From a virus (taxonomy: Duplodnaviria > Caudoviricetes), in IMG/VR virus record IMGVR_UViG_3300027766_000001: a stretch of 64,000 bases of DNA. One strand, 5' to 3'. Below the pieces are notes generated by a model. It was not told the origin of the DNA, made no database searches, and was given only the letters and a program-made list of their open reading frames with translations. Position numbers and translations under genes: made by a program. Below, one piece after another: positions 1 to 64,000 of this stretch (positions are counted from its first letter, which is position 1; every line of letters begins with the position of its first letter).

Positions 1-1
1 T

Positions 2-307
2 CTGCAGATCACCGAACCACTGGGGATCGATCGAGCTCAACTTGCCTTATTGCAAGAGAAAGCCGAGCAACGCGGTATTCAGATCGTGGTCACCAACCGC
101 AAAGCCGATGATGAGTTCAATGTCATTGGGTTAGCGAAGCTTAGAACCATCCTGGCAGAAAGCACTGAAGTAGCTGAACGTCAGGAGTTAGCTCAATTAC
201 GCGAAGAAGAACGTGCAGGCTGGTATCAGCCAAAGAAGAAACTGACGTTCCCTAATCGCCCTATCTTACCCCGTACCCGTACGCGCCACCGCGCACCTGG
301 AGGTTAA
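2..307 (+). CDS. hypothetical protein, 5'-truncated by window edge
   Basis: Frame is open from position 2 (LQITEPLGID...) into the 50..307 ORF; basic C-terminus; abuts next gene. Confidence 0.7.
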   Translation: MQITEPLGIDRAQLALLQEKAEQRGIQIVVTNRKADDEFNVIGLAKLRTILAESTEVAERQELAQLREEERAGWYQPKKKLTFPNRPILPRTRTRHRAPGG

Positions 308-308
308 T

Positions 309-1448
309 ATGTCTCATGCTGGTCCTAATGGCTTAGCCGGTGACTCAATCCCGTTTACCAAATCGGGATGGTTCACTGAAGACCGTGTCAGAAAAGAATG
401 TCGCGGTGGAAAATGTAAGCTCTTGTTGCTGAACTACAACGAACCGGGTGACCTCTTAGCCTGGGAAGACCTGCAACAACTGGCTTTGCAGAACCCGCTG
501 GTTGAAGTCGCCAAGTTTGATGTGGCAGGTGGGACCAAAGAAGCGTTCCAGGCGTTTGATCGCGGCGAGTGGGCGCTTGTGGTCAACCCCTGGTACTGTC
601 ATATTCGTGGCGCGGCATTCTGCTACGATTCCACCGGAGGTTTAACCGGCGCACGTGGTGGTCCAGGATGTAAAGGCTTTGGCGAAGAGATCCTGATGGA
701 TCACCATATCCTGTTCTCCAACAGCGTCTACAACGTTAAGATCCACCGTAATCAAAGTGCTACGGAGTTTCTTAATCACACCATCGCCAAAGGTGCATAC
801 TGGGATCTGCCAAAAAAGATCTACGTGGTGCGTCCTGACTTCTACGACGAAGGCACTGAAGAGTTAATCAAAACAGTGCGTAAGCAGTTTGAAGAGCCTG
901 GGCTTGGCATTGTGCGGGTGGTTGACTTCCCAAGTACGTTGGTCGTGAACCAACTCACCGATGACACCACCTACGTGGCGATTGACACCGACAAAGTGCG
1001 CAATCATTTCGACGAGGTCATGGCAAGCTATAAAGGCTACGGCGTCGGTGATCTGATGGACAAGCTGCGTCGTGACCGCAACAGCACGTTGATGCGTACC
1101 ATCTGGGGTGACCTGGATAAGTATCACCAGAAGTTGTTGATTGGTTGTTTAAGTCGCGCACTTTCGCGCACTCTGAAAAACGATTTATTGCATACCCATC
1201 AAATGGAGATCTTTGATAAAATGTTTGGTAAAGGTGAAACGGCCAGTGCGGTACGTGGAACGCTGCAGATTCTTGCTGCTGCTACGCCGCGGTCTAAAAT
1301 GCTGACATTGGATGACAGCGGTTTTAACCTGACTGGGCCGGACTGGGATGTAGGTGGGTTACCTCTGGCGAAGCGTCCTAAGGGTCCGATCACCATGCCA
1401 GGTTTGGGTGAGCGTAAGAAGAAAGGCAAGACCCGTGCGAAATATTAA
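309..1448 (+). CDS. hypothetical protein (379 aa)
   Basis: Long ORF with GGAGG SD upstream; no recognised motif; Lys/Arg-rich C-terminus. Confidence 0.8.
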   Translation: MSHAGPNGLAGDSIPFTKSGWFTEDRVRKECRGGKCKLLLLNYNEPGDLLAWEDLQQLALQNPLVEVAKFDVAGGTKEAFQAFDRGEWALVVNPWYCHIRGAAFCYDSTGGLTGARGGPGCKGFGEEILMDHHILFSNSVYNVKIHRNQSATEFLNHTIAKGAYWDLPKKIYVVRPDFYDEGTEELIKTVRKQFEEPGLGIVRVVDFPSTLVVNQLTDDTTYVAIDTDKVRNHFDEVMASYKGYGVGDLMDKLRRDRNSTLMRTIWGDLDKYHQKLLIGCLSRALSRTLKNDLLHTHQMEIFDKMFGKGETASAVRGTLQILAAATPRSKMLTLDDSGFNLTGPDWDVGGLPLAKRPKGPITMPGLGERKKKGKTRAKY

Positions 1449-1674
1449 AGCGGCTATTCTCTGTCTGGTGTCGTACGCGGCACCAGTTTATGCTGACGAG
1501 CGTCCAAAGACTGACCACTGCGTTGCGACTACCATTGACAGTACGGTTATCACGCAGTGTGACAATGGTACTGTTAGCACGGTTAACAATGTCTCTGGTA
1601 CGATGGTGGTTTGTCAGACGTCGGGATCTAACATACCGTCGTGCACCAAAATTAATCTTCGGGAGAAGTCATGA
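1435..1674 (+). CDS. small exported Cys-containing protein
   Basis: In-frame GTG at 1435 within the 1354 ORF gives MRNIKAAILCLVSYAAPVYA-DERP (Sec-signal-like) followed by a Thr-rich domain with 4 Cys. Confidence 0.6.
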   Translation: MRNIKAAILCLVSYAAPVYADERPKTDHCVATTIDSTVITQCDNGTVSTVNNVSGTMVVCQTSGSNIPSCTKINLREKS

Positions 1675-2102
1675 CCAAGAACCAACGTAGACGTAAGCAC
1701 GCACAGCGCAAGCAGCACACCAAAGCTCGCTCAAGCAGTGCGTTGCTGCACCTCCTTAATAACAAGCACAAGTTTGTGGATATGCCGGGGCGCTGGCAGG
1801 ACTCAGTGCCGGAAGGTGTCATCTCAGGTGCGGTGGTCAACCCGGATACCGTTTTCCCTATGCCGTGGATGAGCGCACACGAGCTGATTCAACGTATGGC
1901 CGCGGGACAGATCAAACCGGTGGAGTACATGGACACTGAGGGTGTTTTGCATCGTTCAGTTGCTATTGATGTGGAAGCCATGTATCCGCGTACTGGCGAA
2001 GAGTTTGCTGAGCTCTTCATAATGGCGGGTGATGCTGTTCAGCATATCACCATTGACTCGATTCCTAACGACCCCAAAGGGAACGCGCAGCATGAGTTCT
2101 GA
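1671..2102 (+). CDS. hypothetical protein with basic N-terminus
   Basis: ATGA overlap with upstream gene, GGAG SD. Confidence 0.75.
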   Translation: MTKNQRRRKHAQRKQHTKARSSSALLHLLNNKHKFVDMPGRWQDSVPEGVISGAVVNPDTVFPMPWMSAHELIQRMAAGQIKPVEYMDTEGVLHRSVAIDVEAMYPRTGEEFAELFIMAGDAVQHITIDSIPNDPKGNAQHEF

Positions 2103-2316
2103 TCACTGGGATCTTACCCAACCCCAACACAATGTCACGTACGAAGACACCATCGCGCATGACATTGACCTGGCGAATGCCTCTGCCTGGGAAGAGCGTT
2201 TCAAGGAGCGTCATGGTCGTGAGCCGCGTTTCGTTGAACGTCCTGTCTTTGCCAAACTCACTATTAAAGACGTAAACGATGTCCTTAAAGAAGCGGGCAA
2301 AGCCCAAGGCCAGTAA
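2092..2316 (+). CDS. hypothetical protein (74 aa)
   Basis: ATG 2092 overlaps the end of the preceding gene; preferred over the 2029 start. Confidence 0.6.
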   Translation: MSSDHWDLTQPQHNVTYEDTIAHDIDLANASAWEERFKERHGREPRFVERPVFAKLTIKDVNDVLKEAGKAQGQ

Positions 2317-2548
2317 AGCCAAACCTGTGCGCCGTCGGCGGCGAAGTAAGAAGCGTAAGACAACAGCTGCACCAATGGACCATGCGTTGTCGTTTGCGTT
2401 GAATGGGGAGAAGCCCAAGTACGAACCCTGGGAGCCGTTGCGAGAAGGATACGGTAACAACGATGACCTGGGATTTGGGCGGGCACCTACTGCGGAAGAA
2501 CTGAAGTTCCAAAAAGCATTGTCGGCCCGTTATTTGCGTCGTCGATAA
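2279..2548 (+). CDS. small highly basic protein
   Basis: MSLKKRAKPKASKAKPVRRRRRSKKRK N-terminus; fills the gap before 2600; weak SD. Confidence 0.5.
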   Translation: MSLKKRAKPKASKAKPVRRRRRSKKRKTTAAPMDHALSFALNGEKPKYEPWEPLREGYGNNDDLGFGRAPTAEELKFQKALSARYLRRR

Positions 2549-2557
2549 TCAACCCGG

Positions 2558-2566
2558 TGCTATACT
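2558..2566 (+). promoter_or_regulatory. sigma70-like extended -10 (TGcTATACT)
   Basis: Motif in the intergenic gap upstream of the 2600 ORF. Confidence 0.25.
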
Positions 2567-2599
2567 GGGCTCTTTTAAACTCTGTTAATAGAGGTAATC

Positions 2600-3208
2600 A
2601 TGAGTAAGCTTATTGGTAAAGAAACCCGTTTTGATATGGGTGACCTGCGGGTCATTATGGGGATGTACGAAAACGGGCCCTCTACGTCACCGGGTAGCGC
2701 TGAGAATAAAGTCCTGCTACGTTGGGATGGTGTTGATCTGGCCGACGAATCAACGCTGCCTAAAGCCCTCCTGTATGCCTTCAACGCGGTCGTTAACTGC
2801 AAGCTTGAGTTGCACGATCTGTTGAAGAAAGAAGGTGTGCGCACCGAGATTATGAAACAGCTGATGCAGTTAGGTAAATACCTCGGCATCGACAGACTGG
2901 ACAAGGAAATGAACTCTGTGCAGAGTCGGGTTGAACCTAGCGCAGATGTTCGTCAGTTGTTCCAGTCCTGGGATGATGTGCCGCAAGTCTGGGTGACAGC
3001 TAAAGTCAGTTCATCCAATTACAATCGCCCGCTGTTGTTCTATCCCGATCACCCGCTGTTTAATCCGCAAGATGACGGCGTGGTCTTTACCATTAAGCTT
3101 TCAGGTAATGAGAGCACCACAATCAAACGCGATGTACATTGTCCGTCGTGGAACCTGCCGAATATCCAGAAGCTGGTTGATGAGTTGGTAAGACGTCACT
3201 TTGTGTGA
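2600..3208 (+). CDS. hypothetical protein (202 aa)
   Basis: ORF with AGAGGT SD; followed by terminator. Confidence 0.8.
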   Translation: MSKLIGKETRFDMGDLRVIMGMYENGPSTSPGSAENKVLLRWDGVDLADESTLPKALLYAFNAVVNCKLELHDLLKKEGVRTEIMKQLMQLGKYLGIDRLDKEMNSVQSRVEPSADVRQLFQSWDDVPQVWVTAKVSSSNYNRPLLFYPDHPLFNPQDDGVVFTIKLSGNESTTIKRDVHCPSWNLPNIQKLVDELVRRHFV

Positions 3209-3215
3209 TGTGAAT

Positions 3216-3241
3216 AAAGAGGGCTTCGGTCCTCTTTTTTT
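3216..3241 (+). terminator. intrinsic terminator
   Basis: AAAGAGGGC-TTCG-GTCCTCTTT followed by a T run. Confidence 0.8.
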
Positions 3242-3277
3242 GTCTGATCCTATGAAACCACTGGATCAGAGGCAGAT

Positions 3278-3931
3278 ATGTTAGACTCCATGATTATGAC
3301 CGGCAAACCATACGCCAACTACTACGTTGATTTAAGCTTCGATAAAGATGCGACTGGGTCGCGCATCTTAATGGATCGAGGTACTGCAGCTGTAACGTTT
3401 ACACGCACAGCCAATAGCGCGGGTGCAAATGACGGGGTTGTCGATGACCCTGTATTTGGTAAGTGTTATTTGTTCGATGGCAACGCTTACTTTGTCGGCT
3501 CTAAGGCATTGAACATCTGGAACAAACAGTACCGGATGCGGCTGAAGTTTGTGCCCAATACCACGTTGTCGCGTGGGATAATAGAAACAGGTAATTACCC
3601 ATCATCAGGCAACATCAAAGCAGGGTGGGCGCTGTCGATTAACCAATACACCCAAACGTACTTTCAGATGTTCATGACCCAGCAAAACGGCGTGTACGCG
3701 CGCTTATTGCCGACAGGCGTTAACCCGGGTAACGCGGTGTTGGAAGACTACGAGATCACCCGTATCGGCAGCACCATTACGGTGAAGAACATGAACACCG
3801 GCCAAACCGCGTCAAACCAGTTTTTGACTAACGGTGAAAACAATATCCATGTTGCCGGTAGCTACACTGGCGGGTTTAATAATACGTTCATTGGTTTACT
3901 CAAATCGTTCCAAATCGAACTCTTGGCGTAG
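3278..3931 (+). CDS. putative virion structural protein, ConA/LamG-like beta-sandwich
   Basis: MLDSMIMTG N-terminal tag; FGKCYLFDGNAYF and W-ALSI patterns typical of LamG-like domains; Asn/Gly/Thr-rich; TATG at 3251 upstream. Confidence 0.6.
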   Translation: MLDSMIMTGKPYANYYVDLSFDKDATGSRILMDRGTAAVTFTRTANSAGANDGVVDDPVFGKCYLFDGNAYFVGSKALNIWNKQYRMRLKFVPNTTLSRGIIETGNYPSSGNIKAGWALSINQYTQTYFQMFMTQQNGVYARLLPTGVNPGNAVLEDYEITRIGSTITVKNMNTGQTASNQFLTNGENNIHVAGSYTGGFNNTFIGLLKSFQIELLA

Positions 3932-3932
3932 G

Positions 3933-3961
3933 AGCAGGGCTTCGGCCCTGCTTTTATGCCG
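3933..3961 (+). terminator. intrinsic terminator with TTTTATGCCG tail
   Basis: AGCAGGGC-TTCG-GCCCTGCT then TTTATGCCG. Confidence 0.8.
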
Positions 3962-4008
3962 GTCTGTTTCTTTTGACTATTTCTGTACATCTATTACACT
4001 CCAGGAAA

Positions 4009-4032
4009 TTTCACGCCTACATTACTAATGTG
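4009..4032 (+). promoter_or_regulatory. putative phage early (virion RNAP) promoter
   Basis: TTTCACGCCTACATTACTAATGTG, near-identical to 61079 and 52817; resembles the phiKZ early TATATTAC-type motif. Confidence 0.65.
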
Positions 4033-4083
4033 AATGCATTCCTGCTCATTATCGAGTGACAACCTGTAAGAGGATAATACCCC

Positions 4084-4797
4084 ATGAATCACCAGAACCC
4101 ACACGCTAACAAAAACGTTGATGCTAAAGTTATCGACGGTTCGATTTCAACTATCAACGACCTGATCTTTACGTTGACGGGTAACAACGATATCCATGTT
4201 AACCCTGACGTCGGTTCCGTTCACGGTAAGCGTCGTGTACCTAACGTCCATGGTGAACTGATCACCGAAGAAGCAGTCACCGGCTTTATTGCCTTTGGCT
4301 TTGAGAACTACCAGACTTCTGATGCGTACTTCAGCGACAAGCCGTTTGTGCGTCTGGTCTCACACCTGATCGTGGTTACGCCAAAGAGCAAATCCGATTA
4401 CATCAAAAGCATCGAAGACGCCGAGCATCCGGTAGAAGCCTTTGCGCCAATCTACGTCATGTCCTTAAATGGTCAGATGATCGCGGATGCGTTGATTGTC
4501 GCACTGGACCGCCTGGGTTATGTGGCCGATGTAAAACTGGTCGCTAACGCTCTGAGCAACACGGCGCGTGACAACAACGGCTTTGCGGATAAGAAGCCAG
4601 AAGTCATTAGCATCGTCCGCATTACTGAAAATCTGTTTATCAGCAAGTGGTCCGCGTTCTACGGCGTGCAGCGCAGCAACCTCGATCTGCCAATGCCGTC
4701 TAAGCTGGTTCGTCAACCGCACCCAATGGACGCACTCATCAACAAAACCATTAAATCGAGCGATGAGCTCGACAACCTCAAACCCACTAACGAGTAA
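4084..4797 (+). CDS. hypothetical protein (237 aa)
   Basis: First ORF after the early-promoter motif; GAGGA SD. Confidence 0.8.
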   Translation: MNHQNPHANKNVDAKVIDGSISTINDLIFTLTGNNDIHVNPDVGSVHGKRRVPNVHGELITEEAVTGFIAFGFENYQTSDAYFSDKPFVRLVSHLIVVTPKSKSDYIKSIEDAEHPVEAFAPIYVMSLNGQMIADALIVALDRLGYVADVKLVANALSNTARDNNGFADKKPEVISIVRITENLFISKWSAFYGVQRSNLDLPMPSKLVRQPHPMDALINKTIKSSDELDNLKPTNE

Positions 4798-4800
4798 ACC

Positions 4801-5166
4801 ATGACTGACCTTACACGTGACATTTACAAAGCGGTGAGCTGCAAATCAGCCACCAAAGGCACCACGATGTTCATCGATGACTTCGGTGATATCTGGACCA
4901 TGATTCCGCAGGTTAACCGCTTCGGTGAAAACAGCGTGTATCGTCAGTTCACCGGTAACCTCGTGGTGACAGGTACTCCCATGCCTAACGGTATGGGAGG
5001 TAACTACCTGTACGTGGGTGAGTTAGTCCCAACGTATCATTTCAACATTCTCAATCCTTGCCCGTTTATCCAGAACTTGCAGCAACAGGTGTACTACTAC
5101 CTGAACGGTCGTCTGGGTAAAGTGCAAGCCCGTTACAACAAGAAAGCCCTTCGCTTTAAAGGATAA
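4801..5166 (+). CDS. hypothetical protein
   Basis: Tightly packed operon ORF. Confidence 0.75.
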   Translation: MTDLTRDIYKAVSCKSATKGTTMFIDDFGDIWTMIPQVNRFGENSVYRQFTGNLVVTGTPMPNGMGGNYLYVGELVPTYHFNILNPCPFIQNLQQQVYYYLNGRLGKVQARYNKKALRFKG

Positions 5167-5172
5167 CTTAAC

Positions 5173-5607
5173 ATGTGGAAGAAACTCATTGCTCTCCTGG
5201 CCCTGGTTTGGGCCTCTGCTGGTTTTGCTGAAGACACAACGATCAACGGCAAAGTGTGGTCAGTGAACTACAACACCGGTTCCGCGTTTTACTCTGCTCT
5301 GGAAGGGAAACAGGAAGTGACCATGGAATGCATGTTAGGTGACATGCGTTTTGGTGCAGTGGATCAGGATACCGGCGATGAATTGATTCCGGGCGATGAG
5401 CAGATCATGCTGCTTATCGACAATGTCTATTACAGAGCGCCTCAAACGCTTGCAGAGCGACGCAAGTTGTACGAGGCAATATCTAACGCCCGAGACAGTT
5501 TCCAGCTGCGTAGTGCGTCTGGCTTCGTCTCCAAGGTGTTCCCTATTAAAGAGCTGCGGGAAATGTTCCGTAGTGTTGAATTTGACCTGTCTGATTGCAA
5601 GGAATAA
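5173..5607 (+). CDS. exported protein with signal peptide
   Basis: MWKKLIALLALVWASAGFA-EDT is a classic Sec signal. Confidence 0.75.
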   Translation: MWKKLIALLALVWASAGFAEDTTINGKVWSVNYNTGSAFYSALEGKQEVTMECMLGDMRFGAVDQDTGDELIPGDEQIMLLIDNVYYRAPQTLAERRKLYEAISNARDSFQLRSASGFVSKVFPIKELREMFRSVEFDLSDCKE

Positions 5608-5610
5608 CCC

Positions 5611-6027
5611 ATGCGTTCTTTCTACATTAAATCACTGGTCATTGATATCACCATCAATGACTGGACTCGCACGTTCCATGTGGGTGAAAAGAGCCTGAAC
5701 GAAAACCGCGTCATTAGCAATCACAATGCACCGGGTAAACACAAACTGAAGTTTGATGTGCCGTTCAATGGCCTGACCTACCCGATTGAACTTACCCTGG
5801 ATCACCACACCGATCCAACTTGTGGCAAGCTGATACTTTCACATGTGTCTTACGCCGATGTCAAAGGCGCTGATAGTTTCAAACACTCTACTGATGAAGT
5901 GAAGTTCTCCAACCTTCAGGTGGATCTTTTTGAAATGGAAAAACACACACCGATCTGTAAAGTACAGCAGCTCGGTCAGCGCGGCCCACTACCCCACATC
6001 CGTCGTGGTGTTACCGAAAACATCTGA
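5611..6027 (+). CDS. hypothetical protein
   Basis: Operon ORF with AAGGA SD. Confidence 0.75.
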   Translation: MRSFYIKSLVIDITINDWTRTFHVGEKSLNENRVISNHNAPGKHKLKFDVPFNGLTYPIELTLDHHTDPTCGKLILSHVSYADVKGADSFKHSTDEVKFSNLQVDLFEMEKHTPICKVQQLGQRGPLPHIRRGVTENI

Positions 6028-6041
6028 CCTGTAGGTGAACC

Positions 6042-6518
6042 ATGGAAGAATTAAGTAAGATAGATCGGTCGAATATCAGCAGAATTGTCTCTGGTCGCGA
6101 CTGCGTGGTTTGGTGTGCGGGTGTGATCGTCGACCTTGCTATGGAAAACGGCTGGCGCTGTGATCGTGTTCACATCCCAATTCCTTACCAAATTGCCCTC
6201 GACCTCCATCGCCACTCTTACGGCGGTGAGGGTATCCGTCACAAAGAAATCACGCTTGACTTTAAAGACCATCGTAACGAGTTACAACAGTTGACGTTTG
6301 AGTTAAGCTTTGATAAAGAGTCTAATGATTCTGAATCGATCTACTTTCCGCGTAACGTAAAGTTAGAGCATTTGAAGTGTAGCGATTACAAGATCAAAGC
6401 CCATAACCCACGTTTAGAAGTAAATCTGGTTTTGGGTCGTCAGCTTATCGGTCATGATGGTTGGACCAATGGGGATTTTGCCAGAACGGATCCTAGTTGG
6501 GAATATCATCAGTACTAG
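6042..6518 (+). CDS. hypothetical protein
   Basis: Operon ORF with AGGTG SD. Confidence 0.75.
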   Translation: MEELSKIDRSNISRIVSGRDCVVWCAGVIVDLAMENGWRCDRVHIPIPYQIALDLHRHSYGGEGIRHKEITLDFKDHRNELQQLTFELSFDKESNDSESIYFPRNVKLEHLKCSDYKIKAHNPRLEVNLVLGRQLIGHDGWTNGDFARTDPSWEYHQY

Positions 6519-6540
6519 CGCTGGTGATTGCAATGTTATA

Positions 6541-6571
6541 ACAGCGGGGATTCACCTCGCTGTTTTTTTTT
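6541..6571 (+). terminator. intrinsic terminator
   Basis: ACAGCGGGG-ATTCA-CCTCGCTGT plus T run. Confidence 0.75.
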
Positions 6572-6585
6572 GTTGAGGTGAAGTA

Positions 6586-6996
6586 ATGGCCAAGGTCTAT
6601 AGCAAAATAGTGGCGATCTCCACTGACTTTGCCGGCGACTTCTCGTTTCCCGAATTACGGAAATGTCTGCCTACCGGTATCCGCATCACAGCACTGTACA
6701 ACTTTGCCACCGCTACGCAATTTGCAGCCGATGTAAAAGCGGCTATGAAACGCAGTGACGTTATTGTTGTAGACACCAGTGATCACACCTTACGCTTCTT
6801 ACGTCTGCTGGACATTCCGTATCAGCTGATCTACGCAAGCTACTGTGTGACCGATATTGAACAGCGTCACATCACCAACTGCCGACGCCAGGCCAACTGT
6901 ATCCACACGGAACTGAAAGCCCGAGGCGATTACAAACGTCTGGTATTCGACTTCCGTGAAGATCAGGGATTGTCGGTTGAGCTTCCATCAGCATAA
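6586..6996 (+). CDS. hypothetical protein
   Basis: GAGGTG SD; ends at bidirectional terminator. Confidence 0.75.
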   Translation: MAKVYSKIVAISTDFAGDFSFPELRKCLPTGIRITALYNFATATQFAADVKAAMKRSDVIVVDTSDHTLRFLRLLDIPYQLIYASYCVTDIEQRHITNCRRQANCIHTELKARGDYKRLVFDFREDQGLSVELPSA

Positions 6997-7047
6997 AAGC
7001 ACGAGGGTCTCTTCTCCCACGACGGGAGAAGAGACACCTCTATGCCG
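6988..7047. terminator. bidirectional terminator flanked by GCATA/TATGCCG
   Basis: GTCTCTTCTCCC-ACGAC-GGGAGAAGAGAC between convergent genes. Confidence 0.8.
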
Positions 7048-7050
7048 GCT

Positions 7051-7395
7051 TTATTTATTTGTGTTGATCTGTTCTGCAAAACGCATTGCATGGTACTGAC
7101 GTCCATAAGCCATGTCATCGGTGTGATGATACTTCTTATTGAGGATGGCAGTCTTCAACCCAGCACGAGTAATGCGATCAATGTTGCGCTCGTTATCCAG
7201 CACACTCATTGAAGTACGAATGTGACGATGACCAAACACTTCATGGGTCACTACAGAGCATTCGGTTTCCAGTAACACGGTTCCGATCTTGCTCTTCAGT
7301 GACACAATTACGTTTGAGACATCGACGTCCCGTTTGCCCAGCAGCAACGCTGTGAGACACAACAGGTGTTTCTTTGTGTAATCAATGGCTATCAT
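7051..7395 (-). CDS. hypothetical protein
   Basis: GGAGG SD on the minus strand; last gene of the minus operon. Confidence 0.7.
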   Translation of the reverse strand: MIAIDYTKKHLLCLTALLLGKRDVDVSNVIVSLKSKIGTVLLETECSVVTHEVFGHRHIRTSMSVLDNERNIDRITRAGLKTAILNKKYHHTDDMAYGRQYHAMRFAEQINTNK

Positions 7396-7429
7396 ACCCC
7401 GCCTCCAGGACGGATAAAAAGCGGGTTAC

Positions 7430-7771
7430 TCACCCGCCTTTGATTTGTTTTTGTGCGTCCGCTAATGCTTTCTCCAGTTTAGAGATGTTGGCATTTGACG
7501 AATCGTTGTTTTTCGATGCGTACTCTTTGACTCGAGTAATCATCAACTTCTGTTTGGCGTAGGTGTAAGTCATCCAGGTAGCAAAGTTGATACCCAGATA
7601 CTCTTCTATCTTGTTGTCCAAATACTCATCAAGATAACCACCAAAGCCACTGACCAATAACGAATCCTCTTGCTCGACCTGGCTGGCCAGCGAGAACGGT
7701 GATAAATCAGCATCGTGGTCAACGATGCCGTACGTATCATCGTAGAGCTCCATCAACCGCAAGCGCGCCAT
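7430..7771 (-). CDS. conserved hypothetical; probable frameshift-accessed C-terminal (T-like) extension of the 7864-9489 protein
   Basis: Its frame stays open 48 codons upstream to 7915 with no ATG/GTG/TTG; YLDEYLDNKIEEYLGINFATWMTYTY resembles tail-chaperone T/gp51-like tails. Confidence 0.7.
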   Translation of the reverse strand: MARLRLMELYDDTYGIVDHDADLSPFSLASQVEQEDSLLVSGFGGYLDEYLDNKIEEYLGINFATWMTYTYAKQKLMITRVKEYASKNNDSSNANISKLEKALADAQKQIKGG

Positions 7772-7863
7772 TTCCGGATCACCCGCTAAGAACTTGGGAT
7801 CTGTTAAGGCCCGTTCCCAGGCCTCACTCCGGTCTTGGTACGCGCTACCGAAATCGTGGTGAA

Positions 7864-9489
7864 TCAGATGTCGGCTGTGTTGATAGAATTGTTCAGCATA
7901 TTCGCCAAGAGGGTAAAAAAAGCCCTTTCCATGTTTACAGGGGTGTAATCAGGGAACTGGTCATTGACCGCAGGTTGCTTTTGTTTACACGCCTGACAGG
8001 TATAGCGCGGCAGTGCAATCACACCGATGGTGACTTCGTTGATGTACGCGTTCACTTCCTTATAGAAGGATTCTTTGAACGACTCATCTTTGCTCAGTTC
8101 AGCCAGTTGGGTATAGATGTCTTCGCTGCCATCGATATAACCATCAACGTCGCCGTTGGCATCGAGGTAGTCAATGCGTGATACCCAGTGCGAATAGTTA
8201 CGCAGTGCCGAGATCGCCGCCTGCTTGTTGATGTATGCCACACGCTCATCACGGGACATGGTGTCCTTGAAGCTCAGGGTCACCGCATCTTCGATGTTGT
8301 CGATCCAGGCATCACCCGCTTTCATCTTCTCTTCGATCGACGGTGTGGCGAACACAACGCGGATACTCGGAGTGATGTTACGGATGTTGTTGTTCATCGC
8401 CGAGAAGTGCTCCTGGTACGCCAGAACCGACTCCGTGGTATGACCGCTACGACGACGAATGTGTGCACGCTGAGCGTCAGTCAGACGGGCGTTGTCGATG
8501 ATGCTCATGCGGTTGATGTTGACTTTATGAACGGCCACATCACCACACTTCACCGGATCAACCTGGCAAGGCTGCGCCAGTGTGTAACCTGAACGGAAAC
8601 GCGCCGCCATGTAACCAGCGATCAGCAGCGGGATATCCTGCACCTTGATCAGGTTCACCAACTCTTTCTTGTTGGCGTGACCGAGCGAGGTTTGGAAGAT
8701 CATGCCTGACAGCAGTTCCCACAGGTGACGCAGAATAATCACGTCAGAGTTAGAGAACACCAGACCCGCTGTACGACGACCCAATACCGATTTGGTATTG
8801 ATCACACGCGTATGGAAGTTCACCATCTCGTCTTCACCTGCAACCAGCAGCGTTACCCAGATACCGGTGTGCGGCGCAGGCAGTGTGATGAAGTCGCCGA
8901 TGCCCATTTCCTGGCGCGCACGCATCATCGCGTTCTTGCCGGTCAGACGTTCGCCTTTCTTGTGCTTGTCGTCTTTGATGTTCGGACGATGTGCACCGAT
9001 GACTTTGTCGCCAACCAGAATACCCTGCAGCCACTGGGAGTCTTTACGCATCACCGTTGGGGTCAGGCCGTTACGATACGCCATGTGGTTAATGGCGCTC
9101 TGTGTCGCCGCCAACCAGGTCATCGCCGCTTCCGCACCGCGCAGACGAATCATTTCACGAAACATTTCAGTTTCAGCCGAATCCGCCGCACCTTTATCGA
9201 TCTCAGAGATCAGGTCACCGATGGTGATCTGGTCGCCGTGCGCCACATGCAGGATGTCTTTCAGATCTGCATACGGGGTCAGGATCTTTTCCAGGATTGG
9301 TGACTCATACAGCGGGTCCAGTTCCGGGTCAGCTTCCGGCAGAAGATCTTCTTCCGGGTTTTCCGTGTTCAGTTCCGGTTCAACGATTTCGTTATCAACC
9401 GGCAGCGTTTGCTGCTGCGCTTTCTGTTCCAGCACAGCGTTAACGTCGAGTACCGGCTCGTCGTGTTCGTTTGGGATTTCACCTGACAT
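7864..9489 (-). CDS. conserved protein (phiKZ gp77-like by synteny); candidate tail/baseplate assembly chaperone
   Basis: 541 aa, acidic N-terminus, CxxxxxxC and C-terminal CQAC motifs like T4 gp26/gp51-type hub assembly proteins; slippery T7 near the 3' end. Confidence 0.6.
   Translation of the reverse strand: MSGEIPNEHDEPVLDVNAVLEQKAQQQTLPVDNEIVEPELNTENPEEDLLPEADPELDPLYESPILEKILTPYADLKDILHVAHGDQITIGDLISEIDKGAADSAETEMFREMIRLRGAEAAMTWLAATQSAINHMAYRNGLTPTVMRKDSQWLQGILVGDKVIGAHRPNIKDDKHKKGERLTGKNAMMRARQEMGIGDFITLPAPHTGIWVTLLVAGEDEMVNFHTRVINTKSVLGRRTAGLVFSNSDVIILRHLWELLSGMIFQTSLGHANKKELVNLIKVQDIPLLIAGYMAARFRSGYTLAQPCQVDPVKCGDVAVHKVNINRMSIIDNARLTDAQRAHIRRRSGHTTESVLAYQEHFSAMNNNIRNITPSIRVVFATPSIEEKMKAGDAWIDNIEDAVTLSFKDTMSRDERVAYINKQAAISALRNYSHWVSRIDYLDANGDVDGYIDGSEDIYTQLAELSKDESFKESFYKEVNAYINEVTIGVIALPRYTCQACKQKQPAVNDQFPDYTPVNMERAFFTLLANMLNNSINTADI
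7915..7921 (-). promoter_or_regulatory. candidate -1 ribosomal frameshift site T TTT TTT
   Basis: Minus strand reads AGG GCT TTT TTT ACC; a -1 slip enters the open frame of 7430..7771. Confidence 0.6.
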
Positions 9490-9938
9490 TACTGACCTTC
9501 CTTCTGTTGGTTCTGCGCAGCAACCGCTGCAGCGTGTGCGCGCTCGTTAGAATTAAACAGCGGCAAAAAGTAATCGTTGTATACGTTCATCAGTTCACTT
9601 TGAACAAGGACATATTCTTCATTGATCGCTAAGAACTGCTGGACGTCACCTGAACCCAGTGCATACCCCGCACGACCTGCGTGCTTCATGTGCAACTGTG
9701 CCAGCATCGGCTCGACTTTGTTAATGGTGGTCAGGACCGTTTCGATCCAGAGGTTTAAACCAGCAACGTTGTCGTGGAAGCGAATGATGTTAGGGTTCAC
9801 CGCCATCATACAAGCGTTACGGTACTGCGTGATCAGGTCAATCGTATAGACCCGGACGGTGTTATCCAGATATTCCCAGGTAGAATCGACTGGGGGTTTC
9901 ATGGCATCGGCCAGTGAGACAAGCGGTGTAGTAGACAT
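9489..9938 (-). CDS. conserved hypothetical protein
   Basis: ATG 9938 (MSTTPLVSL) with AAGGG SD preferred over TTG 9962; TAATG overlap with the downstream gene. Confidence 0.75.
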   Translation of the reverse strand: MSTTPLVSLADAMKPPVDSTWEYLDNTVRVYTIDLITQYRNACMMAVNPNIIRFHDNVAGLNLWIETVLTTINKVEPMLAQLHMKHAGRAGYALGSGDVQQFLAINEEYVLVQSELMNVYNDYFLPLFNSNERAHAAAVAAQNQQKEGQ

Positions 9939-9978
9939 AAGTTTGACGCCCTTAGAGAACAAAAAAGAATAAACCCTT

Positions 9979-9999
9979 CATATATTGTTGCGGTATATG
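9979..9999. promoter_or_regulatory. divergent putative late promoters (TATATG on both strands)
   Basis: CATATA-TTGTTGCGG-TATATG inverted repeat between divergent operons; TATG is the phiKZ late-promoter core. Confidence 0.4.
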
Positions 10000-10033
10000 T
10001 AATAGAATACCTAATAATGGAGCGAATGATCCC

Positions 10034-10873
10034 ATGAGTGATTTCAGTGAGTTAAACGAATATTTGATGCCAGTCATGGTAGACGTTCGTCGTGATCGCA
10101 TTGTTGAGACCTGCCAGCGTTTGGCCGCAGCCGGTTTAACGCAAGTTCAACCAGATGTCGACCGTCTGCTGAATATGTCCAATGACGGTGAAGCACCTGA
10201 TGTCATCGATGATCTGCATAAAATCATCTTCGATCACCTGTACACCACCACATTGAACCTCGGCTTTATCTGGTCTGAGGATGTCGACTGGACAACTGAC
10301 TTTAACCTGTTGAGTGATGTGCTCAAAGCATTGATCCTGCTTGACGACGTGGAAGACTACGGTGAACTTAATCACATCTTCAACGACGATCTCCTTAGCA
10401 CCGAAGAGAAAGTGATGGAAGTGCTGCAAGTCACGTTGGCAAAAGACATGTCAATCTTGCTGGAACGTGTTGACACTATCACCGAAGAAACGGTTGTCGG
10501 ATTAATGACCTCGGTAAACAACATCTTCCCGGATGAAGACGAACAGCCTGCACAAGACATCGGTTATGTGACTGAACGTCTGGCCAAGTACCAGCCTAAG
10601 ATGTACCAGGGTGTGGCGTATGCGTACATTGCCCTGGGTGGTGGCGTCGGGGTTGATTATGGCAGCTTACTGCAGCTGTTCAACAACGAGCTTGCCCGAG
10701 CAGCGGAAGAAGACCTGACCGTACTGACACAGGAGTTGATTGGCTTTGCGCTGGCCAGCACCATCATCGATGACATGCTGCAAGACGAAGTGTGTAAGCA
10801 GCTTGATATTTACGTGGACGACAAACTGCGCCTGCAGGACCTGGGTGCCATTGTAACAGGATTCTTCGCATGA
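10034..10873 (+). CDS. conserved acidic protein (phiKZ gp79-like by synteny)
   Basis: 279 aa, ATGA-coupled to the vRNAP subunit. Confidence 0.65.
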   Translation: MSDFSELNEYLMPVMVDVRRDRIVETCQRLAAAGLTQVQPDVDRLLNMSNDGEAPDVIDDLHKIIFDHLYTTTLNLGFIWSEDVDWTTDFNLLSDVLKALILLDDVEDYGELNHIFNDDLLSTEEKVMEVLQVTLAKDMSILLERVDTITEETVVGLMTSVNNIFPDEDEQPAQDIGYVTERLAKYQPKMYQGVAYAYIALGGGVGVDYGSLLQLFNNELARAAEEDLTVLTQELIGFALASTIIDDMLQDEVCKQLDIYVDDKLRLQDLGAIVTGFFA

Positions 10874-12180
10874 ATCAGAAACAGTATCTAATGGCGGTGA
10901 TCCGAAATCGGGCTTACCGTGAACGCACCTGGGTGTTCAGCGTGTTGTCGATTGCCCAGCACGAATTCAACTGGAACCTGCCTGATCAACCGCAGGGGTT
11001 ATCTCCTTATCAGGTGATTCGCACCGAGGACATGAGCCAGGTTGGCTTCTGGGATCCTGAGGCAGGGCAGATCACCATGTTCGAAGGACTCGATCCGAAC
11101 TTCCCAGTGTTCCGTCCCGATGACGTAATCCAACTGAGCCCAAGCGACTGGGGGATTATTGAAGAACCGATCGAAACCAAATTCGGTCGGGTGCTGGTTA
11201 ACCTGTACTACTTCTACGACGTACTGGGTGACCGTGCACCGTTCTTTAATCAGGAGTTCAACCGTGGGATGTTGGAAGACTTCTTTGATAAGCGCTTCCG
11301 TAATCCAGACCATCCTCGTTTTAGCGATCCGGACACCATTACGTACGACGAGTTTAAGGCGTGCATCAACAATGGCTTTGCCATGGCACCGTTCTCTCGT
11401 GTATGTGTAGCGACTGCGTGCCCGGAAACGATGTACCCGCCGAAGTGGTTGATCGAGATGCGTGACAAGCTCTTTGAAGAGCACAAAGACTCGCTGAGTG
11501 ATCCACTGGTGATGGGGCGTATCCAAGACACCCTGCTGAAGGCGTATAAAGAATTCTTGGCGACTACACCGTCAAAGAACTCCTTCATCAAGGCGAAGAC
11601 CGTCAACGATGCGTTTAACAAGATGTTCCTCAGCGGTGGTATCTCCACTAACTTCGGGGTGTCAACGGTGGTGACCCGTTCGCTCTATGAAGGCTGGGAT
11701 CTGAAACAGCTGCCGGCGTTAGCGAACTCCGCTATCGAAGCCTCCTTTGGTCGTGGCGCGTCCACAGCCGATGGCGGTGAGAAAGTGAAGATGCTGATTC
11801 GTGCCACGCAGAACATCATGATCACGCAGGACGATTGTGGTGCGACACTTGGCATGCCATGGTTGGTAGATCAGCACGTGGTGAAATCGCAAGTCAATGC
11901 CTACGGGTTTATCAATGGTCAAACAACCCTGTTAACCAAAGAGAACCTGAGTGCGATGACGGGCAAGGTCATCATGGTGCGCTCGCCGCAGTTCTGTAAA
12001 AAGTCACACGGCGACACGTGTCGCTATTGTGCAGGTGCGCATAACGCCACCAACGCACGCGGTACGTCTTCAGGGGCATCCGCGGTCGGCTCCAAGATCA
12101 TGCTGCTCTCGATGAAGGCGATGCATAAAGGTTCAAAAATCGACCTGGTCGAACTGGACCTGGACGAGATTTTCTTTTAA
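10870..12180 (+). CDS. virion RNA polymerase beta-prime C-terminal subunit (phiKZ gp80-like)
   Basis: TADGGEKVKMLIRATQNIMITQDDCG = RpoC bridge helix; RSPQFC...CRYCAG = Zn site; GSKIMLLSMKAMHKG = trigger-loop region. Confidence 0.9.
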   Translation: MNQKQYLMAVIRNRAYRERTWVFSVLSIAQHEFNWNLPDQPQGLSPYQVIRTEDMSQVGFWDPEAGQITMFEGLDPNFPVFRPDDVIQLSPSDWGIIEEPIETKFGRVLVNLYYFYDVLGDRAPFFNQEFNRGMLEDFFDKRFRNPDHPRFSDPDTITYDEFKACINNGFAMAPFSRVCVATACPETMYPPKWLIEMRDKLFEEHKDSLSDPLVMGRIQDTLLKAYKEFLATTPSKNSFIKAKTVNDAFNKMFLSGGISTNFGVSTVVTRSLYEGWDLKQLPALANSAIEASFGRGASTADGGEKVKMLIRATQNIMITQDDCGATLGMPWLVDQHVVKSQVNAYGFINGQTTLLTKENLSAMTGKVIMVRSPQFCKKSHGDTCRYCAGAHNATNARGTSSGASAVGSKIMLLSMKAMHKGSKIDLVELDLDEIFF

Positions 12181-12248
12181 TAAATCATCGTACTTGAATG
12201 TGTCGATACAGAACCTACCAACGTAAGTAATCTTAATCCTACATTACT

Positions 12249-12296
12249 AGAGTAGTCCTCCACTTCGGAGGCTACTCCGGTAGTGTCTTTATGCCG
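12249..12296 (+). terminator. hairpin with TTTATGCCG tail
   Basis: GAGTAG(T)CCTCC-ACTTC-GGAGGCTACTC then GTGTCTTTATGCCG. Confidence 0.6.
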
Positions 12297-12377
12297 ATCT
12301 GTGTATTCTTTTACACAAACCGATAAATACCAATAACGGCCCTGATGCCGTATTGACCTGTGAATAAAGGAGATGAC

Positions 12378-13325
12378 ATGTACCATTTATTGATTTTGAC
12401 CGTAGCTGGAACTGCCACGCAATACATGAAAGCATTCCCTGCGGATTCAATTGAAGCCCATCAAGATCGACTGATCAAAGAAGCGCAAGCCAACATCTTC
12501 CCCAACGCACCATTTCAGAGAGCATACAACGACAGCCAGTCTCAGCAGATCGATGCCCAGGTTATCTCGGGTGAAGCCGCCACAACCGGTGTGGTAAGTG
12601 GTTACGCTATCGTTGATAAATTGCTGTCGAATGCCGGTCAGGATATTCGCGTACTGACAAACATCGGCGACTGGGCGGGTATGCCTGGTCTGATCACCCA
12701 CGGCACAGAACCCGCGGTTGCAGTGACCGATGTCTACAAATACATCATCATGCAGGACCTGTTTGCTGCCGCCCTTACTGTGCAGTGGTTACCTGCTGAT
12801 GCGGTAGCACTCAATGAGCCGGTGCAGACTCATCTGCTGGCGCGTGACGAACACTACGACCAGGTGTATCGTGACAGTAACAATCTGCGTCACTTCTTCG
12901 GTTACGTCCGTGTGGGTGAAGACGATCCGATCGGTCATGTCCGCGTAGTGGTCAACGGTTTGACCTACCCGAGCATTGATGCCGCCGCACTGGCGTACAA
13001 CCTGCCGGTCGAATGGGTCTATGAGCGTCTGGATGATGCGAAGTGGGAACAGTGGATCTACGCCAGCAACGTTACTCCTAATCCGGTCATGACCACGGAC
13101 AACGGTGCTGAAGCCGTAGTGCCGAATCATGCCGAGCAAATCACGGGTGGCGGTAACCCCAACGCACGTCGTGTGAGCATCCGCGGTATTGTCTACGGCT
13201 CGATCGTCGATGCGGTGCGCAGTAATGCCGACTGGGACTTAACCGCCTCTGCCATTCACAACGCTTTACGCTCAGGCAACAATGCAGAGATCTTCTACTG
13301 CGACGCCGAAGGCAACAAGCTGTAA
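12378..13325 (+). CDS. degenerate GIY-YIG domain protein with two I-TevI/NUMOD1-like HTH domains
   Basis: AAAGGAG SD favours ATG 12378; FPNAPFQRAYN and LTNIGDW match GIY-YIG helix/Asn motifs; VVNGLTYPSIDAAALAYNLPVEWVYERLDDAKWEQWIY matches the I-TevI C-terminal HTH. Confidence 0.65.
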   Translation: MYHLLILTVAGTATQYMKAFPADSIEAHQDRLIKEAQANIFPNAPFQRAYNDSQSQQIDAQVISGEAATTGVVSGYAIVDKLLSNAGQDIRVLTNIGDWAGMPGLITHGTEPAVAVTDVYKYIIMQDLFAAALTVQWLPADAVALNEPVQTHLLARDEHYDQVYRDSNNLRHFFGYVRVGEDDPIGHVRVVVNGLTYPSIDAAALAYNLPVEWVYERLDDAKWEQWIYASNVTPNPVMTTDNGAEAVVPNHAEQITGGGNPNARRVSIRGIVYGSIVDAVRSNADWDLTASAIHNALRSGNNAEIFYCDAEGNKL

Positions 13326-13332
13326 TTCACCG

Positions 13333-13360
13333 GGCAGGGGAAACCCTGCCTTTTATGCCG
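13333..13360 (+). terminator. intrinsic terminator with TTTTATGCCG tail
   Basis: GGCAGGG-GAAA-CCCTGCC TTTTATGCCG. Confidence 0.8.
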
Positions 13361-13380
13361 ACTAAAAAGAGAACCTAAAC

Positions 13381-14247
13381 ATGTCTGAACAAATCAACAC
13401 CAAAAAGATCGCCTTCCTCAACGCCTTCCTTCAGATTGAAGAAAACATCGACAGCATCAGTGAACTCGGTTACCTGCTCCGTGACGACACCAAAATTATC
13501 GACATGTGGTTCGATAAAGCGATCAGTATTTGGAAAGAACTTGATCCGCTGTTGAAACCCGGTGAGTCACATACCTGGCACGTTGTTAGCGAACCACAAA
13601 CAAGGGCCGGTGACACAGTGACCTATGAAAGCATGGGGATTAAAGACTCACGCTACTGGGACAGTAGCCACGCTAATCGACTCCGCCCCAGTGCGTTCCA
13701 CTCACTTCGCCGCGCGGTGTTACATGCTGAGTATCAATGCGACAGCATGGTTTCACGACTGGAAGAGTTTCGCAGACACATTCACACGTTTCTTGCCAAA
13801 ACACCTTTTCAAAGAGATGTGCCGGAAATTGAACCCAACGACCCTATCCTGGCTAAAGACAAGTTAACCATCTTGATGCACCTAACCGGACTCGAAGGGG
13901 TCTTATTGCGTCACAGGGATACAGGTGATCGCTCGGCCGTTATCCGTGGTCAAGTACTTCAGCATCACAGTGCTATGATTACGACGTATGCTAAACTCAG
14001 TCCCAACCTAACCTACGTCTGTGAGGAAGAGCGTGAGGTTTACATCCTCGAGCTGATGTCAGGATCAGAAGGCAGAATGCATGATGGACGCTTCCTGGAT
14101 ATTAATCAGGATCAGGGAATGATGGTGAGTAAATTCGCCTTTGGCACGGTGCGTCAGGTAGTTGAAGATGTTACCGATCTGCGCGTTAATGTTGTCTACT
14201 ACCTTGACTCAATCGTCAAGGCGGTGGAGAAAGAAATCTGGGGTTAG
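13381..14247 (+). CDS. hypothetical protein (288 aa)
   Basis: Long ORF, no recognised motif. Confidence 0.8.
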   Translation: MSEQINTKKIAFLNAFLQIEENIDSISELGYLLRDDTKIIDMWFDKAISIWKELDPLLKPGESHTWHVVSEPQTRAGDTVTYESMGIKDSRYWDSSHANRLRPSAFHSLRRAVLHAEYQCDSMVSRLEEFRRHIHTFLAKTPFQRDVPEIEPNDPILAKDKLTILMHLTGLEGVLLRHRDTGDRSAVIRGQVLQHHSAMITTYAKLSPNLTYVCEEEREVYILELMSGSEGRMHDGRFLDINQDQGMMVSKFAFGTVRQVVEDVTDLRVNVVYYLDSIVKAVEKEIWG

Positions 14248-14310
14248 TTAAGTTCGACATAACCGACCTATTAAATGAAAAGGCGGATATAACGAAGTAA
14301 AGGAGAAAAC

Positions 14311-15117
14311 ATGTATGCGTTAGTAAGGCTGACAGTATCAGGGACTGACACGGCCCATCTCTCAGTTATCAATGAAGATGGCAAAGGAGACTTCGCTGGC
14401 AAGATGGCTGGCAATCGCGCACAGAAAGGCGATATCCCGAACGAACAGTTCCGGAACGCGTTACGTGCATCTTCTACTAACCACATCGACGTACAAACGT
14501 TGTTGGGTGAAAACGATCAACCTTGGCCTGAGCTCATTCAAGCCCAAGCCGTTGGTTACACCCTCATCAACACACAGTACACCTGTCCAAAAGACCGAGA
14601 CCTGCGTAACCTCACCAATGCCGGTGACTGGTTACATAAACCCGGTTATCTTGGCTTTGAAGACGGGAGCAAGATCCATACACCCAGCATGATCCTGACC
14701 ATCGACAGCATGAATCTGTGGACCGACTCGGTAACGGTCAATCCGCTGGAGCGTTCGCGTTGGCCTGATGATGCGACAGTGGTCGAAGTCGATACTAGTA
14801 AACCGATTCCGCTGCGTGATGAACGCGAAGATGATTTCGCCTGCATCATGATCAAGCACGATGAAGACCCGGGGTTCGTTGCCTTTGTAACGTCTCGCTT
14901 GAAAGTGTTCCAGGAAAACCCGGAGAAGTTCTACTCCGTGTTACGGCAGAAGCTTCCACGCTTTAACCGTATGTATGAACGCTATCAGGGCATCGGGTTG
15001 TATTACCAGATTATCGTCCAGGGCTCTGAAGGGAAGTGTCGCAGTAAAACCAAAGAGATGCTGGACAAGTATTATCACGACAGCCGTTGTTTAAACTTTG
15101 ATCATGGGGATTGGTGA
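14311..15117 (+). CDS. degenerate GIY-YIG domain protein (paralog of 12378 and 18547)
   Basis: KGDIPNEQFRNAL and LTNAGDW motifs; different C-terminal half. Confidence 0.6.
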   Translation: MYALVRLTVSGTDTAHLSVINEDGKGDFAGKMAGNRAQKGDIPNEQFRNALRASSTNHIDVQTLLGENDQPWPELIQAQAVGYTLINTQYTCPKDRDLRNLTNAGDWLHKPGYLGFEDGSKIHTPSMILTIDSMNLWTDSVTVNPLERSRWPDDATVVEVDTSKPIPLRDEREDDFACIMIKHDEDPGFVAFVTSRLKVFQENPEKFYSVLRQKLPRFNRMYERYQGIGLYYQIIVQGSEGKCRSKTKEMLDKYYHDSRCLNFDHGDW

Positions 15118-15725
15118 TGGATCGTATTAACAAAGCAGCGCTGGTTGCTAAAACCGCACACAATGCAGTCGGTCAGGTCCGTAAGTTTACTGGTGAACCT
15201 TACTGGACTCATCCGCAGAAAGTAGCCTGGAAAGTTAGTCAGTCAACCAAGGATGAAGATGTTATTTGCGCAGGCTGGTTACATGACGTGGTGGAAGATA
15301 CCCAGGTTAGCAGTAACTTCATCGATCAACAGTTTGGTCCGCAGGTGCGTCGTCTGGTGGAAGAGCTGACTGAGCAAAAGCCACATGACACGTCCAGCAA
15401 AAATGCCATTCACGATATCGCGCGTCTGGCCACAGTGTCGTTGGATGGTAAGCTGTTAAAGCTTGCCGATATCTGGGCCAACATCGATGACATCGGCGGT
15501 GAGAGCGGTGAAGGGTTTGTGCGTGCCTGGCTGCCAACCAAGATTGCAACCGTGTTGGCATTCAAGCGCAAAACGTCTGAGTTCAACCACCTGGTCGATG
15601 AGATCCTTGCATTGGCCAGTGACAAGGTTGCCACTCACTATCCTGAGCTGACCTTTGGCGGGATCTACACAGAAGGTGTTAACCGCCTGAACAAAGCAGC
15701 CAAAGAATACCCGGGGAGCTTCTAA
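15117..15725 (+). CDS. HD-domain small alarmone hydrolase-like (RelA/SpoT HD, Mesh1-like)
   Basis: AH...RKFTGEPYWTHP, AGWLHDVVEDT, LVEELT, KLADIWAN motifs; TGATG overlap with the upstream gene. Confidence 0.85.
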   Translation: MDRINKAALVAKTAHNAVGQVRKFTGEPYWTHPQKVAWKVSQSTKDEDVICAGWLHDVVEDTQVSSNFIDQQFGPQVRRLVEELTEQKPHDTSSKNAIHDIARLATVSLDGKLLKLADIWANIDDIGGESGEGFVRAWLPTKIATVLAFKRKTSEFNHLVDEILALASDKVATHYPELTFGGIYTEGVNRLNKAAKEYPGSF

Positions 15726-16045
15726 TGCATCAGTCAACCCATGTCATCATGCCCTTGACGTTTGATCAGGATCACCTGGCTTTCTCTAAAGTGATTCAGG
15801 GTATCAACCGTAAAGGGATTCGTCCGACCGTCACCTTGACGGGTTTCGTGGTGTACGACGGTAAGAATGTGGCCGGTCAGGATAACACCCGTCGCATCGA
15901 TCTGTCGCATATCCCGGACCCGACGTTTGGGATGCTGGATGAACAGGAAGTACTGAAGGCGATCAACGCCACGTATGGCAGTACGTTCCCGGATACCTGT
16001 ACCGTTTCGAAAGCGTTGGAGGTAACGTACGGTGAGCCTGCTTAG
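15725..16045 (+). CDS. small hypothetical protein, paralog family (15725/16032/16768)
   Basis: TLTGFVVYDGK...IDLSHIP motif shared with neighbours. Confidence 0.7.
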   Translation: MHQSTHVIMPLTFDQDHLAFSKVIQGINRKGIRPTVTLTGFVVYDGKNVAGQDNTRRIDLSHIPDPTFGMLDEQEVLKAINATYGSTFPDTCTVSKALEVTYGEPA

Positions 16046-16397
16046 CGGATACCATAAACCTCGGCGTCTGTGGCGTAATGACTACATGCTGGTTGGTAAT
16101 CCGTTATACAGTGATCGCTTCTTCCAAGCCTGTCAGCGTATCAAGCACAAACGGTACGTGTGTCAGCAGGTGTTCTTGTGTGCGTGGAAGCTTAAGCGCA
16201 ATGGCGTTGTGGTTGATGAACAAGCAGAATGTGCGGTGGATGTCACGGAACTGATGCTTAAGATCACAGCGCCATTAACCCAACAGCAATACGTCGACCT
16301 CGTCAATCGGTGTTTCAACACAGACATTGTGTTGGATGCTGAATCTGACATGACTTTCACTTTTGAATTGCGCTATCGGTACAGGAGTCATCAATGA
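16032..16397 (+). CDS. small hypothetical protein, same paralog family
   Basis: FLCAWKLKRNG...VDVTELM. Confidence 0.7.
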   Translation: MSLLSGYHKPRRLWRNDYMLVGNPLYSDRFFQACQRIKHKRYVCQQVFLCAWKLKRNGVVVDEQAECAVDVTELMLKITAPLTQQQYVDLVNRCFNTDIVLDAESDMTFTFELRYRYRSHQ

Positions 16398-16738
16398 GTC
16401 ATGAGATCATTATTGCAAAGTACAAGAAGCGCGACGCAGCTCCGTTTATCTCCCGCCCTTATCGTGATGCCATGGTCTACGATGAAGTGATTGAAGACAA
16501 AGCCACCATTTTGAAACGGGTAAACGATAACAAGGTTGTCCGGGACATCTTGGTAAAGTGTGTAGGTAATCCAGACGGTGGCAATTATCGGATCATCACC
16601 GGGAATGAGTTAGACGATATCACGCAGTTGCTGGCCAATGCGCGTGACACCGACTACTCTGCTGAGGTTGCGCTGTTTGTTGAGATTAACAAACAAATCA
16701 ATTTCGAAACTGAACGCCTGGTGTTTCGTCTGGCCTGA
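16394..16738 (+). CDS. hypothetical protein
   Basis: AGGAG SD, ATGA overlap. Confidence 0.75.
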   Translation: MSHEIIIAKYKKRDAAPFISRPYRDAMVYDEVIEDKATILKRVNDNKVVRDILVKCVGNPDGGNYRIITGNELDDITQLLANARDTDYSAEVALFVEINKQINFETERLVFRLA

Positions 16739-16767
16739 TCATATGACCTTACTGATCAGGAGCTGTT

Positions 16768-17124
16768 ATGAAAACTACGTTCCACCTCACGGACGAGTCG
16801 TTTCGTGAAGACATGGACAAACTGTGGAAAATGATTCGTCGCTTGCGTGATGAGTCACAGTACCACGATGTCAAATTCACGCTGCAGAACTGGGTGCTGA
16901 CGTGTGACGGCACTTTAATCAAGTCCGGTGAAAACCAGGGGACTGATCTGACTGCGCTGTTCCAGATGCTGCCGTTCCCACCGACCAACGGTGACGTGCT
17001 GCAGATCATGGCGGCGTACGGTGTCGATGTTGCCACCGATCTCCCAGCGCGCCTGACCTACACGGTAGACGTCGAGTATACCGAAGGCCCGAAGCCGGCT
17101 GAGTCAGAACCCAACGCATCTTAA
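16768..17124 (+). CDS. small hypothetical protein, same paralog family
   Basis: FTLQNWVLTCDG...TDLTALF; AGGAG SD. Confidence 0.75.
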   Translation: MKTTFHLTDESFREDMDKLWKMIRRLRDESQYHDVKFTLQNWVLTCDGTLIKSGENQGTDLTALFQMLPFPPTNGDVLQIMAAYGVDVATDLPARLTYTVDVEYTEGPKPAESEPNAS

Positions 17125-17125
17125 T

Positions 17126-17179
17126 CGGCATAAAAGAGCCAGGGCTCCCGTCAAGGGCCCTGGACTCTTTATTTATGCA
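17126..17179. terminator. bidirectional-type terminator with GGCATAAA/TTTATGC arms
   Basis: AAAAGAGCCAGGGC...GCCCTGGACTCTTT. Confidence 0.7.
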
Positions 17180-17441
17180 GAGGATAATGAATGAGCAACC
17201 TACCAGCAGCCAACTGACAGGGAAGAACACAAAGCGGAACGATCACTTGTTCTATACAATAGCTTTACATCTTTGTATTCTTAGACATGATATTTAATTA
17301 GTATAATTAGTGGAGATATTATTCTTATTAAATATATATCGTCATAAATATCCTTCTCGTTAGCGTTAGCTCGCTAGAAATCAATAATGACTTCTATACG
17401 AACAGATGAATTAGTTTGATTTTACAAAAGGTAAATTAACC

Positions 17442-18104
17442 ATGAACGAACAATTAGAAAAGATTGTCCAGAACCTGATTGCAACACTGTGTCGCACCGA
17501 GCTGTCAAGCTACCCGACCTTGCAGGTCTATCGCAACAGCATGCGTCTGTTAAAGACCACAGCACACGAAGGTAACTTCTACTCAAGCTTGTTTGACTGG
17601 GTGGAATTTGATGATCCGTATTTAAAGGATCTGCTCAATTGCTTTAATGCCGAAGTGGTCACACTGAATGATCAGATTACCGGGTTGCGTTTACGCAGTC
17701 ATGATTCCAAGCAGCAACCGATTTTCTGGTTACATGCCAACGATCAACTGCGCGGTCAGGCCATGAGCGAGTTCTACGATCAAGTCACCACCTTTATGGA
17801 AAGCATTCCCGAAGGCAGCCCGGCACACGCTCAGCGGATTGACCTGGTGCCGTGTGGTAATTTGATCACCTGGCGCAGTGTGGTGAACCAGATCCGCAAC
17901 AACCCGGCCGATGCGGTGTTTGGTTCCATGAACCATCCACTGCGAGCATTCAGTAGCGGTACCGATCTGTACGTGCGTGCCCGTGATCGCAAAGATCAAA
18001 CCCCGGTGTCGACTAACCCCAACCTTAATCAAGCTGACTTAGAAGAAGACCAGAAGATTTGGTTTTCCATCAAGCGCCCGATGGTGAACACGCAGGTATT
18101 GTAA
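17442..18104 (+). CDS. hypothetical protein (220 aa)
   Basis: AAAGGT SD after an AT-rich intergenic region. Confidence 0.8.
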   Translation: MNEQLEKIVQNLIATLCRTELSSYPTLQVYRNSMRLLKTTAHEGNFYSSLFDWVEFDDPYLKDLLNCFNAEVVTLNDQITGLRLRSHDSKQQPIFWLHANDQLRGQAMSEFYDQVTTFMESIPEGSPAHAQRIDLVPCGNLITWRSVVNQIRNNPADAVFGSMNHPLRAFSSGTDLYVRARDRKDQTPVSTNPNLNQADLEEDQKIWFSIKRPMVNTQVL

Positions 18105-18109
18105 AATTA

Positions 18110-18156
18110 GACATTCGACATCTATTTAATGGCATCTGGGATGTCGATGTCTTTTT
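18110..18156 (+). terminator. putative terminator
   Basis: GACATTCGACATC...GATGTCGATGTC followed by TTTTT. Confidence 0.55.
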
Positions 18157-18170
18157 CCAGGAGATGAATC

Positions 18171-18518
18171 ATGTCAGGTAATAACGATGTAGAAGTGATG
18201 CAGTTGATGGATTACGATCCCAACAATCCCCCGGTGGACGCTGATCAGTTTACTGAAGAGCAGAAGCTGACACAAGACCTCGCAATCCGCGCTGACGCAC
18301 GCTATGCATCGTTTGCCGAAGCATGCCGTGAATTACGTGCCACTTGCAAAGAAAGCCCGGAGAATGCGATTGAGGCGTTCTCTGAGCGTATTGTCATGTT
18401 ACACATGGACGGCCGTGTCCCGTTGGCATCTACAGAACAACACAGCAACATAATGAAGCTGCTGTTAAAAGCCGCATTGGCGAATCTGGTGATCAGCCAA
18501 GATCCAGAACGCCCTTAA
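18171..18518 (+). CDS. hypothetical protein
   Basis: AGGAG SD. Confidence 0.75.
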   Translation: MSGNNDVEVMQLMDYDPNNPPVDADQFTEEQKLTQDLAIRADARYASFAEACRELRATCKESPENAIEAFSERIVMLHMDGRVPLASTEQHSNIMKLLLKAALANLVISQDPERP

Positions 18519-18546
18519 TCAACACAGCAAAAAGGATAACCCAGTT

Positions 18547-19341
18547 ATGTTTATCAGTCATGATGCAAAGCTACTGCACATCGTACGCTTTCGTGGTGAG
18601 CCGTTGATGTACATGACTACGACTGACGATGCTGAATTGTCAGAACGTACGATTAATGAAGAGTTGCGCAATGGGAGCTTTCGTAACCAGGCTTTCCAGA
18701 TGGCCTACGAAGCAAAGAAGACCGAACTCGGTTTGCTTAATCCTCACCCCGCCGAACTCCTGACCCACCAATTCGTGAGCACCGTGGGATTGAGCGGGTT
18801 CGGCACCGGTCACTGGTTACTGCGTGATCTGATCGGTAACAAATACGGTCTTCGTCTGGTTGCCAACATTGGCGACTGGTTAGATGTCGAAGGCTTTATT
18901 GACGTCACCCCGCCCGACCAGGATGCCCGCCGTTATCTGCGTGTCACCGATATCGGCAAGTACTACGACAGCATTGACTGTTTTGAAAAGGGTGTCTACC
19001 CAATCTACATCCTGGCTTGTGAGAACAACCAGATCGTAGCAAACAGTTCTGTTGAAAACCACCGTGATGAACAGCCGAAGACTGTGGGTTACGACCAGGT
19101 TACCTATAAAGGCGATGATGGTCGCACGGTTCTGCTTAGTCACAGCAACGTGTCGATTGACCTGACGGATGATGAAGAGCGTATCATTAAAGATAAGCCG
19201 ATTCATGCTAACGGTCGACTGTACAGCAGCATTGCTCAGTTCGCCATGGCTCGCAATATTCCGACCTGGTTTGTGTTGGAGCAGATCAACGCACCGGCCG
19301 AAGCACGTTACGTTTACTCGCAGGATTGGCGTTTCGTCTAA
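18547..19341 (+). CDS. degenerate GIY-YIG domain protein with C-terminal I-TevI/NUMOD1-like HTH
   Basis: LRNGSFRNQAFQMAYE, VANIGDW, PIHANGRLYSSIAQFAMARNIP. Confidence 0.65.
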   Translation: MFISHDAKLLHIVRFRGEPLMYMTTTDDAELSERTINEELRNGSFRNQAFQMAYEAKKTELGLLNPHPAELLTHQFVSTVGLSGFGTGHWLLRDLIGNKYGLRLVANIGDWLDVEGFIDVTPPDQDARRYLRVTDIGKYYDSIDCFEKGVYPIYILACENNQIVANSSVENHRDEQPKTVGYDQVTYKGDDGRTVLLSHSNVSIDLTDDEERIIKDKPIHANGRLYSSIAQFAMARNIPTWFVLEQINAPAEARYVYSQDWRFV

Positions 19342-19419
19342 CACTGATGGTATGTGGCTATCAGTCTTGACAGAGGACCATTTATGGGTAAGCAATCGAA
19401 ACGCAACAAGGAGACCATT

Positions 19420-20262
19420 GTGTCTGATGAAAACAAACAAAACGAAACCGAGCTCGAGCAGAATGAGTCCGGCAGTGACGCGGCATCTGACGCAACAACT
19501 GCTGAACCAGGGTCCGCGTCCGGTGATGGCGCAGTTTCAGCCAGTGAAGCTGGGAGCGATGACGGCGAAGGCAGCAACGAAGGTGACAGTGTCTCCGTCG
19601 AACCCAATGAATTCGAACACACCGATGAGCCTGGCCCACTGGGTGAACAAGGTGTCGCAGGATCTGATGTCGTAGCCGGTGCCACGGCTGAAGAGATTGC
19701 TGCCGCGGGTGCTGAATCACAGGCCTCCCTAGCGCAAGCTCCTGAGCTGGCTGCCCTTGCACCAGAGACGCCGGTTGTTAAGGAACCGGAAGTTGTAACC
19801 CAGCCTGCACCGATCGTTGCTGCACCGGTGACCGATCACGCCGATGCGATCGTCAATTACATCCGTGCGTACGTAGACAAGATGGATCCGTCTAAGTACA
19901 TGGACGCCAAAACGGGTGTACCAATTCAGAAACGTCTGTACAGCGACCTGACTGAGCTGATGAAGCTTGACTTTATCCAGTTCAAATCCGGCATGGACAA
20001 ACTGCTGACCCTGATCTTTGAATACCGTCATGCGGCGTTCAGCGATCTGTACAGCCGTCGCTTCTTTGAGAACCTGTATCCGTCCATGACGCATGACCAG
20101 GTTCGCGAGTTCGATGAACTTCTGCACATCCTCGTAACGGTAGGCACCCAGTCTAACCGTTCACGTGCAATGTCGCAGATCGATCTCAATGCGGCACTGA
20201 AGTCGGTGAAGAATGCGAAGGCACAGCAGAACATGTCTGCGTACTTCTCAGCACTGCGTTAA
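19420..20262 (+). CDS. protein with acidic low-complexity N-terminus and helical C-terminal domain; possible virion protein
   Basis: GTG 19420 with AAGGAG SD (track start 19354); E/D/S/G/A/P-rich first half. Confidence 0.7.
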   Translation: MSDENKQNETELEQNESGSDAASDATTAEPGSASGDGAVSASEAGSDDGEGSNEGDSVSVEPNEFEHTDEPGPLGEQGVAGSDVVAGATAEEIAAAGAESQASLAQAPELAALAPETPVVKEPEVVTQPAPIVAAPVTDHADAIVNYIRAYVDKMDPSKYMDAKTGVPIQKRLYSDLTELMKLDFIQFKSGMDKLLTLIFEYRHAAFSDLYSRRFFENLYPSMTHDQVREFDELLHILVTVGTQSNRSRAMSQIDLNAALKSVKNAKAQQNMSAYFSALR

Positions 20263-20263
20263 T

Positions 20264-20318
20264 CAGCATAAAGGAGGCACTCTTTCCCTTCGGGGAAAGA
20301 GGCCTCTGTTTTATGCCG
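20264..20318. terminator. bidirectional terminator with GCATAAA/TTTTATGCCG arms
   Basis: GAGGC-ACTCTTTCCC-TTCG-GGGAAAGAG-GCCTC between convergent genes. Confidence 0.85.
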
Positions 20319-20335
20319 TTCTTTTCTTTTTGCTT

Positions 20336-20857
20336 TCAAACTAGGGTGCCGGTGAAGAGCGATGGGACATCATCCACGAATGGGTTGTAGCGCATGATCT
20401 TGCCTACCGTGAAATCGTAGTAAATGAAATCCAGCAAGCGTAACCCCAGATAATCCCCGCTCATGGTAAAGCTTGTGAACCCATTGCGATTAATCCCGGT
20501 AAACCCTGATCGTGTTTCTGGCGTTGAGAACTTCAGTAAGCAATACTGCTGATTACTGAGGATGTATTGGAACACGTCATCATTAGGACACGCATGACGG
20601 GTGATAGGCGCCCAGCGTGAATCATGGGTAAACCAATCTTTGTACGGTGTGCCCCACATGAGAACCGTGGTTTGAGTTATTTTTATACGTGCATATTTCT
20701 CGGCGTAACTGGACCCTGGTGAAGTATCAGTTACGGAACTATTCATTGCTAAATAGCTGCTTTGATTTTGATCAAGCCAAACAAGAAACGCTGGGTAATC
20801 CATATCCGATGCTGGAGCAGCTTTAGACTGTCCATTGTGCAGCAATAACTCTAACAT
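20336..20857 (-). CDS. putative virion structural protein (MLE-tag family, paralog of 20885)
   Basis: MLELLLHNG; shares MWG.PYK, G.NRNG, DFIYYD.T.G.(I/V)MRYNP with its neighbour. Confidence 0.65.
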   Translation of the reverse strand: MLELLLHNGQSKAAPASDMDYPAFLVWLDQNQSSYLAMNSSVTDTSPGSSYAEKYARIKITQTTVLMWGTPYKDWFTHDSRWAPITRHACPNDDVFQYILSNQQYCLLKFSTPETRSGFTGINRNGFTSFTMSGDYLGLRLLDFIYYDFTVGKIMRYNPFVDDVPSLFTGTLV

Positions 20858-20884
20858 ACCTACATCCTTTTAAGTCACCTCAAC

Positions 20885-21382
20885 TCAAGCCGAGATAGTC
20901 AGATCGAAAGGAACAGGAGTGCTATCCGTCAACGGGTTGTACCGCATCACAATCCCTGTTGTTGTATCGTAATAGATAAAGTCATCACAGTATCCACCCT
21001 GGTAGGACGTGTACGAAGGTGAGCTGTATCCGTTACGGTTCACACCCAGGTAGGAACTACGCGTACTGACATACGTGTTTTTAAACAACATGTACCGCTT
21101 AGCCGACACCGCCTCGCTACCGGCAGCAGCACTGGGCAGTGCGTGCTGTATAATACGGTTTACTACAGAGTCATACGTGTAGTAGGTCTTATAAGGCGAC
21201 CCCCACATTGTTCCCTGGAAAGCAGCGGTGAGTTGAACTTTCAGATATCCAGTGCGTGTGCTTGGCGTGCCGGTTAATGACAACTCCGTCATTTTACCAC
21301 TGTTCTGATTCATCCAGGTAAGGAAGTCAGCATAACTTACCCCGGCTACCTTTTGTTTCCCTCCCAACATCATCTCTAACAT
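20885..21382 (-). CDS. putative virion structural protein (MLE-tag family)
   Basis: MLEMMLGG; tandem paralog of 20336. Confidence 0.65.
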   Translation of the reverse strand: MLEMMLGGKQKVAGVSYADFLTWMNQNSGKMTELSLTGTPSTRTGYLKVQLTAAFQGTMWGSPYKTYYTYDSVVNRIIQHALPSAAAGSEAVSAKRYMLFKNTYVSTRSSYLGVNRNGYSSPSYTSYQGGYCDDFIYYDTTTGIVMRYNPLTDSTPVPFDLTISA

Positions 21383-21412
21383 ATCAACGCTCCAAAGGTT
21401 TTCCTCATAACA

Positions 21413-21473
21413 TCGACATAAAGCCCTCTGACTCCTCGTTAGAGAAGCCAGAGGTCCAACCGACTTTATGCGG
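21413..21473 (-). terminator. terminator with TTTATG(T/C)CG arms downstream of the polymerase gene
   Basis: CCTCTG...CAGAGG stem, flanked by CGACATAAA and TTTATGCG. Confidence 0.6.
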
Positions 21474-23190
21474 CGTCTAAGTAGTTAAATTCGAGGTTGT
21501 TTTCTTCAGCGTACGATTTAGCCAGTGTCGCCAGGTTCGGTGCTTGGTACACCATCCTTGCTAATTCGCCAGCATTGTTGAAACCACCGGCGGCCAAGTT
21601 CACGGCAACTTGACGGTACTGCGTATCATCCAGTCCTTCGATCTTCGTCATCTCAATCCACGTAGTCTGTTTCCCTACGTTCATGATAACCGTACCCGAT
21701 GGATATGCCCCTTCTACATCGATGTCGTTCGTTGAAGTGCGGACATACGACAACACGTTCGGCAGCTCTTGGAACATTGCCTTACCGTTGTTCGCAACCA
21801 ACTCGGTTGGCAGCATAACAATCCAACCACCCAGACCTTGCAGGTTATCATCAAGATCGGTACGCATCTGATCCGACGTAGTACCCCAGACATAACCCTC
21901 TTTGATCACGTCATAGTGCATGGCTTCGGCAATACGGGTTGGCTGTGAGGTAAAGTTACGATAGTCAGATACACCACAGAACGCGGGCACCGCCATTGAC
22001 AGGTCATTGGTGACCTCATCCATCATCTCAACCACAATGCAGTCAAACAAGTTATACACGACGTATTCGTACTTGTACGTGGTCTGCATCAGTTCGTGTA
22101 AGTCAAGCCCGTGATACCCTTCGGCCTCTTTGAACGAAAGCTTACCAATCCCATCAAGGACTTTGCTGGCAATGTAATCAAGCTTGTAGTTCAGCTCTTT
22201 ACCTTTAGCCGTACGCAGATAGTAGTACGCACACATGGAGTCAGCCCAGCGGAACGACGCCGGTGCATTCACATACGGCCATTTCTCGTAGTTAGCCAGC
22301 GGACGTTTAGTTTCCTTGATCCCGTCGTTCTTCACCTGGTGGGTTTTACCCTGGAAGTATTTGACGTTACGGTATTCTTTCGGTACCGAGGGATCACAGT
22401 AAACATCTTCGGGATTGACACCTGCCATTTCCAGACAGTTGGTAATCACCTGATAATCAAAGTCCAAGCTGTTCCAGCCGGTCATCCAGTCAGGCTTCCA
22501 TTCGTGGGCACGGGCAAACAATTTCACAAAGCCATCAGCCGGATGGTCCACTAACTCGAACTCCATTTTCAAGTTACGTGCCTGGATCACTTCACCGATG
22601 TGTTTGTGTGCACACTCATGCAACTTACGAATGATGTCCTCGTCTTTCTCCCCTGGGAAGAAGCGACGCACCACAAAGGTATACGAGCGGTCTTTAAACG
22701 ACAGCGTACACATCAGCGGTTGGTTCTTGAATTCTTCGTTGACCACATCGGTCTCGATATCGATAACGCTGACCGAGTAGGCTGACATGTTAACATCAGG
22801 GAACTGGGATTCGTAGCGTGCTTTAATAATCGAGGTCGGTTCAATGTCCGCACCGTACACATACGGACTACGACAGATCTGTTTCAGAGGTAGCGAGGTT
22901 GCACCTTTACCTAACGAACGACTGATGTGGTTGGCCAGGTTCCACTGCGGGGTAGAGAACTTCTGCAGCTTCTTCAGCTCTTCGTAATCTTTCTTATCCT
23001 GGTGATCACGAAATGCTTCACGGGTCAAGTAATAATCACGCGGCATGTCTTTTAAGATACGCGTATTCGGTGTGCGATCACCGTTAGGCTGAATGATGTT
23101 CTCTTTCACAAACAGGATATCAGACTTCCCTGACTTGCTTTGGCTGTACATTGCGAACTTACATTCGAATTTTAATTGGTCGTTGCTCAT
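21466..23190 (-). CDS. family-B DNA polymerase, exonuclease + motif A subunit (phiKZ gp82-like)
   Basis: Exo I VIDIETD, Exo II GWNSLDFD, Exo III YVVYNLFD, and C-terminal DIDVEGAYPS = PolB motif A; motifs B/C absent. Confidence 0.85.
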   Translation of the reverse strand: MSNDQLKFECKFAMYSQSKSGKSDILFVKENIIQPNGDRTPNTRILKDMPRDYYLTREAFRDHQDKKDYEELKKLQKFSTPQWNLANHISRSLGKGATSLPLKQICRSPYVYGADIEPTSIIKARYESQFPDVNMSAYSVSVIDIETDVVNEEFKNQPLMCTLSFKDRSYTFVVRRFFPGEKDEDIIRKLHECAHKHIGEVIQARNLKMEFELVDHPADGFVKLFARAHEWKPDWMTGWNSLDFDYQVITNCLEMAGVNPEDVYCDPSVPKEYRNVKYFQGKTHQVKNDGIKETKRPLANYEKWPYVNAPASFRWADSMCAYYYLRTAKGKELNYKLDYIASKVLDGIGKLSFKEAEGYHGLDLHELMQTTYKYEYVVYNLFDCIVVEMMDEVTNDLSMAVPAFCGVSDYRNFTSQPTRIAEAMHYDVIKEGYVWGTTSDQMRTDLDDNLQGLGGWIVMLPTELVANNGKAMFQELPNVLSYVRTSTNDIDVEGAYPSGTVIMNVGKQTTWIEMTKIEGLDDTQYRQVAVNLAAGGFNNAGELARMVYQAPNLATLAKSYAEENNLEFNYLDAA

Positions 23191-23289
23191 GCGGTTTCTA
23201 ATCCTATGTCAACAAGGGTCGTTACAGCACCCTTCTAAGAAGGCTATAACATCACTGGCCGCATTATCTTTTTACACAGGAGAACACCC

Positions 23290-24546
23290 ATGCAACTTGG
23301 CAGTGGCTTAGAAGCCATCGCATTCCAACGCACCCGGCCGCTGTTTAAGCTGCTCACTGCTGAAGTGCAGAAGCTGATGGACCAGATGAAGGCGGATGAC
23401 GTTGTCGTATTAACTGATAAAATGTTAGCCGGTACTAAGATCGCTGAACTGTTGCAGGTGGGTAGCGGGTTTAAAAAGATTACGCTTGTTGCAGACCAGT
23501 CGGCACCGATCAACGCCTTCACTAACCTGATCACCCTGAGTAACATGCATGCGTTTCATGATAGCTTTACCCGCATGGTAATCAGCCAAGCCGATGCTTA
23601 CAATTTGTTCCGTCAATGTAACAACGTGCTGCAAGGTCAGGTCGATCTGGAAACCGGTACCGTCAGCGGTGACTTCGCCAAGATCCCGATCACCATTGGG
23701 ATGGGTAGTCAGATGTTGAATCCGAAATACGGGTTCACTGCTGAAGAGATCGCAGCGGTGTATCTGCATGAGGCTGGGCATGATGTTACCTATTGTTATG
23801 CGCTCCATTACACCTGTACTACCAACCTGGTGTTGCAGCTGGGTGCTAAGGCCATTGTCGCTGCAGATGATGTTAAGCAAAAGCACGCTATCATGTCAGA
23901 CGTGGCCAACACGTTGGGTATCCGTATTGATAACATGGCTGACCTCACGAACTATGACAAGTTCGAGAATTACTACATCACCATGCTCAGCCTTTACCGT
24001 AAGAAAGTCTACGATGCATTGGGTGCGCCGTCTTACAGTTCGAATATGTCAGAGCAGATGGCTGATATGTACGCTGCACGCCACGGCGCGGGTAATGCGT
24101 TGGTGTCGGGCCTCAACCGTATGAACAAGTTGTTTGTTCCTACGTTTAAACAGAAGCTCGAGTACAACTTAAAGACAACGCTTGCTTTCATTCTGTTTAT
24201 GCCGTTTGTGATTCCAATGATGGTTGTGGGTCTACTGACCAATGACTTTATTGCGGGGACTTACGATCTGGATAAAGACCGTTTCATTCGTATTCGTAAT
24301 GAGGCGATTGCCAGCCTGAAGGACACCCAGCTCACGGCTTCAGAGAAGAGAACCATTCTCAATGAAATCGAGCAGATGAACAAAATCATTGCCGAGACAG
24401 ACAACGATTGGTCTGTGCCGGGTCGCATTGCTATTTTAATTCGCAGCAGTCAACGTGACCAGATGCGTAACAAACGTCTGCAGCAAGACCTCGAAGCTTT
24501 GTTAAACAACCCGCTGTACGCCACAGCAGCCAAATACTCCGTATAA
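23290..24546 (+). CDS. virion head protein (phiKZ gp83-like by synteny) with M48-like HExxH metallopeptidase motif
   Basis: N-terminal SGLE-A cleavage-type site; YLHEAGH; SEQMADMYAARHGAG; hydrophobic segment LAFILFMPFVIPMMVVGLL. Confidence 0.65.
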   Translation: MQLGSGLEAIAFQRTRPLFKLLTAEVQKLMDQMKADDVVVLTDKMLAGTKIAELLQVGSGFKKITLVADQSAPINAFTNLITLSNMHAFHDSFTRMVISQADAYNLFRQCNNVLQGQVDLETGTVSGDFAKIPITIGMGSQMLNPKYGFTAEEIAAVYLHEAGHDVTYCYALHYTCTTNLVLQLGAKAIVAADDVKQKHAIMSDVANTLGIRIDNMADLTNYDKFENYYITMLSLYRKKVYDALGAPSYSSNMSEQMADMYAARHGAGNALVSGLNRMNKLFVPTFKQKLEYNLKTTLAFILFMPFVIPMMVVGLLTNDFIAGTYDLDKDRFIRIRNEAIASLKDTQLTASEKRTILNEIEQMNKIIAETDNDWSVPGRIAILIRSSQRDQMRNKRLQQDLEALLNNPLYATAAKYSV

Positions 24547-24551
24547 AGGAA

Positions 24552-25055
24552 ATGAAGATGATCATCGTAAATGCAACAACTTTAAAAGCCAACGTCATTG
24601 CTGTGCGCGGTATGGGTGAGATCCCGTCAACCCTGCGTGAAGATCTGGTGATCTTTGGTCTGGCCCGTGTGATTGCGTACGGCACTGCAATTCCACCTGA
24701 GCCGGTGGCTAACCCGGTTGCGTTCTTTGATGAGAACTCCGGTGAAGTCAAAGCAACCGTTGCCCAGGTTAACGAGAACACCGTGCTGAACCTGCGTAAA
24801 GTGGTTGAGCTTGCCGGTGTGATCTACCGTGCCCGTTACGATATGGTGCACAACTCTCTGAGCCAACCGGCGCAGGCACTCTGTCAGCAGGCACTGGTCG
24901 CCAGCGGTCAGTACAACTTCCCGCAGGCTATCGCCGATGCACTGTCGCAGTCTGAACAGTCTGATGACCTGGGTCGCTCCATTGGCTTCGCTCTGAACCT
25001 CTTTGCTGTTATCAGCGTACCGGGTGCAGGCGACGTTACCACTGACGAAGAGTAA
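24552..25055 (+). CDS. putative virion head protein
   Basis: Second gene of the head operon; synteny with phiKZ gp84 / SPN3US gp46 region. Confidence 0.6.
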   Translation: MKMIIVNATTLKANVIAVRGMGEIPSTLREDLVIFGLARVIAYGTAIPPEPVANPVAFFDENSGEVKATVAQVNENTVLNLRKVVELAGVIYRARYDMVHNSLSQPAQALCQQALVASGQYNFPQAIADALSQSEQSDDLGRSIGFALNLFAVISVPGAGDVTTDEE

Positions 25056-25064
25056 GAGGTTGCC

Positions 25065-26459
25065 ATGTCTTTAGAAATGATTACGAGCTTCATGCAACCT
25101 AACGGCAATGTGCCGAAGTCTGCGCTGACTGTGGTGAAGAAGCCCAACAACGAAGTCGAAACCATTCTACCGGGTGATGACAAAGCCATCACTGCTTCAC
25201 TTGAAGCTGTGCGTGAAGTCATCGTGCTGCGTGACCGTGTTGCCAGTGAAGGTATGTCGCGTGAAGTGATTCGTCAGCTGCAGATGGTTGCACCGTCTGC
25301 CGTGCCCAATGGCTACGGTCTGGAAGCCTTTACTGAGCTGCCAACCAACGTCATGATGAAAGCCGGCATGGAGTCCATGACGGCAACAGTGCTCGATGCG
25401 CTGAACAAGCTGATCAAGTTCCTCATTGAGAAACTGAAAGTCGGTTTTAATCTGCTGATCGATTCGTACAAGTCACTGACCGGTATTTCACCTTCGGCGT
25501 ACAAGCTTGCTAAGCAGGAAGTGTATGCGGATGCCATGATGAAGAACTGGCGTACGGTGATGGGGTCGGATCTGGATGAATGTATCCTCGCGTCTCTGCG
25601 TGCCAGCTCGACCGATGAAGTCGGTGCCCAGTTAACCATCGACGGTTTCTTTAATGACACTGATGGTATCTGTGACAACCTCATTGCATTCGAACCGCTG
25701 ATTGCACAGTTGCAACGTGCCACTGAAGACCTGCTGGTTGAATCCGGCATCAACATGGCTGCGTACAACCGCATCGTGTCCTCTAATCGTCAAGCAGCAT
25801 CTGACGAAGACATGGTGAAAGCAACACAGCGCGTCAGAGGGATGATCGATACGCCTAACATCCAGAAGATCAGTAAGCTGCTGGAACAGTTAGCGAAGAA
25901 GGTGGTCGAGTCTAAGCTGTATAAGCCTGATGACAAAACCGGCAAAGCCATCGTTGACCGTCTGCGCAGTGAGCGCTTCCGTGATATCCTGGTCGGTCTG
26001 CATGATGCGTGTCGTCAGCAGCGCCCCCTGGTGCTGAAGTCCACTGAAGGTTTCATTGAAGCCAAACAGCAGAACTTCGATCAGATCGTTGATCGTCTGA
26101 AGAACTTCACACCGGTTGATGCTAAGAACGCCCGTGAGTTCAAGCAGGAGCTGGATAAGCTGTCTGTGCAACAGAGTCTGGTTGCCGGTGACATCAGTGG
26201 CTTCCCGCAAGCTTGCGCTGACTTCCTGAATCAGCAGAACGACGTGAAGGCTGTGGTTGATGTGGTGCGTGAAATCACCGCCAACTACGCCGAGACCGTG
26301 TTCAAGATGACGGCGTTCCGTAACCGTGTGCGTCAGATCAAAGTCGTGAAGATGGTTTCTGATGATCCGGCGTCACAGGCCTTTGAAGCCAACGAAGAGC
26401 AGATGGACAAAATCCGTAAGTTCGTCAAAGACTGGATCACCCGTGCCACGTCGCTGTAA
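25065..26459 (+). CDS. inner head/ejection protein, protease-processed
   Basis: GLE-AF and GME-SM sites followed by an amphipathic helix. Confidence 0.7.
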   Translation: MSLEMITSFMQPNGNVPKSALTVVKKPNNEVETILPGDDKAITASLEAVREVIVLRDRVASEGMSREVIRQLQMVAPSAVPNGYGLEAFTELPTNVMMKAGMESMTATVLDALNKLIKFLIEKLKVGFNLLIDSYKSLTGISPSAYKLAKQEVYADAMMKNWRTVMGSDLDECILASLRASSTDEVGAQLTIDGFFNDTDGICDNLIAFEPLIAQLQRATEDLLVESGINMAAYNRIVSSNRQAASDEDMVKATQRVRGMIDTPNIQKISKLLEQLAKKVVESKLYKPDDKTGKAIVDRLRSERFRDILVGLHDACRQQRPLVLKSTEGFIEAKQQNFDQIVDRLKNFTPVDAKNAREFKQELDKLSVQQSLVAGDISGFPQACADFLNQQNDVKAVVDVVREITANYAETVFKMTAFRNRVRQIKVVKMVSDDPASQAFEANEEQMDKIRKFVKDWITRATSL

Positions 26460-26468
26460 GGAGCTAAC

Positions 26469-27728
26469 ATGACTACCTTAGCGGACTCTATCCGTAGCAC
26501 GATTAACCTGACCGATGATCTCATTACGTTACTGCAACGCGCTGAGATGCTGGAGACGTTAACCAAAGAGCACACTGAGTTCTCTGGGATGTACGACAAG
26601 ATCCGTGACAAGATCATGTTCATCACCGGCTCCATGGAGTCAATTGATGAGCACGGGATTTCACAAGAGATCATTACCAGCATCCATGTGCAATTGCCAG
26701 GTATCGCTGAAGAGGTACCGGTCAACGGTTACACCCAAGCACTGTCCAGGCTGAACGTGGGTTATGCACTGGAGTCGCTGTCAGACGGTAAGCAGCATCT
26801 CATTGCCGGTGGTATCAGTGGTGTCATTGTTATCATCATCAAAGCACTGAAGTGGTGTCTTGCCACGCTCAAGGGGTATCTGAAGTCACGCCGTGAAATC
26901 AACCGGGTTGGTTTAGCGGTAACCGGGAATGCCAATCGTCTGGGTGCGACTGACACACCGGCAGATATCCTTGATCGTCTGACCAAAAGCAAAGACTTCA
27001 TCGATGCGGCAAACGGCTATAACTGGCTGATCTCTATCCGTGAAGAAACGGATGCGCCGTTTACCTTTGATAGCAACGCGCTTACCGAATGGTGGCCCGA
27101 GTTGTCAAAAGAGATGGTGTATGAGTTTGAAGCCATTAAAGCCATGTACCAGGCCATGGGTGAAGGTGTCCTCATCAAACCCAACGTGTCGACTGTCAAA
27201 GACTCGGCTGCCTTCTGCCGTTTCTTTAAAGCCCTGCCACAAGGTGTGGGTCGTGACGGGAAACCGTTTAGCCGGGATGCCGCGGTCACCGATTTCCAGC
27301 GCAGCCCAACTGTAGCACTCACCAACCTGAACTCCCGTCTGGGTCAGATGTTCTTGTTACCCAAGATTGATGACAAAGACGCGATGGCACGTAACCTGAT
27401 TCGTATTGGTCGCAGCATTGAAACCTATACGTTGATTGACCGTGTGGTGTACGACGGGTTAAACAGTGTGGAAGTCAACCATACCTTTGACCGTCTGCAT
27501 ACCGAGTTCAGTGCGTTCTACAAGAGCTTGCAGTCGCAGAAGTACACGGCGCCGCAAGATCACGTGGATGCCTTTGTTCAAGTGGTGAACAAGTACGCTG
27601 AGAAGATGAACTGCTATTCTCGTCTGATCACCGTGGTTGCCTACCTGGATTCCATGAGTTACACGGCCGGTGCCTCACTGGCTGAGTTCGTGGCACGCTG
27701 GACAGCAGAAATGGAAAGTCGCATATAA
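26469..27728 (+). CDS. inner head/ejection protein, protease-processed
   Basis: SME-SI and ALE-SL sites followed by hydrophobic IAGGISGVIVIIIKALKWCL. Confidence 0.7.
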   Translation: MTTLADSIRSTINLTDDLITLLQRAEMLETLTKEHTEFSGMYDKIRDKIMFITGSMESIDEHGISQEIITSIHVQLPGIAEEVPVNGYTQALSRLNVGYALESLSDGKQHLIAGGISGVIVIIIKALKWCLATLKGYLKSRREINRVGLAVTGNANRLGATDTPADILDRLTKSKDFIDAANGYNWLISIREETDAPFTFDSNALTEWWPELSKEMVYEFEAIKAMYQAMGEGVLIKPNVSTVKDSAAFCRFFKALPQGVGRDGKPFSRDAAVTDFQRSPTVALTNLNSRLGQMFLLPKIDDKDAMARNLIRIGRSIETYTLIDRVVYDGLNSVEVNHTFDRLHTEFSAFYKSLQSQKYTAPQDHVDAFVQVVNKYAEKMNCYSRLITVVAYLDSMSYTAGASLAEFVARWTAEMESRI

Positions 27729-27788
27729 AGCACAGAGGCCTCCTCTCCCCGTGAAGGGAGAGGAGTGCCCCTTATGCCGATTATGCCG
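27721..27788. terminator. bidirectional terminator with tandem TTATGCCG
   Basis: CTCCTCTCCC-CGTGAA-GGGAGAGGAG; TTATGCCGATTATGCCG on the right. Confidence 0.8.
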
Positions 27789-30735
27789 TGAGGTTGGATT
27801 TGGAATCGCTGTGTTTCAGGAAGTTCACGGTGATGTCTTCTACCACGGTCAAGCCGCCGTTGGAAGTCACATCGAGACGCTTCTTGATTGCACAACGCAG
27901 GGTTGGGTCAGACACGGTCAGTACCTGGATATCCTGATCTGGACCAAAGCCCGGGATACGAATGTCCACGATATCGCTGGTACGGTACTGACGCAGTGCA
28001 TCCACGGTATCGCTGACAGAGAAGGTTTCCTGTGCCAGGATATCCGTAATCACCGTTGGGATCACTGACTTGAGGTTATCACGCAGAGACGTGTTCTTGT
28101 AGCCGGTATCGGTCAAGTACACATCAAAGGAGAACGCCACCGCAGCAGAGATCTGGCGAGCTTCTTTGGCATTCGCTGTCACATCAATGTAGCCCAGCGT
28201 TTGCTTCGGACGGAACACCACCTTGGTGAGGTTAAGCAGCTTCTTCGTCACCACAGGCATGTCGTTGGTTACCCACGACACCAACTGATTGATAACATCC
28301 GTGATGTACGTGGCATCCAGGGAGTTACTGGAGAAGTAGTACGCCGCATCCAGACCTACCATGTCAAACTCATGGAGCACAACACGCTGGTTGATTGGAA
28401 TTGGGTTACCCTGGTCATCGTACTTCACATCACCCTTGTGATAACGGATCATGGTCTGGCCTTCTGCATCGAGACGCAGATCACCTTTGGCATGCAGCTT
28501 GATCGGGTTACCTGATGCATCAAACACCAACTGCTGACGATCGTCACGCTCCCACTCATCCGCCTCGTAACGCCAGAACACATCTTCCTCGTATTTCTTG
28601 TACGCCACATCAGACGGCAGCGGACGAGCACGGGTATACATGTTGTCCAGGGCATCACCAAACTTCAGCTGGTAACGCTGTTCAGTTACTGCCACCATTT
28701 CACGATCCAGGTATTCCCGACCCAGCAGCTTATCACTGTCCGACAGTACTACGTCGTTCGGTGACTTGTTCTTGCTGATGCAGTTCAGAATGGTAAACGA
28801 CCCTGACATCGGTGTTTTCAGTTTCGATGGCAGGTTACCAAACTGACCAAAGGAGGTCAGGATCAACTGGTTCGCTTCGGTGATATCCATGTTGGACGTT
28901 AACTGGAATTCCCAGACACGTTCACGGGTGTCAGTGCGACCCACGATCTTGCCGTTCAGATACGCATAGCTGCTTTCCTCATCCGGTAGGAACAACATCT
29001 GCATCATCACGTCAGCATCATCCAGGTTCTTGTAGTAATCCCCGGAGGCAGTCGTCAGCTTCAGCACATACCCGTTGTCGCCTTTGGCAAACGCGTAGTT
29101 ACCGATCCCCACTTCCACACCAACGGAGTTGTTCTCACTCAAGAACTCACGGTAGGCCACTTCCGGACGGTCCATGTCATAGACGCGGGTCACGAACGCA
29201 TCGTTGTTGGCATCCAGCACATAGTAGAACGGACTGTACAGGAACAGGCCTTTGTTGATCATGACGGCAACGTCTTCGACTTTGCTGCCATTGATCTCAG
29301 CCATCCGGGCATTGGACACCATGGTGTATACACCGTCCACCACTTCGTACAACGCTTTGGGTGAAATGGTAATCCGATTCCCGTTGTCGTGTACTGCGTT
29401 GTTGGTGACCAACTGCTCCATGGTCATCTGTGCTGTGATAATGCCTGTGCCCACTGCAGTAGTGAGTTTCTTGTTCAACTGCGTTCCGACCATGCGGCTT
29501 GCCTGGTAGGTGCGGCTGGTTACAAGGTCTTCCACTTTCAGCACGTCATACCCAAGCTTACTCAGGGTGGCGTTAATCTGACCCGGGGTAATTGGGATAT
29601 CCGTTTGGTTACCGTCGTAGATCACCTGGTTACGCAGATCTGCAAACGACATGGCATTGGTACCACCTGACAGCGTGCCATTCGTGAGAATCGTCTTCTC
29701 GTTGAACACCGTGATCGGTGTAGAAAACTTATCGAGCTGACGCGACTCGTAGTTGAAGTCTAACCACTTAGCCGCAATCTGTGCCCCGGTCACCACTGTC
29801 GGTTCCAGGTACAAGGCGCCTTTTGAGGTATAGATGTCAACACGCACCTGACGCCCAATCCCCACACCGTTGGATATATAGATTTCGGGCAGACGCACTT
29901 CAACGGTATTCTCCAATACCTTCAGCACAAACGTTAAACGGTTAATGTCAAACGTTTGATCGCTGTGGGTGGAATAGGCTTCATCCCAGTCAGCATCCGT
30001 GGAGGTACGCGTCCAGACACGAGCATAGTAGAAGTAATCCCCGTTTAAGGAGAAGGTGTTCTTGTACGCTGTGGCGGCTGTGATCATCCCGTAGTACGGC
30101 GTCGCTGTAAACTGACGCATGCTCAATTCGATGTACAAGTACTCGACGTTGTTCATCGTGGCAATGCGCCAATCGATCTGGTTGGTTTCCAGTGTCAGCA
30201 GCGGAGTGGGTTGTGAGACGTCCCACACCACCATGAACCCGCCGTGCTTCATCACACGGATCTCCAGTGGATACTCCTGACTGAAGTCCGCACCTGCCAC
30301 ACTGTAAACCGAGTTACGTGGGAAGACCAGTTTCGAGTAGACACTGTCAATGTCGTCGTTGGACGATTCGGCAACCCGCACAGCACGCTGGCGCACTTCC
30401 TCGGCGTTGAGGATCAACACAAACGGCAAACGTGATGGTGTGGAGAAACGACCGTCGTAGTCTTCATCGGACATGTGACGGTACAGGTCTTCCTGGCTGT
30501 TGGCTTGCACTGGATAGAAACCGGCGATGGTATCGGCCATTGCCTGCATGCTGGCCGCGTTCATCAGTGCCGACATTTCCATGGCATACCAGAACGGGTG
30601 GTTGGCATCGGGAATATCAATCTCACCGTTCATGGCTTTGTCTAACAGATCCATTGAAAGATCCATCATGCTTGACGGATCATACCGCACGGCTAAAATG
30701 CGGTCCTTCACCGACAGATTTAGTAAGTCACTCAT
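27781..30735 (-). CDS. large virion structural protein, probable baseplate wedge (phiKZ gp87-like)
   Basis: 984 aa; GGTNAMSFADLRNQV resembles the baseplate J/gp6 GG.D.E..E..R motif; synteny. Confidence 0.65.
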   Translation of the reverse strand: MSDLLNLSVKDRILAVRYDPSSMMDLSMDLLDKAMNGEIDIPDANHPFWYAMEMSALMNAASMQAMADTIAGFYPVQANSQEDLYRHMSDEDYDGRFSTPSRLPFVLILNAEEVRQRAVRVAESSNDDIDSVYSKLVFPRNSVYSVAGADFSQEYPLEIRVMKHGGFMVVWDVSQPTPLLTLETNQIDWRIATMNNVEYLYIELSMRQFTATPYYGMITAATAYKNTFSLNGDYFYYARVWTRTSTDADWDEAYSTHSDQTFDINRLTFVLKVLENTVEVRLPEIYISNGVGIGRQVRVDIYTSKGALYLEPTVVTGAQIAAKWLDFNYESRQLDKFSTPITVFNEKTILTNGTLSGGTNAMSFADLRNQVIYDGNQTDIPITPGQINATLSKLGYDVLKVEDLVTSRTYQASRMVGTQLNKKLTTAVGTGIITAQMTMEQLVTNNAVHDNGNRITISPKALYEVVDGVYTMVSNARMAEINGSKVEDVAVMINKGLFLYSPFYYVLDANNDAFVTRVYDMDRPEVAYREFLSENNSVGVEVGIGNYAFAKGDNGYVLKLTTASGDYYKNLDDADVMMQMLFLPDEESSYAYLNGKIVGRTDTRERVWEFQLTSNMDITEANQLILTSFGQFGNLPSKLKTPMSGSFTILNCISKNKSPNDVVLSDSDKLLGREYLDREMVAVTEQRYQLKFGDALDNMYTRARPLPSDVAYKKYEEDVFWRYEADEWERDDRQQLVFDASGNPIKLHAKGDLRLDAEGQTMIRYHKGDVKYDDQGNPIPINQRVVLHEFDMVGLDAAYYFSSNSLDATYITDVINQLVSWVTNDMPVVTKKLLNLTKVVFRPKQTLGYIDVTANAKEARQISAAVAFSFDVYLTDTGYKNTSLRDNLKSVIPTVITDILAQETFSVSDTVDALRQYRTSDIVDIRIPGFGPDQDIQVLTVSDPTLRCAIKKRLDVTSNGGLTVVEDITVNFLKHSDSKSNLTA

Positions 30736-30749
30736 ATCAGCCTCTAAGC

Positions 30750-31823
30750 TTAGAAGTCACCACGGAAACTGCTCTGCGTGGTAGCTTTAGGGTTGGACAG
30801 GTTAAGGTCCTTTGGAACCCACCATTCAAATTCGTTGGTATTGAGATCGATGCGCGGATACCCGACGAAGTTGTACACAGCGTATTCCTGCGGTGTTAAC
30901 TTGCGGTAGAAGTTCGTGCGGTTACCGTCTTTCATCTGCGGGTTGAACATGGTGACACAAGAGTTGAAATCTTGAATCAGCGACATGGTGTTATACCGGA
31001 ACCCGACACATGACCACTGGCAACTGATCTGGTTGTTGGCTTTGATCAGCGGTGTGTCTTTGGTGGTCGCATAATCAAATGCCGCACCGATTGGGTTGGT
31101 ATTACAAATCGCAGAATACGGCGCACCGATCTTGGTCACGTAGCGATACGTTTGATCGAGCACCACACGGTAGATGCGCATGGTGTAGTCGATGTAGTTG
31201 TTCACGATCGCATCCCAGTACGGCACCATCTCACCCAGGTACACCGCTGACCCATAGGTCTGCAGCAAATCCAGGATCATGGTCACCGGGTCACCCGAGA
31301 CGTTACCAAAGGACGCACTCAACTGATACGCTTCATTGAACTCCGATTGACCATCGATCATCTGCCAGGTTTCTTTACGTGCACCGGGTGCTGCGGTAAA
31401 CAAGTCCACCACAATATCCGGAAAGCCCGTTAACGATTCCAGCGTGTTACCCAGGATTGGAACGAAGGCTTGCGCATTATCAAACAGACGACTGTAGGAT
31501 TTACGCTGCACGGTTCCGATCGCATCGAACATTGATCGTATAGCACCGGGAATTGTATCCGGGTTATTTGTGGCCAATGCGTAGAGCTTTTCTTTCCGAA
31601 GAAGATTATCGTATGATAAGTTAAGAATCGGCCGTGTGAAGAAGGTATATCCCATCACGTCACGGTTTATCGGAAGAAATGCCGCGCGGTTACTAAACTT
31701 GTTATAGCCGTAGTAGTTATTTGCAAGAGCGGATGAGACGCTTCCGTGTCCGGCCGCCCGTGCTGCTGCGTCGATTTCATCCATCCATAGGTTCGGGTTA
31801 AAGGTGGTGCTATCGTCGGCCAT
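30750..31823 (-). CDS. virion structural protein, tail-tube-like/baseplate (phiKZ gp88-like)
   Basis: GYTFFTRP.LNL, L.N...S.TGFPD motif; synteny. Confidence 0.6.
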   Translation of the reverse strand: MADDSTTFNPNLWMDEIDAAARAAGHGSVSSALANNYYGYNKFSNRAAFLPINRDVMGYTFFTRPILNLSYDNLLRKEKLYALATNNPDTIPGAIRSMFDAIGTVQRKSYSRLFDNAQAFVPILGNTLESLTGFPDIVVDLFTAAPGARKETWQMIDGQSEFNEAYQLSASFGNVSGDPVTMILDLLQTYGSAVYLGEMVPYWDAIVNNYIDYTMRIYRVVLDQTYRYVTKIGAPYSAICNTNPIGAAFDYATTKDTPLIKANNQISCQWSCVGFRYNTMSLIQDFNSCVTMFNPQMKDGNRTNFYRKLTPQEYAVYNFVGYPRIDLNTNEFEWWVPKDLNLSNPKATTQSSFRGDF

Positions 31824-31876
31824 TCCTGAGTTCCTCGAAAATCATTTTAAATTTGTCTCTGAAAGGAGTGACGTAT

Positions 31877-33058
31877 ATGTTACCAGTTGTCACTGGCGTG
31901 GTTACATTAGCTACGACTTTAGCATCGCTGGCTAGTTGGTTTTCCAAAGCCAAAGAGAAAGCAAAAGACGCAGGCATCGATCTGGATAAAACCCTGCAGG
32001 CAATCAGTGCAGCGGGTAACTCCGATCTGATCAGCTTCACCAAAGTGTGCCGTATGGAACCTCTGGTGTTACTGGACGACCGTCTCCGTAACGATCCGGT
32101 TACCCCGGACATTATGCAGGTGATCACCAGTATCGTCGCAGGCTACTACCTCCAGACCTTTGCCCTCCTCGGTCAGGTCAGCGGTGTGGATGTGATCGGC
32201 ACCCTGGACAAGCTCAATCCAGCCCGTACGGGTATTGGCCTGAACTCGTTCGATAACCCGAACACTGATTACATTAATACGCACCGGGTCGTTAATAGTT
32301 CCGTTCCGTTCTATAGTATCGGGATGGAAGCGCTGTTAGATGAGCCCGTTCCCCCGTCAGCAACCGCTGGCAAAGACAGCAAAACCAGCCTGTCGGTGCC
32401 GGGTAACATTGCTGACATTACTCAAGCCTCCAACCTGGCTGTGGGTAAAATGATTAAGGCGGTGATCACCGCTAACGGTAACTCGGTTGAAGTGCCGATT
32501 ACCATCCGTGTGAAACCGATTAGCACGGACTCGAACTCTATCGCCAGCACGCTTGCGATCGGCACCACCAAGAACAACGTGAAAGAGCGCTGGCAGCGTT
32601 TCCGTGCCGGTGAGCTGACGTTCTCTAACTTGCTCTTTATGGACGACGTTGTGCAGCAGCACAAATCTATCCTGATTAAAGACAAGTCAGGCTTTTATGC
32701 CGAAGTGGTACGTCGTGCTAACGGTAACCTGGCGAAAGGCATTACCAGCGGTAACCTGTCCATGGCCACCAACTCCAACATCATTGTCATCACGGCGTCG
32801 ACCGCCCAGGCAGTGGCGCGTGAGCTTGGCGGTAGCCTGGATAACTTCCAGATCCGCGAAGGCGTGTTTAAGAACGTCTACTCCAACATGCTGGTCGTGG
32901 TTAACCAAGACAGCGCGATGGTGACCTTCTACTACCGTGGCGAGCGCACCGGTACAAACGTGTCGGCGTACGATCTGAAACTGTCCAGCAAAGGCAATGG
33001 TCCGGACATCATGTCGATCTTCACGGCATTTGCTGAAAACAAAATTCCACCACTCTAA
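31877..33058 (+). CDS. virion head protein (phiKZ gp89-like)
   Basis: ATG 31877 with AAAGGAG SD; GME-AL site; hydrophobic N-terminal helix; synteny. Confidence 0.65.
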   Translation: MLPVVTGVVTLATTLASLASWFSKAKEKAKDAGIDLDKTLQAISAAGNSDLISFTKVCRMEPLVLLDDRLRNDPVTPDIMQVITSIVAGYYLQTFALLGQVSGVDVIGTLDKLNPARTGIGLNSFDNPNTDYINTHRVVNSSVPFYSIGMEALLDEPVPPSATAGKDSKTSLSVPGNIADITQASNLAVGKMIKAVITANGNSVEVPITIRVKPISTDSNSIASTLAIGTTKNNVKERWQRFRAGELTFSNLLFMDDVVQQHKSILIKDKSGFYAEVVRRANGNLAKGITSGNLSMATNSNIIVITASTAQAVARELGGSLDNFQIREGVFKNVYSNMLVVVNQDSAMVTFYYRGERTGTNVSAYDLKLSSKGNGPDIMSIFTAFAENKIPPL

Positions 33059-33070
33059 GGGATCGGGTTG

Positions 33071-33973
33071 ATGAACATTTTTGACTACGCCAAATCCATC
33101 TTCTCTGATGGCATTGAAAAACGCGATCTGCTCAGTGAAGTGGATCGCCTGGAAACGGAACTGAACAAGTTCACGTTGAACGGTTACAAACAGGCGGTAG
33201 CGTTGGGCCTGAAAGCCGATGGTCCGAACTACTACTGTAAGTCGATCAGCAAGGCTTACGAAGGCGTACGTAACCAACAGCGTCTGCGTGCGGTAGACAT
33301 CATTGAAGGCACGTTCCTGAGTCTGTCGCAGCTGACCCTGACCCTGCCGTGGCTGCGCAAGCAGATCGAGCGTGAATCAAAGCAGAAGATCGTGCCAGAG
33401 AACCTGGACTTCAAAACCGCGAACTTCCTGCGTTACATTGATTCCATCGACTTCTACCTGCGCTATGCCCGCTCTATGCTGCTGGTGATCTCCACGATCA
33501 AATCCAGCGACAACGAAGCGGCGTACCAGCTGGACAAGCAGGTGCTGATGGCCGAAGCGAAGTTCCTGACAGAAACCGGTAGCTTCTTCGTTTACCTGGT
33601 CGGTCTGTTCTCACAGCCGGTACTGGTTACCGAGAAGCTGTTTGATGCGGTACCAACCGTGGTGGTTTCCGAAGCGGATGAAGCGGTTGTGGCAACCGTG
33701 CTGGGGAATAAAGTCAACGCCTTCCAGAATGGCTTGATCCCGGCACGCTTCAACATCTTCTTTATTATCGGTAAACGTCGTGCTGAGCGTCGTGTTGCCC
33801 GTCTGCGTCAAGCCGAAGCAGCAGCGTCAGCCATTGAGCTGACTCTGAACAAGCTGCAGGAGCAGAAAGCCGGCGGTAGCGATGACCCAACATTGGATAA
33901 GCAGATTGCGTATTACACCAATGTGCTGAACAAGTTGAACTTCGAAATCGAAACCATCAGCGCTGAAGCCTAA
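33071..33973 (+). CDS. virion head protein (phiKZ gp90-like)
   Basis: Helical 300-aa ORF in the head operon; synteny. Confidence 0.65.
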   Translation: MNIFDYAKSIFSDGIEKRDLLSEVDRLETELNKFTLNGYKQAVALGLKADGPNYYCKSISKAYEGVRNQQRLRAVDIIEGTFLSLSQLTLTLPWLRKQIERESKQKIVPENLDFKTANFLRYIDSIDFYLRYARSMLLVISTIKSSDNEAAYQLDKQVLMAEAKFLTETGSFFVYLVGLFSQPVLVTEKLFDAVPTVVVSEADEAVVATVLGNKVNAFQNGLIPARFNIFFIIGKRRAERRVARLRQAEAAASAIELTLNKLQEQKAGGSDDPTLDKQIAYYTNVLNKLNFEIETISAEA

Positions 33974-33982
33974 GGAGCCGTC

Positions 33983-34516
33983 ATGGTCGCCCGAGCATTT
34001 ACCGGCGCGGACGCAATTTACGATACAGGCTTTACCTCCTATGCACCACGCAGCAACGTGAAGTTAGAACGCGATGTTGACGTGGTGCTGCTGTATCGTG
34101 AGCAGATTGCTAATCCCGCTGTTTATGAAAACTGGAACTACAAAGAACGTGTCCTGGAAACCGCGGCACGTTTACTGTTCCCGTTAGCGCCTTGGGTTAT
34201 GGCCCAGCGTGCTAACACCATGCACTCCAAACACTCACTGATGTTTGTGCGTGACCTCGCCAAGGTAGCCCTTGGCGGTGAGCGAGATATGTCGGTTCGG
34301 ATGCGCATGACGCTGATGACTGACAGTGCAGTGCTGTCAAACCCGCTGGAGTTACGGGGTGACATCGATAAGCTGGACACCTATCTGCCAATGGCACTGG
34401 TGAATCAGCTGCGCGATGCAAACAGCGGCAATGCGTTGGCCAACCTGACCGATACACCGGATAAGCTACGGGATTTGGTTCAGTCATTATATGTCATGTT
34501 TGGTACGGGTCGCTAA
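33983..34516 (+). CDS. putative virion head protein
   Basis: AAGGAG SD; head operon position. Confidence 0.6.
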   Translation: MVARAFTGADAIYDTGFTSYAPRSNVKLERDVDVVLLYREQIANPAVYENWNYKERVLETAARLLFPLAPWVMAQRANTMHSKHSLMFVRDLAKVALGGERDMSVRMRMTLMTDSAVLSNPLELRGDIDKLDTYLPMALVNQLRDANSGNALANLTDTPDKLRDLVQSLYVMFGTGR

Positions 34517-34552
34517 GGCCCGTATCATCTATCTATCACAAGAGGAATTACA

Positions 34553-36037
34553 ATGAGTTCACTTATCCTTGCTCAGCTGATCGGTGAAGGCCTGGAGTCA
34601 TTCGAAGACGCCGCTGCTGCACCTGTAACTGCTGACACTGCAACCGACGCACCTGCGGTTCCTTCTGTTGACGTCACTGTCTGCGAAGAAGAGATCGCTG
34701 TGGTTCAAGCTGCGGGCGAAGCTGCTTCTGCTGAAACGGCGATCGTTGCATCTGCTGATGCGGTGGTTGAAGCAGAGTGCCTGGTTGATGCACAGACCGA
34801 AGTGGTTGTGCAGACTGCGCAGGTTACTGCTTCTATGGAGTCTTTCATCGGTGCGCCGATGACCAAACATGACGCGCAAGCTCTGCAGATGCGTGTGCTT
34901 CAGGCAACCAAAGGCCAGTACGCTGCCGGCCAGGTTGTGGGTTCACTGGAAGCCTTCGGCACCGACATCACTACTGATGACGCGCTGAACGCTGGCCTGG
35001 AAGGTCTGGGCGAATTCCTGAAAGAAGCCCGTAACAAACTGTCTGGTATGGTCGGCGTGCTGCGTGCGAAAATGGCTGGCTTCTTTAAAGATGCTCACGT
35101 CAGCTTCGACAAAGTCTCTGCCCGTGCTGCTGCGGTTGAACGTCTGGCGAAAAACACCTCTGGTGAGTCTAACGCGTCTGCACTGCAGCTGCCGCTGGAC
35201 ACGGCCTGGCATCTGGTGAAAGACGGTAAGGTTGTCACCAACTTTGCGAAAGAGATGGGTGACCTGGCCAAGTTCGCTGAACTCGTGCTGAAAGAAAACA
35301 ACTCCTCTGTTTCTGAGCACCGTCGTAAGTTCATCGAGCTGGTGTCTCCGCTGATCAGCTGCAATCTGGAAGAAGCGAACAAACTGGCAAAACAGATTTC
35401 CGACTGGAAGCTGCCGAAGCCGGATTACGCGAAAACCAAAATCCCTACCAGCTCACGTACCACTGACCTGTATCGCTCTGACGTCCTGATGGGCGACGAA
35501 GCACTGTTCGTGGCACTGCCGACTGACGTTTCCAGCAACACCGATAACGTTGCTCAACGTCTGGCTGCACTGAGCTCTGTGTACTTCGGTCTGGAAGTGG
35601 GTCTGAAAGATGTGGCGAAGCGTCCGAACAAACTGGACGTGGCTATCGACACACTGAAGCCGGCTGAGATCGTGAAGATCGCTGAAACCATCACTGCAGT
35701 TCTGGGCGACATCAAAGTGTACGCGAAGACCTGGGGTGCGTGGGACGAAGCGAACAGCGATCTGGATCGTCTGATGACTGTCCTGGCGACTGTGCAGTGG
35801 GAAGGCGATACTGAGAACTACGAAGGTGCGGTGACCAGTGCTGCAGGTACCACAGTTTATGTGAGTACCCTGAACACCCGCGTTGCTGACGCGATCTGGT
35901 ACATCAACGCTGCGTACGGTTATATGGCAACTACGCCGACTATCCTGCTGGCGAAGAAACTGATCGTGCTGATGAACCGTGCACTGGAAGTGTGCGAACG
36001 TTCACTGGCGACCTACAGCGACAACAACCTGAAATAA
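34553..36037 (+). CDS. inner head protein, phiKZ gp93-97 / SPN3US gp53-54 paralog family
   Basis: Acidic Ala-rich propeptide with GLE, SME, SLE, GLE sites; highly biased codon usage. Confidence 0.8.
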   Translation: MSSLILAQLIGEGLESFEDAAAAPVTADTATDAPAVPSVDVTVCEEEIAVVQAAGEAASAETAIVASADAVVEAECLVDAQTEVVVQTAQVTASMESFIGAPMTKHDAQALQMRVLQATKGQYAAGQVVGSLEAFGTDITTDDALNAGLEGLGEFLKEARNKLSGMVGVLRAKMAGFFKDAHVSFDKVSARAAAVERLAKNTSGESNASALQLPLDTAWHLVKDGKVVTNFAKEMGDLAKFAELVLKENNSSVSEHRRKFIELVSPLISCNLEEANKLAKQISDWKLPKPDYAKTKIPTSSRTTDLYRSDVLMGDEALFVALPTDVSSNTDNVAQRLAALSSVYFGLEVGLKDVAKRPNKLDVAIDTLKPAEIVKIAETITAVLGDIKVYAKTWGAWDEANSDLDRLMTVLATVQWEGDTENYEGAVTSAAGTTVYVSTLNTRVADAIWYINAAYGYMATTPTILLAKKLIVLMNRALEVCERSLATYSDNNLK

Positions 36038-36043
36038 GGAAAT

Positions 36044-37387
36044 GTGGAAATGCGCAATCTGCTTTTAGACATGGCGCTTTCCACTGGACTGGAGGAGCTT
36101 AATGCTCCTCCTGTTTCCGATGTGGGTCCGTCATCAATCAACGATTTAATTGTAGCAGAAACAAACCTGGCACGAGCAACCACTTTGGTGACTCAGGCCG
36201 ACACTGATGTCAGTGAAGCAAAATCAAACCTCGCCGATCTGACCCGTCTGGCCACAGGGCTGGAAGGGTTGATGATCGAGGTTGCTCAGGTTGAAAATCC
36301 AGCTGGTCCGTCTGAAGATGAACTCGCGGCTTTGCGTGTCTCGGCTATGGCGGTGCGTCGTGAGTTCCTGAGTCGCGATCAACGCCGTGTGGTCGATAAC
36401 ATCGCAGAAGGACGCCTGGAAGGTTCAGTTGAAGGTCTGGGCGATATCATTAAAAATGTCTCCACCAAACTGGGCTTTGCTATTGGTAACTTCTGGGATG
36501 GCGTTAAACGCACCATGGGGACCAGTAAACAGACCACTCAACGTGCAGGCGCACTCATTGATGACCTGACGCGTCGTGTCCAGGGTCTGCCTGATATCGA
36601 GTATTCGACCAAGCTTGAGAAAGCGCAAGCCCTGGCGGTTACGTTGGGTAAACAGGTTGACCTTCGTGGTTCTCTGGCTGACATCGTTCCGGCAACTGAT
36701 GATTGGTATCGCCGTAACATCAATCTGCTGATAGACAAAATTGGTGTGCTGAGCACGGACATTGAAACCGTGTTAAACACCACCACTGAGGATGGCTTCA
36801 ATGCAGCCACTGCTGCGGTGTTGCCTCACCTGACAGTGCCGACCCCGGAGTCTGTGACTGTTTCGACCGGCGTGGCCAACGGTAAGCACTTTACCTTTGA
36901 CGTGTTTGACATTCACGAATCAGCATCTGGTCGCACCCTTGCTGCGTATATTGCACGCCCTGAGCGTAATGCGCAAATCGGTAGCGGGTACTTCGATGTG
37001 GCCAATGCGGTAAGCGTATCCTTTATGGATCTGTGTAATGTCCGTAAACCTAATCCAACCCCGACCACTGTGACCCTGACCAAAGCAGAGATGCTGAACG
37101 GTCTGGCTCAGCTGCGTCAGGCGGTAGGAAACATCGATGCTTACCTCAATCAGATGGATGTGGTGTACAAAGCGTACAACACGTATCAGACGTCGATTCG
37201 TCCGTACGACAGCTTCATCAAAAATGCATGGGTCAGTAAGAACGTGCAGGCTCAGGTCTCTGCTCATGCAGGTGCGATCCTGTCGCTGTTCGAAATGACA
37301 ATCCTCCCTACTGCCAGCACGTTAGCCCTTATCACGGATATGGCCGGCGTTATTAAAACACTTGTGTACAGCTCTGACCTGAGCTAA
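36044..37387 (+). CDS. inner head protein paralog
   Basis: TGLE-EL, GLE-GL, SVE-GLG sites. Confidence 0.75.
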   Translation: MEMRNLLLDMALSTGLEELNAPPVSDVGPSSINDLIVAETNLARATTLVTQADTDVSEAKSNLADLTRLATGLEGLMIEVAQVENPAGPSEDELAALRVSAMAVRREFLSRDQRRVVDNIAEGRLEGSVEGLGDIIKNVSTKLGFAIGNFWDGVKRTMGTSKQTTQRAGALIDDLTRRVQGLPDIEYSTKLEKAQALAVTLGKQVDLRGSLADIVPATDDWYRRNINLLIDKIGVLSTDIETVLNTTTEDGFNAATAAVLPHLTVPTPESVTVSTGVANGKHFTFDVFDIHESASGRTLAAYIARPERNAQIGSGYFDVANAVSVSFMDLCNVRKPNPTPTTVTLTKAEMLNGLAQLRQAVGNIDAYLNQMDVVYKAYNTYQTSIRPYDSFIKNAWVSKNVQAQVSAHAGAILSLFEMTILPTASTLALITDMAGVIKTLVYSSDLS

Positions 37388-37398
37388 AGGAAAACACG

Positions 37399-38862
37399 AT
37401 GTCTGAAATGTCAGCGCTTTTGTTTGGCATTGGGAACGAGGCTTTTGAGGAGCCTCTTCCTGTTTCTACCGGTTATGTTCCTGAAGCGGTTGATCACACA
37501 GAGTTGGTCAACGCTGATGATGCCATGCGTGCTTCAGACGCTGAACTCAGTGACCAGATGGATAAGGTGCGTAAATTGACGGATGCGGTTGCGTATGCAC
37601 GGGATGTGCGGGATACCATCACTGAGGTGGAAGCTCGTGAACTTCGGTCTCGTGTGATTGCGGTATTGGGTGATGATGCCGGTCCTCGCCTGATGGGGTC
37701 GATGGAAAGCTATAATGGACCATTGGCCGGTCAGCTGTTGGATGCGGGGCTTGAAGGGATCGGAAGTATGTTGCGCACCGCACTGGCTGCGCTGATCAAA
37801 CTGATCCGGACGGGTTTTCGTATCATGATGCAATTCATCACCTCTGCGAAGCTGGTGCTGGGGCGTCAGTTAAAAGCCTTGGGTGAACTGCGTCGGGCAA
37901 CCAACGATAAGCTGGAAGGCTGGGAAGAGTTTCAAATCAGTTGGGGTAACAACAGCGGCTTGTCTATTAAGACCGGTCCTGGTTCGGCAAGTGGGATTAC
38001 TCCCATTACACCTATCACCCCAATTACTCCAATCACGCCGATCACACCCATTACACCTATCAGTCCGATCGGTGGGCGTCCTAAGCAGTTGTCTCCAGCG
38101 TATGCCCGTCTGTTGGCAATGACTGAAGGGAACGTGCTGAAAGCACCTGACAACGTGTCAGCTGCACTGCGTAACACAGCAAGGATCATGAAGTCTGCAG
38201 TTATCCCAACTGTTGATGGCGTGAACCGTCATTTCGCTGCAGTGCTCGATATGCTGGAAGATGCAGATCGCATGGACATGGATCAGCGTTACAAAGCTGT
38301 GAACCAGTTGGCTTACGATAAGTTCCTGCCAATGAATGCACTGTTGGTTGGACGTGAGTCGAACAAGTTCGGTACACTGTTAAGCACCACCCCGGTGTTA
38401 GGTGATTATGAGTTGCGTATGTCGATCAGTCCATTGAACCTGGTAACGGGTCATGCTGACAACATGGGTGATAAAGAAGGTGCGTTACGTAACCTGGGAT
38501 TGACCTCTATCAATTTCAGCCGTACTGCGAAATCATCCGACACAGGCACGCCGGTGTTCACCTCACTGTCACGTCAGGAAGCCCTGCTGTCTATTGCCAG
38601 CGTTGAGGACTTACTGAAGACCGTTATCGATTACGGTCTGGATACCACTGCGGCTAGACTGGGTAGTGAAGCAGACAAAGTAGCAACGCGTGTCCTTCCC
38701 CGTTTAACCGACGGGCGTGATGATGCCTTTACTACGCAGATGACCGTTGCCATTGGTACGTTGTCTCGTCTGACCAACATGCTGCCACAGTCGGTGGTAT
38801 CGTATACCAACAACTTGACTAATGCTGTGAAGCAGTACGTCGAAATCAGCGCTCAGCTGTAA
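37399..38862 (+). CDS. inner head protein paralog with (ITP)7 insertion
   Basis: GNE-AF, SME-SY, GLE-GI sites. Confidence 0.75.
   Translation: MSEMSALLFGIGNEAFEEPLPVSTGYVPEAVDHTELVNADDAMRASDAELSDQMDKVRKLTDAVAYARDVRDTITEVEARELRSRVIAVLGDDAGPRLMGSMESYNGPLAGQLLDAGLEGIGSMLRTALAALIKLIRTGFRIMMQFITSAKLVLGRQLKALGELRRATNDKLEGWEEFQISWGNNSGLSIKTGPGSASGITPITPITPITPITPITPITPISPIGGRPKQLSPAYARLLAMTEGNVLKAPDNVSAALRNTARIMKSAVIPTVDGVNRHFAAVLDMLEDADRMDMDQRYKAVNQLAYDKFLPMNALLVGRESNKFGTLLSTTPVLGDYELRMSISPLNLVTGHADNMGDKEGALRNLGLTSINFSRTAKSSDTGTPVFTSLSRQEALLSIASVEDLLKTVIDYGLDTTAARLGSEADKVATRVLPRLTDGRDDAFTTQMTVAIGTLSRLTNMLPQSVVSYTNNLTNAVKQYVEISAQL
37996..38070 (+). repeat. in-frame (Ile-Thr-Pro)7-Ile-Ser-Pro-Ile repeat
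   Basis: ATT ACT CCC / ATT ACA CCT / ATC ACC CCA / ATT ACT CCA / ATC ACG CCG / ATC ACA CCC / ATT ACA CCT / ATC AGT CCG. Confidence 0.95.
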
Positions 38863-38893
38863 AACACGAGTAACCATCGTCTTTAACTCATTA

Positions 38894-38897
38894 TATG
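38894..38897 (+). promoter_or_regulatory. putative late promoter core TATG
   Basis: In the AT-rich gap upstream of the 38967 head gene; a 4-mer alone is weak evidence. Confidence 0.35.
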
Positions 38898-38966
38898 TAC
38901 CACCCGTGCTGGTACCACGGGTTATTGACGATGCGTTATTTCATGAAATAATACGGAGTACGACAG

Positions 38967-40433
38967 ATGAATTTACTCGATCAACTCCTGCTTGATGCAG
39001 GTAACGAAGCATTCGATGAGACCCCGCCTGCAGCAGTAGAACCTGTTGTACCGGTGGTTGAGCCAGTTGTGCCTGTTGAAGAGCCACAGCCGGAAGATGC
39101 GGGTGCTCTCGCTGCTGCGATTGCAGTTGTGGCTGAGCTGGAAGCAGAACGCGACTACGAGCAGGGTAATACCCGTATTGCTCAGCTGGACAGCGAACTG
39201 GCAAGTGAAGAGCGCGCTGTAGAAAGCGCAAGCGCTGCAGTAGCTCACATTGAGCAGGTGCAGGCTGGTCTGGAACACTTCATCGAAGTGGGTTCTATCT
39301 CTGCGAAAACTGCAGGTCTGCTGCAGGATCAGATTAACCATGCCATGGGCACTCTCGGTAAATCTGGTCTGACCGTAACCAGCGGTGGTCTCGAAGCGTT
39401 CGGTGATGATCCGGACCAGATGCTGGTCGTTCTCTCTGCTGGCCTGAATGCGCTGGACGAAGAGAAGAAAGGCCTGGGTGAGCGTGCGAAGAATGCTGTG
39501 AAAGGTGTTCTGGGTACGATTGCTAAATTCGCTGCTGAGATCCTGAACCAGGCTAAACGTCACGAAGCGAAAGCGACTGAGCTTGAAGCGGCCATCAAAG
39601 GCAAACCTGAGAAAGAAGTGAAGATCTCCAGCCAGGCGCTGATGGTCGGCAAAGAATTCTCGAAAGACATTGCTGGCGACCTGAACAAGTTCAAAGACAA
39701 ACTGGTGAAAGGTTCCGCGACTGCTATGCAGGATCGCAGCAACTGGTTCTTCAAAGCCCTGCCAGGTATCATCGCTGACATCAATGGCGCTGAAACGGCT
39801 GACGCAGCTGTGGCTGCTGCGGCGAAACTGCAGATCCCTGCGATCAAAGGTGTGACCGTATCGGTTAAAGACGAAGATGGCATGAGCCTGAAACGTTCTG
39901 ACGTGGTACTGGGTAACTACGCTCTGTTCGAAATGGCGACCAAAGCACCGGCTCCGACCGACACTGCTTCTGCCATTGCGTTCCTGCGTGCTGCATCAAA
40001 AGCGCGTGTGTCTATCAAGCGCGCTGGCGTACCTGCGCCGGAAGCACTGACTGTGACCCTGGGCGAAGCACAAGCGGCTAAAATTCTGGGTGCAGTAAAA
40101 GGCGTGCTGACCGAGACCACTGCGCTGAAAGGTATCATTGATACCATCAGCAAACAGTCTCTGGAACTTGATGCCAACGGTAAAGGCGATGGCGATAAAG
40201 ATGTGCGTAAAATCGCATCTGCTGCCTCTGCTCTGCCTGACGGTCTGGTGGATACCGTATCTCAGCTGCCGCGTACTGCTACGCGCGCTGCCATGGATGT
40301 GGTTGAAGCTTCTCTGGCTGTGGTCTCTTCTTTCGCTAAAGGTGGCAAAGCTGATAAAGCTGAGAAACCTCAGAAAGACGAAGCGAAGAAAGACGAAAAG
40401 CCAGCTGACGACAAGTCTGGTGACGCTGAGTAA
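38967..40433 (+). CDS. inner head protein paralog (probably abundant)
   Basis: GNE-AF, GLE-HF, GLE-AF sites; strongly biased codons; charged C-terminal tail. Confidence 0.8.
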   Translation: MNLLDQLLLDAGNEAFDETPPAAVEPVVPVVEPVVPVEEPQPEDAGALAAAIAVVAELEAERDYEQGNTRIAQLDSELASEERAVESASAAVAHIEQVQAGLEHFIEVGSISAKTAGLLQDQINHAMGTLGKSGLTVTSGGLEAFGDDPDQMLVVLSAGLNALDEEKKGLGERAKNAVKGVLGTIAKFAAEILNQAKRHEAKATELEAAIKGKPEKEVKISSQALMVGKEFSKDIAGDLNKFKDKLVKGSATAMQDRSNWFFKALPGIIADINGAETADAAVAAAAKLQIPAIKGVTVSVKDEDGMSLKRSDVVLGNYALFEMATKAPAPTDTASAIAFLRAASKARVSIKRAGVPAPEALTVTLGEAQAAKILGAVKGVLTETTALKGIIDTISKQSLELDANGKGDGDKDVRKIASAASALPDGLVDTVSQLPRTATRAAMDVVEASLAVVSSFAKGGKADKAEKPQKDEAKKDEKPADDKSGDAE

Positions 40434-40455
40434 GCCTGTCATTAACTAATACTGG

Positions 40456-40486
40456 GGGAGGGGGTTTCCCCTCTCCCTTTATTCCG
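40456..40486 (+). terminator. intrinsic terminator (variant tail TTTATTCCG)
   Basis: GGGAGGGG-GTTT-CCCCTCTCCC TTTATTCCG. Confidence 0.75.
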
Positions 40487-40503
40487 CCCTAATAGGTGAA
40501 ACC

Positions 40504-42825
40504 ATGAGTGACGGACTATCCTTGGGTGTTCAACACCAAATGCTGGTTGCGGAGTATTCTCCTCAGGTAGCAGACAAACACCAGGCGATTGATGACATTA
40601 CTGAAAAGCTGAGCGATGAGGCTCTCGATCTGTCAGACGGTAATGAAGCATTGGTGATGATTGCGGCCCATGCGCCAGAATCAGTGCCCAGTGATCTGGA
40701 GTTGGAAGTGTTGCTGCAACGGGTGAAAGACACCGTGCTGGCATACATGGAGACTCATGCGGGGACGACGCTGAACGTTGAGCGTAATGATCCGCTGGTT
40801 GACGTAGGTCTGGAAGACTACAAACAAACCCTGATTATGATCAAAGACCGGGTGATCAAAGCCCTGCGTTGGATCGGTAAACAAATCGTGTCGGCGTATA
40901 AGCGCCTGAGCGACCGTCTGGGGCGTTTATCCATGCGCATGATGTATGTCGAGCGTAAGGTAGATTCATCCACTGACAATGCGTTACCGGGCGATATGTG
41001 CGCACTCCCTGCATCAGCGGCGATGTTGTCGTTGTTAGGAAAGGCGCCACAGAACGCCGCAGAGGTAATGAACGCGGTCAACAAAGTGAAGTGGTTGTTC
41101 ACTACAGTGCACAACGACTATAACTTGTACCAGCAAAGTTTCAAGCGTGCGATCGACGGCGGGACACGTGCAGATGCCTTGTCCTCGATTCAGGACTTCA
41201 TGCGTCATTTAAGCAGTCGTCTGAATGCGCGTGTGGATTCACAGCGTAACGGTCACGAAGTCTTTAACCAGTTACCGAACGGGTATATTGTTGAGATTGC
41301 CACCGGTGATTCCTTTACGGATTGCTGGGCGACCATTAACCGCACCAGTGTGGTTAACGTGTCAGGTGAAATGACCCGCCGTGCGGATCGTGCGAGTCTG
41401 TCCCGTTTAACCAGTGAGTTGCGTAACTTCCTCAAAGTGATCAACGAACTGTATGGGAAAGTGGGCAGTCGTCTGACCACGGATTTCCGTAACATCACAC
41501 GCGATGCTGAGAAAGGCATTATGGGTGATGACGCCGATGCCCGTGCCATTGAAGCGACTATCAACTGGTACACTGAGCAGCAAAACCGTCTGTTCTATCG
41601 CAGCATGGTAATGGGGTGTTCGGTGATCTCTGCCGCACTCGATTATTGTGACATGTCTTTGCGTAAGCCCGGTACCGGTAATGAAGGGTACGTGGGCAAG
41701 AACAGCGGTGATGATGACGATGACGACGATGCACCAGTAACCGCAAGCAGCAATGTGGGTCAACTGGATACGTTGTTCCAGATCCGTCAGTATATGCTGG
41801 CAAACACGTCGGTGAATCTGCAGAAAGTCAGCGCTGCCTTAGAGGCCTTTAATACGGCTGATGAAGCAGACCAGTCAGTTGCCAAACTCATGACCCTTGA
41901 CTTGGCGCCTCTGCGTCAGACTCTGGGTGATCTGGGTTACAATCACTGGGTGTGGGATAGCAATCCCAATATGGACAGTTCATACTCACCGTGTCTTAAG
42001 GACGCGCTGCGTTGTGCTGACACGGAGCTCGATGCTTTCAGTAATGGACAACTGGAGGAGTTCAAAGCCCTAATTGAAATACACTCACTCAACACGCCAA
42101 CGGCTCGACGGGTCATGACGCGTGAAGGGTATTTAGGCGACAACGGTTATGTTCAGTATCTACTTAGTGATGGCCGAGTTCCGACGAATAGCGCTGGCGT
42201 CTGGGAAGGGGCCGCTAATGGCGTTGATACTCTTGGTACTGTACTTTCAAACCTTAGGGAGCGTACCCAACTGGTTGCGGGAAGTCTTACGGATAGCGAT
42301 ATCCTTGTAAGTAACCTGTATGATGCGTGTTCACAAGACACGCTACGAGAGTTTGCAGAAGCCGGAGACCTCCAACGTTTCACAGGCGGGTTCCATGTAA
42401 AAGGCTTGGCCGGCAGTTCCGCGTTTGGACCTGTGGTGGTTTACCGGGCAGGGTTAAGCGACTACGGTGACTTGACGAATGCAGCGATTACCGCCGGGTT
42501 CCCAATTTGCGATGCTGACACCAATGAGTTGATGTCTGACTTGTTGGCGAAACTTGCAGCGATGGACAAAACGTTTTGTGTGATCTGGGGTGAGCTTAAC
42601 CAGGTTATGCAACGTGCACGCAGTGTGCAGAACATCCTGGCAGACAGCATGGCAACGTGTAACGACGGGAAAGCCGATCAGTGGATCATGGACGGGGTGA
42701 ACTATCTCAACCTGCTGCTGAGCGAGCTGCGTTGGCAGAACCGCTTACTGCGTGATCTGGCGCTCTACCGTCAGGGTCTGGTATTGGCCATCGATCTCTA
42801 TCAACACTGGGGAGGGTTTAAATGA
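40504..42825 (+). CDS. inner head protein paralog with a second internal module (possible polyprotein)
   Basis: GNE-AL, GLE-DY at the N-terminus; internal GNE-GY, D7 tract, ALE-AF. Confidence 0.7.
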   Translation: MSDGLSLGVQHQMLVAEYSPQVADKHQAIDDITEKLSDEALDLSDGNEALVMIAAHAPESVPSDLELEVLLQRVKDTVLAYMETHAGTTLNVERNDPLVDVGLEDYKQTLIMIKDRVIKALRWIGKQIVSAYKRLSDRLGRLSMRMMYVERKVDSSTDNALPGDMCALPASAAMLSLLGKAPQNAAEVMNAVNKVKWLFTTVHNDYNLYQQSFKRAIDGGTRADALSSIQDFMRHLSSRLNARVDSQRNGHEVFNQLPNGYIVEIATGDSFTDCWATINRTSVVNVSGEMTRRADRASLSRLTSELRNFLKVINELYGKVGSRLTTDFRNITRDAEKGIMGDDADARAIEATINWYTEQQNRLFYRSMVMGCSVISAALDYCDMSLRKPGTGNEGYVGKNSGDDDDDDDAPVTASSNVGQLDTLFQIRQYMLANTSVNLQKVSAALEAFNTADEADQSVAKLMTLDLAPLRQTLGDLGYNHWVWDSNPNMDSSYSPCLKDALRCADTELDAFSNGQLEEFKALIEIHSLNTPTARRVMTREGYLGDNGYVQYLLSDGRVPTNSAGVWEGAANGVDTLGTVLSNLRERTQLVAGSLTDSDILVSNLYDACSQDTLREFAEAGDLQRFTGGFHVKGLAGSSAFGPVVVYRAGLSDYGDLTNAAITAGFPICDADTNELMSDLLAKLAAMDKTFCVIWGELNQVMQRARSVQNILADSMATCNDGKADQWIMDGVNYLNLLLSELRWQNRLLRDLALYRQGLVLAIDLYQHWGGFK

Positions 42826-43136
42826 AACCGGCTAAGCTTCCCTATTTGTACGAGTATCCGTTTGACTTTACACCGTATGCCCGTGTTCTCGCTGATCAAG
42901 TCGTAGGTCAAGCACCTACTGCGGAATTGGCGCAAGCATTGGCTGCGGTATCAGGTCACCCGTGGACCCTGGACTTTCAGAAAGCGTTTACGCTCTATGG
43001 GGCTCGGGTATTCTACCGTGGACCGAACCAGGCGGAGTTTGCAACCAGCAGTCGGTTTAAGTACTGCATCGGGGTTCAGCTGAGTACGTATTACTTTAGC
43101 AAGAAACTCTATCTGGTATTCAACGTGATTGATTGA
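42822..43136 (+). CDS. small putative virion protein
   Basis: ATGA overlap with GGAGG SD; W-TL...LYGARVFY.G.N pattern recalled from phiKZ-like virion proteins. Confidence 0.55.
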   Translation: MKPAKLPYLYEYPFDFTPYARVLADQVVGQAPTAELAQALAAVSGHPWTLDFQKAFTLYGARVFYRGPNQAEFATSSRFKYCIGVQLSTYYFSKKLYLVFNVID

Positions 43137-43137
43137 T

Positions 43138-43198
43138 CGGCATAAAAAGGTGTTTCCTTCCCTTTGCGGGGAAGGAAACCCTTTATGTAGTTATGCCG
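43138..43198. terminator. bidirectional terminator with CGGCATAAA/TTATGCCG arms
   Basis: GGTGTTTCCTTCCC-TTTGC-GGGGAAGGAAACC between convergent genes. Confidence 0.85.
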
Positions 43199-43200
43199 GT

Positions 43201-43878
43201 TTATTCTTCAACGAAGCTGTTAGGCAGGGTAGGTAACTTATCACCCACTTTCAGCGCATTAACACCGTCTTTGAATTCCCAGTAACGTTTGTAAGCAGCA
43301 TCGATGCCAGAGAACAACCCCAGCATGTTCGTGATGATCTCGTCAGGGGTCAACGAGACAAACGTATTTTCGTAGGTACGGATGGCCACAGCGTCTTCCT
43401 GACCCGCTGCTTTACGCAGTTGAGCCACTTGAAACACGCCCAGCCAGTTTGGACGATCCTTGTCACCTGCTTGCAGATGGTACGTAATAGTCGCGCCGTC
43501 GACTTCTTTCTGGAACGGCAGACCAATAGACAGTTCAGTTTCAACCAGACTCAGTGCATCACTTAACAGCTTCGCACGGGTATCGTTGAACTTGATACTT
43601 GGATCCGATTCGGTAATGACCCAAGTCTGGTACCACTCGCCGTCTTCACGCAGCTCAGGTTCACCCTGCACCACTGAATCACCTTCCGGCTGTTGCACCG
43701 CATTGACCAGCGCATAACCATAGCTTGCGAGCTTATCAACCGGCAGCGTATCAGACGAGAAGATGGTCTGCTGGTTATCGGCACGCAGGTTACGGTAGTA
43801 ACGCGGGTACTCTTTTGTATCAAGCTTAATCAGCGGTGTAGAACCATTGATTACGCTTACAGAAGTGGTTTCGCTCAT
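43201..43878 (-). CDS. tail-fibre-associated protein (DUF4376-like C-terminus)
   Basis: YP....LR..N, G.W.QTW N-terminal motif; IRTYENTFVSLTPDE C-terminal pattern; directly downstream of the fibre gene. Confidence 0.6.
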   Translation of the reverse strand: MSETTSVSVINGSTPLIKLDTKEYPRYYRNLRADNQQTIFSSDTLPVDKLASYGYALVNAVQQPEGDSVVQGEPELREDGEWYQTWVITESDPSIKFNDTRAKLLSDALSLVETELSIGLPFQKEVDGATITYHLQAGDKDRPNWLGVFQVAQLRKAAGQEDAVAIRTYENTFVSLTPDEIITNMLGLFSGIDAAYKRYWEFKDGVNALKVGDKLPTLPNSFVEE

Positions 43879-43894
43879 AGCGTCCTCAATATCA

Positions 43895-43936
43895 CAAAAA
43901 GAAAGGGCTGGATAGAAAGGGGCCGAAGCCCCCGTC
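43895..43936 (-). terminator. terminator/attenuator between fibre and chaperone genes
   Basis: Minus strand AGACGGGGGC-TTCG-GCCCCTTTCT then CCCTTTCTTTTT. Confidence 0.55.
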
Positions 43937-43938
43937 TA

Positions 43939-47325
<3,387 letters not shown>

Positions 47326-47350
47326 TACAGTACCTTATTGATGTGTGTTA

Positions 47351-47872
47351 TTAAGAAGCTTCGACAACTAAATATTTACCGTCTTCGGTTGTCAGGGCGA
47401 AGTCATTCTCGGTCATGATGGCACCCGCTGGTGTACCAATGATTGCAACAGTTACTTGACCTTCCCACGCACGCGACCGGTTAGTCACGATAGTGTAAAT
47501 AATGTTGCCATCCTGATCGAGGTTGTCGGGGTCAATGGGATTGGCTACCACTTCGGTAGGATCCAGCATTACCCCGTAACGTTCGTTGAATGCGGCAAGC
47601 ACATCTGCAACGCCTTGCAGACTCGCCACGGTGAGCACCACTTTAAACCGGAACAGCGACTCCAGGTTCAAGCGGTTGAAATTTGCTAATACACTGCCAA
47701 CGTACCCGCCACCAGGAATCGCCAGAATCGGGAGATTGGTATCTCCGTTAACCGGATTCAATACCTGATCAGGTGTGCCGAATCGGACTTGGGCAAGCGT
47801 TAACGAGGTCTTATTGTCCTTATTAAGCTGCTCAAGAATGATCTGGTCCGATGGCTGTTTCAGGATGGTCAT
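47351..47872 (-). CDS. virion structural protein, fibre/baseplate associated
   Basis: ATG 47872 with AGGAG SD preferred over 47938; C-terminal MTENDFALTTEDGKYLVVE anchor-like motif. Confidence 0.6.
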   Translation of the reverse strand: MTILKQPSDQIILEQLNKDNKTSLTLAQVRFGTPDQVLNPVNGDTNLPILAIPGGGYVGSVLANFNRLNLESLFRFKVVLTVASLQGVADVLAAFNERYGVMLDPTEVVANPIDPDNLDQDGNIIYTIVTNRSRAWEGQVTVAIIGTPAGAIMTENDFALTTEDGKYLVVEAS

Positions 47873-47986
47873 ACAAGGTCTCCTAAACGCCGGTTTCGAT
47901 TGATCATAGTATATTTTAAAAAATACATAACCGAACAATAAAGTGATGCCGAAATCGTATAGTCTTCTACTTTACTGGGGTTGTGT

Positions 47987-49525
47987 ATGCCTATCGTCAG
48001 ACGCCAAATAAAGGAACAACATAAATCGATTATTCGTCCGGTGGTGATCGATGTGGTAAACGACCTGATTCGTTTCATGGAACTGAAACCTAACACCGAC
48101 ATTATCTTCAATGGCTATTCGGAAATTGCCCTGTTACCCAATGGGATTATCGGCATCAAAACCGACAACGGGAACAAAGAGAATATCCGCACCATTGGCC
48201 GTGAACGCATCTTCGTTAATATCGAAGAAGAGGAAACCGAAACCTCGTTGCTGGAAATGCCGGTGACCTACCCGGAGCAGGATTTCATCTTTGCGGATCA
48301 GGACATCGGTGTTTTTGTGCGCCCGATTAAGAAACGTGCCGCTATTCGCCTGAACTTCAATAACCGCTTTACCTCACGTGCTGCAGCCGACCAATGGTTG
48401 AGCAACATGGAACAGTTATTGGCTCAGCTGGTAAAGGACTATGTCCATGAGGTGAAGTACAACTACGCGTATCCTGATGAAGTGATTGGGTTAATGCACA
48501 CGTTGTGGAAATATCGGGAAAACCAGGCAGGGTATGAGGAGAATTTCTCGACGTGGTTCCGGGGTCATTCCACCAACCGCTTAACGGCGATTGCGAACAT
48601 GAACGGGAGCCAAACCGATCTGGTGATTGGAGAGACCATGGATAACGTGGTCGGGGCGTGGGAGTTTGAGCGTCCGCCGTTTCCAACGAAAGCCAATCAG
48701 TTAGGCGGGTGGCAAGCTGAGTTCTCGTACCGCTTTGAATTCGACAAAGCCATTGGCATGGTGATTCAGTATCCGATCATGATTCACAACCAACTGCTTG
48801 ATGACACCATGATTCCGAAACGACGCTTACCGTCGTACCGTGGGAAGGTTTACCAGAAACCTGATCAGCAAACCCGCTATGAAGGCATTCAGCAGGACCT
48901 GGGGCAGGAGTACAATCCAAACCTGACCGGTTGGATGATCTCACCGGATTACGACGAATGGCAGCTGCCGGTGTTCGACTACAAGTTCGTGCCGCAATAC
49001 CAGGTGCTGTTACAGTTGGATCCGAATGACTTGCGGGATGTGTTGGATTTACGGGAGATGGGCGATTACGCGTTTACTGAACGCACCCTTATGTATCTGC
49101 GGTATGTTAAGGCGGGTATCTTTGGTCACCATCAAAGCGTGATCCAAATTGCGGTCTTTGAAGACGACGACATGCTGGCGCCCGAGTCACTGGTGTTCGA
49201 CCCGCTGACCTTTAAGATCCGCAGCACCTATGACCTGAACTTACGTAAACAGTATCGCGTGGTAGTGTACATCGATGCTGACCTACGCCGGTTATGGGAA
49301 AACACGGTATCGGATTTGAAAGACCGTGGGGTGTGGACCCAGGAAGTGGTGTCTGTGATCTACCCTGACCGTATCCCGCCTGTGGATGAGAACGGGCGTA
49401 TTTCTGATGATGACTGGCAGAAGTTAATTGACGGGGTAGACTGGAGTAAACTCCCAGCGACCAATACGTTATACATCGGCCGTTTCACTATTATTGCGAG
49501 GAGTGAACGCAATGCCAATCGCTAA
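47987..49525 (+). CDS. conserved virion structural protein (phiKZ gp98-like by synteny)
   Basis: ~512 aa; first of four conserved structural genes. Confidence 0.6.
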   Translation: MPIVRRQIKEQHKSIIRPVVIDVVNDLIRFMELKPNTDIIFNGYSEIALLPNGIIGIKTDNGNKENIRTIGRERIFVNIEEEETETSLLEMPVTYPEQDFIFADQDIGVFVRPIKKRAAIRLNFNNRFTSRAAADQWLSNMEQLLAQLVKDYVHEVKYNYAYPDEVIGLMHTLWKYRENQAGYEENFSTWFRGHSTNRLTAIANMNGSQTDLVIGETMDNVVGAWEFERPPFPTKANQLGGWQAEFSYRFEFDKAIGMVIQYPIMIHNQLLDDTMIPKRRLPSYRGKVYQKPDQQTRYEGIQQDLGQEYNPNLTGWMISPDYDEWQLPVFDYKFVPQYQVLLQLDPNDLRDVLDLREMGDYAFTERTLMYLRYVKAGIFGHHQSVIQIAVFEDDDMLAPESLVFDPLTFKIRSTYDLNLRKQYRVVVYIDADLRRLWENTVSDLKDRGVWTQEVVSVIYPDRIPPVDENGRISDDDWQKLIDGVDWSKLPATNTLYIGRFTIIARSERNANR

Positions 49526-50801
49526 ACCAACGCCACCTAAACCAAGTGTGCCGTTACCGACGCCACCGGAGATCAAAAGCCCCGCTGTGGCAAACGAAGT
49601 CATTAACGCCGGTTACACACCGCTTAAGTCGTTAATGACCTACGCCTCAGGTCGGGCCTGGATGACGACGTTCTTTCGTCAGATCCTGGGCGCCGGCAGT
49701 GAACCCATGCCACCGCAGTTTGATGCAGCGTTATCGGTGCAGAGCTACCACTCAATCCGTAAATGCATTCTCAAAGTGCAGACGGAGCTTAACCGCAACC
49801 CCGATGGCGAGAAAGGCTTGACCGAGGTCACCGGTGTGGCATTGCTTATGCCAGGGATCATTCCTAACTACGGGGATGCATTCTACGCCGATATCGGTGA
49901 CGGCAACATGGGTCTCTTTGTGATCCATAACGTTGAGCAGATGTCGATCTACAACGACGCGGCTTACCAGATTGAATACGGGCTGCTGGATTACGTCACC
50001 CCTGAGATCGAACGCCAGATGCGTGAGCGCACGGTGCAGACCTCGGTGTATGACATGGATTACGTGCACACCGGCAAGAACCCGATCATCGCCGCTGACG
50101 AGTATTTTACCCGTGAGCGTTTAGAGCGCGAAGAGCAGTCGTTGATCGATCAGTTCTTTGGTCAGTTCTTTGACAAAGAGTTAGGGACCCTGTCCGTACC
50201 CGACGGTAACACCGCCCGGTCATTGTACGACCCGTACCACACCCGCTTTGTGGATCGCTTGATTGAAAATGAAAAGCGTCCGTCACGACTGCGGATGATG
50301 GTGCTGGATACCTCCATGGGTCGGGACAATGCACCGACCACGTTGTGGGATCTGTTGGTGAAACAAGACGTGCGTCAGTTCTCCTACGTTGCCCGCCAGA
50401 TGCAGCAAGTGCCTACGCGCTATTTCCGTGGTGGGTCAGTGCTGATGGGGGGTGTGGCGTACAGCGGCTTTGACGATGTCATCTATCCTGTACAGAGCAG
50501 TGCACCGTTAATGCCAAACGACTTTGTACCGGGTCTTGCTGCAGACAACTCAGGGATGTTCTTCCGTGACCTGCAGTTCCTGACCAGCTACGTCTTCTCT
50601 GAGGCGTTCTACATGCAGCGTCGTATCGACATGACCATGTTAGAGCGCGAAGCCCATAATTTAATCACAGGCCAGCCAATTAATGTTGACAACGTGGACC
50701 AGCTATTGAATGCGTATTACGAGACGTCGAAGCTGACGCAGTTCTATGCCTTCCCGATTCTGGTTGCACTGTGCCGCACGGCATCACAACGCCTGGTGTG
50801 A
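49512..50801 (+). CDS. conserved virion structural protein (phiKZ gp99-like; possible neck/head-completion)
   Basis: PNYGDAFYADIGDG and GLFVI..VEQ..Y.I.Y pattern like head-closure proteins. Confidence 0.55.
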   Translation: MPIAKPTPPKPSVPLPTPPEIKSPAVANEVINAGYTPLKSLMTYASGRAWMTTFFRQILGAGSEPMPPQFDAALSVQSYHSIRKCILKVQTELNRNPDGEKGLTEVTGVALLMPGIIPNYGDAFYADIGDGNMGLFVIHNVEQMSIYNDAAYQIEYGLLDYVTPEIERQMRERTVQTSVYDMDYVHTGKNPIIAADEYFTRERLEREEQSLIDQFFGQFFDKELGTLSVPDGNTARSLYDPYHTRFVDRLIENEKRPSRLRMMVLDTSMGRDNAPTTLWDLLVKQDVRQFSYVARQMQQVPTRYFRGGSVLMGGVAYSGFDDVIYPVQSSAPLMPNDFVPGLAADNSGMFFRDLQFLTSYVFSEAFYMQRRIDMTMLEREAHNLITGQPINVDNVDQLLNAYYETSKLTQFYAFPILVALCRTASQRLV

Positions 50802-50809
50802 GGTAAGTC

Positions 50810-51424
50810 ATGTTTGAGAGTCGCCACGATCATTTAAAGAGTGAAGTCAAACGTCTGCAAACGGTCATCTTTGATTGCCGCTATCAGTGTCGCATTAAAC
50901 AGCGCGACCAGTACGACATGGACACGTTAATCAACCGCGGTATTCCGGTGACCGGGATTGACTGGATGGATAACCTGGCAGATGAGCAAGATGTGTCTCG
51001 TCTGCTGACCATTGACCAGATGGTGGAGTATTGTGACAAAGGGGTGAACTTCTGGTTAGACGATCCGAAGACCTACGCCGGTGTCATCTATACTGCTATC
51101 ACGGATTACATTCAGTACTACGCTGAACTGGCCGATGCCTATCCTAACCTGCCTATTCCGGATCAGGAAGACTTCGAGAAGCTCGATGGACTTGCCACCA
51201 ATATCTACCGCCTGTATCGGTGCTACGAGCAGCCGCGTGAGATGTCTGGTCTGCTGGGACGTATTGCGATGCGTCGCCGTTCATTTGCCCCGCAGGTTAG
51301 TCTGGCGCCGAAACCGCTCATGAACGATGACGGGTCAATTGAGCAGAAAGAGCACAAGTCATTGCTGCCCGTGTTAGGTTATCGTTTCACACCGCGTAAG
51401 GAGCCAACCAATAATGAGCATTGA
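50810..51424 (+). CDS. conserved hypothetical protein (phiKZ gp100-like by synteny)
   Basis: GAGGT SD; operon position. Confidence 0.6.
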   Translation: MFESRHDHLKSEVKRLQTVIFDCRYQCRIKQRDQYDMDTLINRGIPVTGIDWMDNLADEQDVSRLLTIDQMVEYCDKGVNFWLDDPKTYAGVIYTAITDYIQYYAELADAYPNLPIPDQEDFEKLDGLATNIYRLYRCYEQPREMSGLLGRIAMRRRSFAPQVSLAPKPLMNDDGSIEQKEHKSLLPVLGYRFTPRKEPTNNEH

Positions 51425-52760
51425 CAACACGGCGTTGATCAATGAGATCACGCTCATCGCCGCGAAGCAAAAGCGACCCGGTTACACAATGAATGCGGAG
51501 ATCTACTTCGACACCACTGTTGTTAACGTTATTCGTGTGGCTAACTTGCTGCGGTACAATGACTACGTGGGAGCGTACGCTGAAGAGTGGACGATTGACT
51601 TGGTGATCAACACCGGGCTCTACAACACGTATCTGATTGACAACGCGGACAAACTCAAGATCAACCTCATCATTGTGATGCAGGTGCCGGGTGAAGATCC
51701 CGTGATCACGAAGCTGAACATGCGGGCGTTTCCTAAGAACACCGATGACAGTCGTGTGAAGCAAAACCGCACAGCGGACCTGAACCAGGCTGCAGTGGGT
51801 GAAATGGAGATCACCACGTATCAGTTCCATTTGCTGGACATTGCGGTGGAGCAGATGCGTACGATGCAAACCGGGGGTAACTATCCGGTCACATCCGCGT
51901 CATCGGTGCTGAGTGTGTTGTTAGGTGGTTCGGGGTCGATGCTGGATTTGCCTTTGGAACAGAAGCCGCAAGCGCCACAAATCGTGGAGCCTGATACTCA
52001 GGTCGTAAAGAACCTGGTATCGGTGAAACAAGGCACCAACCTCTGTGACCTGGCAGGGTACTTGCAGCAACACTATGGTTTGTACAACACCCGCATTGGG
52101 TCGTACTACCATAACCGTACCTGGTATGTCTGGCCGTTGTATAACACCAAACGCTTTGAGTTAGCCCGCGCAACCCTGACCCTCATTAACGTACCGGCTG
52201 ATCGCTTTCCAGAGATTGAGACCAGCTACGAGACCCGGGGTACCTCTACAGTCGTGTTACTGACGGGTGATGCCAAGTTCGAAGACAATTCCAACCGTCA
52301 GCAATATAACGACGGGAACGGAACCCGTGCGATTCGTGCCTCAGCGGTGTCAGGGGATGATGGTCGTGTAGTGGATTCCGGTGAAGTCTTGCTGAAACGT
52401 AGTGAGACCAACACCGAGATCAAGACCAACGATCGTCGCAATGGTGTGGATTTTGTTCCTACCACCAACGAAGTCACGGACAATACAGCGCGTGTGTTAA
52501 GTCGTACAGCAACCGTTAATGGTACGACAGCACAATTCACTTGGCAAAGCAGTAACCCGGAGTTGGTCTATCCAGGGATGCCGGTGAAACTGCTGTACTT
52601 GAAAGGAAACAAAGTGGTGCAGCGTTATGGGGTGGTGACCGCATTCGAATCGAACTACAGTCTGGCCCGTCCAGGACTGATGGATCGTGGGATGCTTTGT
52701 CGCAGCGCCATCACGGTATTCATCTCCAACGTGGACGACGAATACAACACCTCACTGTAA
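51414..52760 (+). CDS. virion structural protein, possible baseplate hub (phiKZ gp101-like)
   Basis: 448 aa; W..S.PELVYPGMPV C-terminal motif typical of gp27/late-D-like hubs; synteny. Confidence 0.55.
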   Translation: MSIDNTALINEITLIAAKQKRPGYTMNAEIYFDTTVVNVIRVANLLRYNDYVGAYAEEWTIDLVINTGLYNTYLIDNADKLKINLIIVMQVPGEDPVITKLNMRAFPKNTDDSRVKQNRTADLNQAAVGEMEITTYQFHLLDIAVEQMRTMQTGGNYPVTSASSVLSVLLGGSGSMLDLPLEQKPQAPQIVEPDTQVVKNLVSVKQGTNLCDLAGYLQQHYGLYNTRIGSYYHNRTWYVWPLYNTKRFELARATLTLINVPADRFPEIETSYETRGTSTVVLLTGDAKFEDNSNRQQYNDGNGTRAIRASAVSGDDGRVVDSGEVLLKRSETNTEIKTNDRRNGVDFVPTTNEVTDNTARVLSRTATVNGTTAQFTWQSSNPELVYPGMPVKLLYLKGNKVVQRYGVVTAFESNYSLARPGLMDRGMLCRSAITVFISNVDDEYNTSL

Positions 52761-52767
52761 CCCATGG

Positions 52768-52799
52768 ATGACAGGAGTCACATCCTGTCATTTATGCCG
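52768..52799 (+). terminator. intrinsic terminator with TTTATGCCG tail
   Basis: ATGACAGGA-GTCACA-TCCTGTCAT TTATGCCG. Confidence 0.8.
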
Positions 52800-52816
52800 C
52801 TTTGAGCTGCAGATGA

Positions 52817-52834
52817 TTTCACACCTACATTACT
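52817..52834 (+). promoter_or_regulatory. putative phage early promoter
   Basis: TTTCACACCTACATTACT, same motif as 4009 and 61079. Confidence 0.65.
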
Positions 52835-52870
52835 GCGATGATAACCCCTTCTATCTTTATCGGAGTACTT

Positions 52871-53260
52871 ATGACTAACAAAGCAAAAATGATCCCTGAC
52901 CTGTCGGCCCTGCTCCTTTCACTGGAGCACGACGTAAAAGAATACCAGACCCGTTTCTTGCAGTGCGATGTAAGCGTCGCCCAGCCCTACCGTTACATGG
53001 GTCTGTACCGTTTGCTTGGTTCACCGACCGCTGAGTTTATCAACAGTACCTGGTTTGCGCAGTCAGTAATAGAAACCGAGATGCTGCGGGACGATGTAGA
53101 GATTAACACAGCAGACCAATTAGATGAATACGTGAACGATTTCATGCAGAAGCTGGAAACGTTTAATCCGGGCTTTATCAACAACACGTATCTGCGCACC
53201 ACCCTTGAGCGCGCGTTCAACAACATCTACGATGCAAAAGGATTTAACGATGAAGAGTAA
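52871..53260 (+). CDS. hypothetical protein
   Basis: ATG 52871 with GGAG SD; first gene after the early motif. Confidence 0.75.
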   Translation: MTNKAKMIPDLSALLLSLEHDVKEYQTRFLQCDVSVAQPYRYMGLYRLLGSPTAEFINSTWFAQSVIETEMLRDDVEINTADQLDEYVNDFMQKLETFNPGFINNTYLRTTLERAFNNIYDAKGFNDEE

Positions 53261-53519
53261 GAAACTGAAAGAAACCATGATGGGTTTCTGTGGCGGGGTA
53301 ACACTGGCAATGGCAGTTGTACTGATCGCCTATTGTTCTGTGGGCAAAGCGAATGCCTCTATGAGCGCGCCAGACGACCCCTACGCGATTCAATGCCTTG
53401 GTGACAAGTGTTACTATATTACCGGCAAAGAAGTCCCTGTGGCGGTGCTGAAGAAGTTAGAACGCGAAGCAATCACTGAAATGGCAAACAACCAGGGCGA
53501 CGACAGCGAACATGAATAA
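53250..53519 (+). CDS. small membrane-anchored/exported protein
   Basis: ATG 53250 with AAGGA SD; hydrophobic GFCGGVTLAMAVVLIAYCSV; CLGDKC. Confidence 0.65.
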   Translation: MKSKKLKETMMGFCGGVTLAMAVVLIAYCSVGKANASMSAPDDPYAIQCLGDKCYYITGKEVPVAVLKKLEREAITEMANNQGDDSEHE

Positions 53520-54153
53520 GTACTTTGCAATTGAGGTGCCGGATGGCGGCGGGAAAACAACTTTGCTGGAATTGATTAAGGCAGAGTTCGACCGTCGAGG
53601 CGAGCGGTTTATTGCGTTAGAGGAACCAGGTGAGTCTGGTGATCGCGCAGAACTGCGTCGTATCATGACCGACCCACAGACCACCCTGGACTCCGCCGAT
53701 AAGAATCTGATTCGTACCCTGCTGATGATGGCAGACCGGATCATGATTCGCAAAGGCGTACACGTAGCGACCCACGTTGGATTACCCATCCTGGCATCTC
53801 GTTGCTTCATGTCTACTGTTGTATATCAGGGATTAATCGGCGGGGAGATGGAGCTCGTTGAATTGATCCTGGAACGCGCTAACCTGATCTATCCGGATGT
53901 GATCTTTGTGTTAAAGGTAGAACCTGAAACACTAAGACAACGGATGTACGGTCGACGTGAGCTGGACGATTTAGAAAAGACGGTAGCTGAAGATGTTGAA
54001 CGGTACATGCAAATGTACATCACAGCAGCGCCGGTTATCGAACGCATCACCAAAGGCAAAACCAAAATCATTTACCTGAATGGCAACGCAGCACCCAACG
54101 AGGTGTATGAAGAAGCCATGACCCACATCAAGGAGTACATGGGATGGAACTGA
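53512..54153 (+). CDS. tmk: thymidylate kinase
   Basis: FAIEVPDGGGKTT P-loop, EEPG, L+MADR, SR...STVVYQG, PDVIFVL, R..RELDDLE. Confidence 0.9.
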   Translation: MNKYFAIEVPDGGGKTTLLELIKAEFDRRGERFIALEEPGESGDRAELRRIMTDPQTTLDSADKNLIRTLLMMADRIMIRKGVHVATHVGLPILASRCFMSTVVYQGLIGGEMELVELILERANLIYPDVIFVLKVEPETLRQRMYGRRELDDLEKTVAEDVERYMQMYITAAPVIERITKGKTKIIYLNGNAAPNEVYEEAMTHIKEYMGWN

Positions 54154-54482
54154 ACCTGTTAGCCCCACCTAACGAAACCATCTTAACCGAACTGCTGGGT
54201 TGGGGTGATGTGCCGTTTGATTGGGTGAGTGAACGTGCTAAGGATTTTGACGAAGCACTCGAACGTGAAACCAGAGGTTACGATCCGGTGTGGATCACTA
54301 GTAACCTGCCGCGCCCTCATGACTGCGAATGGAAGCACATTTTCTTGATGCCCACTGTGCCGGCCTCAGAGAAGCATGCAGACCTAGTTAGTGTCATGCG
54401 CAGTAAGATTGCCAGTATTGACAGTAAGCTCTTTAGAATCAATTGTGTGCACGCTGGCGTGGAATGCGTCGCGTTTATGTGA
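54144..54482 (+). CDS. hypothetical protein
   Basis: Overlapping operon ORF with AAGGAG SD. Confidence 0.7.
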   Translation: MELNLLAPPNETILTELLGWGDVPFDWVSERAKDFDEALERETRGYDPVWITSNLPRPHDCEWKHIFLMPTVPASEKHADLVSVMRSKIASIDSKLFRINCVHAGVECVAFM

Positions 54483-54508
54483 CTACCCTTAACCTGTGAG
54501 ATGTAAAT

Positions 54509-54919
54509 ATGAAATTAGGCTATTATTACGGCTTGGTCTTTGACAAAGCTGCCAGCACATATGCCCTGCAAAAAGTTCAACGTATCAGTAACGGTGAATC
54601 GGCAGTGGAAGCCTACACACGCTGGGTGAAAAAACTGGAGCAAGAAGACAAAGGTCGTTATACCACAATGGGTCTGACCTTTGGTGCCTTGCGCGTTGAG
54701 TACAATCACAAAACCGGAATGGGTACCGTGAAGGTCGGGTTCTCTGAAGTTGCTATGGTGACCCCACGTCCTTCTATTCTGTCAGTCGGATTCACCGGGG
54801 TGGCTAACCGCCCCATGTATCTGTCTGGCAAGCCTAACCCATTGCATGATAACACAACCCTGTCGCAAATCCGTGATGCCATTTTTGAGCATATTGCGGA
54901 TGCGGTCTGGGTGATGTAG
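54509..54919 (+). CDS. hypothetical protein
   Basis: Operon ORF. Confidence 0.7.
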   Translation: MKLGYYYGLVFDKAASTYALQKVQRISNGESAVEAYTRWVKKLEQEDKGRYTTMGLTFGALRVEYNHKTGMGTVKVGFSEVAMVTPRPSILSVGFTGVANRPMYLSGKPNPLHDNTTLSQIRDAIFEHIADAVWVM

Positions 54920-54926
54920 ACGAGGT

Positions 54927-55382
54927 ATGACCATGATCAGTTTACACACGAATCAGGGTACCTTTGACGAGTTAGTGGCGCTGCAGGAAGCGAAACCGCA
55001 CAACCGTGGTAAAGGTGATCCCGCGTTCAACAAATTCCTGGCGCGCTTAAACGCAACCAAACAACTGCTGGTCCTTGCGGCCAGCACTGGTCGTCCATTG
55101 AAAACCGTGTCAACGGTGTTCTATGTTCACCTGGCAGCAACCGAGATCGGGACCGCTATGGTCACGGATCTGTTTCAGAAACTCCAGCGCCGTGTCCGCA
55201 AAGACTTTATGCTGCACGAACAACCCGAAGGTGTAGAAGTTAAACCGTCAGCCATTCAACTGCGTTTTAACTTCTATGAACAAGAGGGCGATTGGTTCGA
55301 AGCGGTCACCATTCAGTGCTACGGTGTCTGGAGCAGTGCCAAGCAAGACTACCTTACTGCAGTATTGAATGAACTCAAATAA
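54927..55382 (+). CDS. hypothetical protein
   Basis: GAGGT SD; ends at bidirectional terminator. Confidence 0.75.
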   Translation: MTMISLHTNQGTFDELVALQEAKPHNRGKGDPAFNKFLARLNATKQLLVLAASTGRPLKTVSTVFYVHLAATEIGTAMVTDLFQKLQRRVRKDFMLHEQPEGVEVKPSAIQLRFNFYEQEGDWFEAVTIQCYGVWSSAKQDYLTAVLNELK

Positions 55383-55434
55383 CGGCATAAGCACTTACCC
55401 TTCCCTTGCGGGTTGGGTAAGTGCAGTTATGCTG
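55383..55434. terminator. bidirectional terminator with CGGCATAA/TTATGCTG arms
   Basis: GCACTTACCC...TTGC...GGGTAAGTGC between convergent genes. Confidence 0.8.
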
Positions 55435-55452
55435 ATCTTTTATTTTTTGGTA

Positions 55453-56142
55453 TTAACCTACCAATTCCAACACTGGACGCCACCCCACGTTAGGGTTGCC
55501 TGAATCGCGTCCTAAGGACGAAGCCGTCAATACCGACTCGTACCCAATACACATGGCATTGCTCTGGTTAGAGTTGAGCTGCTGCACCATACAGTGCTTA
55601 CCCGGAATACCCAGATCAAGTGATGCCCACTTGCTACCATCAGGAGATGTTGCGTTGGTGTTCTTATCCACCGATTGCATCATCCGCCCCCACTCAGACG
55701 GTTTGATATCAGCTTGTGCCGCCCAAGGGTAGTTGTTCGAGATACTCGGAAGCCGTATCAGGAACGTGCGTCCTTTAACAGTAATTGTCTTGTACTGATT
55801 AACCCCTGCAACAACACTCTGGGGTCCGTTACCGTTTACGCCAAAGACAATGCCTTTGCTGTAGAAGGTAGTCCAGGCAATCCCAGTGGCCAAAGTCAGC
55901 AGTGGCCAGAACAGGATCTTACCGTCGACTTCAAACTTAGCCCAGTTAGGATTGTTACCTGAGGAGGTGAATCCAAACATGGTGCACAAAGCAGAACCGG
56001 TAATCATTTCATCAGGGGTCAGTAAGCCGTAGTAACTGGTTGACTCGCCTGTGTCGCTGACATACGCCTTCTGTGTTGTGGCGGGACCCGGTCCTGTGAC
56101 GCCTCCGGTTGCACGCGCACCTCCTAGCATACACTCTAACAT
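55453..56142 (-). CDS. putative virion structural protein (MLE-tag; SPN3US-type tail/baseplate paralog family)
   Basis: ATG 56142 (MLECMLGG) with TGGAG SD; YYGLL...ITGSAL, WAKF..DGKIL, GRTFLIRLP, SEWGR motifs. Confidence 0.7.
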   Translation of the reverse strand: MLECMLGGARATGGVTGPGPATTQKAYVSDTGESTSYYGLLTPDEMITGSALCTMFGFTSSGNNPNWAKFEVDGKILFWPLLTLATGIAWTTFYSKGIVFGVNGNGPQSVVAGVNQYKTITVKGRTFLIRLPSISNNYPWAAQADIKPSEWGRMMQSVDKNTNATSPDGSKWASLDLGIPGKHCMVQQLNSNQSNAMCIGYESVLTASSLGRDSGNPNVGWRPVLELVG

Positions 56143-56174
56143 AAGTGACTCCATGAATAACTGAATACATAACA

Positions 56175-56228
56175 TCGGCATAAAACCCATCCAACCTCCG
56201 TCCGCAGACAGAAGTCAGACAGGCGAAA
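56175..56228 (-). terminator. G-U-rich hairpin with TTTTATGCCG tail
   Basis: Minus strand ACTTCTGTC-TGCG-GACGGAGGT...GGGTTTTATGCCG. Confidence 0.65.
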
Positions 56229-56333
56229 ACTCCAGTTCAGAATAGTCAATTAGTTAAAGTCGATCAAAGAATACGGTTACGCCGGTTAGGGCTTGTTTTG
56301 GTTTTGGGGTGTTGAAGGCGAAAAGCCTGATTT

Positions 56334-56375
56334 AAAAAAGAGGGGATACAGCATCCTGTGCATCCCCTTAAAAAG
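56334..56375 (-). terminator. intrinsic terminator of the helicase gene
   Basis: Minus strand AAGGGGATGCACAG-GATG-CTGTATCCCCT CTTTTTT. Confidence 0.75.
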
Positions 56376-56413
56376 AACAACAAATTGCATTTCTGGTCAT
56401 ACAATATACAGTG

Positions 56414-57949
56414 TTAGCCAAACCAAGGGTTCGCACCACCTTCTGCCATTGTGTCACCGGCCACGTGTTTACGTGACATGTCTTTACCATTGATGTCGTC
56501 CAGGATACCTGCTTCGCTGAACTTGTACACACAGAACTTATCACGCTCAGGGGTAATAGAGATCGTACGGTGCTTACCACGTTGCACACACATGTACGTT
56601 TCTTCGCCCACACGCACCAGGTGGATAATGATCTCCACATCCACTTCCTGGTCAATCTTCGTACAGTTATCCCAATACCCTTTGTTCGCCGTCTCACGTG
56701 GCAGGTCTTCTTCCATCCCGTTACGAACCAGCATCTTCGCAGCCGGACTTAACTGGTGAGGAGTAATGACACAGATACCACGGGCTGATGTGAAGTTACG
56801 CACACGACGGAACAGGTCACGGTACTCTTGGCCCGCTACCCCTTTCTCACAACCGGACTTGTTGAACATCCCCAGGTAGTCGATCGTTAACAGGTGGATC
56901 TCATAACCCATGTTCTCAAACTGCTTGATACGCTCGAACAGGTTACGGTAACCAAACTGTGACGGGTCAACACGACAGAAGTTCACTTCATAGCCGTTAA
57001 TGGATAACGCTTCCATGACTTCTTTCGCAGCCGTGGCTTCATCGATGCTCTGGTGATCGTGCACCAAACCATCCACGTTAGCTTTAATACGCTTCCACCA
57101 AGACACCATGTTATCGGTCATGTTGTTCTCAGACGAGATGTGCATGATCATTGGTTTCTTTTTCGGGTCACGCATATATGGCTTGTTGTGTACCGCGATC
57201 TGACGTGTCAGGTCCATGGTGAAACCTGATTTGTTGTTGTGCTGCAATGCACCAATCAACACAAACTCAGAACGACGGAACCCACCGACTTCACCCAGCA
57301 TACGGTTGATACCCTGGAAGCCCGTGCGCAACACCCCAAGGGTAGACGATTCTTCTTTCGCCTGCTTAAAGATGTGGCTCACCGCATTCAGGTCGCTGAC
57401 CGACACTTCACTGACTACCGCCGGGTCAAACTGATCCGTGGTGGTAAGGTTCAGTGTTTCGATCTCTTCCATTAACTTGCCAACCGCGGTGTCAACGTCA
57501 ACGTCTTCACCACCGTAGATAATAGGCATCGCTAACTTCTTGATCACCGCTTTGGCTTTACGACGGTTATCCCAGCTTTTCAGGTCACGGAAGATCTGGG
57601 TCACAATCTGGTTAGCGCGGTAGGGATCATCTTCACTTGAGTTGATGCCCATTTCCAGGGCTTGATACGTTGCCGCGTCTTGACCACAGTCATTGAGTAA
57701 ACGCTGCATTAAATCTAAACGGTCTAACGGTTCATGCTTGCCACGACCAATCAACCAACGGATCGTTTTACGCAAAGCCAACTGCACAGAACGCATTTCA
57801 TCGCTACCCATCGTTTCGACAGGTGCCGGAATATTCTCCATGAGTTCATCAACAAACTCGCTGTAATCGTCACCAGCTTCACCACCAACCACGGAGTGTT
57901 GGTAAAATAACGTAATAATCTTTATGAGAAGCAAACCAGTGTCCATCAC
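56414..57949 (-). CDS. dnaB: DnaB-like replicative helicase (phiKZ gp118-like)
   Basis: LRTGFQGINRMLG, variant Walker A GALQHNNKS, HISSEN, Walker B LLTIDYLG, TPHQL, QRGKHR. Confidence 0.9.
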   Translation of the reverse strand: MMDTGLLLIKIITLFYQHSVVGGEAGDDYSEFVDELMENIPAPVETMGSDEMRSVQLALRKTIRWLIGRGKHEPLDRLDLMQRLLNDCGQDAATYQALEMGINSSEDDPYRANQIVTQIFRDLKSWDNRRKAKAVIKKLAMPIIYGGEDVDVDTAVGKLMEEIETLNLTTTDQFDPAVVSEVSVSDLNAVSHIFKQAKEESSTLGVLRTGFQGINRMLGEVGGFRRSEFVLIGALQHNNKSGFTMDLTRQIAVHNKPYMRDPKKKPMIMHISSENNMTDNMVSWWKRIKANVDGLVHDHQSIDEATAAKEVMEALSINGYEVNFCRVDPSQFGYRNLFERIKQFENMGYEIHLLTIDYLGMFNKSGCEKGVAGQEYRDLFRRVRNFTSARGICVITPHQLSPAAKMLVRNGMEEDLPRETANKGYWDNCTKIDQEVDVEIIIHLVRVGEETYMCVQRGKHRTISITPERDKFCVYKFSEAGILDDINGKDMSRKHVAGDTMAEGGANPWFG

Positions 57950-57970
57950 GTTCCTCGTTAAGGTGAAGTT

Positions 57971-58597
57971 ATGTTCAAAGAAAAAATTGTTATCGCCCCC
58001 GCACCGATCCTGCGAGCGTTGCGTGATAACCAGCTACCGTTAAAGGTGTTACTCGAACCAGAAAAATTGCTTAGTATATTATCCGTTCGTGACGTCATTT
58101 TTTACAACGTCCTGAACACCATGGTATGTGGTCTGGATTTCCGCAAGTCACCCGCGGCGTATGCTAACGGCTTAACTAAAGCCCTGGCTGAACTCCCCTA
58201 CTATTCTAATGGACTTATGGATGTCTTTACACAAGAAGAGTGGATAAAGTTCATAAGTACATATGAGAGCGACGTGCGAGCGGAGCAATCAGGGTTGAAC
58301 AACCGGACGGTGTACGAGTATGCCACGGGTGAGACCTATGATGTAGAGGCGCACAAAAACGGTGAAGCCGTTGAGTACGACTTTAAGACCACTGTGTTAA
58401 ATGGTGATACCGTCTGTGTGATGGTGGTACCGCGTGAAGACGCTACGTTGACAGATAGTATGCTAAGTCAGCGTTTGCTGCGTCAAGTGCTGTATGCTAT
58501 GAACTCCATTACTGCGAAAGCGGATGAGTATAAATCACTTTACGTGGGTTATTGCACCAACTTAGTTAGCAATGCGATCGCGCAACGCAGTGTTTAA
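57971..58597 (+). CDS. conserved hypothetical protein (phiKZ gp119-like by synteny)
   Basis: Between helicase and MCP; AAGGTG SD. Confidence 0.65.
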   Translation: MFKEKIVIAPAPILRALRDNQLPLKVLLEPEKLLSILSVRDVIFYNVLNTMVCGLDFRKSPAAYANGLTKALAELPYYSNGLMDVFTQEEWIKFISTYESDVRAEQSGLNNRTVYEYATGETYDVEAHKNGEAVEYDFKTTVLNGDTVCVMVVPREDATLTDSMLSQRLLRQVLYAMNSITAKADEYKSLYVGYCTNLVSNAIAQRSV

Positions 58598-58612
58598 ACC
58601 GAATAATAATAG

Positions 58613-58616
58613 TATG
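58613..58616 (+). promoter_or_regulatory. putative late promoter core TATG of the MCP gene
   Basis: AT-rich context (AATAATAATAGTATG) ~120 nt upstream of the MCP start. Confidence 0.4.
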
Positions 58617-58735
58617 TTACTAACTACGTTATGACGTACTGTTACCCAGAGTGTTAGCGCAACACATATTCGGACCGGTAACCCTGGCTCCGGGTGTAAT
58701 CGAAAACTTATATAAGTTATTGAAGGAACTCCAAC

Positions 58736-60964
58736 ATGGCATTAAAAGTTCTCCATACGCAGCACAGTGCTTCACTGTTCAGCCGTATTCAAGGTGCAGT
58801 ACAGAACGGTCAGTTCTCGGTTGCCGATGGCGTTGTCGCAGGTTACGGTCTGGAATCTCTGGACGACGTAAAAGCAGGTCAGCAGGTTTCTGCGATCGAT
58901 GCTGCGAAACACGCGCTGAAATCAGCTGCTGGTGTTGGCGGTGCGATCGAAGCTGGCCTGGAAGGTTTCAACGACCAGCAGCTGGAAGCGGGCTCAATCG
59001 CTGCGACCATCGTTGGTGACCTGTCTGGTTATAGCCGCGCAATGCAGTCTCGTGCTGCTAAAGCGATGAGCGATGGCTTCCAGTCTGTTAGCGGTTCACG
59101 CTACGGCTCAGCCAACCCGAAACAGGGTTATGGTACTGAAGCGTTTGAACAGGCTCAGGAATTCGTTCCTCAGCAGGCTCAGACCATCGAGTACAACATC
59201 AAAGCGGCTAAACAGGACCCGGTTGGCGAAGCGTTCTTCCCTACCACTGTTCTGACTGCGAACGACATCGGCCTGGACGTTAAGATCCCGGTTGACATCG
59301 TTGAACCTTTCGTCAAGCACAAAGCCACTGGCCAAGTGACTGACTGGCAGCGTAAGAAGCTGATCAACACCCTGCGTGATCCTTCTATCCTGCGTAACGA
59401 CGCGGTTAAACTGCTGCCGTACAAACCTGCTGATAAGTCTAACGACCAGTGGTTTGCTGCCGGTACTGATTTCACCGAAGTGCAGGGCGGCGAAGATCTG
59501 CCAACTGCAGCTCTGAAACCAGGCGTGCGTGTAGGCTTCATCGGCCTGTGCTCTACTCCTTCACTCGTGCAGAACGGCGTGATGGACCACACTGACCAGA
59601 TCGACAACAACGTCCGTCTGCAGTACGTGTGGATCAAAGTGAGCAACGCCGGTGGTACCACTGAGCTGTTCCGTCTGCGCACTGATAACCTGGATCGTTC
59701 TGCGTTCCAGAAAACTCAGGAAGGCGACAAGTTCCAGACTTCTCTGGACCTCGACGTTCTGGCATACCAGCTGAACGCTGGCCAGAAAACTGTTGCGGGT
59801 TCTAAGTCTGTCCTGCTGGCTCCGCTGACCACTGGTAAGCAGACCGTAGGCATCGCGCTGAAAATCAACGGCACCCTGAACCACGAGAAAGGTGACCTGG
59901 TTGTCAACGCCCTGGAACAGCCGCGCATCAGCCGCGTATACGACAACGATGCTCGTGAAGAAATCACGAACACCGCTGCTGTACAGACTGAGATCGCGAA
60001 ACTGACCTTCGAATTCGCTGGTTACTACATCAAAGCTAACCTGCGTAACAGCAACTTCCGTACCCGCGAGCAGCGTATCGACCGTCAGACCAGCACCTAT
60101 AAGTACCTGGTGCAGCTGGGCGCGCCGATCACTGCAGTAGCTCCGGCTACTAACGACTGGGGCCCGGTTGAAGCTGTTGCTGTTGAGCAGCTGTCTACTG
60201 CAACCTACGCACGTAACTCCGCAATGGCTATCAGCCGTCTGCTGGACTACGTTGACTCCATGCGCGCTTCTGGCATCGCTAACAACGCCCTGTGGCAGCG
60301 TTACGATGAGAACGCCGTAGAAGGCGTTGGTAAAGCAGTTGTTGATGCCTGGTTTGGTGAAGGCGATTACAACATCAAGGATCTGGTGAACTCCACTGCG
60401 TCACACATGCGCCGTGAAGACATCAGCGAGCAGCTGTTGAACATCATCCGTAACTACGCCTACCGCATGAACGCCGAATCTGGTTACAACGTAGCCATCG
60501 GCCTGCTGTACAACGAAACCACTCCGATGCTGCTGATCGGTACCGACAACATCATCGCGCAGTACCTGATGGAAGTCGGCGACCTGCGTACCGCTGGTAT
60601 CTCTTTCAAAGTAACTGTTGTTACCTCTAACAACATCGAAATGAAAGGCAAAGTCATCATGACTCTGTCTCGCATGAAGTCCGGCGGTCTGGACCTCTGC
60701 ACCTTCGGTATGCACCTGTGGGTACCTGAAATCGTTGCAACCGTTAAGATCATGCGTAACGGTAACTACGTTCAGGAAACCATGGTTCAGCCGCGTAACC
60801 TGCACGTTGTTGTGTGCCCGATCATCGCTCACCTGACCATCTCTGGTCTGGACGAAGCGTACACCGGTTCTATCAACATCCCGGTTACCACCGGCGACCT
60901 GGCTGCGAACATCGCTCAGACCGTTCTGAATGGCCTGAACGCACAGCCGGCTCAGGGCAGCTAA
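58736..60964 (+). CDS. major capsid protein (phiKZ gp120-like)
   Basis: 742 aa, extreme codon bias, propeptide with GLE-SL, GLE-GF, GTE-AF sites; EAFFPT motif; position between helicase and nvRNAP beta. Confidence 0.88.
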   Translation: MALKVLHTQHSASLFSRIQGAVQNGQFSVADGVVAGYGLESLDDVKAGQQVSAIDAAKHALKSAAGVGGAIEAGLEGFNDQQLEAGSIAATIVGDLSGYSRAMQSRAAKAMSDGFQSVSGSRYGSANPKQGYGTEAFEQAQEFVPQQAQTIEYNIKAAKQDPVGEAFFPTTVLTANDIGLDVKIPVDIVEPFVKHKATGQVTDWQRKKLINTLRDPSILRNDAVKLLPYKPADKSNDQWFAAGTDFTEVQGGEDLPTAALKPGVRVGFIGLCSTPSLVQNGVMDHTDQIDNNVRLQYVWIKVSNAGGTTELFRLRTDNLDRSAFQKTQEGDKFQTSLDLDVLAYQLNAGQKTVAGSKSVLLAPLTTGKQTVGIALKINGTLNHEKGDLVVNALEQPRISRVYDNDAREEITNTAAVQTEIAKLTFEFAGYYIKANLRNSNFRTREQRIDRQTSTYKYLVQLGAPITAVAPATNDWGPVEAVAVEQLSTATYARNSAMAISRLLDYVDSMRASGIANNALWQRYDENAVEGVGKAVVDAWFGEGDYNIKDLVNSTASHMRREDISEQLLNIIRNYAYRMNAESGYNVAIGLLYNETTPMLLIGTDNIIAQYLMEVGDLRTAGISFKVTVVTSNNIEMKGKVIMTLSRMKSGGLDLCTFGMHLWVPEIVATVKIMRNGNYVQETMVQPRNLHVVVCPIIAHLTISGLDEAYTGSINIPVTTGDLAANIAQTVLNGLNAQPAQGS

Positions 60965-61003
60965 GCTAGCAATAGCTTGACGCCTACGACGTAAGTCGCG
61001 TAA

Positions 61004-61050
61004 TCCAGGATCCTCTCTACTTCGGTAGAGGGGGTTCTGGTTTTATGCCG
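61004..61050 (+). terminator. intrinsic terminator with TTTTATGCCG tail
   Basis: CCAGGATCCTCTCTAC-TTCG-GTAGAGGGGGTTCTGG TTTTATGCCG. Confidence 0.85.
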
Positions 61051-61078
61051 GCCTAGCTTTAATAACGAAGTAAAAATA

Positions 61079-61102
61079 TTTCATACCTACATTACTAATG
61101 TG
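61079..61102 (+). promoter_or_regulatory. putative phage early promoter
   Basis: TTTCATACCTACATTACTAATGTG upstream of the operon containing the nvRNAP subunit. Confidence 0.7.
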
Positions 61103-61153
61103 TGACAGCAGACATGCTAGTTCGAGCTAAGCTGTTAGACGGAAGGTATCGTC

Positions 61154-62158
61154 ATGACCAACGACCGCCAATTCCTTGTGGATGATAGTAAGGATAAGTT
61201 CTTCGAATACGATGCAGACATTAAAACGTCGGTAACGATTCGCAGTAACTTGCATGTCCCATTGGTGGTAAGACAACGCAATGGGGTGAGCGCCGCTATC
61301 CGCCCCAAATATGGGGCAGGGTATCATAGCGGGAATATAGTCGTGCAGATTGAGGTTCTGGCTAAGCCGGAAGTATTTCTGTACATTGATAACCAATCTA
61401 TGGAGTCTCTGCCAGAAGAATACCAAATTCTCTATCAAGCTATACAGACAATGAAAGATCGGGGTACCCAAGTAGGTAATATGCACTTTGCGCGTATTAA
61501 CTTAAAGTACAGCCGAGAATTCTTTGATCAACACGGTGGTGAGTTCTACTCCCCGTTAGCTGACGTGGTGTTGTCCCTAAAGTCAATTGAACAAGTTGGC
61601 GAACATCCGTTCTCACTGACCGCTATCCAACGTCGACAATCAGACCGGGTGACCCGGGATTACGATAACCTCGTGCTTTATGGTATCCAATTGATTGATC
61701 GATTCGACCAACTCGGCCCCCGGTACATGAATATCGCTGGAGACGTTTTCCGTATCGACCCACTGCCGCTTGATGAGTTCACTGAACAACAAGCAGACGG
61801 TTTGTATTTGTTGGGTACGCAGCCCATGCGAAGTGCTAAGGACATTTCGAACAGTGCACGTTCCGACTTTATTCCCCTTGACAAGTTATTGAAAGACCCC
61901 AACAAGTACGGAGTATGGTCGAGCTTTGGTGAAGCACGTCATCAAGGTAATAAACAATTGGAAACCGCACAGAACGCCTTGGAGGTCGCACAGCGTGCCG
62001 GTGAGAAGAAAGACCGTCAGATTGAGAATTTAAAGAAAGAGCTGGACGAGGCCAAAACAAAGCACAAGCAAGAGGGTAGTCTTGTGTTGCATAAAGGGAT
62101 GACGGAGTTAATTAAACTCGCAACCGCTATGATTGGCATCGTTAAATTATTAAAATAA
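61154..62158 (+). CDS. conserved hypothetical protein (phiKZ gp122-like by synteny)
   Basis: 334 aa, C-terminal coiled coil plus amphipathic tail. Confidence 0.65.
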   Translation: MTNDRQFLVDDSKDKFFEYDADIKTSVTIRSNLHVPLVVRQRNGVSAAIRPKYGAGYHSGNIVVQIEVLAKPEVFLYIDNQSMESLPEEYQILYQAIQTMKDRGTQVGNMHFARINLKYSREFFDQHGGEFYSPLADVVLSLKSIEQVGEHPFSLTAIQRRQSDRVTRDYDNLVLYGIQLIDRFDQLGPRYMNIAGDVFRIDPLPLDEFTEQQADGLYLLGTQPMRSAKDISNSARSDFIPLDKLLKDPNKYGVWSSFGEARHQGNKQLETAQNALEVAQRAGEKKDRQIENLKKELDEAKTKHKQEGSLVLHKGMTELIKLATAMIGIVKLLK

Positions 62159-62167
62159 GGTAACATC

Positions 62168-63853
62168 ATGGATCCATTGCTCGAGAACATACTGAAGCCC
62201 ATCATCGTTAAGATGAACCCGGATTTCTACGAAGGCCTGGTGAAGCGTGAGATGGACAAATCTCTGCATTACCTTGACCGTGTGTTTCGTAGTGCTTTTG
62301 GTAGTTTAGGATCTAACATTGAGTACGTTGGGTATCGCTGTTGCCGCCCTGATGAGGAATACCGTTTCAAGCTAAAACGTAACGGTGGGAACTCCGCATC
62401 GAAAGTGCGTTATGAGTTGGCCCGATCGGATTTGCGTCTGGTGAAGTTTGACTTCATGATTGACGGTAAACCGATTCAGCCTTTGCTGTTGTATGTGCCG
62501 TATTGTGACGAGACTGGGTTGATGCATTTGCGTGGAACTGCGCACACCATCTCAGCCGTGGTAGAAGACCCGGGCGTATCCATTACGCAAGACGGTTGCT
62601 TCTTCCGTGTTACCTGCGACAAGATTGTGATTCGTCGTACCGTGCACACGATCTGTAAAGATGAAATCAACATCGTGCAGAAGCGTAAGCGGGTACAGAA
62701 GCACATCAACATCCCGTACGGTAAGATCTATCGTGCGAAACAGCAGAAAGCCAACACCAACAAAAACCCACCCACACCTTCATTGCCACATTACTTGTTT
62801 GCCAAGTTTGGGGTAACCCATGCGTTTCGTCATTTTGCGCGTGTAGAAGTGGTGTATGGAACGGAACTGGAAATCACCCCAGAGACGCATCCAGACAGTG
62901 AGTGGACGCGGTACTACAGTACTAAGGTTAACCACCCCAACAACAAACGTCCTATGGATTGGGCGCCGTCCAATGCCGCTATGGCTGTACGGGCAATTAA
63001 CCCAAGTAACCTGACTGAGATCATGGTGGCTGGGTATTTCTACGTGGCTGACTGTTACCCACAAGAGTTTGTGCCTGGCTTCTCTGACGAACCAGAACAC
63101 TGGCGCTTGATGATGGGTAAGATGGTGTTTAACCGTCAAGTCAAACACGTGCAGATGTCAGACTACCTGCGTCCTCACTTCGAGTCGTTAGACACGTACC
63201 TCGATGCAATGGCGCAAGAGAACCTGGCAGAAGAAGGGATTGTGTGTGAAGACATCTACGAGGTAATGGCGTACATCATTGCCAACCTGGATAGCATGAT
63301 TAACACGGTGAACCTGGCCAGTGTTTATGGTAAGAAGTTGGCAGTCTTACCCTACGTGCTGTCGCCCATCGTGCATGGGATCTTCTACACGAAGTTCAAC
63401 TTGATGCAGCAGTGCAAGCAGTGGGATGTAAACCAGGAAACCGGTGAGCGTAAAATGCGCTTTACAGAAGCTAACTTGCTTGAAGCCTTTAAGCAGAACT
63501 TGAAGCCGGAGGTCATTTACAAAGTAAAAGGTGCTGACCACGGTGAGATCAGTTCTATCGCGGCACCGGGTGATAACAAGCTGTTTAAGATCAACAACAA
63601 GTTGGTCCTGCAGCAAAACGCGTCAGGTGGCAAAGGACGTCCCAGCACATCACCGATGGCTGATGACTCCAAGGGGCTCGATGTCAGTATTGCAGACTGT
63701 AATGCATACTTACACAGCACCAAGCCAGACCCCACTGGCCGTTCTATCGCAAACCTGTACAAACCACTGCCGAACAACCGGTTCGAGCCGTCGGTCAAAC
63801 ACGACAAGTTGTTTACTGCTACACAGGCAATCATTACGCGTCGCAATATCTAA
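62168..63853 (+). CDS. non-virion RNA polymerase beta subunit, N-terminal part (phiKZ gp123-like)
   Basis: LYVPYCDETGLMHLRGTAHTISAVVEDPG ~ RpoB P.MT..G.F.I.G.E.V...L.RSPG region; synteny two genes after MCP. Confidence 0.8.
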   Translation: MDPLLENILKPIIVKMNPDFYEGLVKREMDKSLHYLDRVFRSAFGSLGSNIEYVGYRCCRPDEEYRFKLKRNGGNSASKVRYELARSDLRLVKFDFMIDGKPIQPLLLYVPYCDETGLMHLRGTAHTISAVVEDPGVSITQDGCFFRVTCDKIVIRRTVHTICKDEINIVQKRKRVQKHINIPYGKIYRAKQQKANTNKNPPTPSLPHYLFAKFGVTHAFRHFARVEVVYGTELEITPETHPDSEWTRYYSTKVNHPNNKRPMDWAPSNAAMAVRAINPSNLTEIMVAGYFYVADCYPQEFVPGFSDEPEHWRLMMGKMVFNRQVKHVQMSDYLRPHFESLDTYLDAMAQENLAEEGIVCEDIYEVMAYIIANLDSMINTVNLASVYGKKLAVLPYVLSPIVHGIFYTKFNLMQQCKQWDVNQETGERKMRFTEANLLEAFKQNLKPEVIYKVKGADHGEISSIAAPGDNKLFKINNKLVLQQNASGGKGRPSTSPMADDSKGLDVSIADCNAYLHSTKPDPTGRSIANLYKPLPNNRFEPSVKHDKLFTATQAIITRRNI

Positions 63854-63917
63854 CACGCCTTTACCTGTATGAGTAACGCTTGTAACCGCTTTCACATTTA
63901 AACCACGGACATTTATT

Positions 63918-64000
63918 ATGCAACCTTTCTATCAGCAGCAGCCGATGAACATGTACCAGCCTCAGGGTGCGCCGCAGTTTTATCAACCACAGATGCCACA
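63918..64000 (+). CDS. partial CDS with Q/P/Y/M-rich low-complexity N-terminus
   Basis: MQPFYQQQPMNMYQPQGAPQFYQPQMP... runs off the window end. Confidence 0.6.
   Translation, partial: MQPFYQQQPMNMYQPQGAPQFYQPQMP

Follow-up and report, generated by a model that had tools for sequence, protein, structure and literature searches.

The locus under study lies on the minus strand of the window, which is the whole stretch of 64,000 nucleotides of phage DNA that was analysed (Table 1). It consists of a 541-aa gene, a small downstream ORF that gene callers report as a 113-aa protein and, upstream in the operon, a 157-aa gene whose stop codon overlaps the ATG of the 541-aa gene (TGATG). The same order of a gp78-like gene and a gp77-like gene is found in phiKZ, 201phi2-1, RSL2, pVa-21 and FBKp24, and the neighbourhood also includes gp79-like and RNA-polymerase beta-type genes; a virion-RNA-polymerase subunit gene flanks the locus on one side and small genes without assigned function on the other. 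The hairpin behind the small ORF marks the end of the transcription unit. A megablast search of the locus against 50,697 phage records returned zero matches, so the phage itself is new.

Table 1. Features of the gp77-family locus in the window
Feature	Position	Strand	Assignment or basis
0-frame gene, 541 aa, 60.6 kDa	7864..9489	minus	phiKZ gp77 / RAY gp267 / cg18 family
T TTT TTT heptamer (third base of Ala523 GCT + Phe524 TTT + Phe525 TTT), proposed for tandem -1 slippage of tRNA-Phe	7915..7921	minus	sequence + conservation
-1-frame extension, 161 codons + TGA 7430-7432, 18.4 kDa, acidic	7430..7915	minus	translation, homology
Dual-coding overlap: last 16 short-form codons + stop / first 17 extension codons	7864..7914	minus	sequence
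ATG called as start of the 113-aa ORF; GGTGAT before it	7769..7771	minus	gene callers
Intrinsic-terminator-like hairpin GCGGGT-GAGTA-ACCCGC then TTTTT; includes the extension stop codon	7416..7437	minus	sequence; palindrome scan
157-aa gene upstream in operon, phiKZ gp78-like, phrog_10945	9489..9962	minus	ORF list

The 541-aa ORF, whose product ends in ...NMERAFFTLLANMLNNSINTADI, contains near its 3' end the sequence GCT TTT TTT ACC. Read as GC[T TTT TTT], its in-frame T TTT TTT satisfies the X XXY YYZ phase of the 0 frame, and the TGA stop follows 16 codons on. The -1 frame is closed by a TGA 11 codons upstream of the re-read T and is then open for 161 codons from position 7915. The first 48 of these codons (YPLGEY...AGDPE) include zero ATG, GTG or TTG and continue in frame into the ATG of the 113-aa ORF. 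An earlier note on this DNA had described the heptamer, the closure of the -1 frame about 10 codons upstream and the start-less stretch, and the sequence and its translation agree with that description. A slip after F525 would join 525 and 161 residues in a 686-aa protein, with predicted isoforms of 60.6 kDa (short) and 77.3 kDa (long) and AFFYPLGEYAEQFYQHSR as the predicted junction tryptic peptide of the long one. The computed chance that a random frame stays open over 161 codons is about 4e-4, and T7/A7 runs occur at just three loci in the whole window, the other two (3235 and 6563-6571) both being intergenic. Given these figures and the recurrence of the layout in 48 of 48 loci, described below, the arrangement exceeds what chance would produce. 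The run at 3235 sits after a hairpin and resembles the tail of a terminator.

The 541-aa protein matches phrog_4585 over its full length (E = 1.8e-122). Its ORF finds 218 phage records by tblastn, PHIKZ077 among them, and the protein family extends over 1305 representative clusters in HMMER searches. The phiKZ gp77 family constitutes cg18, a Chimalliviridae core gene (table in the supplement of Prichard 2023). A related-locus search with the 541-aa protein and with a 12-sequence alignment gave no usable match. The earlier note had proposed that a -1 slip fuses the 541-aa gene to the downstream ORF in a product of about 686 aa, and had named phiKZ, 201phi2-1, SPN3US and RAY among the phages in which a conserved heptamer and an open -1 overlap should be sought. 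Both are present in every lineage examined: all 48 non-redundant loci, which include phiKZ, 201phi2-1, SPN3US, phiEaH2, RAY, RSL2, FBKp24, JM-2012, PDCC-1, BONAISHI and 29 IMG/VR contigs, keep the site and the open -1 frame in the same two-frame layout, with a homologous -1 extension of 150-179 aa. The site reads T TTT TTT/C in 42 loci, G TTT TTT in five and CTT TTT in one, the heptamer thus being imperfect in 6 of the 48. The FF dipeptide is nearly invariant across 121 representatives, and the codons that specify it are constrained as well. The first Phe codon is TTT in 43 of 44 loci, against 29.6% TTT at the other Phe codons of the same genes (nominal P about 1e-18), and the third base of the codon ahead of FF is T in 38 of 44, against a background of 26% (nominal P about 1e-14), both P values ignoring shared ancestry. 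By these codon counts, made without correction for phylogeny, the slippery nucleotides are kept beyond the amino-acid requirement in the 44 loci. Most loci offer no -1-frame start codon ahead of the slip, and in some of them a stop codon lies just 3-6 codons ahead of the site in this frame. The first -1-frame start falls 2-135 codons past the slip (codon 85 out of 165 in phiKZ, codon 135 out of 154 in locus L029). The 0-frame tail past the site is conserved too and ends at a conserved stop. Among the best 150 representatives in the HMMER search no natural fusion was found, all of them ending about 10-20 aa past FF.

The match to phrog_13274 improves from E = 8.4e-24 with the annotated 113 aa to E = 1.8e-39 with the 161-aa extension, and tblastn homology begins at residue 1; the slip site thus marks exactly where homology in the -1 frame sets in. 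The start-less part has a dN/dS of 0.11-0.15, similar to that of the remaining extension, and dS is depressed in the overlap (0-0.42) relative to the downstream sequence (>1). In the 0 frame, the overlap stretch completes the C-terminal helix of the short form (model residues 520-539). According to the alignment and an AF2 model (pLDDT 78), the extension has a disordered linker bearing a conserved (H)x4-5FG motif and three helices (residues 30-61, 85-116 and, the long C-terminal one, 119-160). F22, in the FG motif, falls within the 48 start-less codons and is nearly invariant in the extension alignment. Searches of the model against BFVD and PDB matched its own family and generic coiled coils only. 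Taken together, the conserved site, the homologous extensions, the excess of TTT, the dN/dS values and the reduced dS of the overlap, all of them comparative evidence, strongly support a programmed -1 frameshift in the gp77 family, from which the 60.6- and 77.3-kDa isoforms are predicted. Searches of papers on phiKZ, SPN3US, jumbo phages, PHIKZ077, gp76.4 and the RAY proteome, and of database records, found no description of a frameshift at this site.

Elements that might stimulate the slip were sought in the same 48 loci. No conserved downstream RNA structure was found within 70 nt past the site (mean fold z = -0.42), nor a conserved upstream SD-like stimulator, the motif being present in 2 of the 48. 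As neither is conserved, the efficiency of the slip is probably low and set by the heptamer alone. A conserved 3' hairpin was considered and rejected: the only candidate, a CCGACAUC...GAUUUCGG pairing about 36 nt downstream, is confined to close relatives, falls in sequence under dual-coding constraint and is neither general nor near enough to the site.

The function of the protein was approached through its fold. The AF2 model of the 541-aa protein (pLDDT 85.9, pTM 0.86) shows a disordered N-terminus of ~65 aa, a helical domain and, at residues about 183-525, a core like that of T4 gp26/gp51 with conserved Cys pairs C308/C315 and C498/C501. Foldseek comparison with BFVD retrieved more than a dozen models named baseplate hub assembly protein, chaperone or hub subunit (E 1.6e-5 to 1e-1; probability about 1 for most; TM by target 0.5-0.58), the structures being predictions on both sides of the comparison. 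In AFDB, the models aligned (about 250 aa long) cover residues 183-525 of the 541-aa protein, so the fold match stops at the slip site. Whether gp77 arose by duplicating the gp26 fold in tandem was considered, and the idea was dropped because these alignments take in 183-525 as one unit. In ESM-Atlas, a shape neighbour of the 541-aa protein carries PF12322 (T4_baseplate), as do 85 of 100 named ESM neighbours; this family scores 216 bits with T4 gp26 and 178 bits with T4 gp51, both of which Leiman et al. (2010, PMC3004832) place among the hub assembly chaperones. At the level of sequence, PF12322 does not reach its gathering score in the window protein or in 23 relatives, Pfam and NCBIfam return noise only for both the 541-aa protein and the extension, and the gp77 profile has no match among PDB sequences. 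Alignment of the gp77 family, whole or by sub-domains, with a 26-sequence gp26/gp51 profile using hhalign gave probabilities of 3-11% and no significant match, the power of the comparison being restricted by the shallow gp26 profile (Neff about 3). Foldseek against PDB and a wide VIA-align search with the 541-aa model likewise produced no real match (Z < 7, helical hairpins only). The resemblance to T4 gp26/gp51-type chaperones suggested in the earlier note is thus partly supported, by predicted fold (BFVD, AFDB and the PF12322 neighbours) and not by sequence profile. As for the location of the protein, the records of 201phi2-1 gp136/gp135 do not bear the "identified by mass spectrometry" note present on their neighbours. 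The hub of Goslar is T4-like (Goslar virion cryoEM paper), and Goslar gp81, which we take to be the cg18 homologue, is not mentioned in the text of that paper.

Several scenarios may explain the two-frame layout. The same 686-aa protein would result if the RNA polymerase of the phage or the host stuttered on the T7-T8 run and produced mRNAs with one additional U. A homopolymeric run is indeed the conserved element, with T8 in many loci, and the failure to find a ribosomal stimulator in 48 loci would also fit. Moreover, phiKZ-like phages use their own unusual multisubunit RNA polymerases. Nevertheless, in about ten loci the run has no more than six T's (ACT TTT TTC, ACG TTT TTT), which is shorter than the runs known for useful transcriptional slippage, and the invariant feature is a codon-phased TTT TT(T/C), whereas a phase-free run would be expected to drift and does not. 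Codon-phased TTT TT(T/C), decoded by one tRNA-Phe species, fits tandem slippage by the ribosome, and we regard stuttering of the polymerase as unlikely. It could also be argued that there is no recoding at all, and that the downstream ORF is a separate gene read from its own start (here ATG 7771) behind an untranslated open stretch. The ATG of the window is preceded by GGTGAT, an ATG lies two codons past the site in locus L024 and a TTG near the upstream stop in 201phi2-1, and every public record examined annotates two genes at the locus, except that of SEGD1, which has a single 795-aa ORF. Yet the 48 start-less codons are conserved as protein, add 15 orders of magnitude to the family match and contain the nearly invariant F22, and the slippery codons are maintained against codon bias. 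The position of ATG 7771 is occupied by GTG, CTG or TAT in relatives (Agricanvirus-type phages have Tyr where the window has Met), the annotated starts differ in every record examined and, as seen above, possible starts are scattered along the extension. That this ATG accounts for all of the product, named in the earlier note among the refuting conditions, is therefore disfavoured by its lack of conservation and by the protein-level constraint on the codons before it, although it may add some independent initiation, and a free 113-aa product, in the phage of the window. A locus devoid of recoding is accordingly very improbable. An assembly or sequencing error in the homopolymer, such that the real gene is one 686-codon ORF or the T-run has another length, has a next to negligible probability. 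Indels of this kind are common and SEGD1 does have a single ORF, but the same two frames recur in 48 independently sequenced genomes and contigs, the 0-frame tail and its stop are conserved, and, compared with SPN3US, whose layout is the standard one, SEGD1 carries a 1-nt insertion 10 codons ahead of FF that produces its fusion. Two apparent "Rosetta-stone" fusions were rejected, the 795 aa of SEGD1 being due to that insertion and the 686 aa of phiEaH2 to a long N-terminus.

Another question concerns the identity of the pair, as the earlier note had tentatively likened it to the lambda G/GT-type tail assembly chaperones (TACs) and its tail to T-domain chaperones. A jumbo-phage homologue of lambda G/GT (or of P2 E/E+E') acting on the tape measure and the tube would share the recoding logic, namely a 3'-proximal -1 slip that gives a short and a C-terminally extended form at a fixed ratio. 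In keeping with this, the body resembles chaperones of hub assembly in T4, and it is to this hub that the tape measure gp29 is anchored; moreover, no report of a TAC in phiKZ-like phages was found in the literature searched. Nevertheless, neither part shows sequence or fold similarity to the TAC or T-domain families: no TAC match was obtained in Pfam, PHROG or PDB folds, and no Phage_tail_T match in Pfam or PHROG for the extension. The protein is four times the size of G, the locus is not situated between tube and tape-measure genes, and a slippery site is absent even from T4 gp26, where TTC TTT encodes FF. Homology with G/GT is therefore doubtful, the assignment to the TAC and T-domain families was not sustained, and a link of the gp77 pair to the tape measure may at most be conjectured.

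The explanation that we favour, and hold to be quite probable as a whole, is that of one recoded gene with a ribosomal slip and a body akin to the gp26/gp51 hub assembly factors. Its starting points, the sequence anatomy, the conservation, the selection on both frames and the similarity of fold, were observed directly. The ribosomal nature of the slip and its efficiency are inferred from these, as are the partners of the protein and its function as a chaperone. The 541-aa gene and the small downstream "hypothetical" ORF would be a single gene, in which the majority of ribosomes would read GCT TTT TTT ACC in frame and terminate 16 codons on, releasing the short form. A minority would slip back by one base, with two tRNA-Phe in the P and A sites on U UUU UUU, and continue with UAC CCU..., thereby appending the 161-residue helical extension of the long form. 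Residues 1-525 would be common to both. This shared body may be a distant structural relative of the T4 gp26/gp51 baseplate-hub assembly chaperones, a resemblance by which the likeliest role of gp77 is to help assemble the T4-like hub of phiKZ-like phages without becoming part of the virion. The frameshift would then set the ratio between the plain form and a form with an added docking or oligomerisation domain, as it does in lambda G/GT.

The phiKZ-like nucleus-forming phages are intensively studied and are candidates for therapy, yet the annotation of cg18, which is among their core genes (about 70 in number), seems to be wrong in every record examined: the long isoform is missing, and where the extension should be, the records give a truncated small gene, spurious antisense ORFs or nothing. 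With the frameshift recognised, the core proteome of these phages would be corrected and a testable 77-kDa protein is predicted, and cg18 would gain its first functional lead as a T4 gp26/gp51-like hub assembly factor. Screens of essentiality by Tn-seq or antisense oligomers that count two separate genes here would be affected, and a deeply conserved U-run site that seems to do without a stimulator would join the small set of prokaryotic recoding signals. A bolder and rather speculative possibility is that the short and long forms of gp77 together make up the tail-assembly-chaperone system so far missing from contractile tails of the T4-like and jumbo kinds. If this were true, the gp26/gp51-like body would hold the hub or tape-measure complex, and the helical domain added by the frameshift would recruit or space a second component (the tube initiator or the tube) at a ratio fixed by slippage. 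In that case an unrelated chaperone fold would have acquired the lambda G/GT logic independently, as a universal and essential recoding in all nucleus-forming phages.

Among known systems, the gp77 family shares with T4 gp26/gp51 the predicted fold (over residues about 183-525) and conserved cysteines in two pairs; in both, the fold closes with a CPxC motif after which comes an FF that hardly varies, and neither seems to be a virion component. Gp77 differs in its large insertions, its extra N-terminal domain and the lack of a detectable sequence match. T4 gene 26 likewise has two products, although through an internal in-frame start (record note); it has no frameshift, and the next gene (25) has its own ATG. 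The E. coli dnaX gene yields two assembly-factor isoforms, tau and gamma, at a fixed ratio through a -1 slip on a homopolymeric heptamer, and it resembles the gp77 locus in its type of heptamer, the direction of the slip and the pair of isoforms. However, the dnaX slip truncates the protein and depends on an SD element together with a hairpin, while that of gp77 would extend it, with no stimulator found in the loci compared. In T7, gene 10A/10B undergoes a -1 frameshift on G GUU UUC, a U-rich heptamer that precedes the stop by a few codons. There too a fraction of the product is extended, but T7 10A/10B is a capsid protein with a dispensable extension of about 50 aa, whereas the gp77 family has a conserved domain of 150-179 aa. 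The lambda gpG/gpGT pair represents a conserved -1 frameshift in tail assembly chaperone genes that also occurs in P2 (E/E+E'), Mu and many siphoviruses; -1 frameshifting of such genes has reportedly been described repeatedly. The proteins are unrelated to gp77 by Pfam, PHROG (E <= 1) and fold (PDB), the gp77 body has 525 aa against about 130 aa, the upstream ORF has 541 aa against the 100-150 aa or so of a typical TAC, and the gp77 gene is not located between the tube/major-tail and tape-measure genes. Nevertheless, the mode of expression would be the same: a -1 slip on a heptamer (in P2, as here, on a T-run) near the 3' end of a morphogenesis gene, short and long forms that share their N-terminal body and, as in lambda G/GT and its kin, a signal that does not need a strong stimulator and is kept across very divergent phages.

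The minus-strand 541-aa gene, a homologue of phiKZ gp77, carries, in register with the 0 frame (X XXY YYZ), a T TTT TTT heptamer 16 codons ahead of its stop, and the nearest -1-frame stop on the 5' side is a TGA 11 codons upstream. The first 48 codons of the -1-frame extension contain no ATG, GTG or TTG and lead in frame to the ATG at 7771 of an annotated 113-aa ORF. A slip after Phe525 would produce a 686-aa protein with a computed mass of 77.3 kDa, against 60.6 kDa for the short form. The earlier note had described this layout correctly in every element (ORF, heptamer, -1 frame and start-less stretch). Only three T7/A7 loci occur in the whole window, and the two besides the slip site are both intergenic. 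The T7+ run at 3235 (3215-3241, plus strand) is preceded by the hairpin AGAGGGCTTCGGTCCTCT and resembles a terminator tail; the T9 run at 6563-6571 (plus strand) lies between an ORF ending at 6518 and another starting at 6586.

Features of the gp77-like locus in the window
Feature	Position	Strand	Remark
0-frame gene, 541 aa	7864-9489	minus	C-terminus ...NMERAFFTLLANMLNNSINTADI
Slippery heptamer T TTT TTT	7915-7921	minus	in GCT TTT TTT ACC
-1-frame extension, 161 open codons	7915 (re-read T) to TGA 7430-7432	minus	from translation
Terminator-like hairpin and T-tract	7416-7437	minus	from sequence; includes the final stop codon of the extension
Stop of gp78-like gene (157 aa, phrog_10945) overlapping the ATG of the 541-aa gene	9487-9491	minus	TGATG

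The 541-aa protein is a full-length match to phrog_4585 (E = 1.8e-122). For the extension frame, adding the 48 start-less codons to the annotated 113 aa strengthens the match to phrog_13274 from E = 8.4e-24 to 1.8e-39. Tblastn with the 541-aa protein found matches in 218 phage records, among them PHIKZ077, 201phi2-1 gp136, RAY gp267 and SPN3US-type, RSL2-type and Vibrio jumbo phages, and an exhaustive HMMER search gathered 1305 representative clusters. This family is core gene cg18 (phiKZ gp077/RAY gp267), labelled "hypothetical protein" (Prichard et al. 2023, supplement). The search of phage records found no near-identical record for the phage of the window; its closest named relatives are the Erwinia phages pEa_SNUABM_37/48 and the Salmonella phage SA002, at about 65-68% amino-acid identity. 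The gene order is that of phiKZ, with genes for a gp80-like RNA polymerase subunit and a gp79-like protein divergent upstream, followed by the gp78-like gene, the gp77-like gene and the extension. The gp78-like/gp77-like pair is syntenic in phiKZ, 201phi2-1, RSL2, pVa-21 and FBKp24, and since stop and start overlap in the window, the two genes may be translationally coupled.

The slip site was compared across 55 loci from GenBank phage records and IMG/VR contigs, of which 48 are non-redundant and homologous. At the aligned Phe-Phe position, 25 of them have T TTT TTT, 17 T TTT TTC, five G TTT TTT and one, Vibrio phage pVa-21, CTT TTT. The comparison of homologues that the earlier note had suggested thus recovers T TTT TT(T/C) in 42/48 loci and an open extension in 48/48: the -1 frame is open for 150-179 codons from the site, and the extensions are mutually homologous. 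Most loci lack a start codon in this frame upstream of the site, and in several a stop closes the frame no more than 3-6 codons ahead of the site. Where a start could first occur differs between loci, from 2 to 135 codons past the site (codon 85 of 165 in phiKZ, codon 135 of 154 in locus L029); in L024 an ATG stands two codons past the site. The six loci with weakened sites (GTA CTT TTT or ACG TTT TTT; L010 from pVa-21 at 3600-3620, L014, L015, L024, L026 and L027) all retain the full open homologous extension; the shift might be less efficient there or involve slippage of a single tRNA.

The codons themselves are constrained. The Phe524-Phe525 pair (FF) is nearly invariant among 121 representatives; its first codon is TTT in 43/44 loci, against 29.6% at Phe codons elsewhere in these genes (1/12 in the 541-aa gene of the window), and the wobble position just before it holds T in 38/44 against a 26% background (nominal P of about 1e-18 and 1e-14, respectively, ignoring shared ancestry). 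Comparison of close relatives gave a dN/dS of 0.11-0.15 for the start-less part of the extension, equal to that of the remainder, and dS drops to 0-0.4 in the 17-codon overlap, as dual coding predicts. The probable -1 programmed frameshift of the earlier note therefore holds, given the conserved site, the open homologous extension, the codon constraint and the selection on both frames.

In the public records examined, none of which annotates a frameshift, the start of the downstream "gene" is placed differently from record to record. RAY gp266 (protein version.2; L004/L017 2417-2965) starts 28-30 codons upstream of the slip, overlapping gp267 by 136 nt, at a start missing in most relatives; phiKZ gp076.4 (L006 3757-4218) covers only the last 80 codons of the extension; and in Pseudomonas phage KEN49 (L055 2020-2520) small antisense ORFs are annotated in its place. 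Gene callers fail at the extension in phiKZ-type records because it offers no start codon there. No natural fusion was found in the best 150 of the 1305 representatives, all of which end 10-20 residues past FF. The lone apparent fusion, the single 795-aa ORF of SEGD1 gp042 (L008 1736-4123), was ruled out: SEGD1 differs from SPN3US (L016 1482-3884), whose layout is the usual one with T TTT TTC, by 23 changes in 2.5 kb, and a single inserted C, about 10 codons ahead of FF, brings the body into frame with the extension. The insertion reflects either an error in sequencing or a natural "long-form-only" mutation. The 686-aa protein of phiEaH2 was also rejected as a fusion, having a long N-terminus and the same slip site. 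Taken together, the results on entry point, annotation, codon constraint, dual selection and fusions exclude a sequencing artefact at the T-run and make independent initiation of the downstream ORF an inadequate explanation.

The long form would arise by tandem ribosomal slippage on TTT TT(T/C). RNA-polymerase stuttering on the T-run would give the same protein, yet it is the codon-phased pair TTT TT(T/C), read by tRNA-Phe, that stays invariant, and in about ten loci the run is only six T's long; from these sequence patterns, ribosomal slippage appears clearly favoured. No conserved stimulator was found in the 48 loci: folding of the downstream 70 nt is no stronger than that of shuffled sequences (mean z = -0.42) and a Shine-Dalgarno-like motif precedes the site in only 2/48. 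By analogy with stimulator-less phage frameshift sites, slippage efficiency is probably a few percent. Literature searches found no paper tying phiKZ-like phages to this frameshift, in line with the earlier note, whose author was not aware of one. A -1 frameshift close to the 3' end of a morphogenesis gene is an already known kind of event in phages; its occurrence in the phiKZ-like gp77 family is new, and is notable for being universal in a well-studied family yet unannotated.

The AF2 model of the 541-aa protein, built on a 121-sequence alignment, is confident (pLDDT 85.9, pTM 0.86). No match was found among solved structures or PDB sequences. A search of predicted viral structures ranks its own family first; after it come many models that bear the names "baseplate hub assembly protein, T4-like", "baseplate hub assembly chaperone" or "baseplate hub subunit" (E from 1.6e-5 upward, TM by target 0.5-0.58). 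In AFDB, alignments over residues 183-525 were obtained with proteins of about 250 aa, a few of them called "baseplate protein"; the fold match thus stops at the slip site. As the slip falls within the last helix of the model (residues 520-539), the long form would drop 16 helical residues and continue as a Pro-containing linker. In its own model (pLDDT 78), the extension comprises a linker that is predicted to be disordered and carries a conserved FG motif, along with two small helical segments and a terminal helix of 40 residues; the only matches were to the extension family itself and to generic coiled coils.

The resemblance to T4 gp26/gp51 put forward in the earlier note stands at the level of fold but not of sequence. 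PF12322, the family of both T4 proteins, which are hub assembly chaperones (Leiman et al. 2010, PMC3004832), is carried by ESM-Atlas shape and feature neighbours; a Pfam search with gp77 proteins gave no PF12322 match, and hhalign of gp77 against the gp26/gp51 profile gave 3-11%. Since a relationship is not demonstrable by sequence, we treat gp77, on its predicted fold, as a structural relative of this family and not a member. A non-virion assembly role would fit the T4-like hub of Goslar (Goslar virion paper), the absence from the text of that paper of gp81, which we infer to be the cg18 homologue, and the lack of MS notes for gp136/gp135 in the 201phi2-1 record.

Membership in the lambda G/GT-type tail assembly chaperones, also proposed, does not survive: no similarity to tail-assembly-chaperone or T-domain families was found, the protein is of the wrong size and, unlike G/GT, the locus lies outside the interval between tube and tape-measure genes. 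The likeness of the gp77 pair to G/GT is one of analogy. Common to gp77 and the gp26 family are cysteines in pairs and, at the C-terminus, a CPxC with a nearly invariant FF about 14 residues further on; the T4 gp26 C-terminus, ...CPECGKTHAHVIRGLKEFFELL, is similar to the end of the gp77 core (CPxC...FF) but lacks the slippery codons. In T4, however, FF is encoded by TTC TTT and gene 25 has its own ATG start. Gene 26 (L048 7803-8429, minus strand) likewise gives two products, though the second, gp26', arises from an internal in-frame start.
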